64,000 nucleotides of DNA from Iphione sp. A-MEVVRFRX5 (taxonomy: Eukaryota): assembly GCA_976226885.1 (NCBI GenBank), contig OZ320314.1:61132001-61196000 (forward strand), written 5' to 3'. Shown here piece by piece: positions 1 through 64,000 of the stretch. Position numbers and translations under genes: made by a program. The notes below the pieces were generated by a model, which was not told where the DNA came from, ran no database searches, and saw nothing but the letters and a program-made list of their open reading frames with translations. Within the stretch, counting starts at the first letter, position 1; every line of letters starts with the position of its first letter.

Positions 1-893
1 AATTTCGTATGTACTTGTATACATGTATATGTATTTGATTTAAGCATATTCAAAACAAAAACAGGGCGACGACGGAGCAGTTAAGCATATTGTACTTGTG
101 TCGCAAGAACTGTGTGAAGGGTGGCTGCAAGATAACAGCATTTACTTGAGACATGATTCTTGCAGGAATCACACTTTTCGTTGCAGAACCGTGGCCAGAT
201 ACATATTTCCTAATATATTAGCCTTTCTATAATGTCATAACAGACAAACGCAATATGATTGCCCGTTCACACATCTGTTTTTTCTTCAAGGCGGACTGTA
301 GAGATCCGATTACCTAGCCTGCATATGCGCTTTTTGGTCCCTTTTACCTATTCAGTCCTATACAAACTACCAAAAACCCTGATAAAATCATGAATGAGAC
401 AAAATTCCATGTAAGTCCTTCATTCAGGACCATTTTATATGAACTGTAGATCATGAGTTTCGCATGTACCATTTGTGAACTATAACTACATGGGTTTATT
501 TCATCGCCAAGAGGAATCACGTGGCCAGAATTTTAAAAAAGCCAACTGTCTGATGATTCGGCCCAGCAACCGCAGTTGCACTGGTAAAGTACCGTTAGTT
601 GGAAGAGAAGCGCAGTCAAGGTACCATCAGCAGAGGGAAAATATCTCGTCCTCCTGATTTAAGTTTCTAGTTCATAGGTTATATGAAAGAGCTAATGTGT
701 AATGCTTTCCTCACCATTACTTCCCACACCTTTAAAGACTTAATCAATACTGCAAAAGACATCAGTCAAGAAGTCGTTTGGATGGCATCGATTGCTGATG
801 ACGATGCTCCTCTTTATTCTACAGCTTTATCTACATTCAAAAGAACATGTACGATAGATATATATCTTTCTGTCAATACTGCATATAAATTAC

Positions 894-957
894 ATGCGTC
901 AAATGGGGACCAATCATATTGTATTATAATATGAGTATTGGTCCCCATTTGACGCAT
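894..957. repeat. 64-bp hairpin / inverted repeat with 21-bp perfect arms
   Basis: atgcgtcaaatggggaccaat (894-914) is the exact reverse complement of attggtccccatttgacgcat (937-957); inner catatt/aatatg extends the stem. Confidence 0.9.
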
Positions 958-1776
958 ATTCATCCTTTAGAAGCTCAGCCTTGAAATATTCAGTTCGTTG
1001 GTTGTCCCAATAAATGTCATCCCAGCTTCAGCGAAATTTTCCAGGATATTGAGCGAACACTAAATTTAGAGAAGAACAATTTCAAATGGAAGTAGCACCA
1101 ATTTCAGCTCCCAATCAGCTAATCACAGCAGCAGACTCAGCCCAAGAACCGATCGGGAGGACAGACTATGAATGGGCATCAGTAATCTGTTGTCTGGTTC
1201 TACAGCGGCTTCAGCCTCAAGAGTGATGTTAATGATACTTGAAACACAACAGCCCTAGGATTACATGTTAACGAAGACATCAAAGTCACAAAAAGGTGCC
1301 ATTTTGTATCCATACCTCGGTTGTCGATTTGTTTGCTTGCTGGCACCTGCCGACCCCCGAGGCCACGTGCAAAGTTGTTGGACATGTATGGCAGGTGATG
1401 AATACCTCACACTGCCTCGCCTGTGGCGTTTTCAACCAGAGTCGCCGGCTCCTCAAAGAAACTGCCTTGGCCGGAACCCTGTGCGAACACGAGGCATCGG
1501 ATGATTAATTTTAGCTGTGAACCCCCTGTGCTATCTAATATTGGAACCTAATATGGCGCCTGGGGAAAGAGCAGCAGTCGTTACCTACTACCGATAGGCG
1601 ATAGACAGCCTACAGCCTAAAGAGTGATTTCTTTCTTTGATCCAAGACATCCTATAACGCTGTATGATTAATGAACTACATAGTCACACACGCACGTGTG
1701 CACATACAGACACACATGCATTTAAAGACGCTCAAGACAGTATAAATGCGCGACTTTACAAATTACATAATCAAAG

Positions 1777-1848
1777 TTAGCACCACTATGAGTCGCTGCG
1801 TGGCGACGAAGGGAGATGATGATGCTGCCACCTGGGGTATACCAGTGA
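1777..1848 (+). repeat. DIRS left inverted terminal repeat
   Basis: 1808-1848 is the exact reverse complement of 6635-6675 (41 bp); 1777-1817 is the exact reverse complement of ICR 6404-6444 (41 bp). Confidence 0.95.
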
Positions 1849-2080
1849 AAATAGCTGTTTCCGCTCGGGGTAGCCGTGCCGTTTCACGCTCCGCAGTCTG
1901 CGTGCGTTTTTCCTCGGATTCCTTTGGATTTTCGTCGCTTTGTCTTCGCATCTTTCTTCGTTTTTACTTGCTGAGCAAGCCGGTGGTTTCTGGACCTATA
2001 ACCAGTTGGGCAGTGTGACTCGCGAACACTTTTTTCTCTCTTCCACGTGGCGGGCCTGACGGCGGCCATTTTTTGTCACC

Positions 2081-3232
2081 ATGTCCAGACGTGGGAAGCA
2101 GGATAAAGACAAGCCCGAGTCGGCTCCAGAGGACATCGGGAACGCCCCGGTTCCTACCAGTACACCCAGCACGATTAATACATCCGAAAATGTATTTACT
2201 CAACTCCTCACGGCGATTATCGACATGCCGAAAGCTCTGAATGACAGACTCTCACACATGGAGGACCGGTTGAGCGCCAAGATGGCGCCCACCCCCTCTA
2301 CTAGCGGACGCTCGTCCACCACGGGTCCGTCTGACGACTACTCTATCTCTGAGATTGGAGACTCTCGTTCGTCTATCGCTACAGAAGAAAACCTCGTCAG
2401 AAGGGGAGAACACGACCTCTCAGAAGGGGAGGTAGACGAAGACTCTGGTACCTCCAGCTACTACGATGGCCTTGTTACCGGCCTAGAGGAAGACGCATCC
2501 ATAGGGAAAGATGCGCACGCCCGTGTTGCTCGTTACACAGGGGGCAGGATCAAGAAACCACTGGAGGGGGAAGCCGCCAAGAATTTACGCCTCAAATACC
2601 CGCGTCCTGCGAACATTCCAGAGATGCAGCCACCTAAACTCAACGGTGCCCTCTGGCATCACATGCATCCTTTTGGACGGAACCGCGACAAGGCGCTTCA
2701 ACGAGTAATGCACCTCATAGTCCCGTCTCTCACAGCAGTCATACGACTCACGGAAGTCTTAGTTGCTCACGAAAAGGACACAGAGTGGGTGCAAGAGGCC
2801 CTGCGGATCACCTCGGACATCATCTCCCTCGAGGTGGGTCTTCGCGAGGAGATATTGAAGTTCCGCCGCGCGGAAGTCAAAAATGATCTCAGCCCCATCT
2901 TCAAACGGTTAGTTGAAGAAGCCCCTGCCTCACAACATTGGTTGTTTGGGGATGAACTCAGACAGCATTGCAAAGACTTGGAGGACGATGAACGCCTTGC
3001 CAAACGAATGGATAAAGGGAAATCGGGCCCCAAACACTTGGCAAAAAACCGCCACGAGCCTTATCGGAAGCCGGACAACAAGTCCAACAGAGGGAAGCCG
3101 AACAGGAAGTTCGGTCGCTCAGACTACCGGTCGTCAACTACATACCGCAGCCCCTTGGAGAACGTCGAACAGCCAAAAAACGGGGCAGCGGGGCCCAACA
3201 AGACCGGGCCCCAGAAAACACAAGCCAAGTAA
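2081..3232 (+). CDS. gag: DIRS ORF1 (gag-like), 383 aa, intact
   Basis: Uninterrupted ORF with good start context (tcaccATG), first ORF after the left ITR; acidic/Ser-rich N-terminus, central KLNGALW...RDKALQ...RRAEVK...WLFGDEL block resembling DIRS ORF1 proteins, basic C-terminus. Confidence 0.88.
   Translation: MSRRGKQDKDKPESAPEDIGNAPVPTSTPSTINTSENVFTQLLTAIIDMPKALNDRLSHMEDRLSAKMAPTPSTSGRSSTTGPSDDYSISEIGDSRSSIATEENLVRRGEHDLSEGEVDEDSGTSSYYDGLVTGLEEDASIGKDAHARVARYTGGRIKKPLEGEAAKNLRLKYPRPANIPEMQPPKLNGALWHHMHPFGRNRDKALQRVMHLIVPSLTAVIRLTEVLVAHEKDTEWVQEALRITSDIISLEVGLREEILKFRRAEVKNDLSPIFKRLVEEAPASQHWLFGDELRQHCKDLEDDERLAKRMDKGKSGPKHLAKNRHEPYRKPDNKSNRGKPNRKFGRSDYRSSTTYRSPLENVEQPKNGAAGPNKTGPQKTQAK
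3175..3212 (+). promoter_or_regulatory. Putative -1 programmed ribosomal frameshift signal (gag to pol)
   Basis: A AAA AAC heptamer in the gag frame (3175-3181), 8-nt spacer, then ggggccc (3190-3196) / gggcccc (3206-3212) stem with a 9-nt loop; the -1 frame is the pol frame and is open from 3016. Confidence 0.6.
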
Positions 3233-3237
3233 ATGAG

Positions 3238-5118
3238 GTGAGTACCCCCTTTAAGGCGGGTAAAATCCCTTCTTGCTTCAATGAATGGTCTTTGATCACA
3301 TCTAACGAAGTAATCTTAGAAATGGTCCGCGGGGTCTCCATTCAGTTCAGGTCTTTACCGCGCCAAACCTTCACCCCTCGACCTTATGTTTTTCCACCAC
3401 CTCAAAGACTGGCCATCGTAGACATTATTGATGAATTACTTCAAGTAGGTTCCATTGTGACTACCACCCGGGAGGACCTCTTGTGGGTATCGAACATCTT
3501 CCTCCGACCCAAGTCCGATGGCTCATTCCGTATGATTCTGGATCTTTCCCCTCTCAATGAGTATGTGGTCTACGAACATTTTAAGATGGAAAACTTCGAA
3601 ACTATCCTCCCCTTGATTCATCGAGGGGCCTGGCTGGCTTCGATAGATCTAAAAAACGCTTACCACGCCATAGCTGTCCACCCTCATTCCCAACGCTATC
3701 TCGGATTCCAATGGGAGGATGCTTTTTACAAGTTCACCGTCCTCCCGTTCGGCCTCTCCTCCGCCCCACGCATTTTCACAAAATTGCTTAAACCCGCTCT
3801 CTCTTACCTCCGTGAGCGGGGGGTGTGTCTAGCAGCCTACATTGATGATCTGCTTATTGTAGGGTCGGATGAGCGAGAGTGCCGTCGTGCTGTACGTCTC
3901 ACGTTGGATCAGATGCAGGGCCTGGGTTATTCGGTCAATGACACTAAGTCTAGCCTTCGGCCTGCAACAGTTATCAACTACCTCGGGTACGTGATCGATG
4001 CTAAAAATAATGTCATTACCCCTACTCTGGAGAAGATAACTAAAGTTCAAAATGCTATTTCCACCTTGTGGCACAACCCACGCCCCACCATTAGGCAAGT
4101 GGCCGCGGTCATAGGCAGTCTGGGGGACCTCACCAAGGCTGCCTCCTATGGATGGTTACACCTCAAAGCTTTAGAAAGGGCTAAGATAGGGGCTCTACGT
4201 AAGGCGGGACCCCTACAGTACAACGCATACATGACCCTCACTGAAGAAGCTTGTTGGGACCTACGGTGGTGGTATGAGCACATACACGCCATTTCCAGGA
4301 AAATCCACCCAGACACGCCCCACATTCACATGTACACTGACGCATCCCTTTTGGGATGGGGAGCCGTTTACAGGGAGGAACGGACAGGAGGCCTCTGGTC
4401 CTGACAGGAGAAAACTTTCCATATCAACACCCTAGAGCTTCAAGCCATTCTCCTAGGGCTTCAGTCATTACTTTCCTGGGTCCGGGGAGAACCGATCCTC
4501 ATTTTTTCTGACAACACGACCGCAGTGGCCCACATTAACTGTCAAGGGGGGACCCGGTCCATCAACTCCGCTCAGGTGGCCTACCATATAGGCTGTTGGG
4601 CGGAGGGGAGAGACATCACCTTGTCTGCCACGCACATTCCTGGGTCTCTCAATGTGGAGGCGGACACCCTCTCCCGAGACATCAACACCAACACGGAGTG
4701 GGAGTTGAATGATGATATTTTCAACCATATTGTACAGTTTTGGGGACTACCCTCAGTCGATCTTTTTGCGTCTAGGATTAATCACAAGGTTAAAACTTAT
4801 GTGAGCTGGCGCCCTGACCCTGATGCCCTGTTTGTTGACGCTTTCCTATTGGACTGGGCACAGTTTGATCATGGCTATGCCTTTCCACCTTTCAGCCTCG
4901 TGGGACGTGTGGTACGCAAGGCGATCTCAGACGGAGCCAAGGTGGTCATCGTGGCCCCCACCTGGCCGGGGCAGTGGTGGTATCCACTGGTGCGCCAAAT
5001 GTCGTCGACTCCGCCTCTCATCATACCGCCCAGCGCCGGCAATCTCCTCGCCCCACACGCCCAGCCAACAGCGGACAACGTCGCCAACACAGGGCTGACT
5101 GTAGTTCGCTCATGGTAG
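3238..5118 (+). pseudogene. pol: DIRS pol: reverse transcriptase - RNase H - Dam-like methyltransferase, one in-frame TGA at 4402-4404
   Basis: RT motifs FRMILDLSPLN, IDLKNAY, LPFGLSSAPRIFTK, YIDD; RNase H motifs YTDASLLGWG, HINTLEL, FSDNTTAV, HIPGSLNVEADTLSR. ORFs 3238-4404 and 4525-5118 share a frame, and translation across the stop reads ...GGLWS*QEKTFHINTLEL... Confidence 0.93.
4699..5001 (+). other. DNA N6-adenine methyltransferase-like (MT) domain at the C-terminus of pol
   Basis: WELNDDIF...VDLFAS (4759-4773)...DPDALFVDAF...DW...YAFPPF (4876-4893)...VIVAPTWPGQWWYP, the motif string typical of the DIRS MT domain. Confidence 0.88.
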
Positions 5119-6053
5119 CGGCCATTGACGGGATGTCCAATGACCCCACTGTGCGAAAACACATCCTCCACTCCTGGCGCCCCAAGACCAGACGGGTCTA
5201 CAGGACTTACCTCAATAAGTGGCAGTTATTCTGTATCCGGTCAGGTATTGATCAATCCAACCCTACGCTGATCCAGGGTCACCGCTTCCTGTGTCACCTT
5301 TATGAACAAGGGTTACGGTACAATGTACTTAACGTTGCTCGCTCAGCTTTATCTGCGGTCCTACCGCCTTTTAAGAGTATGTTTGGGGTACATTCTTTTG
5401 GATCTCACCCGGTAACCATTAGATTACTCAGGGGTATGTTTAACATTAGACCTCCCAGGGCTCGCTATGTCCACACCTGGGACATCGAGCTGGTTCTCAA
5501 TCTGTTCAGAGAACACACAAGTAACGCCTACCTCTCCCTTAAGATGTTAACGTTCAAAACGGTTATGTTATTGCTTCTGGCGTCATGCGGGCGCTCTCAG
5601 ACCGTTTACAAGATCAAACGGGACAATGTGCACCTCACGTCCAAAGGAACAGTCGTCATCACGTTTGACTCTGTATTGAAGCATTCCCGACCTGGACGTC
5701 GGGCGGACAAGATCATCCTCGATCCCCTGCCAGACGATCGCGCAGTGTGCCCCGTTAGGGCCCTCAAGGAGTATCTGCGCCGAACCAGGGATCTCGCCCA
5801 ACCAGGAGACAGACTGTTCCTGTGTCTCCTGCCTCCCCACCAGTCTGCGGCCCAGAATACGATCGTTCGGTGGGTATGACAGGTTATGCAAATGGCGGGA
5901 GTGGACACTTCCATGTTTACGGTGCATAGCACGAGGGGGGCTGCTGCCTCCAAGATGTTCCACGCTGGCGTCCCCATCAATGTCATTCTTGAAAAAGGAA
6001 TGTGGTCCTCGGAGTCCAGCTTCAAGCGCCATTACTGCCGCCCAGTGGCTTAG
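5112..6053 (+). pseudogene. DIRS tyrosine recombinase, one in-frame TGA at 5877-5879
   Basis: ATG at 5112 overlaps the pol stop; LLLASCGRS (R), KHSRPG (K); past the TGA the same frame gives QVMQMAGVDTSMFTVHSTRGAAAS...GMWSSESSFKRHYCRPVA* with HxxR, W and catalytic Y, ending at TAG 6051-6053. Confidence 0.92.
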
Positions 6054-6403
6054 TTCGGTTGTGTTGACTGTTATTGTGAACTGTTGCGTTAACACTCATA
6101 TCGAGGGACTTCTTGCCTGCAGTTGTGGGGCCGTCTGCCCCTCACCTGTACCCTTGGTGCTTATCTCTTTGCCATACTTACCCCCTCGGGGACATGATTA
6201 GGCCTAAAGCAGGGCCTCAGATCGAACTTTTCTTGTTCGTTTTTGGTTCGAGGAGGGAAGTTCCTCCGCTGGTTCACCTGTCACCAGGTTTATTGAGGTT
6301 GAAACTATGTTTTTCAGCAATAAATTTCCTTCTTCTCAGGAAATTTCTCGTTCGTGTTTTTTCCTCTAGCACAACTACTCGACCCCCAATAGGCTTCTTT
6401 GAA

Positions 6404-6528
6404 ATCTCCCTTCGTCGCCACGCAGCGACTCATAGTGGTGCTAATTACTCGGTTTGGTTAAACTTACCTGGTAAGTTGACAGCAAACCCTGGTTAGCACC
6501 ACTTGAGGAGAGTAGTGGGGAGGAAGGG
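6404..6528 (+). repeat. DIRS internal complementary region (ICR)
   Basis: 6404-6444 = reverse complement of 1777-1817; 6442-6528 = reverse complement of 6670-6756 (87 bp). The halves overlap at TAA. No mismatches seen. Confidence 0.95.
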
Positions 6529-6634
6529 CCCACCCTCCCTCCCTCAAAATCGCCTACAGGGTCATTTTGCTTCTTTTTGCTGCTTGGCGGACCTCTTGGG
6601 GGTCTCCCTCGCTGCAATCTCATCTATTTTGGCA

Positions 6635-6756
6635 TCACTGGTATACCCCAGGTGGCAGCATCATCATCTCCCTTCCTCCCCACTACTCTCCTCAAGTGGT
6701 GCTAACCAGGGTTTGCTGTCAACTTACCAGGTAAGTTTAACCAAACCGAGTAATTA
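6635..6756 (+). repeat. DIRS right ITR plus ~51-nt right extension
   Basis: 41-bp perfect inverse of the left ITR core, a diverged segment ending ctcaagtggtgctaa (6691-6705, inverse of the left tip), then an extension to TTA 6754-6756. Confidence 0.93.
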
Positions 6757-9700
6757 AAAATGACCACTAATGGTGTAGTACACATAATGCGCAGTTCACC
6801 TCCTATGTACTTATGATATGGGGGTTCCAGGTCCGGGAAAGATAATTCCGGATCATAGATTATGTGGCATAGCATCTGATGACGCTATACTCACCACAAT
6901 ATACACAAGATCTTACCTGAAGAATTACCTGCCCTCCGCCCCCCCCGACATACTTACCGGCAGACATGTACTCATTATTGCAGGTTGCGGTACCTCTCAT
7001 GCATCTGATCGTACTAAGGTGGATCTTCGTGTCTTCTCTCAGTCTGTGCCTTTAGAAACGTCCATAAATTTTATCAGGTTACCACGGCTCTCACTCCAAA
7101 CTCCTGTCTCGAGAATTGCAAAAGTCGCCAGGGTATTTACATGTCTTTATCATCACTTAGACACTCGATGGCGGACTACATTAACATGAGCGCATGTAAA
7201 GCAGAACTTCCTGTTGAACTTTGATAAATCATGAGTAACCAGATATATGCTAATCGTTGACAGAAGTATGCAGTTTTAAACGACATAACGACTTTTGCTC
7301 TGAACGGTCGTTCCGAGTATAACTGTTTCTGTATCACGAGGTTTTCCAATACATGTGATGCGTTGGAATTGATCCCGTTTTCCTTTTAATTGTCCTTTCT
7401 ACAGAACTAAAGAGGAGGACAGGAGAGAGCCCGCTTGCATGTCCCTCCTACGGCGGTACGCGTTGCTTCATCGACGTCTTCCATTGCCACTTCATCAATT
7501 TGTAAGAAGTATGTCTTTTGACGTGTCAAAGCTCTCCTTCCTTGGGTAAGTTTGCACTTCTTCTACACTATACCTGTACACGTACTTCGCTTCTTGAGAG
7601 TGAAAACTGGTGACAAATGAGCACATGCAGAGTTTTTATGTTTCTTTCAGCGGCATAATCGATCAGGTCATATAGAATTTTGCACTTTTACATATTCTGC
7701 TGTTTTTATGTGCGTAGTTTTAGAACTAGACAATACTTCAGCTGGTATCTGGTGTAACTACTTCCATAAAGTGATCTCGTATCGATTCTCGTCGTGGAGA
7801 GCATCGTTAGAGTCGGCTACAAGCATAATTATATATGGGGCGCAGTGCATGTAGATACCCCCTCCCTCCCCTCCGGAGGATACATTGTTGCCGTTAGGCT
7901 CTCATGGCTGCTCTTATGGGAAACACTTCCCTCCTCTGGGAGATATACAAACTACGTGTAAATCTTTTGAAATATTGCGTGCTGACTTGGCAGGCCTTCG
8001 CGTCACATTTTCCCTGCGTGGAAAAGGTCGATTATCAGGTATGAGGAATGCATGCGCAAGTGTATTGTAAGGTAGGGATATGTAGATGCGTTATGACCTC
8101 CACGGGGTGCAGCAAGAAGGAAGCGAGGTGACTGGGCCACAAAAATAAACATTATCCGTGTAGATATAATTTTGTCAAGTCCTGATCGCCACGCTTGCTG
8201 GTTCACCTTGTCTTCATGCCATGCTTTTGAGACGAGAGTTGAAGCTAGGGTCATTTCGAAATAGGGACCGTTATGATCACATTTCACTGGAGGTCTGTTG
8301 TTTTCGAGATGACTATGAAGACGCTCGTGTACGTCAAATCACATGATATAATGTGCATGTTTGTCAGCCAGTCATTCCCCATAAATTTATCATAAAAAAG
8401 AAACTTTGGGGATTTATGACGATTTGCCTACATGTTCAGACTTAAGGGACTGAACATCGATCCCAAATCCGAATCATCCTAGAGACAAACTTGAAATTTT
8501 CGAAAACTGAAGTCATACTGTTTTCCAGAGTGGATCTCTCTTGCACGGGAGGGGAGAAATCAAAAAAGAAAAGCTATCCGCCTTGCAGAACAGTCGTGTT
8601 TCAGTATGTAAACGCAGAGGTAGACGACAGTCATACATGAACGCAGTGGAGTGATATAAGCCAGCTGTATGTAAACATGGATTAGGCGTGGTAGCAACCG
8701 GACGTATGTAGAAGCTGGAATGGCTTAACATGGCAAGGACCAATGTGGAAGCGGCGTTCCTGGTTAACGCCAGTTTACAGGCGTCTACGTGTAGTGTAGA
8801 AAGGGGAGCTACGGTGCCTATAGTGTGCCTAGGATCTATTAAAGCTATAGTGGAGTGATAATGGTTACTAAAGGGCTGTTTAAATGGTTTGCTGACAATC
8901 TAGCCATCTGCCAAGTTTGTTACCAAGTTGTTGCTAAGTAGGGAGAGAACTATTGATTTGCTGGAAAAGTCAGTGCGTGTTTTTATCCTCCAAACAACCT
9001 GCCATAATGAGATCTGCTACATCAGGAGAAAGGACATTAGGTATATTTTATCCGTACATTACGAAAGGCGGCCATTGAATAAAACCTCACTCCCCAAAAG
9101 AATACATACAGGTGCATGTATTGAAGCGAAGCAAATCCTCTACTCATAGCTTCATATATGTGTCGAAAATTGTGTGAAAAAATGACAAGGAACTCTAAGT
9201 TCACCAAATACGGTGACTTTAATAGGGTTAGGAATTGACATGTAAACACGAGCTTTCGAGGTGTTACCACCTCTTCATCAGGTTGACACGTCGTTTGTAT
9301 CGAAACCTGTATACTGTATATTTCCTCTTAATGACCTCCATATAGATGCTTTGAAGGGCTTTGGTATGCTTTACCAGGCTAACGGCCAAACAGACAGATC
9401 TAACTGTGCAGATGAACGAGGCAGAATTAATCGACAGAGAGCACGTTAGGGCGCAGATGCTAATTCGGACCTTGTGTCTCATCTTCTGATAAGCTAATAT
9501 CTCTGCCTTATAATACCGTAAATAACGTCCCCTCCAGGATGTCTTAATCTGGACTGACAGCAGATCTTCAGTTCATGATGACATTCAGCATATTTTCCAT
9601 CGTAGCAAACTGAAAATATTTTGCATCGGCTCAGAAATTGAGTTCTTATTCAGCACTTAAAGTGAAATAATAAGTGTCACATTCAACGTGAATAGCCCCT

Positions 9701-10868
9701 ACAGGAGTGCTGTACCCTTTTCATTCTAGCGACCTTTCTGGGAATGACAAGATTAAGAAGATACAGTTTTCTAACCACACAAGGGAGATTCTGACAGGAA
9801 TGCCCTGAAACAGAGATTTAGCAGTAGTCTCTTCAGTATGAAAAAAGAAAAGAAAAGGGAACGATCCCTTTTGACCGATTCAGTGTTTTGAGCTCAATCT
9901 TTCTTGACCCGAGGTCACGGAATAATATTGGCTCTGCACTGCTTATTTCTATACTAATTACTGTGAAATATTTTTAAAAAGGTTTCAGTTGGGGGTCAGA
10001 TTAGTAGAATTCAGTCATCTACTTTCAACCATCTTATAAATGAGCTAAATGAATACTGCTAACTTAAAGTGAGCTCGTCTCCTAGAAATAACCACATTTG
10101 GGAATGGGACTACCACCAACATTCAGGACAGGTGTCTTACTATCAAATGCGCTGTATTAAAAAGAAAGAAAGCGGAGTGTTTACATAATTAGGTTTGGAC
10201 TACATGCGGCAAGTAGTCATCTTACAAGCGTTGACCCATTATCACTAGAATGACAGGGCATAGGAATTTCTTCAACGACAAAGTGAACAAATATCCCCAG
10301 CCAAAAGTAGTATTACTGATACTTGTTTTTTCTATGTTTAATCACAGTCACGTGTCTCAACCACATTTTTATTGCCCATCTCGCCTAACATTATGTCCTA
10401 ATTTAATAAGAGAGTTCCGGGGAGTACAGTTTTCTGAAGCAGTAGAAGAACATCCCATTTCTCCCGGGACGTCTTAGAAATGTACCTTCTAAAAAATTGG
10501 CTCAGTATGCTGCGAAGACGACTGGTTGAAAATTAGTGTCATTTTAGTAAAGGCATAACAGTGAGCCATATGTTATTTCCTATAAATGTGTGAATACAAG
10601 TAAATGAGACTCGGCCACACTGATATATTGACCCTGTGTGTTTCTGTTTATAGCAAGTAGCACTGAAAGAGCCGGTTAATAATGGGTCTGCCAACCGCCA
10701 AAATGTTCGTTAATTTGGAAACAAGTACAGTACACTCTCTCCATTCCGGACACCCTCCATTCTGCTTCAAATCGTCCGCATTGGAGACGCGTCCACATTG
10801 GAGATCGGACCGGGGGGTCAAGCCTGGAAATATTATCCCCTTCTACCTCTCTCTCTATACATTAATAG

Positions 10869-11010
10869 AAGTGCTGAATTTAATGATTTAAAGTCCAAAT
10901 AGTACTGAATTTGATGCTTGAGAGTTCCAATAGTGCTGAATTTGATGACTAAAAGTCCAAAAAGTACTGAATTTGATGACTTAGAGTCCTAAAAGTGCTG
11001 ACTTTGATAA
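10869..11010. repeat. ~31-bp tandem repeat, about 4.5 copies
   Basis: Consensus approx. aagtrctgaatttgatgacttaragtccaaa. Confidence 0.85.
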
Positions 11011-11013
11011 CTA

Positions 11014-11280
11014 TATCTACCTTTGAAAAATGACTTCTGGAGCCTCCCTGGAGCCCCAAATTTGCGCGACAACACGTTGTACACAGGGTTTATTCATATC
11101 TACCTTTGAAAATGACTTCTGGACCCTCTCTGCAGCCCCAAATTCGCACGACAACACCTTGTACACAGGGTTTATTCATATCTACCTTTGAAACATGACT
11201 TCTGGAGCCTCCCTAGAGCCCCAAATTTGCGTGACAACACCTTGTACACAGAGTTTATTCATGTCTGCCTTTGAAAATGA
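11014..11280. repeat. 82-83-bp tandem repeat, about 3.2 copies
   Basis: Units start tatctacctttgaaa at 11014, 11097 and 11179, with a partial copy at 11262. Confidence 0.9.
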
Positions 11281-11667
11281 CACCTTGTTGAGAGTGGTCT
11301 TTGTTGTCCAGAGGGAGACGCTCTGTAAAATTTTGCTGTCCGCATTGGAGACGTCAGCTTATTATGATAAAGTATAGGAAATCAGTTCATTCTGCTTCAA
11401 ATTGTCCGCATTGGAGACATGTCCACTTCCGAGACGTGTCCGCAGGCAGACAGTGTACTGTATAGGTTTCTTTTCGATATATGTTCTTTTTTAAAAAATT
11501 TTCAACAGAACGCATCATCAGCTCGAGAGCTGTTATCCTGATGGCTTGCCTATATTGTTGATTAGTAGGGTAAATATGGGTTTATATGTCTAGCTAACAT
11601 TTTTATGTCATTATGTACATAAATGTCATGTTCCATGTTACATACAGATATTGATGAAAATAATTAC

Positions 11668-12945
11668 TTATTTACATTGTCCCCATAATGGGGTAACTAT
11701 ATAGATGGTTACATAGTCCAAGTATCTATTATCCCATACAAAGTTGTTGTCATATTTTTTGCCCCTTAATTCATAAGTTGTGTCCTTCATGATAAAATAT
11801 TTTTCGAAAAAATCAGGAAACATGCTTACTGATGCTTTGTAACCCGCAATTAAATAATGATACTTTATTCTCTCTTTTACCATCATAATCTTATGACTGT
11901 TATGTAACTTTACTGTACTATATCTTTTACCTAACCTACAAGCCCTTTTCAAAATACCATTTTGTAACCTTTGCAATTGATTCAGATATTTCTCAGCACT
12001 TTTTGACCATATTAAATCACACTAATCTATATGTGGCCTAAACAAACTTTTAAATAACATTAAATTAGTATTCTCATCCAGATACTGATATACAATTCTT
12101 AATTGATACCCAACTTTATGTAGCTTCGATATGATGTATAGAATATGATGCCTGTATGTTAATCTCTCATCCATTAATACTCCTAGATATTTGTATTGTG
12201 ATACCTCGATGTTGCTCTATTGCTAATAGTTACCTGTAATTTGCTTTTTAGTATAAATTGGTTTATAGTAACTGTAGGAAAATGCACCATATATTTAGTT
12301 TTATCTATATTCATGGCTAATTTGTTGTAGTCCATCCAATCTTTTATGTTTGCTAGTTCTCTATTTGTTTCCTCAAACACTTTGACTAAACCAGTACCAG
12401 ATACACATATTGCTGTATCGTCTGCATATGTTAACAGCTCACTTTTAACAATGAGACTCATTGAATTTCTATATAAAATGAACAATATCGGACCCAATAC
12501 CGAGCCTTGGGGTACTCCTATTTTAACATCTTTGGTGCTGGATAATTGATTCTCGACCCTAGTCCTCTGTGTCCTTCCTGTTAAATAATTATTCAAAAGT
12601 TTCAAGAGATTACCTGAAATTCCGATTAATTCCAATTTCCTAATCAATTTGTAATGATCTACTGTATCGAATGCTTTTGATAATCTATATATGTTATTAC
12701 ACTCGTTTTATTATTATCTTTCTCTTTCTTGATATGATCACTTAAATATTGTACTATGATCTGCGTATCCTGGTCTATAACCTGCTTGTTTATGATACAG
12801 AATTTTGTGAATATTCAGATACCTTAACAATGGATACAATATTACTTGCTCTAAAATTTTATGTGTAAAAGGTAAAACTGGAAAAAGTATATAATTTCCA
12901 ACCTGTGATTTACTTCCTCCTTTATATAAAGGAGTTCTGTTTGTG
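11668..12945 (-). pseudogene. Degraded 5'-truncated LINE ORF2 (CR1/L2-like reverse transcriptase)
   Basis: PLYKGGSKSQVGNY, QAGYRPG, GVPQGSVLGPILF, YADDT, WMDYNKLAMNIDKTKYM across frameshifted ORFs 12738-13142, 12183-12647 and 11668-11976. Confidence 0.9.
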
Positions 12946-12959
12946 TTCAGAAGTAAATC

Positions 12960-13210
12960 AAAACTCTTTGAGGTCAGTTTATGATAAGGGTTGTTTATTC
13001 GGCGTAAAACTCCCAACGTTTCGACATGTAGGTTGTCTTCTTCAGGGGATGTAGTGTTGATTGCTATATGTATATAGGTACCCTTAAGTGTAGCTATGGT
13101 CATGTTGTGGTATAAGGTACCTTTAAGTGCAGGTTGTGACAAGATTAGTGTGTGTACTGTTTGGGTGCTAGTTGTGCTGTTGAGCAGATTTGTGTATTTG
13201 TTACAGCCAT
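12960..13210 (-). mobile_element. 3' end / pseudo-LTR fragment of a Penelope-like element
   Basis: Contains a minimal hammerhead followed by AATAAA on the minus strand; abuts the truncated LINE. Confidence 0.55.
13011..13049 (-). ncRNA. Minimal type-I hammerhead ribozyme (Penelope-type)
   Basis: Minus strand: tccc-CTGAAGA-a-gac-aacctacat-gtc-GAAA-CGT-T-ggga; stem I tccc/ggga, stem II gac/gtc, palindromic ACGT stem III. Confidence 0.72.
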
Positions 13211-13339
13211 CGATTTGTAAATCCTCATTTTTAACCCTTTTTAAATTCTAAACTGTAATTCTTAATATACTAAAATTGATGAACTATGGAATTTATGAAT
13301 TGTAATTTTTAAAAAATTAATACGTGCTAGTAAACAGAT

Positions 13340-14500
13340 CTTAAGTATTCTAATGCTCGTTTTAACAAATTGGGTGAATATGGCCCCCTCTAATCAGGGA
13401 TCTCTTCATGTCTTCTCCTACCACTTGGTCAATCTTGTCCACGATGTTCCAAAGATCGAATAATATTTCATTTGAAGGAACAGAATGTCTACATGTGCTG
13501 AAGTTTAGTACATTTCTTGATGTCGGTCTGTACTCTGTATGTGTTGCTGTATGCTGTGGCCTTCCTTGAGGTATGTAGGGTTCATCGTTGACTGGATCAG
13601 GGATTATTCTTGATCGGGACTCTGGTGTTGATACCTTGGCTTCTCATATATTGTCGTTTTTGTCCTTACTTGGCACATGTAGAACCATTTCATTGTCTTC
13701 TTCGCTGGAGGAGCTGGAGTCATTACTGGTCATGTCTTCTTCTTCGGACTCACTTATTGAGAGGCATAGTTCGTCTTCAAAATTGATTTCTTGTCTTGGG
13801 CGCTTGCTTGCTGGGATGTTAGGTGAATCTGGTGGGGTGCTTTTCTTAGGTTGTGGTTTTTCTGGTGTGCCTGGTGGTGATTTCATTTCCTCAGATCGGG
13901 TATTTACTGGCTCTGGTGATGGTCTAGAGGCTGATTGTCTGCTGATGAGTGACGGATGTTTGTGTCAATTATGCTTGCGGATGGTTGGGTCTTGTTCAGG
14001 GGGTAGTGTGGGGCTCATCTGAATGACTCTGCGGGTGCTTTCGTGTTGTTTAATTTTTTTCGTTATGGTGAGGATTTTCTCTGTCGTTGGTGAGCATTCC
14101 CTGGTTGTTGTGGGTGGTTTTGGCTCATGGTAGTCGTTACCAGTTCGGTTGTCAGTTGTGTATCCCCCGGTGTTATAGGTGAGTTTGGCTGTTGTTCTGA
14201 CCCTACATATGGACCGGCGGATGTCTTCTCTGTAAGTGAGATCAGATAGTTTTATTCTAAATTTGACATATTTTGGGGTGATTGTTGGGTCCCTCTATGG
14301 CCTTTTTGTTGGCTTTTTCATGCGATGCAGTTTGTCTAAGATCACCATTGGTTCTGGATGAAGATATTCATGTAATTTTAATGAATGACGTTTTAATGTT
14401 CTGTTTGCCTACGGAGCGTGCTGCCGCACATACATCGTTTTTGCTACACTATTTGCTCGGTGGCCTTACCAGACAGTAGTCTTCTTTAACACTTTACTCG
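13340..14500 (-). pseudogene. Degraded Ser/Pro/Glu-rich ORF of a probable retroelement (family unclear)
   Basis: MKSPPGTPEK...SSSSEEDNE... continues in frame across a stop into EAKVSTPES...RNVLNFS...; strong strand-biased coding-like composition. Confidence 0.3.
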
Positions 14501-14757
14501 GTTAGGGGAAGAAAAGGCCTTGAGAAAGTGGTCCTTAAGGACCACAAAATTGTCTGTAGCACCGTTGAAACGAGATCATAGAACCTTTTCAAAGATTTTT
14601 TTCTCACACGGCCTTGCCTGGTATTGCGTAAATATGGAGGGTTCTCCTCATGTTCCTGACGCAGTTTGCGTTGCGGGCTGTAAATTTTTGTTACAATGAT
14701 CGGTTTGAACCCCATCTAGACACTCATAAAACGCCCCATTAACTGTGATTGCACTTA

Positions 14758-15077
14758 GGCCTAAAAATAGCTTTGTTTCCAGTAACCCGACCAACCCTAC
14801 ATTATAGTCAACTGGAACTTTTTATTTTTTCTCGTTTTTTGAATAACATCAGAATGAATAGTGACATGTTCTATACACCAAATTACTCCCTAGGTTACTA
14901 GCTTTCATTTGACATAAGTTCTATTGAAATCTAAGTAGTAGAAGTGATGTTACCATACACATTTCTTCCTCTCATTCTGAATTAACATTGAAAAAAAAAA
15001 GAAAATAAAAAAATAGTACCTACCGACCGACCCTTTCTATTCTTGGCTTGTTACTAACACAGAACTTTTTTTTGGCC
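14758..15077. mobile_element. PIF/Harbinger-type MITE (320 bp)
   Basis: TTA|ggcctaaaaatagctttgtttccagtaac ... gttactaacacagaacttttttttggcc|TTA; 3-bp TTA duplication; related copy at ~47783. Confidence 0.75.
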
Positions 15078-18000
15078 TTAGCTTTCTTTATTATACATCT
15101 TTGCATCTATGGTTATGATTCCACCCCTTTGACCGCTGGCTAATTTTAGTATCTTGTTTTTTGGGGATGGGGGGTGGGGGGGCTTTAGGAATTCGTCGTC
15201 TTTCCGAGGTTTCATCGGTTTACCATCCCTAGTTTATTTGACGGATAAATGCTTCTTAGTGATCAAATATATGTACTACAAATAGCAAGGATCCGAGGCT
15301 GGGCCTCTAGCTTTACTTTTGGTTGAAGGGAACTTGTTATCACACGATCTGTGTCCGTGTAGAAGATAAGGTCGCGCCATTAGAAGATTGCGGGTTTTTT
15401 TTATGCGAAGGGATGGTGCTTATGATAACTGGCTTGTGGATTGGGACTTTTGGATAGAGACATTTAGGCCTGTTCTGCCATGTCAAGTAAAGGAAGTTCT
15501 AAGATGTGGGTTCCTGGGAAAGCCGATGAGATCCTGTTTAATATGGTCATGTCATGCTTCTAATTGTGCCGCTGGCGCCGAGGTGGTCGACAGATCAGTA
15601 GGAGATAAAGAGAAACTAGAGTGATTGAAAACACTGAATAAGAGCCAATTCTGGAAGGGTTTGATAAAGTGACTGATAGTGTGGATTGCTTGTTCAGTCG
15701 GTCCCTTCGAGGTGAATGCGTGTTGTTATTCAGCTGGGAACTCCGCTGGAAAATCTTTATTCATGTAACTTTTATACCAGCCGACCGCAGGTGGTTTTGC
15801 TTTCCTCGTGCCCCACTAAATGGATGAAGACAAATTATTTATAATGCAACGATTAATTATGAAATTCTACAACGTTTTAAGCAAATGTTTAACGAAAACA
15901 TATTTGTCTCACAGAACGTGTGCATAATAACCAATTGGTTACCTATTTGCACTGATGTGGTCCATTGCTTAAAGCTGCAAAGATGAAAGTTTGTTTGTTT
16001 AGAAAAGCACGACAATATAGTAACAGTGCACTTATTTTTAGGCTTGTAAACATGTTTAAACACGCATTATTTTAAAGTACTTCTAAATGAACATGTATTT
16101 AATAGTTTCTTCATAGGTGCAGAGCTGAACTATCAGTATGTCTTTATAACCCCGGTAGGGATGATATCTTTCAGTTGAATTGAATATTTCTTGAGGACAA
16201 ATTTCATCTAAGATGCATTGTTGTCAAATTGCACTTAGGTGCAGACAAATACGCATCGTTTAGTGATTATTGTGGCGAAATCCACTTTGCGCCTCATTGA
16301 TTTCAAGATATATCACTTGAAGAACACTAAGATTTGAAAACAAAAATCCATCTATACACATGAGGATGAGCAAGTATGCTTGTTCACTGTTCAGTGTTTC
16401 TAGCCCTTTTTCTTTATATCTTTTATCATTGCATTTGTTGGATATATGTATTGTTGAAAATAATTATGCTTTATGTAGCTGAAGATATCCTGTGTCCAAC
16501 AAAATGAAAGAAAACTTGGTTTTAAATGGTCATTGTTGTCACTGACTAGGTATCTGTAAATAAGCAAGAATAGTAAGAAGACGGCATCTGTTGGAAATGG
16601 AAACAATACGCTATCCATAACGCACACAATCACATACTAGGGCGTCGAATTCATTACGTCATCAAAGAAATAAATCCCTCTAATCCTGCAATCCATCACC
16701 TTAAGATGCGGTGCATATTTTATGCACTGTTTTTACGACAAAAGGCACCACAGATAATTGTGTGCGCTGTGCTTCTAGTTTCTGGCGATGATTGTAATCG
16801 TCCTTAAAGAAAACTGCAGATTGTCCTTTTCTATGGTAACATCAGACCAGCATTTAGCCCAATCATATTTCAATGCAAGAAATCACATTTAAAGCAAGTT
16901 CGACTCTAGCGATAATTGTTATTGGCATGAAAGAAGTGCGTAGACACTGTACTTGACAAATGGCATCGATAACCTTTGGCAGCAATTGAAATTGATGTCC
17001 ATAGTGACCTTCACGATTCCTTCTTAGCGCAACCTTCGAATCTCTGTCATGCAACCCTCTGCCAGATCCTTTCAATAATTTCTACGGCGATCCTGGTATC
17101 TTTGGCGTGTTCAGTATGATTGTCGGTAACATTAATGTAACCCTACCGGTCATGGACCAAACAGCTGACCCCAGTGGGGCGGTACATCTTGAGTTAGGGC
17201 CAGTTCGCCGAGCTGCGGGTAAACTCACATTATTGCAATTTATGGCCGCCAGTCGATGGCAACCTTAGTGACCTCTGGCTGACGCAGGTTGGCAGAACAA
17301 GTGGCGCTTTCTTCGTCTCCTAGCAGGGGGCTCTATCTTGCCACTAGGAGTCATTCTTTGCCGATGAACTAAAAATGGAACACTTTGCTGCCAGCCTGTT
17401 GTTATAAATAGCAATAACTGCCACTAAAACCTACTTTAGACACTATGTGAATTATAAGGTATTTTGATTTAAGTTCGAGTAATACTAGGCTAGCTTAGTC
17501 AGTCCTATACATATGTTTGGGAAAGAGGAACCTCCTTGGTATCCTTACATCCGCATAATACGTTTAAATATATTTATCGAAGTATCTCTCAGAATGTATA
17601 TTTAGGCAAAAATAATCATTAATACAGCCAGAATCACACGGTCTTAATCAAAAGAAGTAATTCTTGGAAACACGTCATTGGATGGAATGACGCTTCCTAT
17701 CCACGTAGGATATGAGTAGCGATTCTTGGTCCATGGCAATATTGTAACGAATAAAGGGCACATTATGGTTGGTTTACGACGATCGAAAGCAATCGGTAGG
17801 ATGCAGATGCCAAGGACGGGTGCTCTATGTAGTCTCACTCCCTGGTAATTTATGCAGTGTCTACACGAGCTGCTGAATTATTTGTTGACCGTGCAGTTAA
17901 GTACTGACAACTGACAGTTGAATGTGATGCGTTGTTTATATTGAACACCTAATCAAATACTGGAAATAACTGCACTGGCGAGATGTTATTTTCAGTTGAA

Positions 18001-18449
18001 GCCTTGACACTGTGTTTGCCTGGTCATTTATTTGCCGAATGTCCATAGCTTACCTGTAATGAAGTTGGTATTGGTCCTGGTCTGTGCAATATATCTTCAT
18101 TTACAAGCAGCGAGAGCTTTCCTTTCCTTTGACTGGACGCCCCTGAAAGTAAATCTGATTTCCCATAAGGACATTTAAGCGAGGAGGATCTTCAATTGCA
18201 TTCTTCAAATGTCATCCATTACCGATACATACAACCATTTAAACATGAATTAGTATCACACCAGCATGTTATAACTGCTATTACTTTATTACGTAAGCCA
18301 TCCCATCAGATCTGTTCCTCAAGCTAAATCATTTCAAATTGCATTCTCTAGATAGTGAGAGTCAAATAGACATAGCATCATACGTATTATAAAATATTTT
18401 ATTCTTCAAAGGTACACGTCATAACGGGTCGTGCCTGGATCTGTATTTA

Positions 18450-18757
18450 GGCGGTGTACACATGTATCTGTATTTCTTCAAAACGGCTAAGGTCCCATAG
18501 ACGTTTTTTATCCAGCTCATGGCATTAACTAAAGTGTTCACATGCATCCGTTTCAAAACAGATATGGATCCATAGACGTTTTCTGAATCTGTCGCCAAGG
18601 GATTTTTCACGGATGCCCATCCGTTTCTCATAGGCTCCAGTGGTAGAAAGACATCTGGGATTACATATGGGAGTGTCTTGAAAAAACACTGCAAGAGATA
18701 TTTCACGTCTATGGATCCGTATCCGCTTTTCTTCTATGGATACTTGTGTACACCGCC
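18450..18757. mobile_element. Harbinger-like MITE (308 bp)
   Basis: TIR ggcggtgtacaca.gtatc at both ends; flanks tta and taa; internal repeats of ggatccatagacgtttt-like motifs. Confidence 0.75.
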
Positions 18758-18849
18758 TAAGGGGACCTCTGCCTCAATGTAAAGGATACAACTGACGTTT
18801 TTAGAATTTTATTGGAGTAAATATTATAGATTATTATTGGAGTAAATTG

Positions 18850-19700
18850 GAGTCATGTCTGTCGAATCCCATTACTTCAGGGTGTGTCCTACTGCTCTGT
18901 TTACCCACTGATAACGTGGACTGTTATATCAGTCGCCATACGGGCCAGTTTCACGGCAGTATGGAAATGCTGATGACTTTCACATGGCTTAGTAATTTTG
19001 GAAATTTAACTTTGGGATTTGTCTGCCCGGAGCACTCAGTACATTTGTCAGTTTGCAATATCGCTAGATATTGATCTATGGATAGATCCTTGTCTGCCCT
19101 GACTCCACAAAGAGTTGACTGTCGGATGACATATTTTGAATGCCGGTAGAGCTTTTTTCCGGCTGGGCTACATTTCGTGTCAGAGTCTGCTACATGTACA
19201 CGTCAGAGGGTATTATAGAAATGCTCTTACTTGGAATCTGTGAAAAAGTCACCGATGATTGTGCTGACAGAAGCAAGTCTGTAACGCTGGTATTTAAAAC
19301 CTTCTGTTCTAAGGACGGTAGGGGATTGGCAGACACACGAGATATATTCCTATTTTTAGAAAAGAATACCTCGTTCATCTTTGTTATGAAGTCACCGCCG
19401 TTACGTAACTGTGGTTTATTTCATATTTTGGACTCTCTTGTGAATGATTTTTATTATCAAGATGGCTGATCTGTTATTGGTCATTTGCAGTTAGGTCTAG
19501 GCAGGTCTTTTTCTATGCTCAGGCTCTGATGGAAGCAAGTTGTATCGGCTTGAGACTATACGAGGTGCAGAAATCAGTAAGAACAGCACATACTCGATGG
19601 GGTGGATGCAAACAAATGTACACGCGGCAGCTGTGCCAGAAAGAGCAGGAAATGTTGCTGTGAACGTAGAGGTGGTGGCAGCACCTCTAGGCACAGACGC
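18850..19700 (-). pseudogene. Highly degraded LINE-like remnant
   Basis: Weak RT-like phrases (KMNEVFFSKN..., GFDRH) in broken frames. Confidence 0.3.
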
Positions 19701-21547
19701 CGCCTAGACCATGGCTGCTAGCAGATGCATTAGCAGATGGTAAGCTGACGAGCAGCAGCTGTGGGAGGAGCAGATGGCGGCTAGGTCAACTCCCATTGCA
19801 TCGCAGGCCCCGCCACACGAGTTACACAGCTCGGCAGAGGCGGCACCGTTCAACGCTGAAGTATCCATACCAGTGGATAGCATTCAGTCGTACAGCAGCC
19901 GTCCACTCGCTGACAGTGGTTGGTTCGCGCCATTGAACTTGAGGCCGTTTGGTGGCCACTTCGGCTTCCACGTTGCACGCCATTGGTAACCATTTCATGT
20001 TCTCTCGCGACTTAGACACTGGACTTACGGAACGATCGTGAGACGTGCTCTTGTCGCCACCGGTTGATTTTCAGGACACATCCAGTCTTAATCGCTGGCT
20101 TCTCCCTTATATTGAGTGACCAGTTGCAAATTGGACCAACCTTTCCAAAGGGAGCTCCGCTGGAAAGGGCACCCGGGGTTATCCCATCCATCAACTTTCG
20201 GACGTAGCAGCATATCCTGCCACTCTCCTCGGCGATAGTTTTATTCTAGACCTAGGTCAGACGGCAGACCGTCCCCAGTTTTAGAGTATGGAGAGGATAC
20301 AAGTGACCAGGTTCTCCTTCCGCCGTAAAGGGAGCAACCGCAACCGGGAAAAAGGCGAGAAGGAGGACACTTTCAACTACGAAGCGATGACTTACTTGAG
20401 GTATTGTTCTTTACAGATTCCCTTTTTAATCAGACAGTCCTTTAAGGACTCAAGTTTCACACCTCATCTCCATTTTCTTCGACCATGTAATATTGAAAAG
20501 TTTTCATGAAAGCGATCCTTTTATTAACAGTCAAGATGACGTCATTAACGATTACTATAGCAATTCCAGTCGTTTCCCTTAGCTGACCGGATTTCCGACG
20601 ACTCGCTGCATATCCACCACCTTTAAGCTAATAATTTATACTTCTGCATACAGTGTGTACATTAAATATCCTAGTAGGATCATTCATTGCCACTGGTACC
20701 AGATTTTGCTCATTAGTACCGTGATTCCCATGAGTATAATTGCATACTTTTATCCCCCTTTTGTCCTATTCTATTTTCGATTATCTTTTTATTCGGCTTT
20801 TTCGATGTGTGCTCTGGTCACTGTCTATAAAACAGCTCGGGAAATGTCCTAAAACCGATGTCTGGTGTTAGTTTGCTCTTTTGCCGCAGGGTCAAAAGAC
20901 ATTGAGTCTTTATTTATAGATGTTGAAATCTGATAATTGACACACTCGGACCCTTTGAGCGGCATGACAACCCTCCCATCCTTTTCTGAAGAAGGCATGT
21001 GGTCAAGTTACAAATGCCAAAGTTAAAGTCAGGCTTTCGCAAAACTGACCTGGAGTATCACTGGGACTTTACTCTCTAACCTTCGGGGAGATTCATGGTA
21101 CATTTCAACTAATCCTGCTTACCGAAGACGACGTTGTTTCTCTGGTTTCTGACGCCATTAATAAAGGAAACTAATTGGAAATAGAGCACCTTTTGACTCC
21201 GTTTCATTTGCTAAAACTGATAATGGGATTATCACCAAAGCCCCATGAGACACAGAACTGCCAAAACTGAAGTCGGTTAAGCAGGGAATCGACAGCCACT
21301 AAAGTAAATTAGAACGACGGAGGAGATTACAATTGAGAAGGATAGGTGCAGGAAAAAGGGAATTTTCATATAAACAGCCGCAGTACCATTATTATTCATT
21401 AATAGCGCTGGTCTTAACACCTCGTAGTCAAGGAAGAAACCATTTACATGTACCATTGAATATATAATTGAAAGCTCTTGAGTGATCAATATAGAAGTCC
21501 GATTCATTTATTATTACGGCGTTACTGAAGTAGTTTGATCGAAATTT

Positions 21548-21750
21548 TAAATGCGATCTTGCACTTAACGTGTTTGACATGGATGGATAGCAATAGAATC
21601 CTTTCAGGTAATTTTTGTGAATAAATCTTGCTGTCCCCCTCCCCATATTCTAAATGCAATCTTGCACTTTACGTGTTTGACATGGATGGATAGCAGTAGA
21701 ATTCTTTCAGGTAATTTTTGTGAATAAATCTTGCTGTCCCCCTCCCCATA
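21548..21750. repeat. 103-bp tandem duplication
   Basis: taaatgc.atcttgcact...ctccccata starts at 21548 and again at 21651 with few substitutions. Confidence 0.92.
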
Positions 21751-21894
21751 TGTATGTACATATTATTTAAGGCTCTGCAGTTTCATGCAGTATTGTTTGT
21801 TGTACAAACATATAATATAGTATAAAGTAACACATGCAACCGTTTGAATATATATATATATACATGTATACACACATATAACAATTTAGACAAA

Positions 21895-22203
21895 GGCCCT
21901 GTTCACACACATCCTGATTTCTCTGTTCCACATCCGAACGTGGGTGCAGATATTTCTCCAGCCCTCCTATACTATTGAACCATTTCACATGTATGCAGAA
22001 AAATCCACGTCCGCACATGGGTGCGGATTTCTATCCATGTATCATGGAAAAATCTGGACCCTGATGCAGATTTCCATAGAATGCAATGGTTAACAGACGT
22101 CTGCTTCCCATATGTAACCAATTTACAGCCTCCTTTGCAGGGGGTTAAGTTCGCACCCATGTCCGGACGTGGATTTTTTGTCCGGTTATATGTGAACAGA
22201 GCC
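21895..22203. mobile_element. Harbinger-like MITE (309 bp)
   Basis: TIR ggccctgttcacac versus inverse ggctctgttcacat; right flank TAA; internal inverted ccacgtccg.acatgggtgcg / cgcacccatgtccggacgtgg. Confidence 0.75.
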
Positions 22204-25200
22204 TAACAGAGGATATCGTTTCCGTTGGTAACATAACAAATACCACTTACTATGGTTACTCTGTACCAAATCTTTTTGTCTATGCTACCTATATTTAGCA
22301 CGGTACATGTACTTGTATTAGCTTCATAAGTAGAGTCTACACTTTGTGTGGAAAAGCTTCTTATTTGAGCCATGCTTCACCGTCCAGGACTATGGACACT
22401 GGGTGGAGTATGTTATTATCTGGGCTATGCATAATACCGTCCAAGACTGGGGACATCCCCTAAATGGGTTTATTTTCACTCGGAATCAAGGCTATACCTT
22501 TGTCATGCCGTGCTATTTGATTTCTATGAGACCGCGCGTGTCATGATTATTTACTGGCATTAAATCGAGAATAGAAAAACAGTCGTTGCAATTCATTGGA
22601 TGACCTGCATCACTAAAGATATGGGGCACGTCAGGAACATTGTGCTGTTCTTGTTTGAAGTAATTGTAGGTAGAATACAGAAACGGTCGTTTTAGTTGTG
22701 TTTTTTACCTCTCCTTCTCGTCTGCTATCATCGCGCCGAAATGCACTTCACCCGACTGGGCCAAGTATAGCACCACACCACCCGACTTATTTAGTTCTCG
22801 ATCCATCTTAATCCAGCCTATATTCTCGGAACTGTCCTAAATTCTTATCATGTAGTACCGGGTACTGTGAGAAAACTGCATAAGTTAGCCTGCGCTACGC
22901 CATAAATGATGGAAGGCACATCGATCCCCTCCCCTATTACTGAATCATTCATAGTTCTAAAGTTTTTGTTAATTCGTCATGACGGTTCTATACACGTCCT
23001 TCGACAACCAGACGTGAAATATCTGACTGTCGACGAACCGTGCTCGAAACTTTAAGATATTACATGCTTTACCTTTAGATATTACCGAAGACAATGACAG
23101 TCAGGCGGTTGAATTGTTCTTAGCGACATTTGAAAGGCGCGTCCGGCCGACGCAAGCCAGGCATCGTTATTGATTACTTTATTTTACCCTTTTGCCCGCG
23201 GTTGATAAGTGTCTTTGGATAGATGATTCAATGGTTGTCAGCTTACTATGCTCCTTTGTTCCCAGCTCAGTGTCGTTTTTCACTCACGCGTGCGATTCAT
23301 TGTGCAAAGGACGCGTGTCCCATCATCAAATGTTGCCTTTAATTTCAGCGCCGCTGAAAAATGTGTAAAGCCAAATATTGAGGTGATTGCTACCGGAGAA
23401 ACGCACGTCTTAACAGTTTGTTGAGTCGCTTAAGCAGCCTGCGTGCCGCATGCTGTTTACCAGCGACAGCCGAGCCGGACAGCCGCCGTGCTCGCCGCTC
23501 TCCGGTCTCTCTCTTTGGGGAATTAGACCCGGGCTGGATTGCTTTGCAAGCGCCGCGCCAAGCGCCTGCCGTTACCACAGCTGGTCTCTCCGTATGAAAT
23601 AAGCACGGGCCTCTTGACGCCGATCCTCCCATTGACGCGCCGGAAGAAACCTGCCGGCCAGCTGAGCGTCTTGTCAGGTTTTTGATGCGGGATGATATCC
23701 ATAAGGAACCCGTTAGCTAGTCAGTTGTCACCATGACAACTAGCGCGCTCCCCCCACAACGCCAAAAGATGGCCCAGGGTTGGAATCTGACGTGACTACT
23801 TTTTGGTCTCATTTTGTTAACCAGAACATATGAATGTAAATGAGAAAGCCAGTATGGAGATATTAATATATCCTTTAGAAGCAATGGTTTCTCGCTCAGC
23901 ATTCTCACGATTTAATGCCTTCTCGTTGGAAGCTGTAAACAGGCTGAGCAGTGGGGCAAACATTCGTATGACAGGTATTCGTCATACATGTATTCCCTAA
24001 TTCACCAGGAAGATCAGATAATGCTCCCAGAATGACTCGACGAAAGTGTTTAATAAGGCGGGGACGTGACGATGAATGTCTGGTGTTGTTAATCGGATGA
24101 TGACTGGTTTTTATGTTAAATAAACCAGAATACAAAATGATATGGCACGGTGAGCCTTCATAGATAGCATGTACCTCTTGTAATAAAGCTTGATTGATGG
24201 AAGTCAGTGTTCTTCGGTTAAAGGCAAACTTAAATCTGATAATTTCCCATGTATGAAGCAAAAAAAGAACCACAAAGAGGTTAGGTCAGGACACGATAAA
24301 ACCTAAAATAATTAAAATAAACGAGAGACCGGGAAAAACTACCAGTCAGTGAGAAGTGCTAAAAACCTAAGATACAGGTTTAAACTACCATGTGGGACAT
24401 GCTGCACCATCTCAACATGAAAGAGACTACTGCTAGAGATTAGAATTACCCAGTTCAGTTTAATCATGCAGTGAGTGTATTGGCCAAGCTGGGTTAGTCG
24501 GTATCACCTCCCTAAGTAATTCCGGCCACAGCATCTGGGCATTAATTACTCATGCGAAGAAAGACGCGTCCATGCCCGTTTAATCAACCTGAGTATTACG
24601 TGAAATACAGCTGAGCTAGAATGAAGTTATGGAAACTCATTAATGTTCGGTGCATGTGGCCAGTCTTATTAACTGTTGAAGGTGAACTGCAATGGGAATC
24701 GTTAAGTGTTGTGTGACTTTAACGTACAAGTTGAGATTGCTCATACATGACTGATAGAGGGGTTAATCTTTAAAGAATTATCATCTCATAATGGAGAGAG
24801 TATACTTTGCGTTTATGTAGTATTTTTATCTGTCTGCTCAGTCCTTACTTTTTGAAATTATAGACGTGTCCCTAGAGTATCATTAATATATACAAATGTA
24901 TATATGTTCGAATTTGCCATTTGCTGTACCATTGTTCCCAGGTTTAGTACATATCTTTTAGTTACGGATACAATCATGGACAAGAGCACGACAACATAGT
25001 ATAGGGGAAAAGGATAAGGGAAATGAGAAATAACTGGATTGTGGGCAACAAATCGATCAACCGGCCCATCAGTGGAAGCTTCCATAGGGAGCAAATTGTA
25101 CAGAGGAAGGTCTTGTCTACCTTGCCATCTGTATCCTCCTGCTACTTAAAAAGGCTGTAGAGATATGCATGAAAACTCCACCGGGGATAATTTGCATGAC

Positions 25201-25825
25201 GCAGTCCTTCAGCTGGGGGTTCTTTTTGTACTCATTCGCACACTGTTGTTCCATGCCATAAATCGCCATATGATGGGAGGTCGATCCGAATGACAAAGGA
25301 GGAGTAGTGCCCCTCCGGTTTTACTTAATCATGAGCCTGCCCCGCACCCTGCAGCCCATTTTCCCCAGCTAGTGGGGTCAAACAGTCATCAGCATCAGTT
25401 CAGTCTCTCCTGACCTTTAACGAACTCGTAAACGGCCAAGCAAAATAGTGAATACCCATATGTTCAGAGCGGAACAAAAAAACAATGAATGGCCAAACGT
25501 TCGTTCACGGTGCCTTAAGTGGTACATAGAAATGGGCGTTTGACTACAAGAGGGGCGCATGAGACTCGGTGAAGTAGCATATGGAAATGAGAATACTCCC
25601 CAGGTACACTGTTAACACCCTAATACACGACAGACATCAAACTACCATCGTGTCATGTACATTTATTTACATACAGAGGCTACATAGATGTTCATATTAT
25701 AGTTCTTGGGAGCTTCTAATATTTACCAGTTAGCGTCTCAAACAACGTTATAAAACGACACACTATTTCCATGGAGGCTACTGAGCATGTGCATATGTAG
25801 AAATTAAAACGTCTCTTAACAATTA

Positions 25826-26304
25826 CAGTCGAATGTCGGTTTGGGACCACCCTTTGATTAGTAAAAGTCTAGTAAGCATTGAATTTGAAATCTTAGGGAC
25901 CTAAAAAGTGCCAAATTTGATGAGGAAAAGTCCCCAAAGCAGTGAATTTCATGACTCAAAGTCTTGAAAGTGACAAAAATGTTCTGTAAGCATCGACATC
26001 CGAAGGGTCATGTTAATATCTCTGGTCACATGTTAGACAATGAATATCCCTTCAATGCTCTGAGCGGTAGATATGTACATGTTCGTGCTAACACCTGTGG
26101 TCACATTGTGGCATTGGATTCAAATAAAAATTACTATAGGAGGTGTGACTGCAGGCTGGTTTGGCCAGAAATTGGTCTGTTTGCATAGTGGGTATTTTGA
26201 TACATAGTTTTATACAGGCAAATACATGTATTTCTGTTGTAAGCTCATTGCCCGTAAAACAGTTTTGGTCGCATATTGGTATTGCTGGAACTGGCATTTG
26301 ACTG
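25826..26304. mobile_element. Tc1/mariner-type MITE (479 bp), older
   Basis: TA|cagtcgaatgtcggtt versus inverse of the right end cagtcaaatgccagtt (13/16, all differences transitions); internal decayed copies of the 31-bp unit seen at 10869. Confidence 0.55.
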
Positions 26305-29300
26305 TCCTTCCAGAAATTAGGGCAATACTGTCATACTGCTAGCTCACAATTATCACTGTATGTAGACCATTTCAGTTCTCCCCCCTTCAAATAAAAGAGA
26401 AAAAAAACAACAAAATCCAGAAAAAATAAGAGGTATCATTTACGGTGAATTATGAAACATGAATTATGTACACCAGCGTCACTGACAAAATGGATTCTTT
26501 GTTTACATCGGCAAATAATTCGGAGTAAGCAGCAGCGAGAAGTCTGGAATATCAGAGATAATTCATCTCCTCATAAGCAGTAATTTAGCGCAAATGTTCA
26601 CCCTCCCCCCTCCAAGTATGAACAATAAACTTTGAGAGAGGTATGTGTTCCATTAATGAATGTATTCTAAAACGAAAAACGAAGAAGTTTGATGCGAATT
26701 AAAGGAGATGAGCAGCAGTCCTCTTTTGTATAGTGGTCAGGAAGAAATGTCTTTGGCTTTTGCAGAAGTGCTATGATAATTCTGGTGGAAGGAGTATGAC
26801 TGGCCATCAGAAAGACAGTTAGAGACAACAAACATAGAGGCAGAAGATGCATCAGCGCGGTCAAGTGCAGCACAAGTTAGCTTGTGTTAACCTTATTAGT
26901 GTGTAGTCTGTAGTGCAATCTGCAGACTAATCGGTCTTCATTATCGAGGGTCTTGGTTAGTTAGGACATTCGAGGGCGGACGATGGATAGTTAGGCTAGC
27001 CCTCTGCCGTGCAGCAGCGATCTCCCACCCTGCTACGAACATTCAGTACATGTGAAATATTAGTGATAGGCCTTAAGTGAGCTAATCTTCCTGAATGCTT
27101 CGAATGATGTACACTGTTTTTTCTTTGTCGTGAACTGCATTTTGGTACGTAAATGGATTGTTGCTATTGTAAGGATGGATCAGTATATAAAGCGTCAAAC
27201 TGAAAGTTTCTATTTATGTCATCTAGGATAGCAATCCTTTTCAACTTTCTCATACGTTAATACTTCATCCTCTTTACCCTGCAAAATCAATAAGCCGACG
27301 AATAAAAAAAAGCCTCGTGCTCTCTGATGTTTTCAGTCTGATTTTAGATGTATGTTCCCAGCTTTGTTGCACAGCTTCACACAATAGGCGGAATGGAGAT
27401 ATGCCACCCACCTTCAATCATTTCCAACAGGTTCATCATTTCTGTGTTGTATCCCACTATCGTTCTATCGAGTTCCCGTTTTCCTGTGCACGTGTCGTTT
27501 CAGCCGCCCCCGCTATTGCATTACCCTTCGTTATCGTATAACGCGGGTTATTGATGGAACCATTTCACTGAGGTTATACTCCAGGTGTTTGTTTGGTGTT
27601 GTACACGCTGACACGCACTTCCGGTGGGGGTAAATTATCTCCAGGCAACTGTCGCTGTGACTTTTTAGTGGGCCACCCCACCACAAAACATCATCAGGCC
27701 CCGATCCCCTCTACCTGTCTCTCACAGGGACCAACCCCTCGTCCAAGCCATTGGCCTGCGTTTGTTTCTGGTGATTACTGCCTTTCTTTCTTTTACTCAT
27801 TCCCCCGAACTATAACTTTCCTAGACCTTCCTCACTCTTCTTCCTACTTTCCTTGTGTATCGTCCTTTGGCATGCCCTTTTCTACTCTACTCCCGCCCGC
27901 AGAACCATCTGCCTGTTGGTTTGTCGGTCTGTTTATGGATCTCTGTCTGTCTGTTCTGTCTCACGACCTGTCTCTCGTTCTCACTCATCTAAGATGTTTG
28001 GTGGTTTGGTTGCAGACACAATGGTCCGGTTCACTCTTTGAACTTATGCATGCCATAAAATGCTGTTTTATCATTTACGAACAAAGCTTGTATACTACTT
28101 GGAAGTCTTGCAATAGAAACTAGTCCAGTACCAGTACGTCTTTTCCCCCTCTTATTTTGTTCTGCTTTTGAACTCACTGTAAAAGATGTCGATATTGGCT
28201 TTTAAGTGATATGGTCTACATCCTTAATTTATAACTACATGTATACATATATTTATGATACGTGATCTGACATGACATTCGTTTGTTTCCTTACATGACC
28301 AAGCTTCCTTGTTCATACGCTACTCATCTGACCTAGCCATTCGACTAAAAGCATCGGCCTCCTATTCTAACTGTAAGCATCAAAAGTTTGTATGCACGCC
28401 ACGGCCTTCACTGCCAGTCAATACCCTAGGTCCTCTTAGTTCAGATTATTCTGCCTTTCGCTGCAACCAACCCCTAACGTCTCCACCAACCCTTATCCCT
28501 CTTGTTCCCCATATCCTCCTTGTGTAAGTAACTTATCCCTACCATAGAAACGTGCCTCAGCTCTGCTCCCAGTTGCGTCTGCCACCTTTAACCCGGTAGT
28601 CTGCCTTCCCCATCTCATTTCTGTCTAAAGCGCATAGATCATAGCCAGGAATCAGTGCGTTGAGCATTTGAACTACGTGTGCCATTACCGTACGGCGCGC
28701 TCCGTGTGACACTACGGGGCTCTCCCTCATTCCCTGCCGTAATAAGGTTATTTTGGTGACAGCTGTACAGCTTGGTGTTTCTGTATGTGTCACTGTGGTG
28801 ATTGATCTTCGTATAAGGTTATAGTGAGTTGCTGGGGCGTGCAGCAGGCCAAGCGGTAGACATCCCAGGGCAGTACACTGCGCCTGCCGAACAGCCGATT
28901 GATGCGTTTTACCACCGACCAAAGTCACGACGAATCCTTTGAACCTAGTGCAGGTTCTTTCTCATTTGGGATTTTCCATTACCTTACATTTTGTTACTTG
29001 ACCCAGGGTTTAATAATGATAACGGTGGCTTAAGATGGATATTGGTATATATTTATTGTCTCGACTGAAAATGATCTCCACGGAAGTCTGGCTGCAATCA
29101 TTCTGTGCAAGTAATCATTGATGTATTTATACCACAGCCGCTATTCGCTACTACTACCAGTGTAGAGTTCCAAATGGTACGCATTACTTCCTGTTGCACC
29201 TTACCCAACATACCAGTAATAGACAATTAAGGATGAAGAGAGCCTCCTTGTCAGTCGAGTGGCCAATTCCCACTTAATCCTGCACTGATCCTAGTTGTAC

Positions 29301-32299
29301 GGTTATATAATCTCTGGCGAAGTATGTCTTGCCTAATTGCAAGCGAACTTACGTGAGTTAACAAAGGCTAATTAAATCGTACAAAGTACAGTGCCTAATT
29401 AGTATCCTTATGTGAAGCCCGGACAAAGATGGCATATCAAAACAAATTCGTCTCCCATTCTTGTGTATAGGACTGCCGTGTGTTTGAGTATACATGTACA
29501 TGTAGTAGGAAATGTGAGCTTATGGAACGACCTAATCAAGTATAATTGCTTCAGAGTTATATACCCATACCACGAGCGCCTTATTTTGTTAAAGGTCATG
29601 TTATTGATAGAATATATTAAGCATAGGGTTCAGTTCATACAATGTATGATTCTGGTCGGCAACATGCTTTTTCTTGGAACTATGTTTTCCTTTATACTGC
29701 ACGTGGTTAGTTGATCTCTAAGGTTAAATTCAAGGTTAAGGGAACCGAGCCGGTGCGACGTCTATTTTCTTTTATCAGTATATGGCATCAATGACTGGTG
29801 AGATGGCCACCCGCCGGGATCAGAAGGAGTATTCTGCCAGCGCCCAGTGGTTCTCACTCACAGGCGCCAAGAACCCCGGAGAGGCTGCGCGCTCATGTGA
29901 AAATACATCAAGCGGTATGGCGAACGGCGGCCTTTAACCGGGGCCTCCTCTGTACGACACACATTCAAGGATCTGCATTAACTAACCATCGGACTACTTT
30001 ATGGGCCGCCCCGTGCTACTACCCAGGGTGCTTGGGTGCGTGCCCAGTCCACCGAGGCCGCCAGGCGCCTTAGGGTCAGTGTTGGCCGAGTAACAGAAGT
30101 GGGCTCAGATCTGCTCCTCTCGTTATGGGTGTAGTCCTACTTCATGCTGCCAAGCAGCGAAGGCCATTGCAGCTACATTTCAGCACTACCGTGTAGTAAC
30201 TGTGGATGTTCAGTACATCCGTAGCTATTACCGAAGCAAGTCTTTTGATCTTCCCCTGCCGGGGAATTTCCTGACAGGAAAATATCGAAGTCATTCTTCA
30301 TGTGTCTTTGACGAATGGATGGCACAATATGTTCCGATAGCAAAGACTCGTTTCAAAGCAGTAGCAGGCGTAGGTTCAGTTTTTAGATTTGAGAAGCCTC
30401 GTTGGTATCCCTCACATTGTCTCCTGCAGTCGAAAGAGTCTGCTGTATGTAGTCACTTTGTATGCAAGCTACTCTGAGAAAGGAATTGATTTGGGTACGG
30501 ATCTTTTCGTGGAACGGTCGATCTATTGGGCGCATTGCTCTTTAAAAGGATGGCTTGGGAAAACAGCGCGGGCGAACATTTCAAAAGTAGACTCCATACG
30601 AAAAAAAGGAGGAGGCGCTTCTTGTTGCAGGGCATGGAGATAGAAAAAGCAGAGGACGGTTGTTTTGTATGTGGGCATTCCTCTCGTGCAATCTTCTCGA
30701 TTGGTCAGAGGTCCCTCCGGGATGCAATATTGGCGCTGTGCAACTGTGTCCGTAGGAAAATGGATGACAGCTGGGGAAATTAAGGTCAGCTACATGAGGC
30801 AGCTCCTCGCAAGGCCCTCAGACATACAGCCGGCTACTTTCCACTGACATACGTAATGGTCATGGAGGGAGGAGCGACAACTACCGTACTTTTTAAAAAC
30901 CTAATAATATCTGGTGCTGCCGTTTGCGACACTGACATGACTGGGCTGAAAGCTCTCACATGACACACGCCATTCGTCTGGTTCAAGTGAACTGATGTAA
31001 GGCTGCTTTGTTTCCAGTCTTCCGGCCCCTGTCAGACGCCAGGTCTACAGGCGGTCGCCGTCGAAAAGAACAACGATAGATGTTTTTGCCTTTGGAGCAT
31101 GTGCCTCCCGCGCTTCTAACCGGCTCGTCTCACTACAGCTATCAACTGCCTGTTGTATAACGTACCCCAGGGGACGATCAAATGGGAGTCTGCATCAGGA
31201 TGGAATGGCTTCCCTTACACAGCTGGGCCCTTTGCATAGCTGGCATAACACTGTCTTGTTTAAGGTTGTAAGCGAGTGTCAAATGTAGCATATACTGACC
31301 AAGATCACTTACACGACTCTCCCTTGCGGCGCAGCTGAGGAATGATGGTCGGGACTTCATAGAAGATAGTTTATGGGGTAAATCAGCAGCAGTCATTATA
31401 ATTAGATAATTATAAGCTTGAGCCAGTGTCATTTGGAGCACAAACATATTTATTCCATGTTCATTGTAATTTATGTTTTTTTTGGCACATGGGACTTGTA
31501 TGTCGAAGCTAAACCGGTATCAGTCCAGTTTGAAATGTCAACTCCAAACGGCAAATTTTCGCATTTGCTTTATGCAATCATCTAATGGTGTACTCATCGA
31601 AGAACCTTGTAATTAGTCACACCCCTAAACTACAGATAAATAATACATTATAGTGCTTGATTTTCAATTTTGTGTGCGAAAGAACTCATGTATATTGAGA
31701 GTAATTGGTAAAACATTATTTATAAATTTATTCATATGAAAATCTTAATATTGTGGGTTCGATTTTATCAAGAATTACTATGGAGAATATGGGGAATTGC
31801 ATCCATTAAGCCTTTACCTACCAGCCCCAAACAAGCAGATTTCTGCAGTCTTTAGACAACATTTAGTGTAGCAGATGTCTTTGTTAGTTACCATGACTAC
31901 CGTAAAATGATCATATTCCCTCGTTGTGCAGGTTTATGACGCCTATTGGCATAGTTGCAAAGATTTGAGTAGTACAAACAACACATGAATCACAATATTA
32001 TCACAAGATTAATACAGCACAAAGGAGTAACAGATACATGGGTAGGTAGTCAAACACAAGATATCATTAAGACTCAGTTACTATTTTAACAATACACAAC
32101 AGAGACAAACAAAAAGTGAGTCAAGATTTTAGACAATATACATTGCAATTGAATATGGCACAGTATACAATAGTGATACAACGATTGATTACACTCACAG
32201 ATTTAGAAAAAAATACAGACATCCAGTGCTACACACATGATACATATGACAGAGTGCTATCAGTCTAGCTTAAAGGTTAAAAATCATTACTGGATTGAG

Positions 32300-33850
32300 A
32301 GTATGTTACAAACTGGTGTAAGAACAGCCAGACTGATCAACATGACCATAAGCAAACAAAGGTGCTGGCACCCACCTGAGGCCTATAAAAATGCATAAGA
32401 GTACAGTTGCAGGATCATCATGGTTGCATAGTCTTTGGATACTAACATCCCTGTCAGTGTGAAGTTGGTATCATCTCAGACACAGCAGAACATCACATCT
32501 ATTTCATCAGCTGATGAAATAGCAAAGTTCTAACTCTACTCCCAGTGTGGCAACAGTGTGAGCTCATTGGGAACTCCATTACCACCAGTTCATGGTACAC
32601 CTCATCCCGAAGCCAATGGTGATACACCACTCAACTAAACATACCCCGTTAGATCTCCAGTCTCTGATGTTAAGAGGCAGAAGTGGAGAGGCACCTAGTG
32701 CCACCTCATCCAGGTGCACAGTTGTTACATATAGAGTAATGCATATCAAGCATCCTTTAGAACCTAGTCACATACAGAGATATTGGGGCCTTAATAGGCT
32801 AACATACTTGAATTCCAGCATGTAGAGATTAGGTGAAATCCCTTACCATTGGTCTCTAACAGGTATTTCATGCAAGGATACAGCACAGGGGCCAACCAGC
32901 CTATCTAATGATAGACCTGGGCAGCTTCACTGACTCCATGTGCCTCATGTATAGATCATTCCACCTCACAACTCTGCAATAATGCAGAGATCTAGCATAC
33001 AGCCTGCATTTGGGCTTACTGATAGCACAAATCTGTGTGACACTGTCCCTTGTGCAGATCCTTTTAGCAAGTGGCAGGAGGGATAGAGCCATCTGCTTAT
33101 GACAGCCTGTAACCCCCTGAACTCAATAAGGTGCTTCACATGTCAATCTTGTTTCTTGCCTCAAGAACATGGCTCGAAATGCGAGTGTTCATTAGCAGCA
33201 CCAGTCTAATACTCCTCTTATCTGCAGCCTGACCATCTCTGATGTTGACAGGCCAAAGTAGTTTACAGCTTAATAATTCAAGTAGGTCAAGACCATGGAT
33301 TTGAGGAAGATCAACCCTGACCTTCATAGGAATGAGCCACTTAATGCGAGATACATGTACAGAAGTTGGCCACATTCTTTTTTTGACTTCTTTGATGCTG
33401 TTAGAGAATGATAGCTGGTTGTCCACCACAAAGCCCATAAGCCTCATTTTGCTCCTGTCATTCAGGATGACACCATTCAGACTTAGGTCTAGATTGACCC
33501 TACATACCTTGCCAATGGGCATATACCCACATTTATTCTCACTGACCCTCATGCCCACTGACTCACATCATCTAGAGGCAACAAATAGGGTTTGCACTGC
33601 AACACACCTCAGATGCAGGAGATCCCTTTTATGAACCAGAACAGTCAGGCCGTCTGCATAGGTAACAGCAGTGGTACCTGGTAGAAGAAACCTTACCACT
33701 GTGTCGGCAACCAGGGCCAAAACCTGACTCTTGGGAGACCCCCTGGGGTATGCTCAACTGAACCAACTCAGTCCCTTGGCATTTTACACTCTGATTCTTC
33801 TGAGACATAATTCTGAAATAAAAGATTTGTTGGTAGATATCACCCAATGC
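32300..33850 (-). pseudogene. Degraded 5'-truncated LINE ORF2 3' portion
   Basis: SIPQGVSQESGFGP (GVPQGSVLGP-like), YADGLT, GMRVSENKCGYMPIG...LNG...GFVVDNQLSF, followed by a decayed C-terminal region. Confidence 0.75.
32499..32522. repeat. Perfect 24-bp palindrome
   Basis: ctatttcatcagctgatgaaatag equals its own reverse complement. Confidence 0.95.
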
Positions 33851-35130
33851 CTATTGCTTACCTTAAGGCGATGTGTTTTAGATCGAAGGTTTCTATCTCT
33901 ATTAGTCTAGGAGAAATAGGTACAAAGGGTGTAAGCACAAACTGAAGCGAAAGCTCCTAAACCCCCTGCTTATCCAAAGCACAACTGCACGACTGATCAT
34001 CAGGTAAAAACTTGAAAGCTTACGTCTACCAGTATATACCTTTATGTGTTCAAATATAGCTGGATGTCTGTTTGAATCCGGCGTTTGTACCTGCTGGGAA
34101 CATATAAGGTGGTTTCTCATTATTATTTTGATCGAAGTAGGTAGCCTCTCTTGAAAAGCAAATTCAGCATAAATCTACAGATCTATGGTGTAGAACAGAT
34201 GTTCCAGCCAGTTCCCGCATTATGCGCATTGATTACAGTGTATTAGTCATCCAGTTCCCAAGTTATTTGTTCCCTTGCAACAAGAATATATTTTCGAAAG
34301 CCAGCAATGATTCTGTCGATAATCCTTTAAGACTAAATTAACTTAAACAAGACTCTTTCGCAGCCGGCGTTTTTTATTCTACAGACTACACCAAAGGATG
34401 CGTTTTTGTTCAGTCATTTTTATATATAAAGTGAGTTACTGGTCTTGAATCATCATAGACCCGTGTCCATGCTCTAGGTGCACTTAGTGTAATAGCCGCT
34501 GTCACTATGAGTTAATAATATTGCCGATGCTCTGGCACACTCTAGAATACTCCGGTTATATTAACCTCTGGCATCGCCTTGAACCTTTTTGTCAGTGTGA
34601 CATGCAGGGATCGTAAAGGAAACACGCTCTAAAAACCTGTGCGGAAAGACAGTTCCTTCATTTGGTTTTGCACTTTCCAGACCGTCCACAGGAAAATCTT
34701 TCATACATGAACACTTTTTAATGCCCCATATTAGTTATTGTAGCTTTGTCGACTTTTCTGATTTTTAGGAGAAAAACATAAGATCATTATGTAGAACTTA
34801 TCCGTAATTTAGATTCTTGAAAAATATTATGTCACCATGGAGAATCAACCACTTGATGTTTACGAACATCACAAGTTAAGATTACAAATATTTGCAAAAC
34901 ATTGTATGATTCATGGACTTTAAATGGTCTATAACATAACAATGTCCTGGCAAAATAAAATCTGTTTAGTTTAACTGGTATATATAGCTACAATTTTTCA
35001 CACGAATCTCCCCAATTCTGACGGTCTGGAGTCAGCTAGATGACAAAGAGGGAGAACTGACAAACATACTTTTTGTCTTACCTCGAGAGAAAATCGTCCA
35101 TCTTGATTGATTGCCATGTTCTCTTTGACG

Positions 35131-35216
35131 TAGTAACATCAGGACTCTGGATTTGAGAAGGTTTGTAACATCAGGAAGGTTAGTAACATCAGGACTCTGG
35201 ATTTGAGAAGGTTTGT
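35131..35216. repeat. 36-bp perfect direct repeat with a 14-bp chimeric spacer
   Basis: tagtaacatcaggactctggatttgagaaggtttgt at 35131 and 35181. Confidence 0.92.
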
Positions 35217-35379
35217 TAGGTCTATTATGAACCTTTTTAGTCGCTTTTTTTCTTTAAGCATTTTGCAGTCTGCTTTGATTTGCTATATTTTGCCATGCAT
35301 ATGTGCTCTTTCCCTTTTCAACTCGCCCGTATCTTTTGTTACCCGTGTTAGAAGGGTACTGTTATTTCATATGCTTTGA

Positions 35380-35846
35380 GACAGGGTTGTAAATGCCGTC
35401 TCTGTTCTTCAATCTTTTGTTGGTTATGAAATGGTTCCAGATTTATTGGAGCCCCCCTCTCCAGTACCCATATCGTAATCATTTGTATGACATATTTGAA
35501 TTAATCGTAAACTCACTTATGTGCATTTGTATAGAGCGGGCGGTGTCCTGCTTGCATATAGGTGTGTGTAGATACACGTCCATCGCAAAGGATAGGTTGT
35601 AGAGCACATGGACGTTATTATCACTATATATATGATGTCATTTTTGTTAAATACATGTACGTCTCTTTCAGTCTTACTTCTGCTGGTGATATTTGCTCCG
35701 AGAGATGAAGAATTCCTCTTAGATTTTTTATAGCCATGTATGTACCTTGAACATAGTGGTAGTGTACTTCTCTTGCCTATTGCAATCTAATGTGTTCTGT
35801 TCTGCGTAATATGCCATATTCAGTCGTCAGCTTCATCAGAAGGCAT
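35380..35846 (-). mobile_element. Degraded Penelope-like remnant (GIY-YIG-like fragment and decayed hammerhead)
   Basis: Minus-strand TARSIQMHISE and KRLKNRDGIY phrases; atgcc..CTGATGA-a..GAAT..ggcat at 35811-35846. Confidence 0.35.
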
Positions 35847-36716
35847 TCCATTTCATATTTATGCCATATATATCATGTACTTAACTGCTGGATATAGTAA
35901 TATAGAGAAAATCCCTGAGAGCAACCAACCGACGTGTCTGCTCAGTTTACCATATTGAGAACGGTAGATAGAATAAAAAGATAAGAATTGGCCTGTTGTC
36001 GAGGTCCTCTCTACATGCAAAATGTGGGAATACTCAAATAAGTGGGTTGTGATTAAAGAATATGATACGAAGTAGTCGAGAAGTTCCTATGTTCTTTAAG
36101 GTTTTTTTCCAACGCACAAATCTTGATACTTCAGCCGCGCGCGAGAGCGGCAGCAAAAGATAGTTGACAGAGCATTTGATCCGTTTTCGGTATTTGACAA
36201 AGGCCCTGATGTTGCAAGACCTCTAATCCAGAAGCAAGTAGAAACCAAGGGTACGAAGAAAACGAGTTCTAAAAAAGCATCATCTAAACCATTTAAAGCA
36301 TACAAATTGTATCGCTCTTTTTCATGTAGATGTGTACCAGCATGTTTATTGCATTGCACAGACAAGAGACAGACACACGGTGTCGTGGAGAGACTCATAG
36401 TCCCTGCTCCGATAACATACATACATATGCAATGTACAATTTATATTCATGGCACAGATGGTTTCATGTGTAGTATGTCGTTAACGGTGCACGTAGAGTT
36501 GCATTTATTCATTCGGTGTACATAATTACTTTGTCCTTTTTCAATTTTTATACGGCAAAATGCCGACATGAGCGCAAAAGCTGGTTTTTAGCAGTGGGGT
36601 ATTATATACATACAGTTGTAAATTTGTAATATTAATCATTGTTATGACATTCAGTCTATTAAATTTGCTTTAGAGGAAGCTCATTTCAGGTTGGACCAGA
36701 GTTTGATGATATAATA

Positions 36717-36891
36717 CAGTCAAACGCGTATATGCGACCACCACTCTTGTCTGAGTTCAAGTGGTCATAGAATGAGAATGGTCGCATTAATAGAGATTAA
36801 TATAACAATCAACACTTCTGTTCTGCGCTATGTTGGTCACATTAGTGAGAATGGTTGGAATGTGGTGTGGTCACAAATAGGCATTTAAGTG
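36717..36891. mobile_element. Tc1/mariner-type MITE (175 bp)
   Basis: TA|cagtcaaacgcgtatatgcgaccac versus inverse cacttaaatgcctatttgtgaccac|TA. Confidence 0.7.
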
Positions 36892-37057
36892 TATTAGAAT
36901 TTCTGTTGGTTATTGTAATTGTATAAATATATATATTTTTTTAATTTCTTTGAACGAGCTAACCAGCATAAGCCTATTAGTCTGGTTTTCAGTCAGGGCT
37001 GTAGGATACAATGTCATGAGACTGGAAAGCGGCAGCATCAGCTTCAGCTTCATTAGC

Positions 37058-37147
37058 CCGAAGATGCCTAGAGGCACTCTCATGGTGATTCCTGAAGATG
37101 CCTATAGGCACTTGCGTACTAGTGTACTGAAGATGGCTGGAGGCATC
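37058..37147. repeat. Three ~21-bp hairpin-containing repeats with unique 13-14-bp spacers
   Basis: ccgaagatgcctagaggcact (37058), ctgaagatgcctataggcact (37092), ctgaagatggctggaggcatc (37127). Confidence 0.7.
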
Positions 37148-37649
37148 GTTTGGAAGGTCGTCCCCACATTACTATCTATTATCTATGGAGATATTTGATA
37201 AAATTTTATAATATTATAATTTTGTTCAAAATTTACAGAAAGTGATGACAATTATTTTCACAGGAGAGAGAGTTACTGGTAGTCACATAAGATATGTATT
37301 TAAAGGGATATCTCTATGGAAAGTATCAGTCATTTTTCAAAACCCCTAGTCCTTTGGGAGGTCGTCTAGCTACACAGCCTGGTCCTATGGTGACCGTTGC
37401 TGATACCTGTTCCAGCCTTGAATGGGTTTGTGCTTCGATAATTGTATTCTCTATTTTGTTATTTAAGAATTGCTAATTGATAAGTGTAATGCTGGATAAT
37501 GTGGATGTGAGTACTTTGAGCTGAGTGTGGGGCTGAGCCAGTGCTCTGAATGTTGTGTAGAAGATCTTAAGTTTTGTTTAAAAAGTTAGGAATATTATTG
37601 ATATTGGTATATGATCTGTATTTAATTTAAAGCACATAGGTCTAATCCA

Positions 37650-39350
37650 CTGTGCCAAGGCATTATATATTCAGTAGTTTGAGATGGATGTAAACTTATC
37701 ATTCATTCATTTTATATTTCTGCATCATTTCATTACATCCCAATTGCTTAGTTGACTCTCGGTATGTAACGGGATGTACATACTTGTAGTATATTATTCC
37801 AGAGAAAATAAAGATTTAAAAAAAAATTACTAAATCTTTTCAAGCCAGATTACTTTAACCAGTAATATATCAGGATCACAGCTTCAAATAAGGTCAACTT
37901 TATTGGTTTCCCATCTAATTGATATGTCTGTTTGAAAGCTTTGGATGATGTTGTTAGTGTCATAGTGTAATGCACGTAATTTGAATTTGTTCCATCGGTT
38001 TATTATTCTGCAAAATGTGGCTTTAGAGATGTGTGTGGTTTATGCTTCGGTTGGAGTTTTGATTCTATTATGGCAAATGTCTCTTAATTCGTAGACCTGT
38101 TGGATGCTGAAATATTTTAGTATATATTCGGGGTGTATATTCTGAGAAATAGCTTGTCAACTTGTATTAGTAAGTGTATGTTGATTCGTTCTGTTACTTG
38201 CATCATGTTTGCCATGTTTTATGCTAATTATGTTGGTGCTCTGGTGTCTAATTGTAGTGCTCGCTTGATTCCTGTTTTACAGTCTTTGTATTTGTTTTAT
38301 ATATTTACTGGGTACTGTATATCATTTTATGTCTAGGTAGTCTATGTAGACGAGTGCAAGGAGTTATCGTTAATGTATTTGTTTATTATATTCAGTATTG
38401 TCAGAGTTATGGTCAATTTCTTAGTCGGGTGTGTTATGTGGATGATTTTAAAGGAGTTTGCGTGCAGATCCTGTTATACCAATTTGTTCTAGCTTAGCAG
38501 TTAACATCTTATGAGAAGCCGTGTCGAATGCCTTGGGTATGTCTAAGAAGAGAGCTACTGTATATTGTTTATTGTTGCTGTTAAGTCTTATGGAGTCTAC
38601 AATATGTTGTATCATGTACATGTATATTGTTGAAAGGTCTGTCCTGTAACCTCCTTGTTTGTCATTTAAGAGTCTATTGTTGTATGCATTATATGTCATG
38701 AACCTCTTGTGGTTGACGTTTTCAAGTAATTTGTGAGTGAATGGAAGTACTTATATCAGTCTATAATTTCTAGGCTGTTTTGTCCCCTCCCTTGTGCAGC
38801 GGGGTGATCGTTGCTGTTTTCCATGTAGTTGGTATCTGCTGTGTTTGTAGTAATTTTTGATTATGTTTGTTAGTGGTTATGCTATTGCTGGAATTAGTAT
38901 CAGTATATGCTTTGTTGGAATGCTTATACATCCACACCGTTTTATAGGTTCAAAATGGTCAAATTTAGAATTTATTGATGATACTTGTATTCTGTTGTTG
39001 ATTGGGTAATTTGTCTTGTGTATGGTTTCCAATTTCTGTGAGATGATCATTCAAAAAATTAGGTGTGCTGCCTTGCCTGTGATAAATGCCATGTATTTGT
39101 AATTTATCCATACTCAGATCTTCTGTTTTCTTACTTGGCAGTAGTGTTTTGAGTTCTTTCCAGTATCTGGTTGGGTCATGTTTGTACTGTTGTAGTTAGG
39201 ATGTTTGGCTTGTCTGATTTTGGTGTTAAGTGTGTCCCTGATTCGTCTTCCTTGTTGTAGTATGTCAGGTGCTTTGGTGGCTCTGTATTGCTTAAATAGT
39301 TTCTGTTTAGCTTTCCTAAGATCAGATATTTTTTGGTAATCCATTTGGGT
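37650..39350 (-). pseudogene. Degraded LINE ORF2 (CR1/L2-like)
   Basis: NDKQGGYRTDLST...ALFLDIPKAFDTASHKMLTAKLEQIGITG (38448-38699) and upstream KAKQKLFKQYR...IRQAK (39114-39344). Confidence 0.85.
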
Positions 39351-39559
39351 ATATTAGTAGAGATCTTCTTGAATTTGAAAGGTGGAAATGTCTAGTTTTA
39401 CTAAATTGGAACTTGGGTTTGATATTAATTATTTTCGTCTTTACGTAAGTCCAAAAATGATCACTTGTGGTTGATGCTGTTGTTCCAGATATTTGATACT
39501 TGCTGGGCTTGTTAACTAGAGTGAGACCGATACAAGTTCTTATCTTTTCTGTGATCCGT

Positions 39560-40260
39560 GTTGGCGTATTATATTTGTTCCATACTCAAATAATTTCCCA
39601 ATAACTAGCCTTTTTGAAATATCCCCGCACTTCTTGCAGTATGACTTATGCATCCCTATAGGTTCCTCTTCGTCCATACTTCACATTTTTCTATGTGTAT
39701 ATAAAAAAAATTCAGTAACATCCCTCTAGCTGCCTTATCAGCATCTATGAACTGATAGAATGCCATGCTATGGTTGTCTATCATCTGATACTATGGTACA
39801 TCTCCTGTATTGAAGGAAGTCTGTCTACCGGCGATGCATTCTTTAACACTTTACTTTGTATTGTTTGTATTTCAAGTTTACATGCACGTAAAACGCAATC
39901 CTTCAGACCAGTATTAACGCATTCTGTATATAGCCGATTGGACCATAATGAATATTGTCGGACAAAAATTCGTGCAATATCTCGACACGCTCTTCATCGA
40001 TCAATGTGTCTGTTATTCTCTATGTAGGTCGGTGTCGGTGTGGGAATATTGCTGGTATTGGTTTCTGTCAATTTGTGGCAATATTGATTTTTTCGAATCC
40101 ATTGTTGGTAATATAGGCAAGATATTTATCATGTTGGTATCGTGGAATCTGTTTGATCGATACTCTAAAGCCAACAGTTGTTCAGTATAGTGTAATTTGA
40201 TCTTATGTAATAAGTAGTGTGGCAGTTCCATGTACTCTTTAGGTACAGACACTAAAGAAC
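39560..40260 (-). pseudogene. Separate degraded LINE C-terminal fragment
   Basis: HYGPIGY and KLEIQTIQSKVLKNA phrases resembling the post-RT region of LINE ORF2. Confidence 0.4.
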
Positions 40261-40485
40261 TAAACGTCCATCGACCCTAGTACCAAACTCAGTGAATGAC
40301 ATGTTCAGTCTCATACAGCAGCATTTCACAACATGAAGGCATCAAAACCTATAAAATATAAAGTACTCTTTCAAAGGCAATATCACCAAACGGAAACTCA
40401 AGCTATCTTACAACTCATCTTTCACACCTTTATGTAACGATAGTTTTATCACAAGAACCTTCGGCGTTTGCACTGGTTGTATGCA

Positions 40486-40619
40486 NNNNNNNNNNNNNNN
40501 NNNNNNNNNNNNNNNNNNNNNNNNNNNNNNNNNNNNNNNNNNNNNNNNNNNNNNNNNNNNNNNNNNNNNNNNNNNNNNNNNNNNNNNNNNNNNNNNNNNN
40601 NNNNNNNNNNNNNNNNNNN
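40486..40619. other. Assembly gap (134 N)
   Basis: Run of N. Confidence 1.
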
Positions 40620-40999
40620 TAAACAGTAATTGCCCGTATACATGGAAAGTGGACCTGAGTTCTTAACAGGACAGGGTGCTTCTCCCACGGGGGTAGTACA
40701 GCCTCCGGATGCCGGGTAACCCAGATGTATATGTAGGACAATATCACTCCACCAACTGAAAAAAATGGTGCAGCTCTTCCCAAATATTTTCAGCCCATTT
40801 CCAGTAGCTGTTTTAAATAAGGGAGGGTAACAATGACCAGAGGTCAAGATACTAATTTCTATGGGCTTGATCTGTTATTGCTACTAAATTTCTGAAATCG
40901 TGTATCATTGTGTATTTCGTATCGAGTACACATTTCACAGGTTTGGTAACATCTGTCATGTCAGTATACAAGTATGAACAGGGGGTCAGGGTATGCCCA

Positions 41000-41330
41000 A
41001 TAACGTTTCACCAAGAATTCAAAGCATTCATAGCACTTAAAATTAGAAAATAACGCTTCTCCAACAATTGTTTTTTGGATAGCCCTTCATCAGAAATTCG
41101 TCTATAACATTTAGCGTTAAATTTAGGAGTCAAATAGCAGTTAGCAGCGAAATGAAAAGGCTAATAGCGCTTCACCAGAATAGTTGACGCCCCCTGTGTA
41201 TATAGTTAGAATAGGATAGGTCCTGATACTGACCCTTATGATACTCCAGACACGGTGAGCTTGTATCTATAGGTAATATTGCTGACTAATATTTTTTGTG
41301 TCACAGTTATTCAAAACTTGGACAGTTATT
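41000..41330 (-). pseudogene. Degraded LINE RT fragment
   Basis: Minus strand reads VSGVS*GSVSGPILF*LYT (decayed SGVPQGSVLGPILFLLY). Confidence 0.6.
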
Positions 41331-44177
41331 TTATTAGGCCTAATTTGTATGTGTGAATATGTAGACATGTATGTATACATGTATATATGTATGCGGCTCT
41401 CTGCACCTCCCGACTGGAGGGATAAACCTAAACGTAAAGATAACGGTACATTGTCACGAGCAGTTCAGGAATGATTTTTTACAACTATTTTCATAGAATG
41501 ATAGGCCTTTATTCTATAACGTTGATAGTTTTAGTATCAACGGCATCACCAGCTGGGCCTAGATTTCCAACAGAAAAGATTTTCCATAACATTATCGTTT
41601 TTCCTGCGGAGTCAAGACGTTTCCTTTCCTTAAGTTCAACACGAGAAAGCAAGATAAGAGAAAACTGTATGCAATTTTCACTTTTAACCGTTGTCATTTT
41701 GGAACAAGCTAATACTTTGTAATGATATCATGCTGACCTCATGGGTTTTCTTTTGATGTGGCTAACTTTTCACCGCCGGCGCCTCAGTATTGTTTTCACA
41801 TTCAAACAGTACCATTGTTAGTAAATCTAGAGTAAATGTTCATGTGCTGAGTTGGCTGAGTAGGGATGTTTAATAGTAATAATGGAGAACAGATGCAGAG
41901 CAACACTTGATATACAGCTCTTTCAATGTATCCTTAATTATGAAGAAAATAACATGATATTCATACACTGCATTGGTATTGTTATATGTAATGTTCATGG
42001 AGAATAAAATTAATTACCTTTTGCCTTCTGTTAAAAGAATCAACAACCTGCATTGGTACGTAGTACAGGGAACGATCACACGCCTTTTAGTATTAGACAA
42101 AGTGTGCAGGCCGACTGAAAGAGGGTGCTGATGTCGTGCACTGAAGAATTCAATATAAAAAACTAATTTATGTACACATATATATATCTACAGTAACTTT
42201 TACTAGCATCTGATGTAACCGCAAATTCCTCATCTCTTGCCTTCCCGTGTGACGGCGTGGAGAGGGAATGGCGCCCCAAATATTCTATTATTAACAAAGT
42301 GTGACCCATATCTTCTCTGTTCAGACAGGTAGACAAGAGCAGTTCGTTGTTTACGTTTTAAGGAACAATGAAGTATGGTGTTATCCAATTACTCAATATC
42401 GACTTTCTAGATCCAATTACAAAGAAGCCTTCCCTGCAGATGATGGGTCGGGCGAAGGGGGCTGCGTATTGGTACTAAACGTCGATAATCTGTAAGCAAC
42501 AGCTGTCACCTTACATATCAAAGAAACAGCAGTACAGAAAAGTGGATCAGATCTGACAAGACAGGCTCGTTAGTATGATACATCAGGGAAGCCGCTGCCC
42601 GATGGGCAACATTACGATCTGTTTTACTTCCTCTTATTCCGATGTGTATCACCGTTGCACGCATAGCAATCTAAATCTGGTAGCGGGCGCAGGCCCGTAT
42701 TCCTGTAAAACTATCTTTTTTTCTTTATAAAAAAACATATGTATATATATACACACAAAGAGAAAGTTTACGAAGCATGGTGGTACACAGATAAACACAA
42801 GTGTCCAGTAAACACTGCTCGAGTCTGTACAATGGACGTACTCAGTGGATATCCATCTACTGTTGCAATTTAGGTTCTGTTCTATACCTTAGATGAAAGA
42901 AAAGTGAATTACATTTTTAGTGTATCATACGTTATCTTCACAGCTACATATCCCCATGCATTAGAACCGCAAGAAGCATGCACAGGTCTGAAATTTAATG
43001 CCCGTCTCTAGGTACATGTATGAAATAGTACACAAGATGTACGACTACACCCAAATCTTACTACGGGGGTGTGTTACGTTTTTAGGAATTCTTGATTGAG
43101 TGCACGATTTGATTTTATCTCCTGGCACCCGCATGAGTCATTCATGGTACACTTGTCTGGAACGTCAGCACAAAAATGCACTGGGGTCACTGTTCGATTT
43201 TGACTTTATTACCAACAGTTCTTTCTTCACTAATATTCCTCACTACCTGGGTATTTTTGAACGCACTCCCCGTATCATTACTGCTAGCTAGCTTCACATT
43301 CATCTCGTACAATTACATATGAAGTTTTGCCACTGATATTTGAATGTACAGTTGACCCAATCCAGGTACACAATAAAGACATCCACAAAGTAATTCAGAG
43401 AAATGACTTCGGTTTTATTGCAAAAAGCATACATGTATATCATTTAGAGATTTCATAAAAAAAAGACTCAATGGTCAAAGGATTAAGCCTTTTTATACAA
43501 TAGGGTTTCACATGATTAAACCTTAAGTATCATAAAAGGTGATTCAAAGTAATATTTAAGATGTAATAGATTAAGGAGGCCAAATAATGCTCCAAGGGAA
43601 GCATATAAATCCAGTTAAGGTATACGCCTCTCAAGATAAGGGATATTCAGGTATCTAGACTTAAATCTAGACAGTCAAATGCAACATCAGTCTATTGACG
43701 CTATCAGGAGAAACGGTGGAGAAGTACAGTGAAACGTCAGGCTGCTGATGTCCGGCAGGTTCATACTGCTAAAAGGAAATGTGGAGAAGTATTGGACATT
43801 CTTATCTTACCACTGCGTTTTCTTTAATATGTGTCAGTAGACTGATCGCATAACCTCAGACAACTATTTTGTATGTTTGCAGCAGCGAAGATTCTGTTTC
43901 CGGACTCAGCTTATAGTTTCATCACATGCTTGATCGGTTCTTATTCAGAAGGCATTTGAAACATACAGACAGAATATGTGACAGTGGCCTAATGAATAGA
44001 ATGGCAGGACCGCAGGTAGTAAATGTATATGATACCCACAGAGATGTCAATCTATGTCGGTCTCAAAGACAACGGAAAAGGTCGCTCGATAGATTCATTA
44101 CTGTCACAATTGTCATGTGAACTGAACTAAATCATTTTGTCCTTCTGTCTAGAGTGAAGTTGATGTCGAGTTGTGGT

Positions 44178-44270
44178 GACCTATAAAGTCTTTTTTTTTT
44201 TTTTTTTTTTTTGCAATTTAGGTCCACTGACACAGACAGCTGTTTAACGTTTTTCGACCTATAAAGTCTT
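44178..44270 (-). mobile_element. Tiny poly(A)-tailed retro-insertion with 15-bp target-site duplication
   Basis: gacctataaagtctt at 44178-44192 and 44256-44270 flank about T20 plus a 43-nt body (44213-44255). Confidence 0.88.
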
Positions 44271-45884
44271 GAGTAGATGATCTGGACTAAGATGATATGC
44301 ATTAACAAAAAGTCCATAATCAAATAGCTGCTATAAGCTCTATTAGTATCAAGTGCTTTGTCATGTCTTTTACAAACTCCATTGGTAGTGTAACCATGTA
44401 TTCCAGTGTACTGAATACAACTACAGAGAAATCTCTGCTTGCGGTCATCATTGGAAGTCATATCCACTTCTAGTGCTGATAAACGTAGTCAACAACCACT
44501 CCCCCCCCCCATCTCAGGTCAAGACTAAAGGAAGACTGTCTAACATAGATGATGGGAAATATTTTCAAATTTGCATACAAAAACTGGTTTGGCCAGAATT
44601 CCTTGTGATCGGCACAAAAACAACACACAGTTTTAACAGATTTGGGCAGAAACTTTGTGTTTGGCACAAAAAACACACAGTTTTAACAAAATTGTGAGAA
44701 TTCTTTGGGACAGAGACAAGGTGCCCTTCACCCATTCTTGTCTCTACAGTGATATCAACCCTTCGTTTCCAGCCATGACCTTTAGAGCCCAATCCTCCTC
44801 TATTAATTACTATCGTCTCTACAATGCAACAACCTCTTGAATAACGTCATCAAATGTCAACCTCATAAGTTGATGAAGAGATTTCATTGTATTATGAAGT
44901 GCTGTTCCACCAACTCTGTATGAAATTAACATTTACTACTAAACAGAAACTGACAAAATTATTTTGTCTACTAAACCTGAACCCTTTAGACTCCTCTGAA
45001 TATCTTCACAGTGTTGTCTGGCATCATTTTTCTCTTGTGACATTAAATCCAAAAGTTACCAAAATCGTTAGAATAATTAAGATGTCAACTTTGCTCTCAC
45101 CTGCATCGTGTACATTTACATGTATTTATATATAATTTTACATAGAATGTTATTTCCCACTACCTTTTGAAGGTCACGAAGGGCAGGTATACAGTTGAAA
45201 ATGTCGTCTGTTACTGGTCCAATACAAGAAGCAACTCTGCTTACAACTGAACCTGTGTGAAACATACAGGCAAAAACAAAATTAAGGCCAAGAGCTACAG
45301 GTGGCTCAAAAATAAATAGACAAGGAATTTTCTTATAACTTCTCAGATTTCTTCTATGCACCATTTGTAATTCAAATATGGAAAAAAAAAGTTGGGGTAT
45401 CAAGACTCATTTATCCAGCAGTGATGATCAAAGGGATGCTCCCCTTACTATTGAAGTCAATGGCAGAGGAGCAAAAAAGGATTCATTCTGGAGACAATTC
45501 ATGTCATAAGTTCCAAACCTGACAAACAATTTCTGTCAAAAATTATATTTAGCCTTATATATATATATTATTCAAGATAGAAACATAAAAATATTTGCTT
45601 TCAAGGTTACTTTCTCCACAAACTGAGCTGAAAAGTGTAGAACTAGAAATTTTTGTAATAGGCTCAATACTACAGAATTTGTCATTTTTTGACACATTTT
45701 ATGCTGTAAGTCTAGAAACTGACATACAATTTATGTAAAATTCTACATTTAAACCTCCATAGCTATTATCATCAATATTAAAGCAAACAAATGTATATTT
45801 TGTGTTCTATTTACTCTACAAAATGCTTCCAAAGTAAGGACACCACTCCCTGATGAAGTTAGCTCCCAACCAAGTGAGAAGGTA

Positions 45885-45962
45885 GGGAGAGAGAGGGAGG
45901 GAGTGAGGGAGGAGGGTGAGAGAGAGATAGAGAGACACACAGAGGCAGAGACAGAGACAGAG
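45885..45962. repeat. GA-rich degenerate microsatellite
   Basis: ggagagagagggagg...acagagacagag. Confidence 0.8.
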
Positions 45963-47782
45963 CACACTGTAGGTCTAGTTTCAGCTTTATTCACCAAGGT
46001 GCATATCAGTTCATAAAATCGCCACTAGGTGCCTGCCGCTCTCGCCCTTAAGTTGTTGCAATGCCGTCAGTAGAACATGCATATTGTTATCCGTAGGTAA
46101 CAGTGGTACAATGTAGTAGTCTTGGAACTCTACTTCGCGGTCTCTCTGCCAAGAAGCAGTAGGTGTTACAGCCTATCTGTCAAGGAAGACAGTGCAGCAG
46201 GCAGTGCAGCATTCTACATACGCCATATTGTTGACACTGCAGTCTTGGGTATCATAATTTTTAAGACCTTTACTTCATAGCTTTCTTCCATTGCTGTATT
46301 TTTGGAAAATGTTGAATTTATTCATCACGTAGATTATGCTAGTTTTTATAGCTAGGGTACTTTTCTGGCATACCTGCAACCTTCTGTGCTACAAGAGAAG
46401 ACTCAGCAGAGTCTGTGTTACCTTGCGCTGGAAACTACAAAATTAACAGTTACTGGATTATTAATTTACACTATGGCACTGTAAGGTACAGGTAATTTTC
46501 TACTGATGAGCGACTAGGCTATACATTCTTCCCTATGGTCATCGTGATTGGCGTTAGTGGTGTCTCTTAGAACGATGAAGCTGCGGTCTCCTGCGTCGTG
46601 AATTTGGGCTGTCTCCAGATTTTCTTCATAAATTCACTCGTAAAAAATGTTCAAAGCATCTGTTCCACTTCACTTAAGAACTCTTCATTGACCGTCGCAA
46701 ACGAGTCCTCTTGGGAGCAACTGCTGGCTTGTTAGGACTGGGTAACAAAAACGATAGTTATTATTGAAACCCACTTCATGCTGACAGCAACTGCTTTTCA
46801 ATATCGCTCAGCAGCCTGCACGTTTTATCCTCTTGTCGGGTCGCCTAGATTATGATCTCCCTTCAAAGCCTGCTTGGTGCAGCGGAAAGCCCATCGCTTT
46901 GATTTTGCTCGGCGACCTAGGAAGAGCGACCGAGGGCTGGCATTGATGCGTTGATCGACATAGTGACTTCATCCAAAACAGATCATCACCCCCCCCGGTC
47001 CCCCCTTCTGTTTCAAGCGGGAGGCAAGTCATTTTGGTCTGATGCTATCACTGAGGGGAACGACGGTGATTGCCGTTACCGTCCAGATTGACGTTCCCCT
47101 TCACTCCATCATTTTATACACTGCTCAATGGCTCGATGTTGTATCGTCCGGAGACGGTCGTCAGGGACCACCCCTCTTCCATATGTACTAAGCTCTCCTG
47201 AGCACCTTGACAATGAAGGTGTGTGGACAATTTACAGGATATGATTTCCATTTAAAATATTGCTGTCTCCTCGCGAACCAGACGTGTATGATCACATCGA
47301 TCTCATAGCCAGATTTTAATTACTATTTCTACATAGAATCAGTCTCATGTTTTGGTAACATCAATACCGGCTTCTGTTTCATAAAAACACATAATCCCTA
47401 TGTAAGGACACATTTCGTGCCTTGTGATTTCTACATTTGATTACCATATGGCCCCGACAGATGCCGAGGAGCAAGTCGAGATATAAAATTACTTCTTCCG
47501 GGGACAGCCACACAGTAATCTTCTACTTCCCGCCTACTTATTTCTCAAGGTCATAAAATGTTTCATTCGCTAATATCCATGAGGCAGCTGTTCTAGAATC
47601 ATATATTTTACACAGATATACTTTGTTGAAGCCCCATATTTTTCAGGATTTAGGGTTGTTTTTGTAACCATATCCTCTCTTGATTACTGGTAGATGCCTT
47701 GAAGAAGACTCAGTCAATTCATAAGTATTAAGTACTTACCACAGACTCCAAATCGTACAGCTTTCCCTATTCACAGTCATGA

Positions 47783-48075
47783 GGCCTACTAGAAAAATAT
47801 CTGTTTCCAGTAACCGACCAACCCTGTTTTCTATCCTAATGGTACTTTTAATTTTGTTTTGTGAATATCATTAGACTGAATAAGGATAGACACTTATGCA
47901 ATACACTATTTTCTTCCTTTTGATCTTAGCTTTCATATGATAATTTCAATACAATCTAAGCTGTATAAGTTATAGTACTAGGCCTCAGAAGTACTTTCTC
48001 ACTTTTGACCCTGATATTTGTGTGGGTAAAAAAACTGACCCTACAATTTTTCAACATGTTACTGGAAAGATTCGT
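47783..48075. mobile_element. Second, truncated copy of the 14758 Harbinger-type MITE family
   Basis: Shares gtttccagtaac(c)cgaccaaccct, gaata.cat.aga.tgaata, tagctttcat.tga and aatctaag blocks in the same order; right end gttactggaa. Confidence 0.65.
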
Positions 48076-48208
48076 TTCCCGAATGGGGGTCTATTTCACC
48101 TAAAGTTGTCTGGATATGGAGATCGTTTGGGTATGGAAGCAAGCCCACTCACACCTCCTTGTGGGGAAAACTTGTATAATACAAAATATAGTAAAGTATG
48201 CATTGTCC

Positions 48209-48375
48209 GATGTTCTCAGACCCTAATCCAATACTAAACCTTTGTTGTTTCAGTAATTGTCACCCTTGATACACCCTAAGCCATTCTCTCTGATGTCCTC
48301 AGGCCCTAATCCAGTTCTAAACCTTTGTTATTTCAATGATTATTGGGCTTTGTACACTCTCAGCCATGTCAATCA
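48209..48375. repeat. Diverged ~83-bp tandem duplication
   Basis: gatgt.ctcag.ccctaatcca...ctaaacctttgtt.tttca at 48209 and 48292. Confidence 0.75.
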
Positions 48376-51300
48376 TCTGAAAACAGAGTATCAATTATCT
48401 TGGTAGATTACAATATCAAGCGTTCATGTTCATTAATGGAAACGTACGGGAACAGTATTAAATGATAATATGAAAGGTTGGTTGCACCTCTGACCATTCG
48501 GATATAAAGATCATTCAAGTATGGAGTGTTTGGAAAGAGCGGGACAAATGTATACATTTTTTGTGGGGAGGGCCTGGGCTGCACAGAATGTATGTTAGCG
48601 GTATTAACATTTATAGCCCTGCGTTTTACCATAGGGTCCAGCTTATTTAGTGATTCTTGACAAAATTTTATGGCAATAAAGTATTATCAGTGCAAGAGGG
48701 TTGACCTTTCTTTTGTAGAATACATACAGTATTAAGCTGAGTGTGTGTGTCTGTATGTGATAAATTTGTTTTTCGACGTAACGTCATGTCTTATTAAGAA
48801 AACAAATACCGTGTTAGAACTTTCCTCTAAATGCAATATACATGTATTTTTAACGTTAGCCGACTACGTTTCAGTGTTTTCATGACTAACATTCATCATA
48901 TACATGCGGTACTCTCCATGTAAGATTTTTCTTGGAGAGTTTTATACACATATGGTTTCAACTAGTATGTCTTGAGGCTGCAACAGATGAGATACAGATC
49001 TGGCGCCTCCTAGTGAAAGACCTCCAGGAACATAATAAAACAGCTCGATGTAATTGCTCTCATAATTGATCCGTAATTCTCCACTACAGTAGAATGTTTT
49101 TTCAGTTTCAATTGCGATACCATGCACAAAGCCAATAGGGCTGTAATGTGAAGAATATTAGTTTTAAGCTTGACAATGCTAAAGACGTACAATTATCTTT
49201 CATTGAATGTTCACTGTATAAATTTGCATGTCAAAATCTCCCAATGGCACCCTCTACAGCTTTACTTCTTATGCCTATATATGAATTGGTAGGATGAAGC
49301 CAAGATGGAGAGATAATCAGCCTTAGTATAATCCGAAATCATTAACCCTACATAATAGAGTAGGAGGTTGTCCTTAGCTTGTGTCAGACTTGCTTTAAAT
49401 TAACTCAATTGCTTATTCTGTCTGTAATGTGTACGCAATATTTTGCATTTTGCACAGCACATAGGCAGCAGTACTTACAGCTTGGACATTTATATAACGT
49501 CGACGTTTGCAAACATTAGGATTGCAAATCTAGCGGCTAATTTTTGGCAGAATTAGATGGAAAGAAGCTCCTTGAAATGCATGTTGTCGTTTCGTGTTTT
49601 GCGTTATCTTCTGTGTATGCTCATATCGCCCTGTTTGCTTTTTCTTTCGTGCAACCAGTCTTACTGGCATGCATACCAGATTCCCTGATGATGGACCTAG
49701 GCGTGTCTGTTTCGACCACCCCACCCTATCTGCTCGGAAAGAATAGCTTAACTCTGTTACATAGACAGACACAATTGCAAGTGCACCCGTTCTTGCACGC
49801 AACAACAACCTCGGCTTTTTCACCACAGGGTGAGGCATGATGGTCGGTTTGAAATCCGTTCCAATTGTAGTTTTCCAGCACTATCGAGCTTTGTAGAGGC
49901 AACACGGCCTCCTGTGGGATGCCAAATGGAAACGAGCAGGCTGGTGTGGAGGGTGGCTATTGACTGTGCAGTGTTCCTGAGCTTTGTCGGACTCCTATAC
50001 TCGCACACCAGAACCAGCTGACGTAATCCAATGATAAATCGACCCATTGATCAAGCACCGCTGCCGAAGAGGGACTGCAGAATGGGTGCTTATATCCCAG
50101 GGCGGTATGTTCAACACTCCCTGAAGGCTGCAATGGGTGGGTGGCCGGCGCAAGGGTACGGCTGCGGTCTGAGATCTTATGGGGCATAAGCAGGGCGAGA
50201 ATGGCGGACGGAGGAGGGGGCGTCCCAGTGCAGCGGGGTACAAGTGGTGGGGGCTAACCCTTAGGCGATTCTTCTTCAAATCCGTTTGAACTAGAGCAGC
50301 AGACATGGCAAATAGCCATACACATGACCTAGCACGAACATATGGTGTTACGCATGATAATCTTTCACCAGAAGAGACGGACCTCCACTCCCATCCATGG
50401 CTCTAATGCAAATATACATGTACATGTAACATTCCCGTAAGATTGCATGACGATAATATAATTTCTGTGGTAACGTCTCTCAAAAATCGATGAATGCTAC
50501 AGTTTCGCTGATCTCATTGTCAGTTCAATGAAATAATCATCTATGCCCATTCACTGGCTCCTCTTGCAATTTTCCAGAGCAAGTATTCCGCACTATGATT
50601 TAGTTTTGCTGCCATTTTGATGGCAAGTTTCACAGACGGTTGTGGAGGCGGGGGAATGGCGGACTGGATCAATGTGCTAAAGGTGTCCTGTGTGCCATAA
50701 CAGGCAGCTTGTGTTGAGTTGCTCCCGGGGTAGGGATGAACCACTCGAAGCCCGGTGAATGTTGAAGTGCGGACCCCGGTGTTTGCTCAGGACGCCAACC
50801 GCCCACTAATCCTACGTGGGGCCCACTTGGTCCGGGGGCACTGGTTGCCCAGGAGAAGACGTCCATCACAGCTGGGACCCTGACGGAGTGTGTCCACCAT
50901 TTGCCTCTACCCGTTCACAGTGCTCTTTCTTCATCGGTTGGTTCTAAGTTGTTTTATTCTTAGATGGCGGGAATCTCCCAAGATACCGTTCCCCAACGAT
51001 TGTAGATTGGCCCTTTAGGAACAGAATGAAGTTCTCCGAAGGGTCATTTACACAGCAGCACAATACAGAAGAAATCAAATGGACTACTTAAAGGGCAGAG
51101 TTGATGAATGAGCGAGTAGTGAATTCTCTCGCATGCGATTGGTCTTTTTATATTCTTCACGGGCAACTTGTAATTACCGTACCAACTAACCTAGTTTTTT
51201 CAACGATTAATGTCTACAGCAGAATTTTAGTCTTCATTCTCGTACTGTTCATCACTTCACTTTAAGAAGCAGAGGTTTCATATCATCCAATAAATAAATT

Positions 51301-52475
51301 TTAATGGATCTATTAAAATCCTATTTAGTTTCCTGTTTCAGTGAAAATTGCCTCATTAATTTTTCAATCGGATTCCTGGTGTAGCATACCCTAGATTACA
51401 GCCCCATACCCCCCACATATTGCTGCGCCTTGGTATGACTCGGCACGTTGAATTATTAGAAGCTAGCCTCCCCGGCATGGTATCGGCCCCACGCAGGGCA
51501 CCGAGGTTTTTTTCCTTCGCTTTTAAGAATTGCTACATCAACGGTGCACGAGGGGAGTTCCCACCTCTCGTGAGGCGTATCGACTCACCGTTGTGAGGCT
51601 GCTTGCCTGCGCTGTCGTGCTTCCCCCCGTTTAAAGTAAGCTTATCATGTGGCGTGTGGCATGCTCCAGGTATAGGTAAGGGATAGTTTAGTGGGCGTAT
51701 AGATGGTATGGCTTCATTCCTTGCCATCCCTCTGTTATGAAGAATTACACTGGTCTGACGAGTTCGAGGCGTCAAATGTAACCTTGCCACTGTCTTCCCT
51801 GAGGATAGTGTTCTAATGAGATTTTCATCCTGTCCATGGCAAGTCGATCAGCCTTGCGATGTTTTCGCGCATGTTTAATTGGCTTTTTGATGAAATGCAT
51901 GCAGTTCCTAAGTATTCCTTGATATGTAACCGGCTTGTCAATATTAGCATGAGAAATCTTTCAGTGCGTTTGTTTCAGCCGTTGCAGCAGTGCCTACCAA
52001 TGGGAACGCACCAAAGATCTTCACCTAGTGACATTTTTTTACCCCTTCCTGTCGATAAACATTGCTTTCTCTTAGAGAAATGCCAATTCGTGTAAAATTT
52101 CTCATTGCATCTTAAAGTACACCTCTAACTTTGTGAACAGAACTATTTGTTTGACCACGTCTTGAAATGAGTGCGCGAAAGAGGAAAAAGGAGGGACAGA
52201 CAGGCACGCAGGCAGGCAGAAAGAGATTGTTTATGGGTTTGTGCCAAATACGCTCGAATTCATCCATTTTCAAATACCTTTGCTCAGTTTATAAATATAC
52301 AGTGTTTATCAGTAGTTCAGCGAGAAAAGTGAGAGACTGAGTGAGTCAGAGAGAGAGAGAGAGTAAGGCCAGCTTTCCATGCATCGAGAGATTTTTCCGC
52401 ACAGCGTAGTCCATCTGGAAATTCGGTCAATTTTCTGGCATCTCTGGACAGGTGCTTTCCATGTATACGGAAAAT

Positions 52476-52526
<51 letters not shown>

Positions 52527-52535
52527 GACAGAGAC
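52476..52535. repeat. Compound (GA)n(GACA)n microsatellite
   Basis: Directly visible. Confidence 0.95.
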
Positions 52536-52545
52536 TACTCATTGT

Positions 52546-52749
52546 TTGGAAGGAATTCTGCCTGAATCTGTGTAAATATCAAGTTTTTGTGCAGATCGGA
52601 AGGAATTCTACCCAAATCTGTGTAAATGACAAGTTTTCTGTGTGGATCAGAAGGAATTCTGCCCGAAGCTGTGTAAATGACAATTTTTCTGTGCAGATTG
52701 GAAGGAATTCTGCCCGAATCTGTGTAAATGGCAGTTATTTTATGCAGAT
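52546..52749. repeat. 50-51-bp minisatellite, 4 copies
   Basis: Consensus ggaaggaattctgcccgaatctgtgtaaatgacaagttttctgtgcagatt; units at ~52548, 52598, 52649, 52700. Confidence 0.92.
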
Positions 52750-55700
52750 GATATGCAAATTATTAAATATTCCACATAATCTATCATGTGATAGACAGTG
52801 TCTATCACGTTGAAAAGGCTCATTTCTCTATTCAAGTGGTCTGTATGGGCCTCTGTGCTCCGGAATCAGGAGAAATTTATGGCCCAGGGCCATTTTCAGC
52901 CTCCGGACCACGGACCACGGAACTGTATACATGGGAACACTTCAGTTGTGAGCAATAGAATTGTTTTTTTCTGGAGCACAGACTATACGTTCTCCGGAGT
53001 TAATTTCTGGGTGCATAGAAAGCTGGCCTAAGGGAGGGAGAGAGAGGGAGAGGTGACGAGTCATTATTACACATCTGCATTTACTCGCCCTAGGGAATGA
53101 AATTCAGGTTTTACTTAGAAATGTAAATTTCTCTGCCTATGACACTTGCAGTACATACAATCGCAAGCACTGCTTGTTCCTTTCATACTCTATAAATCAC
53201 GGACACGCATACAGGGATCTGTTCTTGTGCTCAGCCACGGGCCAGGAATTTCATATACCGACAGAGGTACAGGTACGGCGCCTTCTGATCCTTGGTTTGG
53301 TTTCAGATCCGATTTTGCGTGATAGCCCGTACTTTCCCATTTTTGTTATCCTGCTTTTGGTGAAATGGAAATTTGGGAATGTCTTTGTTTAACCCTCCAT
53401 CGCCACTTTGTGTATACGTATACATGTATCCTGTTTAAGGGCAAGAGACCTCGAGTTGTTGAATTCATGCAGAATGTACCTCTGCGTTGGCTTTTGAAGC
53501 TGGTTCATTTTAACACGCTAGTTACAGATTGTCCGTGCGCATCTCTACATTGAGACTACTGCTACATTGGCAGTGCCGTTCAGCTTGTTAACTTAGCCTT
53601 TACACATGTGCACATCTATTAACATTTATGTATATATGTATTAACATTTATGTATTCTTATGTGTGCAAAGCTATAGATATGATACGACAATGTGTGTGC
53701 TTTTGTAAAATATCTTGCTAGATACATGTAAATCAAAACCAGAGCTTCTTGTATCCATCGTATCCAGGACTCGTATGAATTATAAAAACCAGAGCTTCAG
53801 TAAAATTCACTGTTTCTCGTTACAGTTCTATATATAGTATAATGAGAGCAGTGCATAAAAATAAGAGAAAGCTGTTGTAGTATGGTAATACATGGAGAGA
53901 TAGGAATACGTGTCCACAGGTTTGTATAGCTTAAGGCTGAGTTTCCATGTGCTCCCTATGCACATGAGGGGTGTAAGCATACCATAAACATCTTTTTTTT
54001 GGGGGGAATACAAGTATATACACAAATGTTTCCATGTCAGTGTGGGATGTGCAGTGTGTCATATGTCCACATGCTCCATGTTTGAAGAGTGGGAATTGTC
54101 CCATTCTGCCATGAAAGTGAGGCATGTTTGGCATGTGTTTTTTTGAAAGAATTGTTAACAGATGTGTAAAATGAAAAACACAATGAGTACATGTGTTACA
54201 GCATGTATACAGCAGTTATCTGATTAACAGAGGATTAAGGAAAAATACAAACCAGCACAGCTACACAGAGATACGTACACATGGACACCCAGCCTAACTG
54301 CGTGAGGCCATCAAGCTCAGAGCTATACTTAGTGGATATAGGACTGAGAATTGTTATGCGTTTTCGTACAGTTTGAGTTTTTTCTGTTCTGGGTGCCTGA
54401 TAAAATCAAAACGGAGCCATGCAAGCAGATGATATATTCATAGATATAGCCAGCAGCGATTACTGAGTGCAACTTCTAGAAAAAAAATACATATCCGATT
54501 TATATCTAAAGTTACGCCGTATAGTTTTTCCCTTTTTGTGTGTTTTAGACTCAAGAATATACTTAGAAAATATACTTCCCTCTATTTTAGTAGATAGATT
54601 AAATTCAATTCCATTCAAAGAATTTATTCTGATCATCGCCCTTAAGAAGACGTTTTTCATGATACAGAGCAACAGGAAACATTTTACAAAATACACTCTT
54701 TGTCTTGGATATTATCCATCACTAACATAGTTAACATACTTAAGTTAAACTGTTACAAGGGGGATTTTTACATTAATAATCAAAACTACTCATTACTTTT
54801 ATTCGTGCAATCTGCTTAAATTCTTCATTATAACCTGAGCTTCTGAGCATTACATCCAGGTTGTTCCACTTATAATAAATGGATTGTTTTACTTTACAAA
54901 TTTTACAAATTTTAGCTATGACTGGGCCGACATCATTTCTTATAACCTGATTGGCTTTTAAGGGTAACAGCTCATAGGAAACCATGTTTTGGACCAAACA
55001 CAACTGAAAATAATATCTTCTCCGATATTTGCTCTCAATTAAGTACTGAGAATGTAACTCTTTTACCAGTTTTCGCTTTCCATTGGATACCATTTGTTTC
55101 ATGTCAACAAGAGCCACAGATTAAGCGGCGACATACTTCTAAACTGTCCACACTCCATGTGTATTTCATCAAGCCATAATTCTTGTATCATACTCTCCCT
55201 ATGCCCAAGTTATGTAAGTAGTACAGCACTGGGGGCAATTGAGGATGGTCTAATTGATCAGATTTAGCAAGTAATCCTGCGCTTTCTGTTGAGTGTTCCT
55301 CGTCGCATTCACCAAGGTCATGTCCGGCCATCTGTCTTATGCAAGCCGAAACGAAAATAGGGCGTGTTCCTATTACCCTTGGATTGTCTTTGGGGAAATA
55401 TGCTGGATGATACATTTATGAAGGGAGAGTAATTTCTTAGATAAAATTAATGTGACCACAGTAGCTCTTACCAACAGACGATTCACTAAACCACGAAAGA
55501 CTATACGAGTTGTGTATAGAATTTCGAGGTTGACTCGGGTGACTGCCCATGGGACCGTAGTACCCACCCCTGAAAGGTTACTTTATGACGTCTACATTGC
55601 CCATATGTGCCCCCTTCCTTCCATTAGGAAGTTTATATTCCCCCAGTTTCGTCACCTGCCTTAGTTTTATTTCACCAATCACCTTGTCTGCGCTAATCGT

Positions 55701-58700
55701 TAACTAAGAATGATGGATAATGTTTTAACATTGATACTCCGATCGAATGCACGAAATGTAAGAAACGCGCTATAAAATGATAATTGTGCTGGTTCTTTTT
55801 CCCATGTAACCTGCAGACAGCTCGCGCAGAAATTATGGCCGCAGTAATAAGGTGATATTGCAAATGACGATCGATGCATCTTACCATCTACGCTCCGTGC
55901 TTACTGTCTGTAGTTATGACGAGTAAAGAGTTGCTCGGAGCGGATGGGAGCAATTAGCGAGCTGTGTGACGGGAGGTGTCAACAGCACCGTCGGCTTACG
56001 AGTCTGCATGCGCTCGGTCCGGCGGCGAAGGTGTTAAGCTGAAGGCCCATCTGTTAGCTCTCGTCTATCTGCCAGATAAGACACGGCCCTGTTTCGTGCG
56101 GACCCAGCACATACGCAAAGAAGGGTGGACTGAGATGAGGGATGCTGGACGGAGGGAGGGGCTCAACAGGTTGATGCGTGGCTGTCATAAGAAACCATCC
56201 TATGAGCAAGGCGTGGATGTCAAAGTGTGTAGCTCTCTTCGGCGAACGCAAGCTGAAAACTGGACCCTGAATGGTCATATTGGGTAAAGTGGCCCCACAT
56301 ATCGCGATAACCTCATCGGCGCCCAAGAGAAATAAATTTTATTGGCTTCGCTCTATAAACGAAAGCTGACAGTCGTAGATGGCAGTGGATCGGAGTGCAC
56401 GAAGAGAGAGACCGGACGTAATAAGCCGGGGCCTTCATATGTGTCCCTGATGTAGCGGAGATGAAATACCTTTCAGAGTGCATCTATTTCTGTCATATTC
56501 TTTGCCTGTCGTAGCCTTCTTCGGGGCTTTGTTAACCACCCACGGCTATAACCACCATGGCGGTTCGGCGCCACTGTACACCGGCATTAGGCGAGGCAGG
56601 ATGCTGATCGGACAGGTATCATCCTGTTGGACACCTGCCCCTTGATGTTGTGAAGGGCAGTGTCACTGTTCGGTATGTCTTATACCTCACGACTCGAACC
56701 TGCACGGGAAGGTCTTTACACGAATATCTAGAGGAAGTAATCATGCCTCTGTCATTTGTGTGATATGTTATCGTGTGATTTTGCCATTTGGTGAGTGTTC
56801 ATTGTAACATATCGTAAGGTGACTCCAACATCCGGCTATCACAGTACACGACCTCTTCCTCCGCAGCAACGCAGAGTGGGCGGATGGACGACACCCGGTG
56901 TTCTCTGCTGCGAGTATCAAGTTGCCAATGGTATTACTGTGTCGGTCGATGTAAATGTACGTCATGTAGCCATTTGTGACGTGTTCCATGGTCAGATTTT
57001 CCCATTGTCTCGCGCAGGTATCTCAGCGGCCTCTCACTTAACATCCTGGCCCATGGACCAGATACGGCAACCCTTCCAGCACGTCATTAGCCGCACGTAG
57101 AGGTGTCCATTTTGTGATGACAGGGGCAAATTGCCTTGCCAGGTCAAGGCGGTGCTCAGCGTGGCTGAAGGCTGTTTAATGGTACCTGGGCTGGAAGCCT
57201 TTACGCTTTACGCTCGAACTGTCAAATGTGGTTTGCGTTCTTTGATATTTTCGGGTGCGGCTCTCATTCGAAGCCTTCGGAAATAGGTTTTGATTAATAT
57301 TTTTTTCTGTACTATACGTGTGAAGCTGGGAGAAGTAGCCAAACGAAGATAGAATTTAGATTTACATGCATACACATTTGAAGACGAGAGCGAAATACCA
57401 TTAGGTGAGCAATTAATCCAGCGCAGCATGCGAGGTGCCGTCGCCAGCGTATTATCACAGTGAGCGCATGCCGTATAGTAATGTCATTTCAATGTGAAAG
57501 CAGCCCCTTGGAGAGAACTACGTGTGTTATTCTTCTCATCGACGAGGAAGGCTACCACCCGCACGGCTTTAGCCTGGCTGTGTTTGTCTACCTGTCTTCT
57601 TGGTTTGCGATGGTTGCTCAGTGTGTGGCCTCAATACAGTAAAGACCGCCTAGTCTGAAACTGTGCAAGACTTCCCTCCAAATTGTTCATGGGTATGGTT
57701 GTTTGAGGTCGGCATTAAGACCATTGATTATTTGATTTTTCCCGCCGCTTGCCTCAAGCAGGTGCACTTTTCTACATGATTGTTAATCACATTAGATCTA
57801 CTGGTACACATCATATCGATTTAAAAAACGCAGAAAGCCTTTCAAAATCTTTTCATCATTCTGGTCACATCCCCAGTGGAAATAATGGTTTTCAGGATCA
57901 TACTGTAAAGCGTGGAAGAGCTGGAACCAAAATAGAATAATTTGGGAAATTTAACTCGGAACAGGCCGAGCTCTTATTGTCGGTTGATATCTGCTAACAT
58001 GCACTAGTTGCTGCGTACGGTGTTATAATTACCTTTCTCGGATATCCATACAAATCAAATACTTATATTCTATTGTAGTCTAGGAGTGATCCATCTGGAA
58101 AGATCCAGGATGCTAAATGTTGATTGATACTGATAAGCTGAAAGTAATCAATCCCATAACAGCTAGATAGCATGACAAATTTATCATTGTTTTGAAGTTT
58201 AAGGCCCTTGTTCCATGCATCTATCGTGCATGCATGCAGCCTTCATACGTGCAGGGATATTGAGTATCTTGAGAAGCACCTTTGCATGCCCTAGCCTCGC
58301 ATTACTTAGCATTTCAATCTTGCAGATTTATGTGTATACGGTGCAAGGGGATCTGTGTTGTGTTCTTCGAAATGTACAATGACCACACATTTTCTACATT
58401 CACACACTGCACGAACCGGTAGCTTAGGGAAGCAGTGTACTGAGACATAGGATCGCTGAGAACTGTATAGCAACACAAGTAGGAAGATATGTAGAGTCAG
58501 CTAAATTTGTATGTCATATGTAGTAAAAAGGCATGTACACTTTAATTTAGACAGGATTGGGGGATCACTGGGCGAATGAAAACACCATTACTACGCTTTA
58601 TGTTTACTGTTTTCTAAGACAGTGTCTTGAAATACAGCAAGACGATTGGTGGATCCTCTATTGTGATGTCACAACTAGTAAAAAAATACCCATTTTAACG

Positions 58701-61700
58701 GTGTCTGGCAATCACTCAATTGGCACAGTTCCCAAGGGATCTGCACAAAAATCACCCAATTTACACATACAATGTATTAGGCGTCATTTCCAAGATACTA
58801 GCCAAAACCTACATGGCATAATAAGCAGCAGCAGTAAAAGAAAGAATATACAGACCCATGGAATCACCCCTGTCAGGAATGTCCTGGAAGAGATCTTAAA
58901 TAACCAAGTTTCTCAGATGCTTCCTGCAAGCATGCACCAAAATTCCTTTCATTCATCTACCTAAAGCTAAATGTATTACCATGGTCAACGCACTTTAATA
59001 ACAATTTGGGCAAGCGATCTTTTTATTGGCCCTTCGAGATGGATGAAAGGGTCAGTGGGGTGGTCTGGACACTGCCCATCCTAAGAAACACTAGGAGTGA
59101 AGGGGGAGGGAAAGAAGCACCAGAAGGGTTAATTCTTAGGCATTAGCTCACTATTCAGGGCTAGTCAGCCTGTGGCATTCTAATAGAGAAGTATGGAGCT
59201 GTGCCTTTGTAGAGTATCTGCAGATGGATGCCCCCTTTGTACTTGACCACACAGAGGCCTTTTAGCCAGAATAAATAGAGCGTCAACCAACAGGTCATCT
59301 CCATTCATATTTACCCGTATGGTCTTTCGGCAACATAACACATTTTATCCCAGTGGCTACATGTCTCTGTCTCTTCCCCTATATTCTCCATCATCACGAG
59401 AAAAACATTCTTTTAAGCCAATCCCAATAATTTAAACGGTCGATGGGCTCCCAGATAAGATACAAAGGGTTTGATACACTCTAGTGGTTGTTGCGGACAG
59501 GAGAGAAAGTTTCGAAGATTGGATTAGTTCCCGTAGGGTTGAGTGCTACTGTCTGAGAAACGTCAATGCAATGTCGGTATCTTTACGGACGGTTAGTCTG
59601 TGTTAGGCATCAACCATCTACCCATTCATCCACGGTTACATTCACGCCCTCTCCTCCTGTCCATACCTTCTCAATGCTTCTCTGACCCGTGTTTTCTTTT
59701 GTATGTTCACTGAGCATAGACTTTTTCAATCAGAGATAACCGATAGTTTTTTTTCTTCCTCTTAGGCTATTGTCTGTCTGGCCGACACGTTGTTAGATGC
59801 TTTCCTCAGAGAACACATAGGAAAGTGAGAATTCTAGAATATTTTTAACGAATATATCTGAGGTCTCGCAGAGCGATTATTTCGTCTCATTTATCAGGTC
59901 GATACTTCCCGCACGCTAGTGTCTGAATATCATCCTTAAAAACTCCGAAGCTTCGATAAGCTTTCGCACCATACACTTGAAGAGTTGACTCCGGAATGCT
60001 TTTAGCTGTTCCCTGCCTCAATAATGCTGAGGTCTATTACAGTACTCGGCACCGGTAGGAGAAAGGTTTCTATTAGTATGGCCGAGGTGTTATCGTCTCA
60101 GGTGCGCCCATATTGATCCATTCAGTATGATGTGGCATAGGTCTCAGGTGAATATTTTCAACTTTTCCACGCTGCTTATAGCCTGTTTCTTACTCTATCG
60201 ACAATCGAACTCCCTCGGTGATTCTTGTTACTTATCTCTATTTTTCCATCATGTTTCTCTACCTTTCTAAATCTGAAAACATTGCGCACAGTGTTTAAGA
60301 TAGATATCAAATTTATGTCAGTTTTTTTCATAAACATCGTTAAATAATACGGAATAAGGGGATACATTCCTGAATCGCACGATACAGAGATATTACTTAT
60401 ATATTTGTCTATAGACATGCACATATACATGTATATACAAGCATATATGATTGTAGTCAAGGTACAGGCAGGTGTAGGATACATGGTCGTGGATTTTCAG
60501 GCAAGCTTGTAGTCATGATCCTGTCGATAGTGCTCTCTGAGAAAGAACCCTTACGAGGGTTCATCAAACCAATGCCAACACAATGCAATGCATGCAAGTA
60601 TGTGCATATAGGAGCGTAACATCATGGAACTAGGTGCCGACATGAATATACGCACCCCACCCAACTACTTTGGTGTCAGACGACCAACTTAATTGACGTC
60701 GATTTCCCTGTCGACAGTGCTAAATGGGGGTGTATGAAAAAAAGGCACCGTGCCAAAATTAAAGAAATGATCGGGTGTACGTCAGACTGATCGAATCTTG
60801 TGACATGGGTCTTCGGTTTGAACCTGCCGGCTACATGTACTCAACCAGGCTGAGATGTATTTTATAGGCGAATGACCTCGAGCATCCCTGGAACGGGGGG
60901 AGCAAAACGCGTCCTGCAGTCACGTGAGCATTCCCTGCTCACTCCCGGCAATGAGCTAAAAGCCAATTGAATCAGTTTTATTCGCACTCCAGCTACTTCT
61001 TACTCCACTCCATTGTGTTCGTGCCCGTTCTGACAGCGGTAGTTGGCATCTCTAACACGAATATCACGTACCAACTACTGAATAATGATGGTAGACGTTT
61101 TGGCCGCACTTGGGCAGCTAGTGTCCAAGGCCCTAATGAGCAGTGTAAATGTTCACAGTCTGTTGGCAATGACGAACCATCGAACGCCGATCCCCATTGT
61201 CCATTAATGTCGATTTGTCCGCCTCTCGGTTTCCCCTTCAAATATGCAGACGTTGCATTACTTGGCCTCCAGGGCCGTTGCAGCTGGTGGCTAAATGGCC
61301 ACTACACACAGTTATGCGGTCGTTCTGTGCCACGCCTGGTCGCCACACCCATCCGTAACAATCGGACGTATGGGATGAACGAGTCGTCTCACAACATCTT
61401 GTGGTATTTTATATTGTTAAGTCCTTCAATATGTCCTCTTCAATTCATACTTTTTATGAAAATTTACTTGCTGATATACATCGGAAATTTTGTGGTGCGT
61501 ATTTGTATAAATAGGCGTTGCCAGCTTCCCATCAAATTTTTGGTTATGCATTCAACCTACAGGTTGCTTGTTCATCGTACATCAGCAGAGATTGTTAGAT
61601 TGACTACGTGGTGTCCCCCACAGTGTCAAGAAAAGTATTAATACAATGATCATCTTATAAGAAGTTCAGGAACGAAATCTCTTTATAACGAAGTTGTCTA

Positions 61701-64000
61701 GATGTGCAGGTTTTGGGCCTGGTGCTACTTTTTCTCTAACTGAAGGAATTCTGATAAAGAAAGGCACCCAGACAAATATGTATCTCTACAAGGCCAAGCG
61801 ATTCATTGAAATAATTTACGTAAAATCAATAAGAGATTACTGCTGGAATTCTGTGCCCCCATGAAGAAGTGATTTTACAAAACGTATCTACTTCGTCAAT
61901 AGAGGTATACCTGCATATGTGTCTTATAACTAGCTACGCCACTGGTGAACACGCAGTATTCACACAGTCTACATTCCATGAAATGATGTCCACTTACCAG
62001 TTCCTGGGCACGTGACTTCATGTCGGGAACTGATGTCCGAAAACGAAAGCACTGCCGGAACATACTGAAGCCAACTTCCCTGGCCCAGCGCCGGACGATA
62101 GAAGCCCCTGTCTCTGACATCCACCATGGAAAGATGCAAGGTCACACAGGTCACGACCTTGCATTGTTGGGGTCTATTGGCTCGTCCGCCACGTCGTTGC
62201 CTGAGCGACCCGGCCACGTGGTCGAAGTCAAGCTCCTTTTTCGGGCGGCGAGTTTCCTGGGATGAGCCGATGCCGGCGATGGAAGGCTGGCATCAAACAA
62301 ATAGGCAAACGGTCGTGCAGAACATGAAGTGACTGCACGGAAAGGACATCCCATTGGCCATCTTAGATCCCACATAAACGACATTCACTTGAATCTGGGG
62401 GATCTAGGGAAACGAGGACATGCAGCCCAGCGGTCGAGGAAATTACAAGATGTGTTCGGGTGTGAGATAACGACTGTACTGGAATGCTATACGGAGAAAT
62501 GTGTATATAACCTTCTCCAGGCCCATCAGTTTGATATCGATCTACAGTGAGAAATCATGCTTGAAGTTATAGATTTATAGTCGTGTGTGTACGATTATCG
62601 TCACTTTTAAACAGCAAAACTATGTATTTGTTCTCTAACCTCGAGGGGGCCTAGGAAGATAACACTGCTGTATAAACATGTGATCATATATCAGGATTTT
62701 GTGGGGTTGTTTGAAATTAGCTTCAATGCCAATACATGTATTATTATGAAATCGGTATACTCCTTACTTTTACATGGACGAATGTGTCTGCCAAGTTTTG
62801 ATCGTAATAAGATTTAACTCGAATAAGGACAAAAAATAAACCTCAATTCATTCCACTTGCTGCCCTTTAATTGACAAATTCCTGTGACTTAGTGATTTTT
62901 CAGTTGTGCCCAGGTGGGGGAACAGGCAGCTTCAGTCCTCCAGTTGTCTTTTAATTGAAAACAAGGGCGTAGACCTGCAAGGTCTAGTGTCCCTCGCCGT
63001 CAAGTGGCAGTCAAACAGACAACATGACTGGGCTTGGCCTGTGGATGTAGGTGTGTGTGTGCTTGTATGCACAAGCCTGTGTATGTTGGGGGGCACTCTC
63101 TCTATACAACCACCTTGATTGATACATTTCATGGTTGGTTGCTTGCAGGGCTGCGGGAGTGGGGGGTAGTGTCTCTCTCTCCAGCTACTTTGATTGGCAC
63201 TTGATGATGCTGGTAGAAGGGGGGGTATTAAGTGTGTGTGTACATGTGAGTGTAATGTCAGACCCAGGAACCCTGAAATAAGGTATGCATGTTGGTGAGT
63301 ATGGTAGCAAAAGAGTAAATTGGCATAATTTCTACCTTTAGAATAATTGAATTACTACCAAAATTACACTGAGTCCTACACCCATATATACATGTATCAT
63401 ATATCAAAATTAATTCATTTGACTGAAGGGCTTTATAAGACCCACAAGGATGTGACAGAAGGTCAGACAGTCAGCCAGCAGTATTTCTGAGGTCTCCACC
63501 CCTGTATGAGGTGGGGAACAAAAAATCACTAATGCACTTCGAGTGTGACGACTATGATGGGATTACTAGTGGTTTAACATTCCTAATTTCTTTGAAGTAT
63601 GCTCTTCATAAGAAGAACATCACACATTATGAAGAGGCAAGAGACAGAACCAGTGCTGTACATCCGTACATCTGAACTTCTCACTACATGTATATGGGCA
63701 AGATTTGGTCAGTCCCATTGCTGTCCGTATCAGAGATATTACACTGTGCAAGATTTCTTTTTGTTAGGATATACAACAGCTATTTCATCCACAGTGCATT
63801 ATTTAGGGACAAATTGGTGTAAACTTAACATGGTTTGATATTTTGGCCTGGCTGCCCTAGAAAAAGTTCGTACATGTATTGAGGATCCTAGTAGTACATG
63901 AAATTTGTAGATTGATTCAGGCTCCACCTTCTCCTATCCTTCTCTTGTCTTTTCCCCTCGTTTTGTCAGTTTACTATCATATTCATTTATGAATCTAGTG

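What the first reader, a model, noticed from the sequence alone, without database searches (positions are those of the whole stretch)
3016..3240. Canonical -1 ribosomal frameshift signal joining gag to an ATG-less pol in a DIRS element
Seen: the pol frame is open from 3016, overlapping the last ~215 nt of gag. Its first ATG (3322) lies downstream of the conserved-looking start ...AGKI..FNEW..IT. In the overlap, gag codons cca aaa aac give A AAA AAC (3175-3181), followed after 8 nt by a 7-bp all-GC stem (ggggccc/gggcccc, 9-nt loop). A second in-frame A AAA AAC sits at 3043-3049, without an obvious stem. Established: X XXY YYZ plus a 5-9-nt spacer plus a stem is the retroviral -1 PRF architecture, and A AAA AAC is a known slippery site. 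Inference: this element makes a ~1,010-aa Gag-RT-RH-MT fusion by frameshifting; to my knowledge the expression route of DIRS pol is not settled.
Basis: partly seen in the sequence, partly recalled or inferred. Interest (0 to 1): 0.85.

Follow-up and report, generated by a model that had tools for sequence, protein, structure and literature searches.

The report
Frameshift signal in a DIRS retrotransposon
This jumping gene carries a ribosome-slip signal at its gag/pol junction that is kept across some forty related families in the genome, so it likely makes its reverse transcriptase by a -1 frameshift, and a conserved pair of splice signals suggests the same slip also makes its recombinase from a spliced RNA.

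Summary
The signal is real. Window 1777-6756 is a DIRS1-like retrotransposon. At 3175-3181 gag reads A AAA AAC, then 8 nt, then a 7-bp stem. Anchored on gag peptide alone, 40 of 40 scorable families have a canonical heptamer there (25 A AAA AAY, 15 G GGA AAC). Other K-N/G-N codon pairs in gag form one in 9 of 132 cases. The -1 frame has 0 stops after the heptamer (21.9 expected) and 26 just before it. The stem covaries on at least five branches. Added here: a donor 5 nt after the gag stop (38/40 families) and an acceptor inside the MT motif (38/38), where the YR frame opens, are in phase with the slipped frame. This predicts Gag-Pol from unspliced and Gag-YR from spliced RNA. There is no RNA or protein evidence, and six families lack a heptamer. 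An unchecked scan note reports a pol-skipping DIRS splice on other DNA. I found no such signal in print, but three key reviews were unreadable.

The parts
1777..6756 (+). DIRS1-like retrotransposon, full length, two internal stops
   Evidence: Terminal and internal complementary repeats; RT, RH-like, Dam-like and YR domains; end-to-end alignment with other copies
1777..1848 (+). Left terminus / left ITR
   Evidence: 1800-1848 is 96% complementary to 6635-6683; 1777-1817 is 100% complementary to 6404-6444
6404..6528 (+). Internal complementary region; its two halves overlap by 3 nt at 6442-6444
   Evidence: Pairs I1 and I3
6635..6756 (+). Right ITR and right extension
   Evidence: Pairs I1 and I2
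2081..3232 (+). gag-like ORF1, 383 aa, zero frame
   Evidence: ATG kept in 12 of 13 families; no Pfam match, so 'gag' is assigned by position
3175..3181 (+). Slippery heptamer A AAA AAC, likely -1 shift site
   Evidence: Canonical in 40 of 40 anchored families and 29 of 30 loci
3182..3189 (+). 8-nt spacer
   Evidence: Spacer 6-8 nt in all 40 families with a true heptamer
3190..3212 (+). 7-bp GC stem-loop, predicted 3' stimulator
   Evidence: 97.7% of cells paired; 2 pairs and 9 cells with changes on both sides; 0 of 500 shuffles reach that; RNAalifold gives the same helix
3043..3049 (+). Second A AAA AAC; not conserved, probably incidental
   Evidence: 2 of 23 diverged loci
3238..3243 (+). Predicted 5' splice donor, 5 nt after the gag stop, phase 0 of the -1 frame
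   Evidence: GTRAGY in 38 of 40 families; other Val-Ser codon pairs in pol are spelled so in 2 of 84
3181..5118 (+). pol frame (RT-RH-MT) from the shift site; premature stop at 4402-4404 in this copy
3322..3324 (+). First in-frame pol ATG; position not fixed across families
4863..4895 (+). Predicted 3' splice acceptor (branch-like motif, pyrimidine tract, CAG ending at 4895) inside the MT YAFPPFS motif
   Evidence: YAG in 38 of 38 families, phase 0 to YR in 37 of 38; the only conserved acceptor-like site in the element
4896..6053 (+). YR frame from the acceptor, including about 72 codons overprinted on MT; premature stop at 5877-5879 in this copy
   Evidence: 1 stop against 86.1 expected after the acceptor, 191 against 143.2 before it; ATG near 5112 in only 24 of 38 families; PF00589 on the C-terminal piece, below cut-off

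Best explanation
This DIRS1-like retrotransposon carries a conserved slippery heptamer and stem-loop at the end of gag and likely makes its RT-RH-MT protein as a Gag-Pol fusion by -1 programmed ribosomal frameshifting at 3175-3181. Shown: the signal, its conservation, its covariation, and that the -1 frame is kept open exactly from this point. Inferred: ribosomes pause at the stem with Lys and Asn tRNAs on A AAA AAC, a minority slip back one base, bypass the gag stop 55 nt on and read pol, while the rest release Gag. Inferred with less confidence (see the section on the most novel reading): splicing from 3238 to 4895 removes most of pol and puts YR in the slipped frame, so the same slip would give Gag-YR.
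For: (1) Anchoring on the gag SPL[ED] peptide, not on the heptamer or on stops, 40 of 40 scorable families spell the K-N or G-N codon pair as a canonical heptamer. Elsewhere in gag this happens in 8 of 103 K-N and 1 of 29 G-N pairs. (2) A sister clade (16 families, 42-47% pol identity) uses G GGA AAC with a different, mostly 10-13 bp stem at 6-7 nt: the letters changed and the architecture stayed. Both heptamers are listed among the most shift-prone for mammalian ribosomes, and 5-9 nt is the usual spacer (PMC5009743, passages). (3) -1-frame stops: 26 in the 17 codons before the heptamer (22 families), 0 in the 17 after. Under synonymous codon choice 21.9 are expected after it and 0 seen; before it 34.0 expected and 27 seen. 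(4) Stem: two pairs change on both sides, 9 cells, 0 of 500 shuffles, on at least five separate branches. Folding z < -2 in 28 of 40 families. (5) No fixed pol ATG: first ATG at +135 to +153 in 26 of 40 families, +213 to +396 in 9, +54 to +63 in 4, none in 1. (6) No conserved acceptor upstream of pol in 13 families.
Against: No frameshift was measured, and there are no RNA, ribosome-profiling or peptide data. All strong counts come from related families in one genome and are not independent. Covariation in the G GGA AAC clade is not significant (130 of 500 shuffles). The stem is only 7 bp and does not stand out in longer windows of this copy. Six families (clade C) keep an ATG-poor pol frame open about 250 nt into gag with no canonical heptamer, so another route exists among close relatives. 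Four metagenome loci have A AAA AAC at the pol-frame opening but no comparable stem and only 162-180 nt of open gag frame upstream. Of 11 other distant loci none has A AAA AAC or G GGA AAC, and several keep the pol frame open for more than 1 kb upstream. A Met at about +147 is common (17 of 40 families exactly there).
Confidence: 0.88

Rival explanations
1. Pol is translated on its own from the ATG at 3322 (internal initiation or a shorter RNA), and the heptamer and stem are by-products of gag coding.
For: An in-frame ATG at +135 to +153 in 26 of 40 families. The gag tail peptide is itself conserved.
Against: It does not explain why synonymous positions are fixed to spell a heptamer (40/40 against 9/132), why -1 stops vanish from the heptamer onward (0 against 21.9), or the compensatory stem changes. 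Nine families have no ATG until +213 or later (some of these reflect copy-specific indels). Pol residues upstream of the ATG align across families.
Confidence: 0.04
2. Gag is joined to pol by splicing, using an acceptor in or near the overlap (for example the CAG at 3212-3214), as scan notes suggest for some other YR elements.
For: AG at 3213-3214 is present in 21 of 24 clade A families. Splicing signals are clearly used elsewhere in the element.
Against: That AG has no pyrimidine tract and is absent in 3 of 24 families. An element-wide scan of 13 families finds one conserved acceptor-like site only, at 4896, and no donor-like site upstream of 3238. The -1 frame is kept open from the heptamer, upstream of that AG.
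Confidence: 0.04
3. The slip makes Gag-Pol as proposed, but YR is reached otherwise: by a second -1 shift from pol into YR near 4887-4893 (as Poulter and Butler propose for Ngaro YR, quoted in PMC13003380), or by reinitiation at the ATG near 5112.
For: YR is -1 relative to pol. N CCT TTC sits 9 nt before the AG in 32 of 38 families, strictly canonical in 6. An ATG near 5112 is present in 24 of 38. No genomic copy lacking exactly the predicted intron was found among 124 gag-YR hit pairs (shortest gap 998 nt, about 224 expected) or 20 further loci.
Against: There is no structure 3' of that heptamer (z median +0.68, 0 of 38 below -2, empty consensus fold). In five loci (L044, L082, L085, L116, L117) the acceptor is TAG, a YR-frame stop just after the supposed slip. 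In clade C the AG moves 12 nt and stays in phase while the Ser codon reverts to TCN. The conserved donor would be left unexplained.
Confidence: 0.25
4. Transcriptional slippage on the A run, not ribosomal slippage, produces the frame change.
For: Six consecutive A in clade A.
Against: Sixteen families use G GGA AAC, with only three A, at the same place. A spacer-and-stem geometry is a ribosomal signature (PMC5009743). Polymerase slippage usually needs longer runs (recalled).
Confidence: 0.01

Closest known systems
DIRS1-like tyrosine-recombinase retrotransposons (Piednoel et al. 2011, PMC3266345; passages read)
   Same: ITRs, two ICRs overlapping on 3 nt, right extension, gag, RT-RH-MT pol, YR ORF overlapping pol; length about 5 kb.
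   Different: The passages read describe ORF overlaps but give no translation route ('translat' and 'splic' occur 0 times in the text). Here a specific -1 signal and a splice pair are identified.
-1 programmed frameshifting at gag/pol of retroviruses and LTR retrotransposons; PEG10 (Atkins et al. 2016, PMC5009743; passages of the first 300,000 of 449,034 characters)
   Same: [quoted passage not shown]
   Different: 'DIRS' and 'tyrosine recombinase' occur 0 times in the held text. DIRS pol has no protease or DDE integrase (PMC3783388), so the fusion may stay unprocessed (inference). Astrovirus A AAA AAC plus a simple stem is the nearest signal, from recall; that paper was not held.
Ngaro retrotransposons, proposed frameshift into YR (Poulter and Butler 2015, seen only as quoted in PMC13003380)
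   Same: Programmed -1 frameshifting proposed in a YR retrotransposon.
   Different: That proposal concerns the RT/RH-to-YR overlap of Ngaro, and no signal is given in the quote. Here the slip is gag-to-pol, and the pol-to-YR slip tests poorly.
Spliced subgenomic RNAs of retroelements (retroviral and gypsy env, foamy virus pol, copia gag; recalled)
   Same: One primary transcript; splicing gives access to a downstream ORF.
   Different: Here the donor lies just after the gag stop in the -1 frame, so the downstream ORF would be reached only by ribosomes that had already slipped. I know no such case for an integration enzyme (recall, not a search result).

Membership tests
DIRS1-like retrotransposon | Inverted terminal repeats | tested here: met
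   1800-1848 / 6635-6683, 96% complementary
DIRS1-like retrotransposon | ICR complementary to both termini, halves overlapping by 3 nt | tested here: met
   6404-6444 and 6442-6528
DIRS1-like retrotransposon | pol with RT, RNase H and methyltransferase | tested here: met
   RVT_1 E 3e-22; RVT_3 2e-4 and Dam 2e-5, both just below the curated cut-off
DIRS1-like retrotransposon | Tyrosine recombinase ORF overlapping pol | tested here: met
   Phage_int_SAM_1 E 0.007, PF00589 E 5e-4, both below cut-off; 4 of 6 homologues carry PF00589; the overlap with MT is about 220 nt
DIRS1-like retrotransposon | Transposition through a YR-integrated cDNA intermediate | not testable with these tools
   Only dispersed near-identical copies were seen
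Canonical -1 PRF signal | X XXY YYZ heptamer in the zero frame, downstream ORF in -1 | tested here: met
Canonical -1 PRF signal | 3' RNA structure 5-9 nt downstream | tested here: met
   Spacer 6-8 nt in 40 of 40; covariation significant in clade A, not in clade B
Canonical -1 PRF signal | -1 frame open from the heptamer past the zero-frame stop, under selection | tested here: met
   0 stops against 21.9 expected
Canonical -1 PRF signal | Measured frameshifting that depends on heptamer and structure | not testable with these tools
   Needs a reporter assay or ribosome profiling
Spliceosomal GT-AG intron (3238-4895) | Conserved donor, pyrimidine tract, YAG, compatible phase | tested here: met
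   Donor 38/40; YAG 38/38, phase 37/38, mean 12.2 pyrimidines in 14 nt, branch-like motif 34/38
Spliceosomal GT-AG intron (3238-4895) | Junction seen in RNA or in an intron-less retrocopy | tested here: inconclusive
   No intron-less copy in 124 pairs and 20 loci; RNA could not be examined
Ngaro / PAT (split direct repeats) | Split direct repeats instead of ITR and ICR | tested here: not met
   No long direct repeats bound the element; the repeats are inverted

The most novel reading that the evidence does not exclude
One frameshift serves two messages. The unspliced RNA gives Gag and, by the -1 slip, Gag-RT-RH-MT (1,012 aa). An RNA spliced from just after the gag stop (3238) to the MT motif (4895) gives Gag and, by the same slip, a Gag-tyrosine recombinase fusion (771 aa). 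This would explain together the ATG-less pol, the often ATG-less YR, and the long pol/YR overlap typical of DIRS1-like elements, and would tether both enzymes to Gag at sub-stoichiometric levels.
Probability: 0.6. Interest if true: 0.85.

Novelty: new variant of a known kind. Interest (0 to 1): 0.72.

Why it matters
DIRS elements are widespread in animals, fungi and amoebae. The papers I could read describe their three overlapping ORFs without saying how ORF2 and ORF3 are translated. A short, covarying, clade-wide signal turns that gap into a one-cassette reporter test and a one-amplicon RT-PCR test. If both hold, DIRS pol and YR annotations need new N-termini (Gag fusions), the overprinted YR extension gets a function, and frameshift-plus-splice control of an integration enzyme is added to known recoding strategies. 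The frameshift alone is an expected mechanism in a new group; the combination is the surprising part.

Tried and rejected
Intron-less genomic copies: none among 124 paired hits (only the top 150 hits of each search) or 20 further loci.
Protein database search for gene models spanning the splice: 6 distant hits, none informative, N-termini not examined.
Rfam: 0 matches at E <= 1 over 1700-6900.
Pseudoknot: a possible loop pairing with about 3287-3292 in this copy is not kept in relatives (by eye), and RNAalifold gives only the hairpin within 77 columns; rejected.
Gag-stop readthrough into spliced YR via an AG at 5103-5104: considered and dropped. Some relatives have two stops in a row, that AG is lost in 2 of the 20 other full-length loci and lacks a pyrimidine tract, and the YR frame is already open from 4896.
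AGY fixity of the acceptor Ser is not diagnostic alone: another Ser column is also all AGY.
Script faults: one search had a frame error that hid heptamers and was redone. One search's stop count was partly circular (heptamers were chosen downstream of the last stop) and was redone without that condition. L076's CCCAAAC hit belongs to a copy with the site deleted and was dropped. L120 could not be scored. L033 and L040 were left out of the tree. 11 of 27 metagenome loci lacked the pol N-terminus and were not scored.
Literature: searches turned up no paper describing a DIRS gag/pol slippery site or a pol-skipping splice (0 papers hold DIRS + ribosomal frameshift + slippery). Poulter and Butler 2015 and Goodwin and Poulter 2001 were not held, and Poulter and Goodwin 2005 was not looked up. 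Any of these may already propose a gag-pol frameshift. No supplements were read.

Full report
What the region is. [quoted passage not shown] It has a 383-aa ORF1, a pol frame with RT, RH-like and Dam-like domains, and a YR frame. This is the DIRS1-like plan as described in PMC3266345 (passages). The copy is broken by stops at 4402-4404 and 5877-5879, shared by 0 and 1 of 20 other full-length loci. Five other copies of 95-96% identity and many diverged relatives lie in the same genome.

The observation. Alone, the hairpin is significant only in a tight window (z -3.63) and not in longer ones (z -0.48, -1.19), so I turned to relatives.

Data set. 76 loci of G000 (the window, 20 full-length copies, 15 loci from the pol search and 40 chosen from its lower ranks) fell into 48 families at 85% nucleotide identity. 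A pol tree of 49 rows (46 families and 3 metagenome loci; 2 families left out) separates clade A (A AAA AAY), clade B (G GGA AAC) and clade C (no heptamer), each with strong support. Families are related, so the counts below are not independent trials.

Heptamer. I located the site from the gag peptide alone. 41 families could be anchored and 40 scored; all 40 spell the K-N or G-N codon pair as a canonical heptamer, 25 A-type and 15 G-type. The unscored family also has G GGA AAC. Elsewhere in gag the same codon pairs form a heptamer in 8 of 103 and 1 of 29 cases. The upstream heptamer at 3043, which codes the same residues, is kept in 2 of 23 diverged loci against 22 of 23 at 3175. Both spellings are named among the most shift-prone heptamers (PMC5009743).

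Frame. In the -1 frame there are 26 stops in the 17 codons before the heptamer and none in the 17 after. Given the gag peptide and its codon usage, 21.9 stops are expected between heptamer and gag stop and none is seen; upstream, 34.0 are expected and 27 seen. The functional overlap is therefore about 58 nt, and the entry into pol is bracketed at the heptamer. The first pol ATG is not fixed.

Stem. The longest helix starts 6-8 nt after the heptamer in all 40 families. In clade A (25 rows) 97.7% of cells pair, and two pairs change on both sides in 9 cells, which 0 of 500 shuffles reach. These changes fall on at least five separate branches. Clade B has a longer stem of different sequence, equally well paired but too invariant to show covariation (130 of 500).

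An added finding. GTRAGY follows the gag stop by 2-11 nt, at phase 0 of the -1 frame, in 38 of 40 families; other Val-Ser codon pairs of pol are spelled so in 2 of 84 cases. A scan of 13 full-length families finds a single conserved acceptor-like site in the whole element, with the first exon base at 4896, inside the MT motif. It is YAG in 38 of 38 families and in phase with YR in 37. The YR frame is open for the next 68 codons in 36 of 38 and in none of 38 for the 68 codons before; that is 1 stop against 86.1 expected after and 191 against 143.2 before. The ATG near 5112 is present in only 24 of 38. In clade C the AG sits 12 nt further on, still in phase (5 of 5), and the donor lies before the gag stop in the gag frame. 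Donor phase and acceptor phase match only for a ribosome in the -1 frame in clades A and B, which predicts a Gag-YR fusion of 367 + 19 + 385 aa. The gag stop lying within 11 nt of the junction would also let the spliced RNA escape junction-dependent decay (inference from the recalled 50-nt rule). A second slip from pol to YR is the main rival. It has a loose heptamer but no downstream structure, and five loci carry a YR-frame stop at the acceptor. Direct proof is missing: I found no intron-less copy and could not examine RNA. I noted this reading before consulting earlier scan notes. One of them, e1-7142852, reports an RNA-supported pol-skipping splice in a DIRS of another genome; I did not check it.

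Limits. Six of 48 families lack a canonical heptamer. Among 27 metagenome loci, 16 included the pol start. Four of these, two nearly identical, have A AAA AAC 12-51 nt after the pol frame opens and a phase-0 donor, but no comparable stem and a short gag frame. The three with MT sequence have a phase-0 YAG. Eleven others show neither of the two heptamers, and several run gag and pol in one frame. The mechanism is therefore clade-wide, not universal.

Known or not. Nine literature searches and passage searches in 14 papers (term hits only, no whole texts, no supplements) found no description of this signal. The only related statement is a quoted proposal of frameshifting into Ngaro YR. The classic DIRS papers were not available to me, so a prior proposal cannot be excluded.

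Verdict. Observation confirmed. Gag-Pol by -1 frameshifting 0.88. Gag-YR by the same slip on a spliced RNA about 0.6. New variant of a known kind, interest 0.72.

Noticed in passing
L116, L117, L119, L123, L125, L127, L131 (clade C), about 230-260 nt upstream of the pol start: No canonical heptamer, but a run of 6-9 G followed by TTTC sits right where the pol frame opens in all seven loci, and the frame then stays open about 250 nt. Possibly a non-canonical shift site. The donor here precedes the gag stop, so Gag-YR would need no slip.
   Followed up: partly
L084, L086-L092, L096, L097, L104 (metagenome contigs): Distant DIRS-like elements with an AG|GTA donor-like motif at the gag/pol border, at phase 2 of the pol frame in 10 of 11, and often a pol frame open far upstream; the matching acceptor was not identified.
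   Followed up: partly
window 6471 and 6731; also 3987: Donor-like motifs conserved in 13 of 13 families inside the ICR / right-terminus repeats and in the RT; probably by-products of repeat and coding constraint.
   Followed up: no
L002, L003, L006 (window-equivalent about 3258): Three near-identical copies share a 1-nt insertion just after the donor that closes the pol frame but lies inside the predicted intron, so this pol-defective variant has apparently spread in trans.
   Followed up: no
window 894-957: Perfect 21-nt inverted repeat, 22 nt apart, outside the element.
   Followed up: no
window 10870-11281: Tandem arrays of about 31-nt and 82-83-nt units.
   Followed up: no
L081, L082, L085 upstream of pol: The gag-frame ORF is only about 260 nt long next to pol and fragmented further upstream; gag may be intron-containing or decayed.
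   Followed up: partly
L108 (G000 C10 14701704-14703445): Two equally scoring gag C-terminal matches 1.3 kb apart, suggesting an internal duplication.
   Followed up: no

What the first reader, a model, noticed from the sequence alone, without database searches (positions are those of the whole stretch)
4399..5883. Two single in-frame TGA codons in identical TGA-CAG-G context while the termini are mutation-free
Seen: pol reads tcc TGA cag gag (4402) and the recombinase reads gta TGA cag gtt (5877). These are the only lesions found in the three ORFs, and all catalytic motifs downstream are intact. The three terminal/ICR pairings (41+41+87 bp, including CpG-rich stretches) show no mismatch. Established: UGA-C is the leakiest stop context, CGA>TGA is the typical methyl-CpG decay, and DIRS ends are re-templated from the ICR each cycle. 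Inference, three options: (a) programmed read-through throttling RNase H-MT and catalytically complete YR; (b) a defective sub-lineage with inherited stops, mobilised in trans while still supplying Gag; (c) two independent CpG hits after a recent insertion, the most conservative reading.
Basis: partly seen in the sequence, partly recalled or inferred. Interest (0 to 1): 0.72.

Follow-up and report, generated by a model that had tools for sequence, protein, structure and literature searches.

The report
Two private stop mutations in DIRS copy
A DIRS-type jumping gene in this animal genome carries two stop codons inside its enzyme genes. Both are private mutations of this one copy at mutation-prone CpG sites, so this is ordinary decay of a fairly young insertion and not a programmed way of making protein.

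Summary
Window 1777-6755 is a complete DIRS1-like retrotransposon (gag, RT-RNase H-methyltransferase, tyrosine recombinase, ITRs and ICR). It has one in-frame TGA in pol (4402) and one in the recombinase (5877). Both are followed by CAGG, there is no other stop or frameshift, and the terminal/ICR pairings are perfect.

The stops are private to this copy:
- Whole-genome pattern scans found only six copies of this subfamily; the five others read a sense codon at both sites.
- So do 24 more distant DIRS copies, several of which have fully open pol and recombinase frames.
- Polarised by an 81% outgroup, both stops are derived CpG-type transitions. They are 2 of 11 such changes on this copy's branch, and four others also change amino acids.

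Both stops lie inside domains: within RNase H, and within the recombinase fold ahead of its HxxR and Tyr. Neither sits at a module boundary, neither matches a known read-through motif beyond +4 C, and the downstream RNA is unstructured.

The clean termini carry little weight (318 nt, 10 CpGs; about one change expected).

An inherited, trans-mobilised defect cannot be strictly excluded, because this sublineage has a single copy.

The parts
1777..1848 (+). Left inverted terminal repeat. Its first 41 nt are complementary to the left ICR arm.
   Evidence: 1777-1817 with 6404-6444 is 41/41; 1808-1848 with 6635-6675 is 41/41; the whole ITR is about 87.5% over 72 nt against 6635-6705.
2081..3232 (+). 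gag-like ORF1, 383 aa, open.
   Evidence: No Pfam hit. On this copy's branch 11 of 12 changes are synonymous.
3238..5118 (+). pol frame: RT, RNase H and a Dam-like methyltransferase, interrupted once.
   Evidence: RVT_1 at 2.2e-22; RVT_3 and Dam matches just under their cut-offs. Colinear with an open relative.
4402..4404 (+). In-frame TGA in pol. It lies inside the RNase H domain, after the TDAS aspartate and before the LE glutamate.
   Evidence: Private to this copy and derived.
4974..6053 (+). Tyrosine recombinase frame (first ATG at 5112), overlapping the end of pol, interrupted once.
   Evidence: The relative's ORF matches Phage_integrase at 32 bits against a cut-off of 27.1.
5877..5879 (+). 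In-frame TGA in the recombinase. It lies after the box I arginine and 17 codons before HxxR, with the catalytic Tyr further downstream.
   Evidence: Private to this copy and derived.
6404..6528 (+). Internal complementary region. Its two arms overlap by 3 nt (6442-6444), which is the circle junction.
   Evidence: layout as described for DIRS1-like elements in PMC3266345.
6635..6755 (+). Right inverted terminal repeat plus right extension, complementary to the right ICR arm.
   Evidence: The end is fixed at 6755 by comparison with the sister copies.

Best explanation
Window 1777-6755 is one fairly young insertion of a DIRS1-like tyrosine-recombinase retrotransposon in single-copy DNA. After it landed it began to decay neutrally. 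Two of its CpG-type C-to-T transitions happened to fall on codons that become TGA, one in the RNase H part of pol and one in the catalytic domain of the recombinase. As assembled, the copy can encode only Gag, an RT with a truncated RNase H, and a recombinase lacking its HxxR and Tyr residues. Shown here: the stops are private to this copy, derived, of CpG type, and inside domains. Inferred: they arose after insertion and not in the parent element.
For: (1) Whole-genome pattern scans (up to 3 mismatches) find six copies at each site (site 1 also draws two copies of the 75% family, both sense), and only the window copy has TGA (alignment). (2) All 29 other DIRS copies examined, from 97% down to about 60% identity, read a sense codon at both sites, and several have fully open pol and recombinase frames. 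(3) With L007 (81%) as outgroup, both stops are derived on the window branch. That branch has 53 derived substitutions, 11 of them CpG transitions. (4) In coding DNA the branch has 29 synonymous, 14 non-synonymous and 2 nonsense changes. CpG transitions are 6 of 10 amino-acid-changing, against 10 of 35 for the rest. The sister stem has about 16 synonymous to 1-2 non-synonymous. This fits a thin layer of neutral decay, roughly 0.3-0.45%, on top of changes fixed under selection. (5) The stops fall inside the RNase H match (residues 335-452 of the open relative; the stop maps to about 361) and inside the Phage_integrase match (192-355; the stop maps to 302). (6) No significant RNA structure follows either stop (z = +0.25 and -0.04). 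(7) Stops of the same kind, TGA aligned to an arginine, occur at five other scattered positions in decayed DIRS copies of this genome. (8) Clean termini are expected at this age: 0.8-1.3 changes expected in 318 nt, so P(0) is 0.28-0.44. The sister copies, which are older, show 2-6 mismatches.
Against: This sublineage has only one copy, so 'after insertion' cannot be separated from 'already in the parent'. Two stops among at most 11 CpG transitions is mildly unlikely (binomial P about 0.04, less if fewer are post-insertion). The two codons hit are the only pair among 13 sharing the CAGG context (1 in 78). The excess of amino-acid-changing CpG transitions is only a trend (Fisher P = 0.13). No reads could be examined, so base-call accuracy and allele state are unverified.
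Confidence: 0.8

Rival explanations
1. Inherited defect. The parent of this copy already carried one or both TGAs and was copied using Gag, RT and recombinase supplied in trans by intact relatives.
For: The genome holds related DIRS families with open frames that could supply enzymes. An earlier, unchecked note of this scan (s1-312014) reports a gene-less DIRS-like element mobilised in trans. The sister copies travel inside a satellite-carrying composite unit. The double hit and the shared context are mildly improbable under pure chance.
Against: No second copy with either TGA exists in the 1.18-Gb assembly. The nearest potential helpers are only 75-81% identical, and the other subfamily members are all broken. 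Four other amino-acid-changing CpG hits on the same branch point to ordinary decay.
Confidence: 0.1
2. Programmed or tolerated read-through. UGA-C is leaky, and low-level read-through throttles the output of RNase H-methyltransferase and of full-length recombinase.
For: Both stops are UGA followed by C, the leakiest four-base context (own knowledge; PMC4132726 calls UGA the leakiest stop). They share an identical CAGG context, and the motifs downstream are intact.
Against: The stops are not conserved in any of 29 relatives. They lie inside folded catalytic domains, not at module boundaries. The context matches neither UGA-CUAG, nor CARYYA (only CAG fits), nor UGA-CGG/CUA. There is no downstream structure. 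Related families make these proteins from open frames.
Confidence: 0.03
3. Assembly or base-calling error: the true sequence has sense codons at one or both sites.
For: Reads could not be inspected.
Against: Substitution errors at two chosen sites are very unlikely in a chromosome-scale assembly (89 contigs). Mis-polishing from paralogues would pull the sequence towards the sense state that all paralogues carry, not away from it. The flanks are single-copy.
Confidence: 0.03

Closest known systems
DIRS1-like retrotransposons (order DIRS; overview in PMC3266345)
   Same: Three ORFs (gag; RT-RNase H-methyltransferase; tyrosine recombinase overlapping the end of pol). Inverted terminal repeats. 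Two internal complementary regions overlapping on a 3-nt circle junction. A right extension. No target-site duplication.
   Different: Nothing structural. This copy is a broken member, with two nonsense mutations. Gene order is gag-pol-YR, as in many animal elements.
Nonsense decay of methylated CpG in transposon copies (C-to-T deamination turning a sense codon into TGA)
   Same: Both stops are derived transitions at positions that are CpG in all sister copies. They are accompanied by nine more CpG transitions on the same branch. The surrounding genome is CpG-depleted (observed/expected 0.68, against 0.77 in the element).
   Different: Methylation of this element was not measured. The shared CAGG context has no known role in deamination.
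Programmed stop-codon read-through (retroviral gag-pol UAG with pseudoknot; UGA-CUAG genes such as OPRL1, AQP4, MDH1; CARYYA in plant viruses; PMC4132726)
   Same: UGA followed by C.
   Different: The stops are not conserved, sit inside domains, lack a full motif and have no 3' structure.

Membership tests
DIRS1-like retrotransposon | Reverse transcriptase domain | tested here: met
   RVT_1 at E = 2.2e-22, 80.3 bits against a cut-off of 29.6.
DIRS1-like retrotransposon | RNase H domain after RT | tested here: met
   In the window copy the domain is split by the stop, and the downstream piece scores RVT_3 21.5 against 21.6. In the colinear open relative RT_RNaseH scores 27.6 against 24.8 and RVT_3 23.2 against 21.6. 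Alignment.
DIRS1-like retrotransposon | Methyltransferase (Dam-like) domain after RNase H | tested here: inconclusive
   Dam PF05869 at E = 2.4e-5, but 24.5 bits is below the cut-off of 28.1; the relative gives the same result. Position and order are right, but the score is sub-threshold.
DIRS1-like retrotransposon | Tyrosine recombinase with R...HxxR...Y | tested here: met
   Phage_integrase at 32 bits against 27.1 in the open relative. The window frame is colinear with it and has the GR, HSTR and terminal RHY motifs; the TGA lies between R and HxxR.
DIRS1-like retrotransposon | ITRs plus two ICR arms complementary to the ends and overlapping on a 3-nt junction | tested here: met
   definition from PMC3266345.
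Programmed stop-codon read-through | The stop is conserved among functional relatives | tested here: not met
   None of 29 other copies has a stop at either site.
Programmed stop-codon read-through | Known stimulatory 3' context (CUAG, CARYYA, CGG/CUA) or a 3' structure | tested here: not met
   The contexts are CAG-GAG and CAG-GUU; motif list in PMC4132726; fold z-scores +0.25 and -0.04.
Programmed stop-codon read-through | The stop separates functional modules | tested here: not met
   Both stops lie inside Pfam domain matches of the open relative.
Programmed stop-codon read-through | Measured read-through product | not testable with these tools
   Needs reporters or proteomics.

The most novel reading that the evidence does not exclude
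The two UGA-CAG-G stops were already present in a still-mobile parent element. They were tolerated because that context leaks enough to supply trace RNase H-methyltransferase and full-length recombinase, or because relatives supplied these in trans. On this reading the shared context reflects selection on which nonsense mutations a transposing lineage can survive.
Probability: 0.06. Interest if true: 0.5.

Novelty: already known. Interest (0 to 1): 0.1.

Why it matters
It matters little in itself. It shows that two eye-catching same-context stops in an otherwise clean transposon copy are ordinary CpG decay, and that perfect DIRS termini over about 300 nt say little about age. It also gives a worked way to separate changes fixed under selection before insertion from decay after it, without building a consensus. 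That method uses an outgroup-polarised private-change tally combined with synonymous/non-synonymous counts. The side observation, sister copies riding inside a satellite-carrying unit, may be more interesting than the stops.

Tried and rejected
I had hoped to find independent contigs encoding the two truncated ORFs.
- There was therefore no check of base calls, allele state or expression.
- Downstream RNA structure as a read-through stimulator was rejected.
- Recurrence of stops at the same sites in other families: none found.
- A paralogous empty site for the insertion: none, because the flanks are single-copy.
- The large protein searches were not used, because the family scans left nothing open.
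- A splice-signal reading of CAG|G at the two sites was considered and dropped for lack of any support.

Full report
**What is there.** Window 1777-6755 (+) is a complete DIRS1-like retrotransposon.
- gag occupies 2081-3232.
- The pol frame 3238-5118 matches RVT_1 (E = 2.2e-22), an RNase H-like domain and a Dam-like methyltransferase.
- The tyrosine-recombinase frame 4974-6053 (first ATG at 5112) overlaps the end of pol.
- The left end pairs with 6404-6444 (41/41). The right end pairs with 6442-6528 (87/87). The inner ITRs pair 41/41. The two ICR arms overlap by 3 nt.
- This is the layout described for DIRS1-like elements in PMC3266345.
- The flanks are single-copy in the 1.18-Gb assembly, and the window holds no other DIRS copy.

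**The observation.** Aligned end to end with an uninterrupted relative, the pol and recombinase frames have no other stop and no frameshift.

**Copies.**
- A whole-genome search with the pol-YR segment found five other copies at 96-97.5% identity (L002-L006), one at 81% (L007), and families at about 75% and about 66%.
- In the alignment all five close copies read a sense codon at both sites.
- Pattern scans of the whole genome around each site (up to 3 mismatches) recover only these six copies, plus two of the 75% family at site 1. Only the window copy has TGA.
- A tblastn comparison with X at each break shows a sense residue at both sites in all 29 other loci. Several 75%-family copies have pol and recombinase frames without any stop.

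**How independent the sister copies are.**
- The five close copies are not five insertions. All sit at the same point of a 126-bp-period satellite monomer, each about 688 bp before the 3' end of the array. That end is followed by an inverted satellite piece of about 82 bp.
- L004, L005 and L006 share at least 3 kb of flank on both sides at 99.2-99.9% identity, so they are segmental duplicates.
- L002, L003 and that trio share flank only to about 800-840 bp downstream, which marks a bounded composite unit.
- Within the subfamily the comparison is therefore between two insertion events. The polarity comes from L007 and the more distant families.

**How each copy is broken** (positions are window equivalents).
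- Window copy: the two stops.
- L002: a 15-nt in-frame deletion (3310-3324) and 1-nt deletions at 4122 and 4170.
- L003: the same 15-nt deletion and the 4170 deletion.
- L004-L006: one extra base at 3258, a 4-nt deletion at 5807-5810, and shared stops at pol codons 345 and 390 (the codon just after site 1). L005 and L006 have a further stop at codon 454, and L005 has an extra base at 4545.

**Polarity and spectrum.**
- At 91 columns the window copy differs from all five sisters, which agree with one another. L007 polarises 53 of these as derived on the window branch, 23 on the sister stem, and leaves 15 unresolved.
- Of the 53, 11 are CpG transitions, and both stops are among them.
- In coding DNA the window branch has 29 synonymous, 14 non-synonymous and 2 nonsense changes. 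The sister stem has about 16 synonymous to 1-2 non-synonymous.
- Most window-branch changes were therefore fixed under purifying selection, while the lineage was still active.
- The excess of roughly 12 amino-acid-changing differences implies about 13-17 neutral coding changes since insertion, about 0.3-0.45% (inference).
- CpG transitions are 6 of 10 amino-acid-changing, against 10 of 35 for the other changes. This is a trend only (Fisher P = 0.13).

**The paradox in the title.** The paired terminal parts total 318 nt and hold 10 CpGs. At the estimated age 0.8-1.3 changes are expected there, so P(none) is 0.28-0.44. The older sister copies show 2-6 mismatches in the same pairings. Clean termini together with two stops is unremarkable.

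**Chance.**
- The three ORFs held 13 codons of the type that a CpG transition turns into TGA, among 218 CpGs. At least two such hits among at most 11 CpG transitions has P about 0.04.
- The two codons hit are the only pair of the 13 sharing CAGG (1 of 78 pairs).
- Both figures are post hoc. I keep about 10% for an inherited origin because of them.

**Against programmed read-through.**
- Site 1 maps to residue 361 of the open relative. That is inside its RNase H match (335-452), between the TDAS aspartate and the LE glutamate.
- Site 2 maps to residue 302 of 359. That is inside the Phage_integrase match (192-355), after the box I arginine and before HxxR and the tyrosine.
- Known read-through signals are UGA-CUAG, UAG-CARYYA, UGA-CGG/CUA, or a 3' pseudoknot (PMC4132726). 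Here only the +4 C fits at both sites, and CAG fits the first half of CARYYA.
- The 99 nt after each stop fold no better than shuffles (z = +0.25 and -0.04).
- In-frame stops in other decayed DIRS copies of this genome are scattered. They include five more TGAs aligned to arginine, none of them in a CAGG context.

**Not possible.** Assembly error is unlikely on general grounds, because paralogue-driven mis-polishing would produce the sense state.

**Limits kept.** The stops were read through only as X or as separate pieces.

**Verdict.** This is ordinary CpG nonsense decay of a fairly young DIRS1-like copy (confidence 0.8). The rivals are an inherited, trans-mobilised defect (0.10), read-through (0.03) and assembly error (0.03).

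Noticed in passing
L002-L006 with flanks L036-L045 (G000 C1:66.07 Mb, C15:55.42 Mb, C22:33.04 Mb, C2:18.25 Mb, C22:47.95 Mb): All five sister copies sit at the same point of a 126-bp-period satellite monomer, each about 688 bp from the array's 3' end, which is capped by an inverted satellite piece of about 82 bp. Homology between the C1, C15 and C22 groups stops about 800-840 bp downstream. The satellite has more than 1000 matches genome-wide, in blocks of about 2-7 kb.
   Followed up: partly
L004, L005, L006: These three copies, on two chromosomes, share at least 3 kb of flank on both sides at 99.2-99.9% identity. They are large segmental duplicates, or possibly duplicated assembly, and not separate transpositions.
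   Followed up: partly
L009, L011, L012 and others of the 75% family; L018, L021, L022, L026-L028 and L030 of the ~66% families: Many more distant DIRS copies in this genome show pol matches, and several also recombinase matches, without any stop. DIRS elements therefore look recently active here. This is description only.
   Followed up: partly
L004-L006, window-equivalent 4405-4407: The segmental-duplicate trio carries a shared TAG in the codon immediately after site 1. It is a different lesion from the window copy's TGA and is adjacent by coincidence.
   Followed up: no
window 897-956: A near-perfect hairpin of about 60 nt with 19-nt arms (GCGTCAAATGGGGACCAAT and its complement), about 820 nt upstream of the element. 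Seen only by reading.
   Followed up: no
window 40486-40619: A run of 134 N.
   Followed up: no
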